This document shows positions 1 through 38,717 of a stretch of DNA of 38,717 nucleotides, in pieces (position 1 is the stretch's first letter; each line of letters starts with the position of its first letter). Made by a program: the position numbers and the translations under genes. Under the pieces are notes generated by a model. The model was not told the DNA's origin and made no database searches. It saw only the letters and a program-made list of their open reading frames with translations. The DNA is from Cirrosporium novae-zelandiae (lineage: Eukaryota), in contig JAPETS010000051.1 of the NCBI GenBank assembly GCA_026023565.1, forward strand, positions 124,001-162,717. The letters are read 5' to 3'.

Positions 1-42
1 ATTTCGATTTAGATCGGGGTTTGTGGTATCGGTGGTGTTCAT
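1..42 (-). CDS. possible 5' end of a gene running off the left edge (MNTTDTTNPDLNRN...)
   Basis: ATG at 42-40 on the minus strand with an open frame to the window edge. Too short to identify. Confidence 0.3.
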   Translation of the reverse strand, partial: MNTTDTTNPDLNRN

Positions 43-1036
43 GATGACGATGGATTGGAGAGCACTTGGCTCTTACAAAAGAAAATGAGTGATTGAAATT
101 TGACGAGGACGTTTGGGGTCTATTTTTTTGGTTAAATGAATGTGGTGGTGTTAAAGTCGAAGTGCGACCAAAGTGTGTGAATGCGAAGAAGAAAGTGAGG
201 TTTCTAATGAATGGCTGGCTGGCTTGGGTAGGTCGGAGGCGCGTAGAACATCGTCTGGCGATTCCGCTGTCCTTGGTGTTACACACGGGGCCTGAACCTG
301 CAATTGGCCTGGATTAAAGAATTAGAAAGGTGAGATTCGAATTAAATCGAGATTGTTTAAGGTAGAGGTAATTCATGAATTTGTGAAGGTTATGAGAGGG
401 GGAATAAGACCTCTCCCTCTTGGAGTCTCTAGAGTCTTTAGTGAGCAGATAGAGAGTCGCTTGTTGGTTTCGTCCAACGTTCTGCGACAAAGATGAACCT
501 GGATAGTAACAACTAAACCAATATGGGAAATTAGCCAAGCACTACTAGTCACTAGTAGTCAGGGACTTTCACAAGACTGTAACTCACCCTTCACATCAGA
601 AGAGAATATATTTCCGGATGGTGAGAAAAAAGGATGGTCATGGCAAGAAATAAAATATTCCTGTGACGGTGACAGAGAGTAAAGCCAGAGAAAGCCAAAC
701 TGACTCAGAATGAAACATGGCCTTTGATTCTACTAACCTAAATATTTTGTACAGTACAAGGTAACAAAATGACAAGGTAACAAGGTATTTTATACAGTGG
801 GCCCGTGACATAGCAATTATCTTTTGGGTAGTCACGGTTGTACACTGTGTATTGGGGTATTGGTGTACCGATGTATTGTAGTGTGGTACCCAAACCCTCA
901 AGCTACAAGTAATCTTTTTTTTTAATTATTGGTCATGTGATGGCATCAATGCATGAGATACATAACCATGATGTAACAGTTACCTAGATACTCGACAAAA
1001 ATAAAGCCATCCTCTAAAAGCTTGTGGTACAACTAA

Positions 1037-2089
1037 CTACTCATCTTCTTCATCCATTTCATCACTTTCATCCCCTTCATCCGCTTCATCTCCATCCTCC
1101 TCCATCAAAGGAAGAAATCGAAAGTCAACAAAGCTCGTCACCTTTTCCGCAACTTCGATCATAAATTGCAAGCTTAAAACGCCTTGTTCGTCTGTCCTGA
1201 TACTGACTTTATTCGCAATTGCCATTGCTCGGCTAGCCGCCCTGATCATCGAGTACTTGTAGGCGTTAACACTCCGGCTCTGCACTTCGAATGTTTCTAG
1301 TAACTGTGGATCTTTAAAAAATTCAACACTAGCGGATCCTAGAGGCCCTCTTGACGATAATGTAAAACACGGTGCTGTCGGCGACGATGTAATAGTCAAC
1401 CTTGTTGGAGAGGTGCTCGAAAGTTCCGTAATTGCATCATATAACCAGCTTGCTCTCGTAATGATTCTCTGTACGATAGCAGAACGATCAAGTTGGATAT
1501 TCACCTGCATCTCCGGTTCAAAGGTATAAGTCATCAATTCACATTTCGTAGTGACACCGGTTTCTTCAAGCACCACGCAGAATGGCTCTCCTTCGCCCGC
1601 ATAACTCAAACGGCAAACGCCGGACATTCCTAAAACATTCTTATCGAAAGCTTTAGCCCCTCCTCTTGATATAGAGTTATCGAGATTAGTCCATCGCTCC
1701 TTATTATCATTGAATCCAAATATTTGAAGGGTCTCGATCAACGCTGTTAAAGAAATTTGGAAGATAACCCCTTCAACTTCGGGCTCGTTATCTATCAACA
1801 TTTCAGGGTCGGGTTGTGGAGGATTGTAAATATAACTTGAAAATAGCTCTTTCCCTAGAAAAGCGTTGCCTAGCGGAAGTGTCAGATCTCTAAGGTGTTC
1901 AAAGGTTCATTCAAAATTCCTACCTTGCATAACACTGGTCTCCTCGGCAGAGAATTGAAGACCATTGGCGGTAATCTGCACCAGAGCTTTAGGCGCAAAA
2001 TTAATACATTTTAGAAGCAAGTATAATTGACGAGCAGAACTGGAAACAGCGCTAAAAAAGGGCAAGCTATGAATGTCTGTTGATGCCAT
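1037..2089 (-). CDS. rad1: 9-1-1 checkpoint clamp subunit, Rad1/Rec1/Rad17(Sc) family, 332 aa; exons 2089-1924, 1869-1037
   Basis: Motifs FSAVSSSARQLYLLLKCINF, ALIETLQIFG, CRLSY, TTKCELMTY, KVSIRTDEQGVLSLQF, FVDFRFLP and an acidic tail. Intron 1923-1870 (GTAGG..CTGAC..TAG) restores the frame (MQG|NAFL). Confidence 0.93.
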
Positions 2090-2309
2090 GGTGAGTGTGA
2101 TAGCCAGACAAACACAGCAAAACGAAGCAATGGGTTCAATATATGATCAAGTATGACTTTTTACGTATCTTCCACCCAACGGCTGATGTCTGAAATGTGG
2201 TGAATAAGATAGCGGAGTAGCCTCGAGATGGAACCTTTTTTATTCTTTTTGGCAAAGTTACATAGTCAATTGCTGTCCTCCACCTCTACAAAATTGAATT
2301 GGGTATTGT

Positions 2310-2713
2310 TTAAACGTAAACTCCGACCGCACAAAACATGTAGACGGCACCGAATCTGAGCCAAGTCAATAACTCTCTATCTTAACAATAGTGGTGAAAC
2401 CAAAATACACACCCAAATGCTAATGAAGCAGGGACTCCGATGAGAGGAATGCTCTTGAAGGATAGATCTATTCGCAGAAGATTAGCCCTATGTTGAGCTA
2501 CGCGGAGGCTAGCAAATGGCAACTTACTTAAGCCAAAGAGACCAGAAAGAAGAAGGGCTGGCAGCACAATGTTAGCAATCAAGTCTAGAGTAAGTCAAAA
2601 GTACCCTTACCGGTAAATAATAACAAGAAGCCCACAGCAAACTGAGATGATTTCCCAACTGAGGGATAGAAGGGTTGAGAAGCAGCGCTCTCCCAGAGTT
2701 CTTCGAACGACAT
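2310..2713 (-). CDS. OST5: oligosaccharyltransferase subunit Ost5/TMEM258, 77 aa; exons 2713-2611, 2557-2528, 2467-2413, 2355-2310
   Basis: Spliced product MSFEELWESAASQPFYPSVGKSSQFAVGFLLLFTALLLSGLFGLNLSFKSIPLIGVPASLAFGFGAVYMFCAVGVYV*, with the family C-terminal ASxxxGFGxxxxxxxVGVYV signature. Three GT-AG introns (two with GCTAAC/GCTAAT); 234 nt total. Confidence 0.93.
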
Positions 2714-3054
2714 GGAGGGGATTGTTTCTGACAATAAAATAAACGTAATTATCGGCCTGTAATAGTTTCTTGCAACCTATGAGTTCTCCTCCGAGAAATA
2801 CAACAGAAGGTAATTGAGAAACAACTTTGATTGAGATAACACCGGAAGAGGCCACAGAAGCTGTATGGAAAGACAAGTTTGGTCTATTGCACGCCTTTCC
2901 TTTTGCAACATTAGCAGCGGGAGTACCCGCAGGCTCGCTTACTGTGTAGAGGAGAGGAAAGAAGGAACGACATCATGGGTGGGAATATCAATATCACTAG
3001 TTATAAACAGAACCCGTATTAATTTTTGTCTTGTAAAAAGATACCGATATCAAC

Positions 3055-4508
3055 ATGGGTCATCCGGCCATTGAAAGTGAGTGCAAGTAGTGCGTGCAGA
3101 ATTCAGTCTATTGCTGATACATGCACAGCTCCCAAGCGGAAAGCGGCCAACGAACTCCACCCTACCTCAGCCCAGAAGCGACCAAAAACGAAAGAAACTT
3201 CAGAGAAGCGAACTACAACTGCGACGCCGGTTCAGTTCATTGAGAAGGTAAGTGGCCTAGTTGTCCTGCAGCTCACTCTTCGCACTCTCCACACCCTGCA
3301 TTTTAGTTTAGTAGCACTAATGATAGCCCTCAAGCCTGCTGTGATTGAAGAACGTAAAGGCGAGATCGAATTTCGCGCCCTCAACAATGATGGCGAGCCT
3401 GAGTCCAGTATCCTCCTCACGGGCCTTAAGGTCACATTCCAGAAGCAGTTGCCCAAAATGCCCAAGGATTACATAGCCCGTTTGGTATACGATCGAACAC
3501 ACGTCAGTGTAGCCATTGTTAAACATCCGCTCGAGGTTGTTGGGGGCATCACCTATCGCCCATTTGCGGAACGAGGGTTTGCCGAGATTGTCTTTTGTGC
3601 CATTTCTTCTGACCAACAGGTCAAAGGTTATGGAGGACATCTGATGAACCATGTCAAGGTAATGGTCCTTGGGAGAATTTATATATTGCTGAAATTCTGA
3701 CATGTCTTCCAGGACTATATTCGAGCAGCCAATCAAGAAAAAAAGATAGAGCATCTCTTAACGTATGCGGATAATTACGCCATTGGATACTTTAAGAAAC
3801 AGGGTTTTACAAAGGAAATCACCCTGGACCCTAAAATATGGATGGGGTATATCAAGGATTACGAAGGGGGAACTCTCATGCAATGCTCGATGTTACCAAG
3901 GATCCGATATCTGGAGGCAGCAAGGATGCTTCTTAAACAAAAGGAAGTTGTCCATGCCAAAATCCGTGCTGTTTCCAGGAGTCATGTTGTCTATAACCCA
4001 CCAAAAGCATGGAAGAATGGTGTTACCCCACTTGAACCTTTGAGCATCCCTGGTATCAAGGAGAGCGGTTGGAGTCCGGACATGGATGAACTTGCCCGAC
4101 AACCACGTCATGGACCCAATTATAGTCAACTTCTTCATCTTCTCAGTGATCTACAGAACCATTCATCGTCTTGGCCATTTACTCAACCCGTTAATGGTGA
4201 AGAGGTGACTGATTACTATGATGTTATTAAAGAACCTATGGATCTAGCAACCATGGAAGCAAAGTTGGAAAAGGACCAATATCCAATGGTGGAAGATTTC
4301 ATCAAGGATGCAAAACTTATATTCGACAACTGTCGTGCATATAACAATCCAGACACACCATACGCTAAGAGTGCTAATAAGTTAGAAAAGTTTATGTGGA
4401 CACAGATCAGGAACGTTCCTGAGTGGTCGGTAAGCATGGACTTATTTTTTCATCCCGATCAGGGTCTACATACTAACTGGGGTTTAGCATCTCGCTGATG
4501 ACAGATGA
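3055..4508 (+). CDS. GCN5: histone acetyltransferase Gcn5 (GNAT + bromodomain), 400 aa; exons 3055-3076, 3129-3247, 3335-3658, 3713-4429, 4488-4508
   Basis: [69 protein letters not shown]; bromodomain [22 protein letters not shown]. Four GT-AG introns give a continuous frame. Confidence 0.97.
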
Positions 4509-5054
4509 GTTATTCATCTTTGATTAACGCGCCTAGCATATAACTATCGGCATTTTCAAGGCGTCTATAGGGAATATTAATGTGGCGTTAAAGGGTTAAC
4601 TGTACGTAAAGGAAGGTATACCATAACAAGAACAGGCATGGTTCTTAGTGTCGGTACACTTGTATTTTCAAACCCAAATGATGAATGAAGAAATCGTGGA
4701 ATAAATATCTCCGAAGTCCTTGGTTGTAGTTGACTAATGGTTTGCATACAGTAAAGAAGGTGGGCTACATATGCCTCTTACGGTATTGGTCGGGAACTCG
4801 GGGCAATGGCGCCATTCAGCCCTATCATTATTGGAGACCCATCTTTTATCACTTTATATGACGCTGAATGCTACATTCATCAATGACTACTTTTTAGTTT
4901 ATTTTAATTCTCTATTCTGTTCATCACCATTGCCTGTATAATGAGATATTATATTAATTTTTACCTTTGAAATTGGCCCATCAGACCTCGGGAACTGCTT
5001 GATCGAAGCTTATCCCCCGCCAAACATAGCTACCCCTCCTTTACTGCAACCACC

Positions 5055-6164
5055 ATGTCTCCCACATCCACCTTCACCAGCATTCCAATCCTCGACCTCT
5101 CACTGGCGCGCGATGCGCAAACGAAACCTGCCTTCCTCGCCGACCTCCGCCATGCGCTCCTCACCGTGGGATTCCTCTACATCACCAACACGGGCATCCC
5201 CCCGGACCTCATCTCAACGGTGATATCCCAAACGCACTCCTTCTTCTCCCTGCCCATGGAAGAAAAGCTGCGCATCGAGATGAAAAACGCGAATTCCTTC
5301 CTGGGCTACTCCCGCCTAGACAACGAAATCACAGCGCACAAAATCGACCACCGCGAACAGCTCGACCTCTCAACCCCACACCCGCTTCCCGCGCCGGGAA
5401 GCCCCCTCTACAAAAACCTCCTCGCGCCAAACCAATGGCCCTCCCCGACCATGCTCCCTACCTTCCGCCCCATATTCGAGGACTACATCACCCGAATGTC
5501 GCATCTGGCCACAGAATTCACCTCTCTAATCGCCGAATCCATCGGTCTACCCGCAACAGCCTTCGACCGCTTCTTCGACAAGGACCAACAGCATAAGCTC
5601 AAACTTGTTAAATATCCAGACACTTCCACCACCACCACCACCCTCACCGACGACGAAGAAAAACCCATCACATCCCAAGGCGTCGGCCCCCACAAAGACA
5701 GCATGCTAACCTCCTATCTCCTCCAAGCAACCCCGCACCGGGGCCTGCAAGCCCAAAACGCCACCGGGGACTGGATAGACTGTCCCCCCCTCCCCTCAAC
5801 CCTCATCGTAGCCATCGGCCAGGGCCAGGGCCTCGAAGCCATCACAGCCGGCGTCTGCCGCAGCACAACACACCGCGTGGTATCCCCCGCCGCGGGGTCC
5901 GGCGCCCGCTACAGCATCCCGTTTTTTCAGGGCGTGAGCTATGATGCTAAGTTTGAGAGTATGGAGGGGTGGATCCCTGAGGAGGTTTTGGGACTCAGGT
6001 CGCAGGAGAGGAGGGGGGGTGGGGATAGTGACGGGGGGGTCGAGTTCACGTTTAAGATGGGGAGGTGGGATTGTTTGGGGGAGGCGACGCTTGCGAATAG
6101 GGTGAAGAGTCATCGTGATGTTGGGGAGGTTTGGTATCCGGAGCTTTTGAGGGAGGTAGGGTAG
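5055..6164 (+). CDS. 2-oxoglutarate/Fe(II)-dependent oxygenase (IPNS/DIOX-like), 369 aa, intronless
   Basis: IPILDLS..VGFLYI N-terminal DIOX pattern, GPHKD (HxD), distal His in STTHRV, and RYS (RxS) cosubstrate-binding motif. Confidence 0.9.
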   Translation: MSPTSTFTSIPILDLSLARDAQTKPAFLADLRHALLTVGFLYITNTGIPPDLISTVISQTHSFFSLPMEEKLRIEMKNANSFLGYSRLDNEITAHKIDHREQLDLSTPHPLPAPGSPLYKNLLAPNQWPSPTMLPTFRPIFEDYITRMSHLATEFTSLIAESIGLPATAFDRFFDKDQQHKLKLVKYPDTSTTTTTLTDDEEKPITSQGVGPHKDSMLTSYLLQATPHRGLQAQNATGDWIDCPPLPSTLIVAIGQGQGLEAITAGVCRSTTHRVVSPAAGSGARYSIPFFQGVSYDAKFESMEGWIPEEVLGLRSQERRGGGDSDGGVEFTFKMGRWDCLGEATLANRVKSHRDVGEVWYPELLREVG

Positions 6165-6690
6165 TTGCTGTAAGTTAGATGGATGAGTTGGTGGATGGAT
6201 GGAGTGGGGGGGTAGAGGGGGGGTGAGTGTATCTATCCTATCCCATTTCATTAAATAAAAAAGAAAACGAACAGAATGAACAAAACGAACAGAAAATAAA
6301 AAACATATTTACACATTTTTCTATACCCATACTCATACCCATGCATGCATAAACAACCTCCCTCTGACCCCAATACCCAATACCAATTCCTCTCTTTCTT
6401 CCCTTCTTCTATTTGCAATTCAACTCCAGGTCATTACATTAGCATCCATCCCACCCCTCTTCTATAAATAGAATGAATAAATATATAACATATACACACA
6501 CATTCATCAATCTAAAAAAATAATCTTTTTTTATTGAATCCTAAATTTTGTATTTTGTATCGTACAAATAACCTACCTCCTTGCCTTGCCACCTATTGTT
6601 TCCTTTCTTAAAACCTAAACCCAAACCTAAATCCAATTCTTAAAACTTTTTCATACCCCACCCACCCATCATACACACCCCACCTCAGTC

Positions 6691-9416
6691 TCAACTTTCC
6701 TCCCCCCCCCTCAAAACCGAAGGCGGTAAATCTCCCTCCCCAGTCCCCCACTCCCCTTCCCTCTCCGCCAAAACCAATTCCAAAACGCCCCCCTTGAGAA
6801 AAAACTCATGACCGATCCAATTCCTCTTATAGGATACCCTATCCAACCTAGCCTCCTTTACAAAAATCCTGTCATACCCGGCATCGAAGTTGACACATTT
6901 GATAGTTGCTGTGTTGCCGGTGACAGGGTTTGTGATACTGATGGAGGGGAAGAAAGGTGGGGTGATTAGGTAGACGTCTTGGCCGGCGACGGGGTAGAGG
7001 CCGAGCATTGCGAGGACGGCAAAGGCGCCCATGGCGCCGCTGTCGTCGTTTCCTGGGATGCCGTTGTAGGAGGCGTTGAAGAGGGAGGGGATGTAGGAGT
7101 GGGCGTATTTTGAGGATAGGCCCGGTCGGGCGGAGTAATGGAACTGGAAGACCGTGAGGAAGGCCTGCTCGTCGCCCATGTTTAGGAGGTTTGGGGTGCT
7201 GTGCAAGTATTCAAGACGCGCGGTGAAGGATTCTGGGCCGCCGAGGGTGGCGATTAGGGATTCATGATCGTGCGGGGCGAAGAATGTGTAGAGGAAGGAA
7301 CTGCCTTCGTAGGTTTCGTGACCGCCGGTGCCGAAGTAGCACGAGTCTGGGTTTAGCAAGGGGGAGCAGTAGAGGGGGTCTTGATAGGCGAAGGTGGTGT
7401 TTAAGAGGCGCGGTTGGAGGAAGCCGGTGAACGGGGTGACGGTGCCGTCAATGAACGATTGCTGGTTTGGGTTGTAGAGGTTCTTCCAGTTGAAGGACCG
7501 TGAGAGGTATTTGGTGGCGTCGTCGGGACGGTCCAGGTAGGTGGCGAGCCGTGAGATGCAGTAGTCGTCGTAGGCGTATTCCACCGTGCGTGAGATGCTG
7601 CGCGTGAAGGGACCAGAGCTGTGTTTGTCGTTGTAGGTGTGGTCGTCGAACGGTATGTAACCGACTGTTTTCCACGACGTGAGACCCCCGCGGCCTTCGA
7701 CGTTCCAGTCGTAGGGTTCGTCTTCTGCGTCCGAGACCACGGCTTCGTAGGCCATGTCCCAATCGATGGCCGCGCCGAGCGTGGTGTTGGCGAATTTGAG
7801 GTAAAAGTCCACTAGGACGATGTCCGCGTTTGAGCCACCTTGCGTGTAGCCTTTGCAGAAGGACATTCGACAATCGGGGAGTTTGCCTATGGGAAGTTAG
7901 AGGGAGGGGAGATATATAAGGAGGGAAATGGAAGTAGGAACCTTCGTGTCGATATATATCGATCAGAGCTCTGACCATCCGTGCTTGCGATTCAGGGTCG
8001 ACTATCGTAAGCAGAGGGTGCTGGCTCCTGAAGGAGTCCCAGATACTGCACTCGTCAGGTTCGAATCCACTAAAGGGTCATAAAGAGAGCACTGGCTCTT
8101 GAAACATACCAATAAAAAGAATCATAATAAGGCTCGGTGCTATGCCAAAGGGGATTCTCGCCCGTGTAATCTTGAGGGGATATCATCGTCCTATATATCC
8201 CACTCCAGAATACCTTTTGCAATTCTTCACTTACACCAGTAGCATCAACCTTGACAACGTCTAATTTCTGGCGCCAGGCTTCCCTGGCTACTCTCCGCGT
8301 CTTCCTAAAATTAAAATCCGGAATCTCATTCTCGGCGTTCCCGCAGGCTCGATCCACACTCAGGGCTGAAACCCCCACCCTCACGAGGATCTGATTATTC
8401 CTTGTGGGAGCTTCGAACTGCGTCCAAGCACCGCCGGATGTTAGACCCGGCATGGGCTTTACATAGAGATTCTTTAGGTCGTTCTCGGCAAAGTTGCTAT
8501 TCCAGATTCCTGTGTCACGCACAGGTGCGCCGGCGAAGTCTACGCAGAAATGAAGATCATAAGATCCTAAGCCGAACGAGGGGCCAAAGGTACCAGTCCC
8601 AGAGATGCGCCCAGTTTGGGGGTCGACAGATGCAGTTGCATGTTTACAGGCGGTATTGAGATCATTTAGGTCCACGAGGATTAAGGGGTTGAGAGGTGTT
8701 TGAGGATCAGTAGTATCCTGATCGGGAAAGGTAAACCTATATAAAGCAGAATGATTTGACACTGTCATTTCGGCACGAATAGAGGTATTAAGCGTAATGG
8801 AAAAGTATCCCGGGGTTGCTTCTACTGAATCATCTACCCATTGACTAGCTCGATCCGTTCTCGTGAATTTGCAATTATTAAGGTCACCGTCGGGGCAGCC
8901 GCTCTGTGGGAAAATGGGGAAGTTCCCTAGACCGTTAGACTGATTCCTATCAGCAACAAGTCTATTGCAACCTAGAGAAAGAATGCTATCAAAAAGGCTC
9001 TCATACTCCACCAGTCCCAGAATCATGCATGTGAGAAAATCCTATGATTTCTTTCCCATCAGTCGCGAAACCACCTTGGCCATCCTCGGTGGCATCTGCA
9101 ACGGCCTTCGCCATGCCTTGATCACGTTAGTATATTACTATTCTTTCAACATGGCTTTTGGGGGTTGAACCGTAGGGTAAAGTGGCTCCTGCAAATACAT
9201 GACCTATTGAAAAAAATTCTAGTAAGTGTTCAGAACGAAATTTAACGATCAGGACATTGTTCAACCTCCATGGGCAGTTCCGATGAGCGGATCTATGAAT
9301 TGTAACACGTCGGTTTTAGAAGAAGTAGAGGTGATAGGGTTGGCAATAGCTGAAAAGATAAAATGAAGAAATATGAAAGAGTGAAGAAAGCCATTGGAGA
9401 CTAGAAAATACATCAT
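6691..9416 (-). CDS. secreted GH92 alpha-1,2-mannosidase, 807 aa; exons 9416-9266, 9203-9171, 9116-9007, 8939-8110, 8045-7942, 7886-6691
   Basis: Hydrophobic signal peptide; IDPLIGT..GHVFAGATLPYGMAKAVAD, GFSHMHDSGTGG, YYDSFYCIWDSFR, TQGGSNAD, SRTVEYAYDD, GDEQ, PGNDDSGAM. Five introns yield 2424 nt in frame. Confidence 0.93.
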
Positions 9417-9920
9417 TTTCAACAAAACAACAACAAGAACCTAGGGTAGTTAGAGAAGGCCATCTAGAAATTGTTTTGCAAGTAAGAGCAGGTGAACTAT
9501 AGATGCATTGTTCCCACAGATCACGCAGACGCTATCCATAATAGAAAAAAAAAGGAAAGAAGGATAGCCGGGACATTAGGGGGTGGCTTGAAACTAAAAA
9601 ACTCCTGCAGTCATTTTCCCCATTATTCCTTCAAATAGGTTGAAGACCTCGATGGCTAGTGTCTTGGACTTCTTGGAAGATGGTACTTGGTAGGAATGTG
9701 GAATTATAGCGCTTGATCGATATTACAAGGATGATTCTCCATTGGATTGTTACAGGGTTGTCTCGTTTGCTTTATTTCTAATTTTGGACCCAACCCAGTT
9801 AAGGTTAATACTTCCTTTCAACCTCACCTTCTTCCTTATCGTTAAGTTATTAGTTAATTAGATCCTACCTGGAATGTAGTTTTCATTCTTCATGACTTGA
9901 CATACATTCCTTATTAACCT

Positions 9921-10843
9921 TCACCATGGCACAACCACAGGCTCTGTATTCCCCTCTTCCATCTGCCAAAACCCATTAGCATACTTCCCCCTAGGTGCAT
10001 TCACCAACTCCACCACCACCTTCGCTCCATTCAAAGCATCTCTCCCCCGATGTCCTGAGAAATCCGTCGCCGTCAACCCAGGTGTCACGACATGCATCAC
10101 GATATGGGCGTTTTCTTTCTCCATGGCGTACATCACTGTCACCATGTTGAGCGCCGCCTTGGCTGCACAATACGGACTTGCGCGCACCACCGGGAATTTT
10201 CCTGACATTGAGGATCTCATGGAACCACGCTTCGAGGAGACGTTGATGATGTACGCGGTGGGGGAGAGTCGAAGGAGGGGTAGGAATAGTGCTATGGTGA
10301 GGGCAACAGAGGTGACGTTGATGTTGAAGTTGGAATTGTAGGCGCTATGGAGGGTCGAGGGGGGAGAAGCCGTGGTGCCGAGGACGCCCGCATTATTGAT
10401 GAGAACTACTCACAGCTATATTAATCAAGAGGTCTTTGCTCTCCCCGACGCCGTAGACCATCTTGCACTCTCAAGAGAATAAGACGACATATCATCTAGA
10501 TTCCCATAATTATCCTTTACCTCCTCGACAGCCGCTTGTATGCCCTCGTCGGACGTGATATCAAGTTCTAAGACGTCAGTCCTAGACACAATATCAAGGT
10601 CTCGCAGTCTTTTGATAGTCTCGAGACCTTTTTCTTTACTACGACACACAAGCACATAATAATCAGATGGCGTACGTTGCGTAAGAGATTGGAGGATTGC
10701 AAATCCCACGCCTATTATTAGATATGAGCAAGTGCACTTGTATAAACAAGTCGCGTTATATCCTTGGTGGTATATATAACGTTTAGGATCGTAAGTACTG
10801 TACCTCTATTTGCGCCGGTAATGAGTATGGTTCTCGGAGCCAT
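9921..10843 (-). CDS. classical short-chain dehydrogenase/reductase, about 247 aa; exons 10843-10804, 10711-10493, 10405-9921; intron 2 donor non-canonical, possibly a young pseudogene
   Basis: ITGANRG|VG (TGxxxGxG), LD|VLINNAG, INVSS, YCAAK (YxxxK), PG..TDF. Intron 2 reads ATATGT...TAG rather than GTATGT. Confidence 0.82.
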
Positions 10844-11612
10844 GATACTACCCCCCTAAATACTTTCAATGCGTCAATGTAGAGTGACCTGGGCAAATCG
10901 GGAAGCCATACAAACCATTCTTATACAAATGTACTTTGAATGGAACGACCAAGCTCATGTACTTCTTATCTCTGGAAGGATTAAGGGAATCCTCCTGTCA
11001 ATCATTAAGTCCAATATATAATCATTAAGTTCGAGGGGTCCTATCCTTTCGGTTTTTTAGAATATTGTGGTGTTAGGCGAACTCATCGGTAGTGCGGTTG
11101 GGGGTCCACACGGAATTCAACGATTTCAATATAATTATTAGGCGATACCAAGGTATAGTAGTTGTCTCATATCGTTAAGAGGTGAAATTAAGTTGAGTTT
11201 ACCCTAGCAATTATTTCGACTGGATTTTACAGTGTGGCAAGTACGAACAACTGGGAAGAAGCCATGAAGTGACATAAATCAAGGACGCGCGTGATGAATA
11301 TTCATAAGTATATTTCTATACCTGCAACTTTTAAACAGTAGACTCATAGAGGTCACTTATATGACACTACCAATCTTGAACTCAATGACCAGGTTGTCCC
11401 AGGATACAAGTAATCTCAAAAAGAGAGAGAAAAGGAAACTCGTAAATATACACTCTTATCGCATATGTCCCACGAAGCAGTCCTGTGCTGCAAAACAGCA
11501 AAACACCTATAGACCGCTCAACTCAGTACTAGTTTTTGTTTCAATCCCCCATAACACCAAAACATGACAATTAGTTTCAACTGATGTACAGCTAGTAGAA
11601 GGAGAGGGAGAC

Positions 11613-14600
11613 CTAAGCAGGCTCCAACGTACTAAGAGGCACATACTTTGCCTCCTCAGTACTCCTTCGGCCGACCAATCTCCCAACACCTCTAGCCCAG
11701 CGACCGAACACACTACTACTTCTCCCATCCACATTTCTGTCCAACTCCTCTTTTGCCAACCATTTAGGCCGTTTCCACAACTTTAATAGCAAACTGCTAG
11801 CCACGACACTTACACTACTAGCAGCCATTGCCATTCCAGCCGCCATTGGATGTACCATCGGTCCGCCAAATGGCAAAAACAACCCCATCGCAAAAGGTAA
11901 GCCAAGGACATTGTATATAGTTGCCCAAGCAAGATTCAACTTGATGCGGCCGAATATTGCCTTGGCGAGGCAGAGAGCCGCAGGAACGAGTAAAAGGTCT
12001 TCGGGCTGCATGAGTACGATATCGGCAGCCTCCATAGCGACATCCGTCCCACTCGCCAGTGCAATACCCACAGCGGCGGTTGCGAGAGCAGGGGAATCGT
12101 TGATGCCGTCGCCAACCATGGCTACTGTATATCCATCCGCTTGCAAGTCTGCAATGATGGACTGTTTCATAGGTGGCGTAACAGACGCGTGGACATTCTC
12201 TGGAGGGATGCCAGTTCGAGCAGCGACACTATGTGCTGTTGAAAGAGTGTCACCGGTGAGGAGAGAAGTCGAAATGTTCATGGCATGAAGAGCAATGATG
12301 GTAGAACGAGCAAGAGGTTTGATGGTGTCTGATAGGTGAAGGATGCCTGCGAAGCTGGAGCCAATTGCTATATAGATGCTTGTCGTACCATCACTAGAGG
12401 ATGATTTGGTATTATCATCGTCCATGAAGGCAGAGGGAGGGATAGTAACACCATTGGATTGGAGGAAGGTGCTTGTGCCGAGGAGGACATGGTAGCGGAT
12501 TCGGTCGGTAGAAGAAGCGGGTTCAACGGTTGCTGAAACACCGTTGCCCACAGTTGCAGAAAATTCGCCGATACTCCCATCAATGGTTCCGTCGTTACTG
12601 ACACCAAGCTCGGATTTGGATGCATTAACAATTGCTTTTGCAACAGGATGTTCACTCCCCATCTCGGCCAAACCAACAAGTGTCCACCATAAGCGTCTTC
12701 TCCATTCATTTGATCTCCAGACAGGTTCAATTCTAGTAATGGCAAGACTCATTTTCCCCATTGTCAGTGTTCCTGTCTTGTCGAATACAATATGATTAAT
12801 TTTGGTTGTTGTTTCGAGTGAAGCCCCACTCTTAAAAAGGATACCATTTTCGGCACCAACTCCAGTGCCGACCATTACTGCAGTAGGCGTGCTCAGGCCT
12901 AGGGCACATGGACAAGCGAAGACGATAACGGATATGCAGAGCTTGAGGCAAACGAAGAGTTTACCGCCACTCGCTTCATCCAAGAATATCTTCGGCGGGT
13001 GACTTAGGGCATGACTTAGGACCATCCAAATCATAAACGTGAGTAGACCAAGGGCAATGATTGCAGGAACAAAGTACCCAGCGACCACATCAGCCATTCT
13101 TTGAATCGGTGCTCGACTAGTCTGGGCATCTTGAACAAGTCGAACAATTTGGCTAAGTTTGGTATCACTTCCAGCGCGAGTCACCTTGAAGTCAACCCTA
13201 CCAGAACCATTGACTGTACCTGCCATGAGAATACTTCCGGCCTTTTTAACAATTGGATTTGCCTCTCCAGTGACCATGCTTTCATCAACATGCGTCTCAC
13301 CTCTGAATACGATGCCATCAGCGGGTATTTGATCTCCAGGACGAAGAAGAACCAAATCTCCTGTTTCAAGAAGGTCTGTTGAAACCTTCTTTTCTTCGAA
13401 TGGATTAGCGGCTTGGCCCTCTTCTCCACTTTTTTCGGGCTTTGGAATCGAAGTGTTAGTTTTACTCCATTCTTCTGTGGCCTTTTCTGCGGCGATTGGA
13501 TCGACGTAAATTGTTGCCATAGAAGGTGCAAGAGACATAAGACGGGAAAGTGCTCTTGATGTCTGGCCTTTTGCCCTGTTTTCGAGATATCTTCCGAGGG
13601 TGATAAATGTGATGAGCATTGTGCTTGTATCAAAAACGGTCCCGGGTCTGGTATGCGGAGGGCAGAATACCGACACAAGAATGGCAGTAACACTAAAGAA
13701 GAACGCAGCAGAAGTGCCAAGGACAACAAGAACATCCATAGTTGGAGATCCGTGCCGTAATGACTTGAATGCGGATTTGTAAAATCGAGCTCCGATACCA
13801 AATTGAACTGGGATTGTGAGAAGCATGCAGACAATGTCTCCAACATAAAGGCCTGGAATGATCATACAGGAACCATAGTCCAATATTGGAAGGTACATGG
13901 GTATTAACATGCTAATGCAAAACACGGGTATAGCTAAGAAAAGTGAGATCTTGAATGTACGCCACCATTCCTGAATCTCTTTTGTTTTTGCCAATGATTC
14001 CAGTTGTGCATTATTGTCATCTGAATCTGCCAATATAGCATTGCAGCCGGTTGCTGGGACAGCATCAACAATCCTTCGTAGACCTACTAATAATGGATCA
14101 TATGTTACGGTAGCTCGGGAGTTGTCCACATTGATGGTGACACCGATAACTCCAGGAAGCTGTCGCAATGTATTCTCAACCTTCGCCGCTACCAATGATG
14201 CTGATTCTACGGCAGCTTCGGTATCTACAGTGCTGTCCACGAAGCGCCCTCGAGAGTCCTGCTGAGAACGTTGTAGGCCAAACAACTTTAGTTGGGTAGT
14301 CGCAGACGACTTCGACTGAATTTCGTTTGCTGCCACAGTTGAGAGTAATCTCGCATCGAATCCTGTATCCTCGATCGTTTCCATTATGTTCTCCACTGAA
14401 AGTATCGAAGGGTCATGAGAGATGACAGCTCGTTCCGCTAAAAGGCTGATGTTGAACCGGACCATTCCTTTCACGTCCTTAAATGCATTTTCCACAGCAG
14501 CAGTACAGGCACCGCACGTCATTCCTTCAACAGCGACCGTAGTCGTTGCCACCATCGGAATATTATTGTTACTTCTTCGTTTCTGTTCCCCCGAGACTTT

Positions 14601-15131
14601 TGCCTCCGCTGTCTTGACATCTAACACTTTAGCATCAAAGCCAATATCCTCAATCACGGTAGCAAGTTCATCAGGCTTGATGACCAATTCATCATGTTCA
14701 ACGACAGCCCGATTTGCCATTAACGAAACAGTTATTGTTTTGACTCCATCAACATTCTTGAAGGCGCCTTCTACAGCAGAAGTGCATGCGCCGCAAGTCA
14801 TTCCCTCCACCGCCAACGTCGTTGTAGAGAAAGCAGCTTTATCGTCGGCTTTATCGGAAGGGTCTGTTGAGAGAAGGTCCGTAGATAAAACTTCGGCGTC
14901 GAAACCACAATCTTCTATCGTTTCCTTGACTTGTTCGACATTGACCATGCTCGGGTCATGACGGACAACCGCTCTACCCATGATCAAGCTCACAGAAACA
15001 TTTTCAACACCATTCATAGTTTCGAATCCCCCTTCTACCGCCGCAGTGCAGGCACCACAAGTCATCCCATCCACGCGGAGAGTTGTGGTAGCCATGTGCG
15101 CGGTGGGGGCATCCGGATTTATGGCATCCAT
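11613..15131 (-). CDS. ccc2: P1B-1 copper-transporting ATPase (Ccc2/CtpA-like), 1172 aa, intronless
   Basis: Three GMTCGAC metal-binding domains plus one degenerate HMA domain; TGE, CPC, DKTGT, SEHP, GDGIND, YN and MxxSS motifs. Confidence 0.95.
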   Translation of the reverse strand: MDAINPDAPTAHMATTTLRVDGMTCGACTAAVEGGFETMNGVENVSVSLIMGRAVVRHDPSMVNVEQVKETIEDCGFDAEVLSTDLLSTDPSDKADDKAAFSTTTLAVEGMTCGACTSAVEGAFKNVDGVKTITVSLMANRAVVEHDELVIKPDELATVIEDIGFDAKVLDVKTAEAKVSGEQKRRSNNNIPMVATTTVAVEGMTCGACTAAVENAFKDVKGMVRFNISLLAERAVISHDPSILSVENIMETIEDTGFDARLLSTVAANEIQSKSSATTQLKLFGLQRSQQDSRGRFVDSTVDTEAAVESASLVAAKVENTLRQLPGVIGVTINVDNSRATVTYDPLLVGLRRIVDAVPATGCNAILADSDDNNAQLESLAKTKEIQEWWRTFKISLFLAIPVFCISMLIPMYLPILDYGSCMIIPGLYVGDIVCMLLTIPVQFGIGARFYKSAFKSLRHGSPTMDVLVVLGTSAAFFFSVTAILVSVFCPPHTRPGTVFDTSTMLITFITLGRYLENRAKGQTSRALSRLMSLAPSMATIYVDPIAAEKATEEWSKTNTSIPKPEKSGEEGQAANPFEEKKVSTDLLETGDLVLLRPGDQIPADGIVFRGETHVDESMVTGEANPIVKKAGSILMAGTVNGSGRVDFKVTRAGSDTKLSQIVRLVQDAQTSRAPIQRMADVVAGYFVPAIIALGLLTFMIWMVLSHALSHPPKIFLDEASGGKLFVCLKLCISVIVFACPCALGLSTPTAVMVGTGVGAENGILFKSGASLETTTKINHIVFDKTGTLTMGKMSLAITRIEPVWRSNEWRRRLWWTLVGLAEMGSEHPVAKAIVNASKSELGVSNDGTIDGSIGEFSATVGNGVSATVEPASSTDRIRYHVLLGTSTFLQSNGVTIPPSAFMDDDNTKSSSSDGTTSIYIAIGSSFAGILHLSDTIKPLARSTIIALHAMNISTSLLTGDTLSTAHSVAARTGIPPENVHASVTPPMKQSIIADLQADGYTVAMVGDGINDSPALATAAVGIALASGTDVAMEAADIVLMQPEDLLLVPAALCLAKAIFGRIKLNLAWATIYNVLGLPFAMGLFLPFGGPMVHPMAAGMAMAASSVSVVASSLLLKLWKRPKWLAKEELDRNVDGRSSSVFGRWARGVGRLVGRRSTEEAKYVPLSTLEPA

Positions 15132-16556
15132 ATCTGAGGAGCGGAATATTTAAATGTCATAAAAGGACGTATTGCATTTCAACAGAAGGTTGAGAGGAGA
15201 TGTTTGTTCAAGTACCTGTCACTTGTGCAACAGATAACAGAGAGGGGAGATGGAAAAGCTGAAAAGGATTTATGTCAGATTCATCCTAATCGAGATGGGA
15301 CTGGCGTACAGGTTTTGAGGTAATATCCACTAAGCTGACCAACACCAAGAGGAGCCCTAGTAGGGCCTTTGTATCGTCAAGATCAGCAAATTTTTAGAAG
15401 TAGAAGCCAGCTCCCACGTAACTAACAATTGAATTTAGAGAGATGCATTATGTTAGAAAGCAAAGAATTAAGTAGTAAGAGGAATTGACAAGATACAAAT
15501 AGATAAATAAATGAGCGATAATATCGTCTTTGATAAATTGAATTCAACAAAGAATATTGCGCTAAATGGTGGTAAAGGTTGACTAAGCTGAAATAGAGAA
15601 AGTCTCGGCGGTTCAACCAGGGAAACCAACCGAGGCTTGAACCATTTAGGTTACTCAATCACCTCTCCATCTACTCGAGTAGATGCTTGCCCATGCTTGC
15701 TAATTCTGTGACGACGATTCCGTCATCTATCCTATCATTTGTATCTAATATTAACCCTTTATCCATCAATTTACATACTTGTACATAATGTATTCATCTT
15801 TGTTTTCCCCTTCTTCTACCATGGATGAAGTACAACACCTGGTATCTGCCTAGATGGATGTATATAATACTCCTTTGATGCTTTCTCCCCATCTCTTCCT
15901 TAATTGGTCACCATCTGACTTTCTGCCCATTAAGCCTTCAACCTTAAATACAATCCGAATCTACGCTCAAACGTGTACTGCGTGATGTATCGGTGACCGA
16001 CACCTTCTCCCGCTTTAATCCTTGGAGGAGTTCCTGGGAGCCAAGAAAGGAAACGTCAAAAAAGTAATCAAAATAGCCTCCTAGGACAATAATATCAACA
16101 TTCGATCCGAGCCTCCATCCAAAACCGGACATGCTATATTATCAAGGATTTATGGCATTATGGTATTACACCAATAGAGTTGTAAGTGGCCAGCATCCAT
16201 AGCTTGTAGTTCGTAAAGCCAGCCACGCGCATTGGCATTTGTAGGGAATCGAGCCAACCAAAGTCATATGCAACATTTCACCACAGAAAGGAGAACAATA
16301 GTTACACAATAACGATCAGCAAAGAAGTCTGATACGTAAGGTAGGCTTTTCTTCACATACTCTCATCCGCATGAACGCACGCACTGCCCATGCCTATCAA
16401 ACTTTGAAAGAGTGAGAATGATTTTTAAAGCGCTTCATCATGAGACTGCCGCAGCTTCAAAGGGAAAAAAAGATAATGTGGGGGGTATCACCTCCAGCTC
16501 CTAAAAGCCCGCTTAAAACGCCCCCTTCAATACCAAACGAAAATCATAGTCGAACC

Positions 16557-16564
16557 AAAAAAAA
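16557..16564 (-). terminator. Pol III T8 terminator of the tRNA-Asn gene
   Basis: First run of 4 or more T downstream of the tRNA on the minus strand, about 31 nt after the discriminator base. Confidence 0.65.
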
Positions 16565-16595
16565 TCAAAGTAGATAACAGAATCGAACTGTCTTC

Positions 16596-16685
16596 CTCCC
16601 CCGCGTGGGCTCGAACCACGAACCTCCCGGTGTGCAACTGTATTGTATAACAGCCGGACGCGCTAACCAGTTGCGCCACGGAGGA
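16596..16685 (-). tRNA. tRNA-Asn (GTT) with a 16-nt intron (16647-16632)
   Basis: Minus strand TCCTCCGTGGCGCAACTGGTTAGCGCGTCCGGCTGTTA[TACAATACAGTTGCAC]ACCGGGAGGTTCGTGGTTCGAGCCCACGCGGGGGAG. Acceptor stem, D-arm, T-arm, intron at position 37/38 and discriminator G are all present. Confidence 0.95.
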
Positions 16686-17607
16686 TTTTTGATGCTGTTT
16701 GTTGTTGGAAGTGGGGGTAAAAAAGTGATTTATCTTCTGTGGTTGGCCTGAATAGAAAAGTGACTTTTCCCCATTCCATCAATCTGATAAGGTTCGGGTA
16801 CGCAATGGTTAGTTGGTGCGAGGATAGATCGACAAACGTCCGAAACCCGAAATACGAAAATCCATGCACACCGAACGGGGAGTTCTAAAGGAAGGAAGAA
16901 GGGGCAGGCGATCATAACGCGGCTTTTTTTGGTCCCACCTTTGGCCGCGTAGAAAACTAGACTGAAAAGGAGGACTGTACAGCACATGCATACGTCTTAA
17001 AGAAGTGCTATAAAGGGTATGAGGTATCTATTTACCATAGAGGCATAAATAATAGAAGATGGAGCAAGAATATACCGTACTACTACGAAAGTAGGTCATG
17101 GGGATCTTGCCTGAAACCTTTCTAACCTTTTAGATGAGAATAACAATGGAGGTTAAAATCGATTTCAATTGAATTTCCCGATGCGAGTTAACAATGCACC
17201 TACATCTAAAGCCTTTTCTCTATTACACGTGGTTACCTACCTTAGATAGCTACATATTGATGAATTGGCACCGTGGCTATCATTTCAGTTTAACCCCCGG
17301 ATGCTTATATGGTACTTAACTTAGTAATATACTATAGAAATGGATATTATGCCATCGAGGAATCCTTTAAGACTATAAAAAAATAACAATGTCGTATACT
17401 ATATAATGACAATGACCTAGAAATGGCTTATCCTCCAAGTATTGTATGAGCCTCGTCCGAATCCTTCGTTCGTAACAAATTTCCTCAGCAAATATCGATC
17501 CTAGAACAAATAATTATAAAGGCAAAAGGATTTCACAAGGGAAATGGCCGATGGCATGTGGGTATCTGCAAGTTGAATAAATTGAAATATTGACTTCAAA
17601 TCTCCCA

Positions 17608-18252
17608 CTATAAATTGACGTGAGGATTGAAAGACGCAAAATAGTTTAGATTTTGATCAAGTTCAACGGAATAGTCGTTTTCTGCATTTGTATCAGCGTC
17701 CTTATTTTGCTTTCCTAAGTGCTTGGGTTGTTGTTTCCAGCCAGAAGACAGTGTACCTCCTACCGTAGCTTCATGCTGAGCTTTATTTGTTAGTACTTTG
17801 AGCACATTAAACTTAATGAAGCGCTGTCTCTGTAGCTTGTCGACATATTCTTCCAAATCCTTCAATGAGGAGCCTTTGAGCACGAGTGAGGTTCTATTGA
17901 TAATGCATGGCTTCAAATTTATCAGTGGGAGGATCAAAATTTCTTCAACACGAACATACGAGAGTCGAGGAAGTCTTGACTTTTGGAATTGAAGTTGCAA
18001 CCCGCTGCCTAGATTATCGGAGCGTTGGCTTGGATATATAGGAATGTAGTATCGGCTATTAATGGAACGTTCCCGCTTTGACGTGATAGTGACAACGAGA
18101 ACCCAACCATCCAGCGTTGACTGCCGAAGCACTATAGCCATGTGCATTGCGATTCGTCTAGCGATTTTCATCAGGGGGATGCCACGGGCAACACATTCGT
18201 TCTCTGGGATAAATCGGTGTACACGCCCAAGAGAAATTGAAAGTTCAGTCAT
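17608..18252 (-). CDS. hypothetical protein, about 214 aa, with a PemK/MazF-like sequence pattern in its first ~140 aa
   Basis: First ATG of the 232-codon open frame is at 18252 (MTELSISLGRV). Pattern HMAIVL..VLVVTITSK..YIPI..LPRLSYVRVEEI..L..SLKDLEEYV, followed by a polar tail. Recognised by eye only. Confidence 0.6.
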   Translation of the reverse strand: MTELSISLGRVHRFIPENECVARGIPLMKIARRIAMHMAIVLRQSTLDGWVLVVTITSKRERSINSRYYIPIYPSQRSDNLGSGLQLQFQKSRLPRLSYVRVEEILILPLINLKPCIINRTSLVLKGSSLKDLEEYVDKLQRQRFIKFNVLKVLTNKAQHEATVGGTLSSGWKQQPKHLGKQNKDADTNAENDYSVELDQNLNYFASFNPHVNL

Positions 18253-19970
18253 CGTAAGAAGGAATGTAAAGAGGGGAAAGCCAGAAAAATCCCAAAAGGA
18301 AACCAATGATATTGCTAATCTTGTAATTAGTTCTGTCGTGTAGTTAAAGATGCACCCTCTATGTGCGGCCCTATTGCCCTATTTATCTTTGTAAGAATAT
18401 GTTCGTGCCTTAGACTTAGTGGTCTCGGTGCTCTGAGACAGATGTGGGTAGAATACTTTTGAGCCTTGTCTGTGTTCAAGTATCAGAGCATTAATCATTC
18501 CGTGCACATAGCTCCCATTGTTAACAACAATCTGGAGTGAACAAAGGCCCATTGTAAGTTTCGTTTAGTAGAATAGAGTTGAAATGTAACTATGGTAATT
18601 GTTCTTATTGGCGTAAGTATATGAAAGCCTTGAGTCTGTTGTTTTGAAGAGGGAGAATCTTTATCTCGAGGTATTGTTTGCAACGCCAAAAAATCGCAAC
18701 CCAGATCTTCTGCCGCAACATAGGTTTGAAACTGAGAATCAACACAAGCTTCGTTCACACAGTGATATAATGTCACAGATGTATCTATGCTCCCTGTTTG
18801 AGTTTTAAACAAGCCAATGTGTGCTAGATCCATTCGCGAAAATGGGCATACATTTTCAAACGTCAGAAGGTCGACAGAAACGACATTGAATTCAAGACCT
18901 CAGTCGTCTAATATCCGGAATTTTCGACAAGTGAGTATGCAGTTCCATCCCTAGCAAAGTCACGAAACCACAGTGTAGTCGAAACCTCCTAGTTATCTCA
19001 GGAAAAGTGAGTAGCACCTAGTGTGTTAAAGTTGGATGTACCTGGTCACAAAGTATTCCAAGGTGAGTGCGGCATAAACATGCTCGGATGTTGAATTTTG
19101 AACCTTGGTCTTAAGTGGATTATAGTTTTTTATCATAACATATATTCGAGAAAACCCAACGGATCGAATGAATCCACTACACAAATCGTGAGCTAATGAC
19201 TCGCATTCGTCGGTATCCCTCTTTCTGGAGGCGAGGGGCCAAGCAAAGGAATTTATATTACATCAGAACAAAATGTTAGAAGCAGTAGTTCTGCCACGGC
19301 TTGCGAGGTCGACTTCGCTGCCGATCAAAGAGTTGAACCAGACAATTCAACTACTCGCAGCTTAAAAACTAAAATCAGATACATGCAAAATTAGAAGACC
19401 TATAGGGCACTGTTAGCGAAAATAGACATTGGCAGATTGCAAAAGGAATGTAAAAAGGTGGAAATGAGAAGAAATATGGTGAGTATACGGTCCGGGGTGT
19501 AATTATCATTATACTGAATCGTGTCGACTTGATTGCGCAAATGTGATTGTTGATATTATCGACATACACTGGTTGGATAGGCATTTGGGCAACAATCTGT
19601 TCGTTGTAAAAAATAGTTCGATGCAGGCCATTACAAGAAAATGCGAAAGAGAGATCTTTCGAAGAGGGAGCTCGAGGCATTGTTGCTAGAGTAGAGGATC
19701 TTCTCCAGTAGTTTTCAGAATCGCATGTAGTTGTCGTTGCGGCTTCACTTCGGATGTGAACGAGGATAAATCGTCATGACTTGTTCCATGATGAAACCTG
19801 TGCAGCCCCCACGAGTGCGTCTGGTGGATATTTGTGCAAATCTGCCTGAAGAGCTATTCTTACCAAAAATTAGAGTGGCCGACAATGAGTTGTAATCCGA
19901 ATGGACAAAATGATGTGCAGATGACAGTGGTCGGCCGGTAATCCGGCATTACAGCCAATATCAGGCACAT

Positions 19971-20710
19971 CTCCAGAATTTAGCCAGAAGGACTCGCTAG
20001 AGTTGCTGTGGGTTGTGAATTGAGTGTATATCTGAGCCTTATCCACCTTCATCCTTCATACGATGTGAATGAATTTATCCGGAGAAAACAGACAAACCAC
20101 GAGACACGTTCAAATGCCAGATTTCTAAATTCCCCAGAAAACGCGTCTTCGTTACAATGGAGGGGGAATGTCGTTCCATCAGAATACTCCAGGCCTTCTC
20201 CATCCATAGAACCCACACCTCATTATTCTGCCAACTCTCATCGCCCTCATCGCTCTCATCATCAGTTGATAATTCAAATCCTCCCCTGGGAACCGTCTCG
20301 CTGATCCCGATAAACTTCCCCTTCCAGCACCATAATAGCTTTGTGGAGACGGAGAAAATAATTGAGCCTGTTGTTATTGCCTCCGCAGCCCATTACCCCA
20401 ACCCGCATCCACATTTACAGAGGAGGAATCATATCAGTGACCTGAGGTTGAATCTTGGTTCAACCTCTAATGCTGAGAGGCAAGCGGCGATTCCCACCTA
20501 ACCACATTATTTTCTCCCATCCAGCCAATCTAATATCCTTATTGTTGAGAATTGCCAATTGCATTCTGGGCGACCAACGGCTCTCAGGTGACAGGAACAG
20601 AATAACCCCGGATCATTCGGGCCATACTATCGTGTGATTTTTGCCTGTACGAGGGAGAATTGTATCTTAGTGTTGTATCATGCATATCAGTGTTTCGTTT
20701 GTATATATAA
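19971..20710 (+). promoter_or_regulatory. putative xyl1 promoter: XlnR-type site, CreA-type sites, CCAAT, TATA
   Basis: TTAGCC (reverse of GGCTAA) at 19980-19985. SYGGRG reverse matches at 19971 (CTCCAG), 20132 (CCCCAG), 20381 (CTCCGC) and 20606 (CCCCGG). CCAAT near 20525; TATATATAA at 20702-20710. Short motifs, so partly expected by chance. Confidence 0.4.
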
Positions 20711-20828
20711 TTCTAGGAGCTCGCGATGAGGTGTTCTTTTTTCTTGCTCTCCAATTCATTCAATACAAATCAAATTCAACAAATAATAACCTTTCTTTCA
20801 TAAATCTTCCACATCACAAAAAGTAAAC

Positions 20829-21864
20829 ATGCCTGCTTCTCCCACCGTCAAGCTCGCCAGCGGCCACGAAATGCCCCTCGTGGGCTTCGGTACCTGGAAA
20901 CTCACCGGCCAGGAAGCCACTGATGCCGTTTACCAGGCCATTAAGATGGGCTACCGTCTGATTGATTGTGCCCAAGGTACATATCCAAACCCTAGCTCAA
21001 ATTCCTGTCCTCAACTAAGATACTGACGTCCTAATTCCAGACTACGACAACGAGAAGGAAGTCGGTGCTGCTGTCCGCAAGGCCATCGCCGACGGTCTTG
21101 TCAAGCGTGAGGAGCTCTTCCTCGTCTCCAAGATCTGGAATCAATTCCACGACTTCAAGCGAGTGGAGCCCATGTGCCGCAAGCAACTTGAGGACTGGGG
21201 CGTCGACTACTTCGACCTCTACCTCATGCATTTCCCCCTCTCCTCTCGCTTCGTTGACCCCGCCAAGCGTTACCCGCCAAACTTCTTCGAAGAGGATGGC
21301 AAGACCCTCGTGGCTGACGGTGAAGCCACAATCCAGGAAACATGGACTGCTATGGAACACCTTGTGGACAGGAAAATTGTTCGCAGTATCGGCATTTCCA
21401 ACTTCCAAGCTCAACTCCTGATGGATCTCCTCCGATACGCTCGCATTCCCCCATCAACCCTCCAAATAGAACACCACCCATACCTCGTCCAACCCGCTCT
21501 CGTCAAATATGCCCAACAACACGGCCTCCGCGTGACCGCCTACTCGTCCTTCGGCACCGCCTCCTTCCTCGAAATGGGTGTCAAGCAGGCTTTCGACACC
21601 CCTCTCCTTTTCGACCATCCCGTTATCAAGAAGATTGCTGAGGCACACGGCAAGACTTGCTCGCAGGTCCTCCTCCGATGGTCTACCCAGCGCGAAATTG
21701 CTGTTCTGCCAAAAGCCACTGATCCTACATTCGTCGCCATGAATCTCGACTCCACGAGTTTCGACCTCACAGAGAAGGAATTCGAGGAAATTGACGGCCT
21801 CGACAGGAAGCTAAGATTCAATGACCCGTTGAACTATGGTTTCTTTATTCCATGCTTTGCATAA
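20829..21864 (+). CDS. xyl1: D-xylose reductase, aldo-keto reductase family 2B, 323 aa; exons 20829-20976, 21041-21864
   Basis: [17 protein letters not shown]; catalytic tetrad D (IDCA), Y (QDY), K (SKIWN), H (MHFP); [26 protein letters not shown]. Intron 20977-21040 GTACAT..CTGAC..CAG. Strong C-ending codon bias. Confidence 0.92.
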
Positions 21865-22666
21865 AAAATTCAATAGGATGAATGTTAGGGACGGAGTTTT
21901 TGACTTTTGGGTTCTGCATGGCTAGGATCTCCTGCTTGTTTAGTAGTAGGGTTAGATTTATGAAAATATGAAATAAAATGAGTTCGCTCTCGTATCTGTG
22001 TTTGATGCCATGTAAGCAATCCTCGAAGATCTCGACCGCCAAACCTAGACTAAGAAAAAACATGGTCGAGCCAACATCACACCTCTCTAGAGTTGAATAT
22101 TTGTCAGTTGCCAAAGTTGATATCACAATTGAGGCCGTACACTAAATACACTAATAGAATTCTGTTTGAAATGTAGGATTGCCATTCATCATAGACCATA
22201 CGGCTTTTCACAATCAACCCCCTTTCCATCCTAGTACAAAATAAAACAAAACTTGAAAGCAATGGCCCTTGCATGGACTTCTGGTATCATAGATAATAAA
22301 TGGAATGAAAGAAAACGCCTGTAATATCCCCACCACCTAGCCAGGTGAGCCAGGAAGATAAAGCCATGCCAGCCCTTACAGCACAGCCATGCAACCCCCT
22401 ATCTAAGATAGTAGCCAGATTGCGGTTGTGGCGACCCAAGATTATCACACCTGACCACAAAAATGCCAGCATCTTTGATATTCAATGTGCGCGATCCACA
22501 AGCTCTAAATAAGCTAGCGAATAAAAGAACTATCCCCGAGGCCTTCAGCGATTATTTTCCCCAAAAGTTCGTTAAAGGTAGAAACAGAGGCTATCGTAAC
22601 ATCATTGCGTTCCTGTATCGAAACAAAACTTGACTTTTGTTGCCTATTTTGATGTACAAGGGCTTC

Positions 22667-23867
22667 TTAATCAATAGTCATTCTCGTTGGGACAGATCTT
22701 CCGATCAAGTTGGGCTGCATTTCATTTATCGTTCCCTTTTCCTCATCAACATCATATTTTGGCTTGGTGATATAAGGCTTCAGTCCTTTTCCAAAGTTCA
22801 GCATGCATATGATGGCATTAGCGATGGTGAGTACGATAAGGAGAATAGTTAGAACGGCAAAGGTTGTCAAGGTCTTCCGAACGGTAGCAAAAGGGGCTGA
22901 ATGCCCAGGTTCATACATGCGCACAAGTTTGAAGAGGAAGTAAGCAAGCGCAGCAAAATAGAGAATCTAACGACAAGTTTGTTAGAGAAATCCTAGTCTT
23001 GAGTGAACTTGGACAACATACTATAATGATGATCATTCCAGTCATATTTTCACGCTTGGTCCAGAATGCTGCCATTAGGAGGATAAAGATTGTGATTGGA
23101 ATAGCGGCAAGAGTAAGCCCAAACTCTGGGTCTTTGGTATTGATGACAATGACCACAAACTGCACCGTGAAGCCAAGGAAGAAGAAAAAGTCAAACTTCA
23201 GCAGCGCGATGTAAATCTTTCCTTCATGTCAGTAAAATCATTTTTACACAGTTAAGCGGAAAACTTTATACGAACCTGATAGGTTAGATATCTCCGCTTC
23301 ATCCTTAAATCGGCACTGATCTGCTTGTAAATGGTCCAAGCGAACTCATCATAAAGTTTCCAAGCCACGAAAGACATGATAATACTGCAGAAAGCAATGA
23401 CGCATGGGATTGCTATCAGGTATGGCCGGCATGCTTTCCAATCAGGATGTCCATCGCTACCCAGCGATAGCACTGCCTGCTTAATCTGGTCCATTTGGAC
23501 AGAGCCATAGATGAGCAACCCGCAATTGTACATGCACAGTCCAAGCACTTGAATGGTGTTTTTGAGTCGTAAAGCATCCCACACGAGGACGAGTTGATAA
23601 AGAAATGCGAAAATATAGAGAGTGAGGAATGTAGGAATGGTTCGTATTTGCGATTCTGAGGGATTAGCTCCATCTTTATGGAGATCGAGCTGAAATCTAG
23701 CAAACACGAATCTATAGTAGATATTAGCATTTAGACTTGAGGTAGCGATGAAAATAATGACAGGAGATGCTGATCACTTACGCTTCGAAAGCAAGCACGA
23801 GGGCAGCTTGGGAAAAGGCGATGGCTACAAAGGCCCAAGACCATTTGGACGTTGGAATATACATCAT
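22667..23867 (-). CDS. UPF0658-family multi-pass (Golgi) membrane protein, about 338 aa; exons 23867-23782, 23711-23276, 23216-23022, 22966-22667
   Basis: TIPTFLTLYIFAFLYQ..DALRLKNTIQ, LYDEFAWTIYKQISADLRMKRRYLTYQ|IYIALLKFDFFFFLGFTVQF, NFGKGLKP, terminal RMTID. Three GT-AG introns in frame. Confidence 0.88.
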
Positions 23868-24952
23868 CGAGGATCGCGAACCTTTGCTGACACCAGTGGA
23901 ATGGAAAGCACCAGTAGGATAATTTCGATGGGGGGGTCGACCTCCGAGGAGGGACGCCCGAGATTCGTGGTGATAAATTTTGCCGGTGTTGGCGCTCCTC
24001 TCAGGGAGCAAGCCCTCTTGGGAAATTTTATAGTCCAGGATGAATGAAATTTGATGAAATTGCGCTTTGGGGCGGGGGTGGGTGGGTGTATCTCCCTTAG
24101 CAGCAGGCGACACTGCTATTTGGTTGGTCTCACGTGGGCTGACCTGGTGTTCTTTATCCGTTCAAGCGGTAGAATCGGCTAGCTTTGGCTTCTCGTGTTG
24201 GAATTTAAAAAAAGAGTTTTGGTTTTGGACAATAATAACACGGCGAGTGTTAGAGGATCAAAGATGGAATTTTAGCCGGTAAGATTTGATGATGGCGATG
24301 ATGGTAAATTATTATTGTTGTGGTTGTTGGTTGATTTTGTTGATGTTGATGTTAAGTTGAATTGAAAGTTGATCCGAAATAAAGGTAGGGAGAGGTGTGT
24401 AATAATGTAATAGTAAGGGAAGGTCCTTTGGTAAAGCTTCTGAAACGCTTGGAGCGACAGGCAGATACGAAGTCTTCCTTTTTGCTTTAACTTCCAAGCT
24501 TCCAAGAGATCCTTTTTTCTTTTCAGTTCTATGCCTAATTTTTTGTTCCTTTTGCTGTTGCGGGCGGACTAGGCTGACTGGACAATGAGTGACATGGGAC
24601 AACGATTGACGAATGGACCTTCCAACAAATTCTTCACTCCAACTGCAACTTCAATTGCAACAAATTTTTTGAATGAAATAGGATTTCCTTTTCGATTTGA
24701 ATCGGATTTGAGGCTGATGGAGGGAGGGGGGGGGTGGTTGAGAAATAACGGTAGGTCACAGAAGGAAGATTTTAGTTGGGCAGGCTGGGGATTTGTTAAT
24801 TAAGGTCGGATCGGATGGGAGTTGGCTCGGAACTAAGTAGTAGGGTCCGACGGAGCGTTCGAGGGTCAGAGGGCCAACACTTACGAGGCCCTATACCTAA
24901 GTAGTATTTCTTGGCCTTCTTTTAATCGATCAAGTCTAATCTAAAGAAGAAG

Positions 24953-25004
24953 AGGAAAAGAAAAGACAAGAAAAGACAAGACATGACAAGACAAGAAAAG
25001 AAAA
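24953..25004. repeat. purine-rich microsatellite (AAGAC/AAGAA units)
   Basis: gaaaagaaaagacaagaaaagacaagacatgacaagacaagaaaagaaaa. Confidence 0.7.
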
Positions 25005-25857
25005 TGATGTTAATATCGAATGCACAAAAAAATTTATCTAATTTTTACAAGATCAAATAGGAAAGAGATATTTATGGATATGTGGATTGGGGGTGTGTGG
25101 GAAGGGGGGGGAGGGGCGAGGATAAGACGATGATGGTGATTGATTGATTCACTTCATCTCGATTGCTGAGATGAGAAAATCCTTTGTAATTGTTGTAACT
25201 TGTAACTGTGGTTGGTTGGTACTGTTACTGTTGTTGTTGTTGTTGTTGGCGTTGTTGTAATCTTGCTTTTGTGGCTCACTTGGTTTAATCTCTCCGTGCT
25301 CTCCTTTCTGGGGTTGAAAAGCATCCTTGCGGGTCTGGCTTATGAAAAAAAGGTGGGCCGAAAGTGTGGCTAAGTTAAGGCCTGGTCAACAGTAAGGCTG
25401 CATCCGCCGTCGCAGTCATCATTTCCTGAGATATTTTTGGTTTTATTCTTTGCATGTTTATATTAAAAAACATATTACTTGCCAAGGAACATGCCAACAT
25501 TGCTAACGTTGCCAATAACCCCTAAATTGACAGATGGGAAAGGAGTACTTTGAAGAATATTTTGTGCATCAAGTGTACCTAGGTACCTTACTCGGTAGGT
25601 AGGTAGCTCCTTGGCCTGAATCTTAAGGTACCCATTATTAAAAAGATCAAAAGTGAAAAAAACACATCAGCCTCCCGCTTCTCTAAAGTAACTTTCACAA
25701 ATCAAATAGCAATAATAAAATAAAAATAAAAATACAAAGTGACAAGCATGTATGTATGCATGTATGTATATATATTGGCTTTGTATAGTTGATACCTAAG
25801 GTGTGAAATACAGTACAACAAGTTGAGCCACAATAATCAATTCCCCAAGTTGGGAAT

Positions 25858-25901
25858 TGCAGGCTGTGCAGGCTGTGCAGGCTGTACAGGCTGTGCAAGC
25901 T
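25858..25901. repeat. 9-bp tandem repeat (TGCAGGCTG) x about 5
   Basis: tgcaggctg tgcaggctg tgcaggctg tacaggctg tgcaagct. Confidence 0.9.
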
Positions 25902-26317
25902 TCTAGGTGCTCTCTTAGATCAAGGGAGCCCCAGAAAGGATCGGCTGTCAGGGTTTGTTTGATTGGACTGGTGGGATAAACCAAGGTAACAAGGCACACC
26001 CAAACATCTGGAAATCACTTCTTCTGCCGGAGTTAATGGCACGGCCCCAAAGAAGAAACAACAGGACCAACAGGACCAACAAACACATCTCAACCACTCA
26101 ACTGTCCCCTAATTTTTGGAGGATCCCATAATTCCCCCATTACCCATCTCCTGCCCGATTTGATCACTGCTTGTCGGCTTCTATCCTTTTTCATCCAAGT
26201 CTAGCTTTTCATAGATCCACTATTATGAAAATTATTGCATGAAACCTATTAATGGCACCACGACTTGACATTCAACACAACTAACTAGAACTATTCTGAC
26301 GCGACGACACACGCGCA

Positions 26318-27775
26318 ATGACCTCGGGTGAGTGCCTTTCTCCCAACTCTATGGCCTTGTTTACACATTGTTAGCCTCCCCTCCAAAGACCTTGAACCAT
26401 CAACCTTCAGCCACCTTCTACAGATGCCGTATCCGATGGGAGTAGAGTATAACTGACTGACCTTCTGATTTTAGACGAAAATCTGCTTGAGACTGTCGCC
26501 AAAGATGGCTCAATGGATTAGTATGTGTCTGTATCTTGGAAATTGTGTAACTGTTAATGATTTGAAAAGTTCCCAGTGGCCTGGTCTTCTTGACCGACTA
26601 CTATCTCGTTTGCATCATGTATGTTCATATCACTGAAAACAGCTGGAGAAAAAAAAAGTTGACCGGTCGTGAAGATAGTCTATACCGAATTCCCCATCCC
26701 CCCATATCCTTCCTCTGAGCCTGCGCCTTCACAGGTAATCGATAGCGACTCGTCCATATCAGAACCTCAATCCGCAGTCGCCCAAAATAAAGAGAATGCT
26801 CCTCCACCATCTCCAGCAGGTCGGCCACCAGTGCCTTTGTTCTCTGATCCTCCCAGAGAAGACCGAGCGTCAAGCTCCCACTCAGTTAGACCAGAACCAA
26901 CCCTTCCACCGCCACTTCTCGACCTGCTGTCTTCGGTAGAAACGACGATTAAGAAACAGTTTGCAGATACCCCTCCGTATACAATTCAACGGTTTGCTGA
27001 ACTTCTCCTTGAGCCAAGAAATCATTATCGAACCCTTCCTGCATACCTGCGTGCGCTTGATCGAGTAGTGTCAGTTACAAGTGGTGCTGATCTGTTTCCT
27101 TTGCCATATATCACACAGCAGCAGCCCACTCTTCCTGTGGAAGAAGACCAATCTAATGGGCGTTTCCTCGAAGTTTTAAATCCGTCGTTAGGGAGCGATG
27201 AATCCTTAGGAGGGGCGTTGTTGACACCAATCCCGTGGCTCCACCAATCAGAAACTGCCAGTGGTGATGGTGGATCAGACTCAATGAATGAGGAGTCAGC
27301 AATGGCCACTGATTCAATCATAAATGGGGTTTCTAACGGCGTTTCACAACGTGCATCAGGTGGCGTGACACAAGGGGAATTATTAAGACAAGAACAGGAA
27401 GCAGGAGTTGTACCCCTTGCCCAAACCACTTCGGTGCGAGGTACAGTGAATCCAGACAATATGTCTGATCAGGATGATCTTATTGAAGAAGTTGAGGAAC
27501 GACCACATGTTCGGGGCCCGCAGGAAGTTGGAATGGAAGACACCGGGCCGCAAGGTACAGAAAGAGAGACCCGTGAATTTAATGCCGAAGCTGCAGTGGG
27601 TAGGACAGTGTCTAGGCCCAAAAGCGATGAAGCAATGCAAGAAGAGAAACCTGCAGAATCAGATGCTGGTGTGATGGTAGTAGATGGAGATGGAAAGACG
27701 CAATTTGATGAAACTAGAGCTGATACCAGTGGACAAAGCATTGGTGCAGATGCCATAGATTCAACCGCTTTGTGA
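26318..27775 (+). CDS. protein phosphatase 4 regulatory subunit 2 (PPP4R2/Psy4-like), 401 aa; exons 26318-26327, 26475-26520, 26570-26618, 26675-27775
   Basis: F..TPPYTIQRFAELLLEP..HY....YLRALDRVVSVTS core, SDESLGGALLTPIPWL, GVTQGELLRQEQEAG. Spliced N-terminus MTSDENLLETVAKDGSMDYSQWPGLLDRLLSRLHHIVYTEFP. Confidence 0.88.
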
Positions 27776-29240
27776 TGGCGTTGGAAAGGAGAAAATAAGA
27801 AAATTGCAGAAGTGCACACTTTCTGGAACTGTTGTGGGTTGACATCGGAACAATTACCTTTGTTTACGATGCCTACTTCCTATACGTACCTGCTTCAGTA
27901 TGACTATGACACGGTCCGGATGAACCAATACCTTTTAATGTAACCTGTTGGTCTGGTTTTCTGATCCAAGTTTCATTAGCCTACTAAACGAATCCGTCGA
28001 GGCATGTGGATGCTATTTAGGAGCGCGCCTGAATTGAATATCTGAAAACCTAGTAATGTTGTGGGAGGATTTCTCTAACTAATAAGTTCTCTACCGGTAT
28101 GCACGGAGACCTCCCCAGTATTCTATATTACATTTCGTTTATAATTAAACCCATCATGACTTCCCAGGCTGTCTTTTTCTAGACAAAAAGGCAGGCAGTA
28201 CGGAAGTGTTCTAGAGGATAGGATTCTTCAAGAACCTCAAAACTATATATTTTCTTTTATTCTGAATCATGTTTTACATATGCAAAACAATCCCACTCGT
28301 ATTGAGCTCTTGGTCGAATTCTTACAATATCATCCACTTATCCTGTTTATTAAACAATCCCTCTCTCCAGAAAGACGCCACGGAATATGAATCCAGCACT
28401 CCTCGTTCTATTCATAGATTTTATCAAAACCCTAATATTTTATTTCCTCTTCACTAAAATCCTACTTTCAATCCAAGCCCAACTTGTCAAATATTCTCGG
28501 AACCAGGTCATCAGTCTTTTTCTAAGGGGGCTGTTTTATTTTTATTTGCTTGACTACCTAGGTCATTTGTCTCTGGGTGGTAAGTGGGATCCTTCATACC
28601 CCCGATTGAGACCTTCCTTAAAAGTCTTTTCCTTTAATATTTTTATGACCAAGTATAACTCTAAACTAAAATTATACTGACACCTTACCTAACTTTTACT
28701 TGTTAGAAGCATGTTTTTGTTTATGGATGTTATCATCTATGATTTAACCGAGCATAATGCGCATACCTGGCCGTGCTTTGTTTTAATTACCTGCAGCAAT
28801 CAAGACCAAGCTAATGAGAATTTGGCTATTCTTCATTCAACCCGTCCAAGTCAGTTAGTCAGTCAGTCCGTCGACCATTCAATTCGCCCTCCAACACCCC
28901 TCTCTAATAAAAAAAACCAAATATTAATAATCGTCACCCTCTCGTTTAAACGGCACCTAGATCCGCACTCGAGACTATGGATGGTGTTTGAGACTCTAGA
29001 AGTTATAGTTGTGGTTGGGGGCGGCAGAGCAGGAAATGGTAGTAGTCATATAGTGATGATGGCCGTCCTTGTCGTGAGGATGAGATCCACGGTAGAGGGA
29101 GGGGGGAGGATGGGACTTGATAATATTATCGAAGCCGGACGGGAAATCGAGTGGTGAAGGAAATTTTAGATAAGGGTGGGGAAGGAAAAGGAAAAGAAGG
29201 GAGACTTGCGCTGCTGAGTCGAGTTGTGCTGTCGTTTGAT

Positions 29241-29277
29241 TGTTGTGTGTTGTGTGTTGTGTGTTGTGTGTTGTGTT
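29241..29277. repeat. 7-bp microsatellite (TGTTGTG) x5
   Basis: tgttgtgtgttgtgtgttgtgtgttgtgtgttgtgtt. Confidence 0.9.
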
Positions 29278-30150
29278 AGGGATCCTGATATAAGATCGAT
29301 CCCGACCTCAGCCCCTAAAGAAAAAAGCGATTTACCTTTAAGATTTCGAGCTTTTGGATTTCGGACGTTTCTTTTTTTGGTTCCGAATTTGGAGAAAAAA
29401 ATTGATCTAAGGGGGGGATTCCCTTTGTTTGGTTGGTTATTGGGTATTGGGTGGTTTTGTTTGTTTAGAGCTAGATTTTTTTCGGGCTAGCTAAGATAGG
29501 TAGGTGGATAATAGTAGGGCTAGAGAATTGTAAGACTCTCTTTTTTCTTTTATTTTCTTCTTTTTTCCCCCTTTTCTTTCTCCCCCTCCTCTTCATCGAT
29601 TTCTCACGTTTATATGCATATATACAACGCAACGCAACGAGATTGAATTAAATCAGGATTCCTTTATATATATATTCTTTCACATTAGATTAGATTAGAA
29701 TCAAATCAGGTGTCACATAACTAATCAATGTGCTATGCATGTACCACATAGGATAACAGAAACTTTAGTCTGGCTAAACAAACATCTTTCTTTTCCTTCT
29801 TTGATATCAAAGACAGGGGTGAAATGTCTAAATGAGAGAAAATACAAAAAAGAAAAGAAAAGAAAAAGAACGGCTTTAATATACATATATTCTTCCAAGC
29901 CTTCCTACCATTACCAATTACCGTAGTCGTATAGGCCATTCATGCTGTTGTCTGAATGATCTATTATTCCCCCCAATGACTTTTTGGATTTCAGTTGATG
30001 CTGAAACGTATCAGATATTTCAGAAGGGAAAAAAGAAAGAAAGCAAAACAAAGCAGAACAGAACAGCACAAGATAAATCAAAATAAAATGAATAAAGAAA
30101 GAAAACCTCCTCATTATATGTCCAACACTCACCTCTCGAATTCCCACTAC

Positions 30151-31245
30151 CTATCTCCTTATCCGCATATCAGACATACTATCATCAGAATCATCCCCCC
30201 TCCCGCAAGACGCATTATTCGACCACCTTTCAATATTTCTTCTTCGTGGATTTTTGCTTTTGTTTTCATATCTTCTACCTAAATTCCAATCGATTGTGGC
30301 TTCATTGTCGCCATTGTTATTATGGTTGGGTTTCCGTCTGGATGGTCGTTGATGAGCTCTAATAATTGGTGGAGGGCCGATGAATACGGGACCTTGAAAA
30401 TCGTCTGGCAGGTTTGGGTTGGTGGAGGAAGTGGAGGAGGATGAGGAGGGGCGGCATCCGCAGTGGCAATTGCGGTGGTATCGGAGTTTGAAGTCGTTGT
30501 GGTTGCTGTCATGATGATGGTTGTAGACGTGATTGTTGTAAGTGTGGGGCTGTACTATTTTGATATTTGGAGTTGGACATTTTTCGGATTTCCGTTGGCG
30601 GGGTGGAGGAGATGGAGGTGGGCTGGGGGGACAGGGTGGACTAAGTGAAGGTGGTGGAGAATGTGGAGGACGTGGACGTGAATATGGTGAAGGGGATGAT
30701 CCCCGTTGCTGGTCTGGTGATAAATTGACTACTTGTTGTAGCTGATTTAACATTGGTTGTGGCTGTTGTTGCTGGTGGTGTTGGTGGTGTGAATGTTCTT
30801 GTAGCTGTAGTTTTAGTTTTTGGTGTTGGCGTCGCTGTTTCTGCTTTTGTTGCTGTAGTTGTAGTTGTAGTTGCTGCCGGTCTAGCTCTTGCTGATGGCG
30901 TTGTTGTTGTTGCTGCTGCTGTAGCTGTGCTTGTTGTCGTTCTTGTAATTGTAGTTGCTCGCGGTGTAACTCTTGCTGACGGTGTTGTTGTTGCTGCTGC
31001 TGCTGTAGCTGATATTGTCGTTGATCTTGTCGTTGATCTTGTAATTGTAGTTGCTCGTAGTTTTTTTGTTGCTGCTGCCGTAGCCTTTCTATTGAATGTC
31101 TGTTTTGTATTACTTCATAATGTAGCTCGGGCGATCTCGGTTCTGTGGATCTCCTAACCAAATAATGACGTTTTATGTGTGGTCCGTTTTTGCATGTGGG
31201 TTTCCATTCTCTGGTTTCAATATAGAATTTCTCTCCACAACCCAT
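30151..31245 (-). CDS. orphan low-complexity Q/H/P-rich protein, about 364 aa (alternative upstream ATG at 31365)
   Basis: 404-codon open frame; likely start MGCGEKFYIETREW. Contains Gln-rich internal repeats, a Pro/Ser block and a His/Cys patch. No family recognised. Confidence 0.55.
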   Translation of the reverse strand: MGCGEKFYIETREWKPTCKNGPHIKRHYLVRRSTEPRSPELHYEVIQNRHSIERLRQQQQKNYEQLQLQDQRQDQRQYQLQQQQQQQHRQQELHREQLQLQERQQAQLQQQQQQQRHQQELDRQQLQLQLQQQKQKQRRQHQKLKLQLQEHSHHQHHQQQQPQPMLNQLQQVVNLSPDQQRGSSPSPYSRPRPPHSPPPSLSPPCPPSPPPSPPPRQRKSEKCPTPNIKIVQPHTYNNHVYNHHHDSNHNDFKLRYHRNCHCGCRPSSSSSTSSTNPNLPDDFQGPVFIGPPPIIRAHQRPSRRKPNHNNNGDNEATIDWNLGRRYENKSKNPRRRNIERWSNNASCGRGDDSDDSMSDMRIRR

Positions 31246-32668
31246 AGCTGTAGCTATGACTGGTAGCCTTGCTTGATTAAAAATGCAAAAAGAGACGTGT
31301 TTGTGGGAAGGGATTGAAATGACGGGTTCGGATGTAGAAAAGGCTTGACTGGTAAGGAAATGCACATAAAATGGGAACCTGTAGGATTGCTTCTAGAATA
31401 TATACTCGAAAAAAATACTAAGGAAGATGACGAACGGAGCTGGCGCAGCCTGATGCATGGACATGACACCGACCTCATTTGATATCACCCAATATTCTTT
31501 CTTCTTAGAACGAACTATTCAGCTGACACTGCCATGTTGATTTCAGCTGGCATTTCGAGATAGATAGCCTGATTGGAGAGGCCGAAGAAGCGAATATGAG
31601 AAAGAGAGGGTTGCCAGATTTGGTGAAAATGGACTTGAATAATCAGAAGGCATGAATGGTGGGCTGATGGCGGTAAAGTCTTCGATCATTCCTGTCCTTG
31701 GCCGACAAGGCTGCATTGGCGAAGACACCTGCAGCCCATGTCATTAATATCAGGAACTAGAACATAGAAGAAGTAAATAGGTCTTTGATCCTCGGTTGAG
31801 TGGAATTTTCTTGAGGTTAGGACGAGATTGGGACAAGATTGTAGCCTTTAGTTGTTGAGATGGCGTACTGTGCAATTTACACTTCTTTCAATATGCTGTT
31901 GTAGAAACTCCCCGAGTACAGTGACTGCTGAGCTGTGATTCGGAAGACTTGTTGTGTAATGTACAATTATTGACAGGCTGTCGTGTGGTAAGCATAGCGA
32001 ACTGAGCTCCTAGTTTATTAAACAACAGGAATTCAATTGTCCTATCAAAATGACGGTGTAAATACTGTAGTAATGTTACACATAAATCAACAAAATAAAA
32101 GCCTAAGTTGTTCGAGTACATCATCTCTCACATCTTTTCGTTGTTGTGGATAGGTACTTTTTTGGTATGAATCCCCGATGGTTTGAGGTGAGGAGAAAAG
32201 CCTTGTTAGTTGTTTTGTTTACCCATTGGTATTTGTTTAATAGAATTGACATTAATACCCAATTCGTAATTCTCGTATCCTAAAATATTATTAGAAAAGA
32301 GAAAGAAAAAATGTGTATATACAATATTCACATAATTCCAGGCTGATGAGCTGATAAACAATTGATCTGAGATGACTGATCTTCAGGGGTGGGTGGTCAG
32401 TGGCCACACAAGTTGATAGCACAGTAAACATCGACCAATCTTCTACTGAGTACTTTATCTGCTTTGGTCGCTTTTTCCGACCCTTAGACTACTGTAATGG
32501 CTTCACCTTCATGCTTAATGCCTGGAATCCTAAAGCCAAGACAATAGGCCAAGTGACTTTCATGTAAGCCTGTTTCTCCCTCTTCTCTTCCACTTGCATT
32601 ATTATCATCATGGAGACTTTTCATTCTTTCACTTGACTATCAATGGGCCAAGTCCTCAGTGTTTAAAT

Positions 32669-38717: not shown

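Follow-up and report, generated by a model that had tools for sequence, protein, structure and literature searches.

The window analyzed here, 38,717 nucleotides of a 162.7-kb contig of Cirrosporium novae-zelandiae, is fungal and carries spliceosomal introns and housekeeping genes. An ORF of 214 aa (P0001; 17608..18252, minus strand, one exon as read) is the longest frame of the 5.7-kb gap between a gene for a heavy-metal P-type ATPase with four HMA matches (11613..15131, minus strand), which we take to be Ccc2-like, and an intron-containing aldo/keto reductase gene (20829..21864, plus strand). In a Markov simulation of the gap, an ATG frame of at least 214 codons arose in 2 of 500 simulated gaps. 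The ORF is single-copy in the 31.4-Mb assembly. A preliminary description had placed it alone between two housekeeping genes; the flanking genes are as described, but the gap also contains an intron-bearing tRNA-Asn gene (anticodon GTT; 16596..16685, minus strand), which lies 922 bp past the ORF stop and was detected by Rfam and missed by ARAGORN. Two or three similar tRNA copies are present elsewhere in the genome and, these copies excepted, no repeats of the gap were found elsewhere in the genome.

All motifs quoted in the preliminary description (GRVHRF, HMAIVL, VLVVTITSK, YYIPI, LPRLSYVRVEEILILP, and SLKDLEEYVDKL) were found in the ORF. Residues 1 to 146 (17815..18252, minus strand) comprise the predicted MazF/PemK-fold domain, as delimited by an AlphaFold2 model, structure search, and family alignment, while residues 147 to 214 (17611..17814, minus strand) form a tail that is unconserved in the alignment with relatives and has a GC3 of 0.32 versus 0.47 in the domain. 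Sequence signals define a candidate 37-nt intron (17776..17812, minus strand) with the donor GTTTAA, the branch site TACTAAC, and CAG; the donor is weak and the length short, while the branch site is perfect, and splicing would result in a protein of 151 aa, which is the family length. An ACTAAT branch-like site and a TAG, followed by a pyrimidine tract, are located at 18315-18331 on the minus strand, 60 to 80 nt upstream of the ATG, and represent a possible 5' UTR intron. Repeat-induced point mutation (RIP) at the ORF was considered and ruled out based on a composite index of −0.55.

A small, patchy family in Pezizomycotina

The ORF is not an orphan, as had been proposed. While a single-protein word-indexed search returned only the ORF itself, phmmer against 1.84 billion representatives gave two additional proteins (E values of 2.6e-6 and 5.8e-6) from Trichoderma pleuroticola and Microthyrium microscopicum, and a profile of the three proteins retrieved 23 proteins, these seeds included, among 1728 candidates. 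The 23 proteins comprise seven Trichoderma proteins, Microthyrium and Pseudogymnoascus members, and unnamed records, with members also from metagenomes. Thus, three fungal classes are represented. A profile of 16 relatives, from which the window row was left out, scored the ORF at 71.4 bits, and the start Met and Gly9 of the ORF align with those of its two closest relatives.

Members have a typical size of ~145 aa, and full-length members are mostly 142 to 164 aa, leaving residues 147 to 214 of the ORF without counterpart. Among the rows covering each column of the 23-row alignment, G9 (15/15), H37 (15/15), M38 (18/18), W50 (16/16), and Y99 (22/22) are invariant, and T57 is present in 19 of 22, the three misses being due to gene calls that read through an intron. 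The non-catalytic motifs YxPIxP and SYVR are kept equally well. A search for longer forms (376 to 2000 aa) scored 8000 candidates and yielded none, although this result carries little weight, and no relatives were found in plasmids or in viral or prokaryote genomic sequences using the motifs of one subgroup or one sequence as queries, which reach close relatives only.

The window copy shares 25 to 38% identity with all relatives, sits on the longest branch of the tree (1.69), and carries a 5-residue deletion. The gene tree is discordant with taxonomy in that the Trichoderma atroviride protein groups with that of Microthyrium; it is 73% identical to the Pseudogymnoascus protein (over 82 aa) and 60% identical to the Microthyrium protein (over 139 aa) but only 28 to 30% identical to the other Trichoderma proteins. 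Transfer between classes, or old paralogy combined with loss, would both explain this discordance. Altogether, these data show that the ORF is a real gene and belongs to a small, patchy family in Pezizomycotina.

Predicted fold and putative active site

Using AlphaFold2 on residues 1 to 150 with 17 alignment rows, we obtained a best model with a pLDDT of 80.3 and a pTM of 0.75; the five models scored 80, 73, 70, 47, and 42, two of them being poor. In the model, strands span residues 10-14, 38-44, 50-57, 69-74, 85-88, 98-109, and 113-115, together with a C-terminal helix at residues 127-148, and residues 1 to 150 are basic (pI 10.3). Foldseek against the PDB placed Staphylococcus aureus MazF first (E 8.6e-4, the sole match past 0.001), with MazF, PemK, CptN, or ToxN entries filling all 31 rows shown. 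In a Foldseek-independent search of 48,161 chains, the top 15 (CptN, PemK, several MazF, Kid, CcdB, ToxN, and AbiQ; Z 7.0 to 10.2, 91 to 119 residues aligned) all belong to the MazF/PemK/CcdB/ToxN superfamily, and rank 16 has a Z of 5.5. CptN was the best match (Z 10.2, rmsd 3.3, 119 residues aligned), and a repeat structure search agreed. Identities in the structural matches are 9 to 19% with an rmsd of 3 to 4 Å. The best BFVD match was a phage PemK/MazF (E 2.5e-4); the ESM Atlas model matched PemK clusters with a TM of 0.73 to 0.80 by target, and the language-model features likewise indicate PemK. The order of elements is that of MazF, running from an N-terminal G-x-V through the two motif strands to the C-terminal helix. 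Two independently made models (AlphaFold2 and ESM Atlas) and four structure searches therefore agree on the PemK/MazF fold that was first proposed from motif order, and the predicted assignment to the MazF/PemK/CcdB/ToxN fold is almost certain.

By sequence, no naming match was found in Pfam, the PDB sequences, PADLOC (0/3), NCBIfam, or PHROG. None of 19 family members matches PF02452, and no PF02452 match was found in the C. novae-zelandiae genome, while 4 of 14 control genomes gave matches. A Period_C match (Pfam, E 0.05), which covers only the tail, and PHROGs matches, which are weak (E 0.017 or above), were rejected. Homodimer prediction without an alignment scored 0.00 in two runs and was counted neither way.

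The fold shared with MazF, PemK, and Kid (PF02452; 4MZM from S. aureus, 5CKB for Escherichia coli MazF, and 1M1F for Kid) extends over residues 1 to 146 (Z 9 to 10, rmsd ~3 Å), and the order of elements, the Thr at the Thr52 site, and the basic character of the protein are alike. In contrast to MazF, the fungal family consists of eukaryotic genes with an intron in relatives, has no PF02452 match, and no MazE-type gene was found; it has His-Met in place of Arg-Pro and Thr-Ile-Thr in place of Pro-x-Thr, and is ~35 residues longer, with a helical insert in the first loop and the YxPIxP hairpin. The family probably works like MazF, while by the tests made it is neither a member of PF02452 nor a type II or type III toxin-antitoxin system. 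The fold is also common to the type III toxins CptN (4RMO), ToxN (4ATO and 7D8O), and AbiQ (4GLK), of which CptN is the best or joint-best match and ToxN and AbiQ have a Z of 7.0 to 7.5. The family resembles these toxins in its length with inserted loops and in a Thr-Ser pair like Thr52-Ser53 of ToxN, and it appears to have a His where ToxN has Lys33; it differs in that the window locus lacks upstream tandem (~35-nt) RNA antitoxin repeats and in an identity of 10 to 12%. CcdB (1VUB) has the same fold (Z 8.7) with a lower score and a shorter alignment (91 residues). It provides a precedent for a non-RNase use of the fold, its target being gyrase, which to our knowledge is absent from fungi.

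In the portions of the sources available, Arg29 of E. coli MazF is described as both acid and base and Thr52 as stabilizer (PMC8887465), mutations of Arg29/Thr52 abolish most activity in another MazF (PMC10893535), and the ToxN active site is listed as Lys33, Thr52, and Ser53 (PMC5086642). A profile-profile alignment of the family with 12 bacterial MazF/PemK rows weakly matched H37-M38-A-I-V-L with R29-P30-A-V-V-L and V54-T-I-T57-S with V49-P-C-T52-T, thus returning the register that had been read by eye from the motifs, with HM at the position of RP and the Thr kept. This register has a P of 0.048 and a probability of 1% and beats 99 of 100 column shuffles, the remaining one having reached its score; a global alignment of the profiles did not discriminate, being no better than shuffles (36/100). 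The alignment weakly supports that His37 (codon at 18142..18144, minus strand) corresponds to the catalytic Arg29 and Thr57 (codon at 18082..18084, minus strand) to the catalytic Thr52 of E. coli MazF. The catalytic Arg is absent, and the near-invariant MazF prolines P30 and P50 are both replaced. Among the 12 bacterial rows, one also has a His at this site: the PemK encoded by plasmid pHG1 of Cupriavidus necator (L028:186-548) has HP for RP, scores 79.7 bits, above the PF02452 cut-off, and follows a MazE-type gene. Close relatives of this PemK are present in 14 plasmid records. Lys33 of ToxN indicates that the basic residue varies within the superfamily and, together with the His of the pHG1 PemK, argues that the conserved His37 characterizes the family and would be compatible with catalysis, rather than being a sign of decay. 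H37 and T57 rank among the best-conserved polar residues of the family, and the family-wide conservation of HM makes a variant catalytic site more likely than a dead fold.

Gene structure, selection, and genomic context

A metagenome scan with one subgroup gave seven loci from 178 pattern matches. All seven carry an intron of 47 to 61 nt (GT...CTAAT...AG) directly before the codon pair leading to Thr57; the window copy lacks this intron. We calculated dN/dS for 15 pairs among six sequences, leaving out L014 and L015 as near-duplicates. In the six diverged pairs with measurable dS, dN/dS was 0.13 to 0.20; a single near-identical pair, differing by 12 changes, had a ratio of 1.3, and the remaining eight pairs, including every pair with the window copy, were saturated. 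Between the window copy and its relatives, pN (0.51 to 0.55) is lower than pS (0.78 to 0.85). An in-frame stop lies within the domain at three of the seven metagenome loci, and Thr57 is changed to Ile at two of the seven. Thus, homologues under purifying selection, on which the preliminary description had made its proposal depend in part, exist, and the relatives have a eukaryotic gene structure.

At two of the seven metagenome loci (L013 and L014), a DUF3435 gene lies 1.4 to 1.6 kb upstream of the relative and is oriented toward it. A DUF3435 gene at the 5' end of the element defines Starships, according to the part of the original work available (10.1101/2021.12.13.472469). L012 to L015 share a 2.1-kb block that is 95 to 99% identical, after which the flanks diverge, and only at these loci is a MYND-finger gene present divergently upstream of the MazF-like gene. 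Because of this block, L012 to L015 count as one lineage, and the link to Starships derives from this lineage; L017 is surrounded by ordinary metabolic genes. The block also contains a broken frame without a Pfam match, which is presumably kinase-like, and a weak SRF/MADS-like frame (E 0.018), and at L015 it adjoins a YDR124W-like gene. We found no evidence for the role in non-self recognition that had been suggested for the ORF. Its relatives show a link to a Starship-like mobile element.

The C. novae-zelandiae genome has at least 17 DUF3435 matches (on contigs C48, C90, C13, C45, C53, and others), some with stops. None is on the contig of the window, and the genome thus holds Starship-type recombinase genes elsewhere; no convincing Starship terminal repeats, target-site duplication, or element ends were found in the gap. 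For a partner gene at the window locus, we scanned 30 of the 61 frames that reach at least 45 aa in the gap; none matched a Pfam family, and a partner of a new kind or one split by introns could still be present. The gap contains no RNA antitoxin array, only micro-repeats of 8 to 9 nt and chance pairs, and Rfam detected only the tRNA in it. As the search around the ORF yielded no antitoxin, we do not classify the window locus as a type II or type III toxin-antitoxin system. Toxins carried as Starship cargo, e.g., the Spok poison-antidote genes as described in the available part of the same work (10.1101/2021.12.13.472469), resemble the family in a patchy, discordant distribution and in the DUF3435 neighbor of relatives; in contrast to Spok, the MazF-like protein is unrelated, the window locus is without a captain, and the killing role is putative.

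Proposed function and wider fungal relatives

MazF/PemK RNases are a textbook class of prokaryotic toxins. In the part available, a survey from 2008 reports no eukaryotic sequence that qualified under its toxin-antitoxin criteria (PMC2446400). In the literature searched, which consisted mostly of non-subscription papers, we found no description of fungal MazF/PemK-fold proteins, and the available part of the main text of PMC11162782 has nothing on the neighbors of the MazF-like relatives. Our findings suggest that a toxin class which to date has been studied only in bacteria and archaea has a counterpart of its own in some fungi.

We propose a model, to which we give an even chance, in which the ORF encodes a His/Thr MazF-like endoribonuclease that acts as a conflict gene. 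According to this model, the family would have descended from the MazF/PemK/ToxN superfamily, and its members would be ribosome- and metal-independent endoribonucleases that hold single-stranded RNA on the basic β-barrel. His37 would take over the acid/base role of Arg29 and Thr57, like Thr52, would stabilize the transition state, generating product ends with a 2',3'-cyclic phosphate. The family would represent a costly conflict gene that has been long conserved, often knocked out, and scattered across classes, and that in one lineage may be carried inside a Starship-like element; its job would likely be cell arrest or killing, either for the benefit of the element or against RNA invaders. The window copy would be a divergent, intron-less member that now resides between housekeeping genes. 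A lone toxin needs some control, and the lack of an identified partner therefore counts against a toxin; such control might come from tight repression, from an unlinked antidote, or from a target motif that is rare. We slightly favor RNase activity for the family as a whole, hold it to be somewhat less than an even prospect for the window copy, and consider the conflict role more tentative still.

Two alternatives concern the origin of the ORF. Its base composition is similar to the intergenic background, as might be the case for a chance frame or bacterial contamination; however, the ORF is flanked by fungal housekeeping genes within a contig of 162.7 kb, has relatives that are in named fungi and carry GT-CTAAT-AG introns, and gave no relatives in prokaryote genomes, viral contigs, or plasmids in searches that reach close relatives only, and we consider such an artefact extremely improbable. 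It is also very unlikely, if less extremely so, that the protein is a mere SH3/KOW-type barrel with a helix and without MazF/PemK descent. Although the low identity (9 to 19%), the rmsd of 3 to 4 Å, a best Z of ~10, and the lack of an HMM match in five libraries would fit such convergence, the 15 superfamily matches (91 to 119 residues) are set apart from other barrels (Z of 5.5 or below), the G-x-V, motif strands, and C-terminal helix occur in MazF order, and the language-model features point to PemK.

The remaining alternatives accept the fold. The protein could be a nucleic-acid binder or a CcdB-like protein poison without RNase activity, in which His37, Trp50, and Thr57 are kept for binding or structure. 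The absence of the catalytic Arg and both MazF prolines, the presence of CcdB among the top structural matches (Z 8.7), the equal conservation of YxPIxP, SYVR, and other non-catalytic motifs, and the lack of an antitoxin in the frames scanned at the window locus all fit this explanation. Nevertheless, the two sites used for catalysis by MazF hold some of the best-conserved polar residues, a His occupies the same site in the antitoxin-paired PemK of pHG1, and histidine is a competent acid/base; we therefore regard a lack of RNase activity throughout the family as rather unlikely, although a clearly stronger contender than convergence. Slightly less probable is that the family is or was active, while the window copy is a stranded, drifting relic, possibly a retrocopy, whose frame is still open but which has ceased to be functional or expressed. 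The long branch and 25 to 38% identity, the lack of the intron found at all seven metagenome loci, the 5-residue deletion, the unconserved 68-residue tail, the single-copy status, and the frequency of inactivated copies in the family are as expected for a relic. However, the frame is intact (2/500 by chance), the start position, G9, H37, M38, W50, T57, Y69-P74, and S98-Y99-R101 are all retained, pN is below pS, and the RIP signature is absent. Among these explanations, we prefer the His/Thr endoribonuclease.

The MazF-like fold might extend to additional fungal proteins. DUF6590 (PF20233), a fungal family of ~150 aa whose label carries no function, has nine matches in the C. novae-zelandiae genome, none of which is on the contig of the window. 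The copies (L002 to L010) are on contigs C41, C46, and C78, three of them within ~11 kb on C41, and at least one has a stop. The order of motifs in DUF6590 (G-x-V, an RRF-hydrophobic strand, and PI-x-T) resembles that in MazF, and its N-terminal half aligns weakly with MazF (P 0.003 to 0.005) with an Arg at the Arg29 site. In a profile-profile comparison of DUF6590 with the family of the ORF, P was 0.13; neither the ORF nor its family matches PF20233, and the predicted DUF6590 model (pLDDT 37.5) was too poor for structure search. As a lead only, and judged by sequence, DUF6590 may be a sister family with the MazF fold; a database-level note on its fold may exist somewhere. In the ESM Atlas, two unnamed Ascomycota clusters (363 and 396 aa) match the Atlas model of the ORF better by query (TM 0.75), and the top feature match is an Ascomycota cluster of 183 aa; these clusters hint at a wider fungal group.

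In its broadest form, our hypothesis states that filamentous fungi carry unrecognized MazF-type RNase toxins, comprising the His/Thr family and probably also DUF6590 and the three Ascomycota clusters (183, 363, and 396 aa), that were spread between classes by Starships and serve as effectors of addiction, spore killing, or antiviral cell death. We consider this generalization doubtful; if true, these proteins would be the first MazF-class mRNA interferases in eukaryotes. The family raises the testable questions of whether fungi have mRNA interferases, whether His can substitute for the catalytic Arg, and whether Starships carry small addiction or defense RNases besides Spok. It also provides a hypothesis on the fold of DUF6590 and may yield new sequence-specific RNases for bench use.

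Additional features of the window and the assembly were noted. A 364-aa frame at 30151-31245 (minus strand) lacks a Pfam match and contains long Gln/His runs as well as Pro-rich ones. The 2OG-Fe(II) oxygenase and GH92 genes at 5055-9026 have a GC3 of 0.73 to 0.75, while that of their neighbors is 0.41 to 0.43. Contigs C47 and C35 have a tRNA match with identical coordinates (270611-270722) and scores, which suggests a duplicated contig in the assembly.

Follow-up and report, generated by a model that had tools for sequence, protein, structure and literature searches.

A classic obstacle to engineering yeast for xylose fermentation is that the xylose reductase (XR) uses NADPH, whereas the xylitol dehydrogenase uses NAD. 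The residues that form the XR pocket for the 2'-phosphate of NADPH have been targets of two decades of protein engineering (PMC2213684; PMC3334502). Lys270, Ser271, Asn272 and Arg276 of Scheffersomyces stipitis XR are all described as touching this phosphate, and the wild-type motif is printed as IPKSNTVPRL (PMC2213684, Table 1). The pattern KSN-X3-R is regarded as the specificity motif of XRs, with Lys274 as the main charged ligand and with main-chain amides also facing the phosphate (PMC7068945); it marks NADPH specificity rather than membership of the XR clade (PMC7068945). Saturation mutagenesis and screening of S. stipitis XR yielded the variant 2-2C12 (K270S/S271G/N272P/R276F), which prefers NADH 13.2-fold by kcat/Km, with a Km of 0.147 mM for NADH and 0.472 mM for NADPH (PMC2213684). 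In the R276H variant, the kcat with NADPH decreases from 10.5 to 0.3 per s, while that with NADH is unchanged and the Km for NADPH is 1.7 µM (PMC3334502). The C. tenuis K274R/N276D variant has an Rsel of 5.8 compared to 0.03 for the wild type (PMC3334502); the numbers of Petschacher et al. (2005) are given here second-hand, as reported in that paper.

Natural deviations from this motif have been described in yeasts. C. intermedia XR2 carries KGD-X3-H and shows an NADH/NADPH activity ratio of 0.99, and Sp. passalidarum XR2, with an Asp at position 276, shows a ratio of 1.21 (PMC7068945). Sp. passalidarum XYL1.2 is an NADH-preferring paralogue that is induced at low oxygen (PMC10848558). The XRs of filamentous fungi that have been tested so far prefer NADPH or use it solely, with NADH activity being lower or none (PMC8020424). 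The same source states that the XyrA/PRD1/XYR1 clade usually has one member per species (PMC8020424).

The stretch of DNA analysed here, referred to as the window, comprises 38,717 nucleotides from Cirrosporium novae-zelandiae, which is assigned to the class Xylobotryomycetes (NCBI taxonomy). It contains a reductase gene of two exons with canonical splice sites and a frame that is open throughout, encoding a product of 323 amino acids (Table 1). Removal of the intron yields a junction stretch of 13 residues that is collinear with XR homologues, and the joined product is identical to the database protein P0003, which is listed in one database source as 'MAG: NAD(P)H-dependent D-xylose reductase (XR) [Cirrosporium novae-zelandiae]'. 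The protein matches the Pfam family PF00248 (Aldo_ket_red) with an E-value of 2.7e-34 and a score of 119 bits, the cut-off being 24. In HMMER searches, exon 2 matches the C. tenuis XR structures (1jez, 1k8c, 1mi3) with an E-value of 1.2e-86, and the closest solved relatives are the XRs of C. tenuis, D. nepalensis and S. stipitis (E-values of 1e-86 to 5e-82). XRs lead the matches in the PDB, approximately 100 bits above aldehyde and aldose reductases. The sequence identity amounts to 52–53% to C. tenuis AKR2B5 and to 60–66% to Aspergillus-type XRs; under the nomenclature rule for aldo-keto reductases (AKRs), identity with a named member of a subfamily has to exceed 60%.

Table 1. Features of the reductase gene and their positions in the window
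Feature	Positions	Strand	Remarks
Exon 1	20829..20976	+	Starts with ATG; residues 1-49 and first base of codon 50; carries Trp23 and Asp46
Catalytic Asp46 codon	20964..20966	+	In exon 1
Intron	20977..21040	+	64 nt, GT..AG, with CTGAC branch-like site
Exon 2	21041..21864	+	Residues 50-323, then TAA stop; carries the Pfam PF00248 and C. tenuis XR matches
Tyr51 codon	21043..21045	+	From exon 2 translation
Lys80 codon	21130..21132	+	From exon 2 translation
His113 codon	21229..21231	+	From exon 2 translation
Cofactor loop, 11 residues (217-227)	21541..21573	+	Glu227 kept; Thr222 in place of Pro
2'-phosphate loop LPKATDPTF (residues 272-280)	21706..21732	+	Lys274 kept; Ile272Leu, Ser275Ala, Asn276Thr, Arg280Phe

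In an alignment of 49 sequences, the columns of Asp46, Tyr51, Lys80, His113, Trp23 and Asn310 are invariant and those of Asp50 and Glu227 nearly invariant, and the window protein has kept all of them. The catalytic tetrad (D46, Y51, K80, H113) and the glutamate of the SF-x-E motif, Glu227 in the sequence SFLE, are intact, as a preliminary description of this DNA had stated. Asp50 and Asn309 are XR substrate-pocket residues. The substrate-pocket residues Trp23, Asp50 and Asn310 are all present in the window protein, the role of Trp23 being described in PMC8020424, and the C-terminal loop of 10 residues equals the consensus of the relatives. The codon bias is the strongest among nine open reading frames (ORFs) of the window, with an Nc of 42.3 compared to a range of 43.9–59.0 and with a GC3 of 0.66, in agreement with the earlier view of a strongly biased, intact gene. 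An AlphaFold2 model based on the 49-sequence alignment has a mean pLDDT of 95.3 and a pTM of 0.92, with a pLDDT of 93 at residues 271–280. It superimposes on 1k8c and 1r38 with TM-scores of 0.96–0.98 and an rmsd of 1.2–1.3 Å at 52–53% identity, and on the XR crystal structures of C. tenuis, D. nepalensis and S. stipitis with TM-scores of 0.93–0.98 and an rmsd of 1.2–2.2 Å. The model forms a (beta/alpha)8 barrel, and its top 50 structural matches are all AKRs. The gene is thus predicted to be a functional aldose (xylose) reductase of the XyrA/XYL1 clade in the AKR superfamily, with xylose as its putative substrate, and we are highly confident that its predicted product works as an aldose reductase and is of the XR type.

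The exception to this canonical picture is found in the cofactor pocket. The segment LPKATDPTF is encoded within exon 2 and aligns gap-free (HMMER) with IPKSNLPER at chain positions 272–280 of C. tenuis XR (1jez_A), so that the protein's own residue numbers coincide with the C. tenuis chain numbers in this region (Lys274, Ala275, Thr276, Phe280 and also Glu227). The preliminary description had read LPKATDPTF in place of IPKSNxxxR and had mapped it, in S. stipitis numbering, as K270 kept, S271A, N272T, an Asp at 273 and R276F. This mapping is right, given the gap-free alignment and the printed S. stipitis motif IPKSNTVPRL (PMC2213684), and the four positions are indeed 2'-phosphate contacts and engineering targets (PMC2213684; PMC7068945). 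The XR coenzyme motif, IPKS followed by an Arg five residues downstream (KSN-X3-R), is absent, with Pro and Lys alone being kept in LPKATDPTF. The change from KSN-X3-R to KAT-X3-F replaces three of the four ligand side chains for the 2'-phosphate, and residues 275–283 (ATDPTFVAM) hold no basic residue to replace the Arg.

This change exceeds the ordinary variation among close homologues, a point on which the preliminary description had proposed a check. Among the best 120 of 2614 homologues, all 119 other proteins keep IPKS[NS]xxxR (the variable residue being Asn in 117 and Ser in 2), the nearest relative is 66% identical, and none of the 119 is named Cirrosporium novae-zelandiae. Furthermore, a word search with residues 255–300 in 5.8 billion protein clusters returned the self match only, and an orthologue with the same motif is therefore not available. 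One element of the proposed remodelling does not stand: the Asp at 273 occurs in 18 of the 119 relatives (IPKSND..., for example IPKSNDPTR), so that the D-P-T stretch is ancestral and the Asp lies outside the remodelling.

The preliminary description had also named assembly errors as a possible source of the substitutions. A single assembly is known; however, a Logan contig of run X1, made by a second assembler, is identical to positions 20750..21900 (1151 bases) at a word depth of 354 with no variant listed, and the motif differs at several separate codons, all of them in frame. It is therefore extremely improbable that the motif results from faulty sequencing or assembly. Run X1 perhaps derives from the source sample; its contig excludes an assembler artefact, yet does not represent an independent specimen.

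The departures of the window protein lie both within the cofactor loops and beyond them. Column conservation was measured in 91 sequences of 300–345 amino acids, 29 of the 120 having been dropped for length. At 120 columns that are at least 95% conserved in the 90 full-length relatives, the window protein departs at 15 (G52D, G60A, R63K, L81I, I94M, L118S, L162I, P222T, A257S, I272L, S275A, N276T, R280F, L281V and V287S), compared to a median of 1 and a next highest value of 9 in the other sequences. The two cofactor loops hold six of the 15. Within residues 272–281, five of the seven conserved columns are altered as opposed to 10 of 113 elsewhere (Fisher p 2.8e-4, with the region chosen post hoc). 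P222T affects the second cofactor loop, YSSFGPxSFxE, whose Pro is shared by all 90 of the canonical XRs in the comparison. The remaining nine departures lie outside the loops and include G52D by the catalytic Tyr51 and L118S near His113, so that the substrate may also differ.

The phylogenetic position of the protein was examined with a quick IQ-TREE analysis (LG+C20+F+G4) of 74 rows, hand-picked from approximately 385 proteins so as to include canonical XRs, the variant clades and representatives at a greater distance. The window protein nests within a 23-row clade of canonical Eurotiomycete/Lecanoromycete XRs (SH-aLRT 98), and is thus derived from the ordinary XyrA-type reductase rather than belonging to an ancient family of paralogues. 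Its terminal branch measures 0.76 compared to a median of 0.16, approximately five times as long. The branch is lengthened because the class is sparsely sampled (the nearest match is at 66% among the best 120 of 2614 homologues). However, the terminal branches of other isolated lineages in the 74-row tree measure 0.2–0.43, and the sparse sampling of Xylobotryomycetes thus accounts for part of the length only.

Such a branch, together with 15 departures at conserved columns that include G52D beside Tyr51 and L118S after His113-Phe114-Pro115, is what a neofunctionalised reductase would show, namely a lineage-specific copy, or the orthologue, that has switched to a different carbonyl or polyol substrate and whose altered cofactor pocket belongs to this new physiological role. 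The surroundings of the gene would also suit such a protein. The neighbours of the reductase encode Rad1, a GCN5-like protein, a 2OG oxygenase, GH92, a copper ATPase, PPP4R2 and GH47, with no pentose pathway cluster among the window genes, and XlnR-type GGCTAR sites occur at chance level (27 in the window versus 27.4 expected), one of them approximately 845 bp upstream of the ATG. However, XR genes are not usually clustered, so that gene context says little. In addition, the protein shares W23, D50, N310 and its C-terminal loop with canonical XRs, and the model lies on XR structures at an rmsd of 1.2–1.3 Å. We consider neofunctionalisation unlikely. The length of the branch and the number of conserved columns that are altered could also reflect a redundant copy under relaxed selection that is decaying, with impaired cofactor binding, in a genome that possibly holds a second, canonical copy. 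This seems very unlikely for a gene in which 323 codons are open and the splice sites intact, 105 of the 120 conserved columns are kept, all catalytic residues included, the codon bias is the strongest among the window ORFs measured, and the fold is confidently predicted.

Several other genes of the window deserve a short description. A GCN5-like gene is probably represented by a GNAT acetyltransferase part (3023..3700, +) that abuts a bromodomain part (3701..4498, +). The 2OG-Fe(II) oxygenase (DIOX_N and 2OG-FeII_Oxy; 4971..6164, +) has a GC3 of 0.72 and a strongly negative GC skew, and favours C-ending codons as the reductase does. Two mannosidase genes are present. The GH92 alpha-mannosidase-like gene consists of the frames 6691..7896 (-) and 8070..9041 (-), with a GC3 of 0.74 in the C-terminal part versus 0.47 in the N-terminal part and a strong GC skew at 6900..7700, and the GH47 alpha-mannosidase lies in two frames, 32534..33490 (+) and 33518..34441 (+), presumably split by an intron. 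A single frame of 1178 codons (11613..15149, -) encodes a P-type copper ATPase, in which four heavy-metal-associated domains are recognised. The frame 10425..10805 (-), of 126 codons, shows a weak match to short-chain dehydrogenases (22.9 bits, below the Pfam cut-off of 26.6); it may be a remnant or belong, as one exon, to a larger gene. A tRNA scan of the window gave no hits.

In the wider set of fungal XR homologues, for which the motif was read in 150 cluster representatives and in 115 homologues of one representative, the Arg has been lost repeatedly: 27 of the 74 tree rows are without it, and at least seven changes are needed. A clade of Polyporales carries IPKSDTxxQM, and Polyporales such as Sparassis and Dichomitus have a canonical copy and an IPKSDTxxQM copy together. 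A Sordariomycete clade carries IPK[ST]x(R)xx[VTYL]M, often with an Arg at position 277, three residues earlier (IPKxxR...), which might stand in for Arg280 and which the window protein does not have. Flammula carries IPKVTDPVL, and a KAT motif is found in three basidiomycete lineages, represented by Mycena, by Irpex and Cytidiella, and by Fistulina. Among the proteins that illustrate the recurring loss, P0145, P0293, P0295, P0298 and P0320 were singled out. Other homologues, such as that of Kazachstania (IPKSTKKER), combine Thr276 with the Arg. The preliminary description had implied a rather singular case; given the recurrent loss of the Arg in fungi and the natural, dual-cofactor yeast XRs with a changed motif, the case is less singular than this. 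KAT-X3-F thus adds a natural variant to the altered cofactor motifs that have been described for yeast XRs.

A single ancient family of KAT paralogues was considered as an explanation for the resemblance between the window protein and the basidiomycete proteins and was rejected: when the window protein and four KAT proteins are forced into one clade, which was defined after inspection of the tree, the lnL is 101 lower, with a p-AU of 0.003. The resemblance is therefore convergent, with independent origins. For a joint loss of Arg280 and Ser-Asn on the tree, the raw counts are 37/25/10/2, but the phylogenetically controlled test is underpowered, with only 6–7 independent pairs (median p 0.5). 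The protein P0268, with NEKATEDIF at the aligned place, was not used, as its match is broken into three stretches.

With respect to the cofactor, the loss of the guanidinium group of Arg and the hydroxyl of Ser would remove the charge or salt bridge and hydrogen bonds from the 2'-phosphate of NADPH. The Phe ring could still pack on the adenine, and the retained Glu227 would be able to bind the 2'- and 3'-hydroxyls of the NADH ribose. The strong preference for NADPH that is usual in XRs would then be weakened or reversed, resulting in a dual-cofactor or NADH-preferring enzyme. An altered KSN-X3-R together with a retained Glu227, which is the sequence correlate of NADH or dual use, is what the window protein shows. 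Given the laboratory precedent of R276F and the natural dual-cofactor yeast XR with KGD-X3-H, a weakened NADPH preference is a reasonable expectation, and, judged on the sequence, we give an even chance to the proposal that the preference is weakened or reversed. Use of NADH, as put forward in the preliminary description, is a plausible interpretation that is strengthened by the R276F precedent, although the share of R276F in 2-2C12 cannot be separated from that of its three accompanying changes, which include the loss of the Lys.

The protein could also be an ordinary NADPH-preferring XR in which Lys274, the hydroxyl of Thr276 and the main-chain amides hold the 2'-phosphate, the motif having changed by near-neutral drift in an isolated lineage. 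Lys274 is kept, the replacements of Ser by Ala and of Asn by Thr are mild, and R276H retains a tight Km for NADPH (1.7 µM), so that NADPH may still be bound and used when the Arg is gone. Loss of the Arg is, moreover, often tolerated, considering the large Sordariomycete clade and several basidiomycete clades that are without it, and the filamentous-fungal XRs tested so far are NADPH enzymes (PMC8020424). On the other hand, the conservation of S, N/S and R in all 119 nearest relatives (best 120 of 2614) points to a strong constraint in this clade, and three of the four ligand side chains have changed together with the otherwise invariant Pro222. Furthermore, the Arg that many Sordariomycete proteins carry three residues earlier is missing here, and turnover with NADPH is lost in R276H and in the R276F-bearing mutant (PMC3334502; PMC2213684). 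We regard an unaltered NADPH preference as rather unlikely. A bolder version of the preferred reading, weakened or reversed NADPH preference, would make this the first natural NADH-preferring XR of a filamentous ascomycete, in which nature has reached the Arg-to-Phe replacement found in the laboratory, and would see KAT-X3-hydrophobic, having arisen independently here and in several basidiomycetes, as a convergent design rule for NADH. This version is put forward tentatively, as a possibility on the doubtful side of even. In a search of the open-access literature, no natural XR was described that carries Phe at the position of Arg276.

The relevance of this protein lies mainly in enzyme engineering and in the evolution of cofactor specificity. 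A natural enzyme tuned by evolution, with a rebuilt pocket in an otherwise canonical active site, could behave better with NADH than laboratory mutants, which often pay in Km. Such an enzyme, along with the KAT proteins of basidiomycetes, would also show the cofactor pocket to be evolutionarily labile in fungal XRs. If NADPH is still preferred, the protein would simply be a divergent orthologue from a poorly sampled fungal class.

Compared to known systems, the window protein is closest to the canonical XRs of Pezizomycotina (XyrA/XYL1, including 'xyl1' of Aspergillus and Penicillium), with which it groups in the same clade at 60–66% full-length identity and shares the tetrad, the substrate residues and the C-terminal loop. 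The central D-P-T of the motif IPKSNDPTR is identical to that of LPKATDPTF. It differs from these enzymes in KAT-X3-F, Pro222Thr, nine further departures and a branch approximately five-fold the median. C. tenuis AKR2B5 (1jez, 1k8c, 1mi3), at 52–53% identity and TM-scores of 0.96–0.98, has Glu227 and Lys274 in common with the window protein, in which its Ser275, Asn276 and Arg280 are replaced; this enzyme is NADPH-preferring, with an Rsel of 0.03 (PMC3334502).

C. intermedia XR2 and Sp. passalidarum XYL1.2 are likewise divergent XRs with a naturally altered KSN-X3-R, the Arg being lost in the C. intermedia enzyme (CiXR2). However, these proteins carry Gly/Asp/His where the window protein has Ala/Thr/Phe, and the acidic residue at 276 is absent in the latter. 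Moreover, they are assayed second copies beside an NADPH enzyme and belong to budding yeasts, not to Pezizomycotina. The laboratory variant 2-2C12 resembles the window protein in its Arg-to-Phe replacement and in the exchange of Ser and Asn for smaller or less polar residues, but is unlike it in that the Lys is lost and the Km is raised for both cofactors (PMC2213684).

The basidiomycete KAT homologues, for which a literature search found no assays, comprise Mycena epipterygia P0298 (VPKATDEDL), the Irpex and Cytidiella proteins (IPKATNPEL) and Fistulina hepatica P0145 (LPKATTSEMPF), in which an insert of two residues makes the homology of the Phe uncertain. These proteins are only 43–51% identical to the window protein and belong to other clades, but share with it the replacement of Ser by Ala, of Asn by Thr and of the Arg by a hydrophobic residue.
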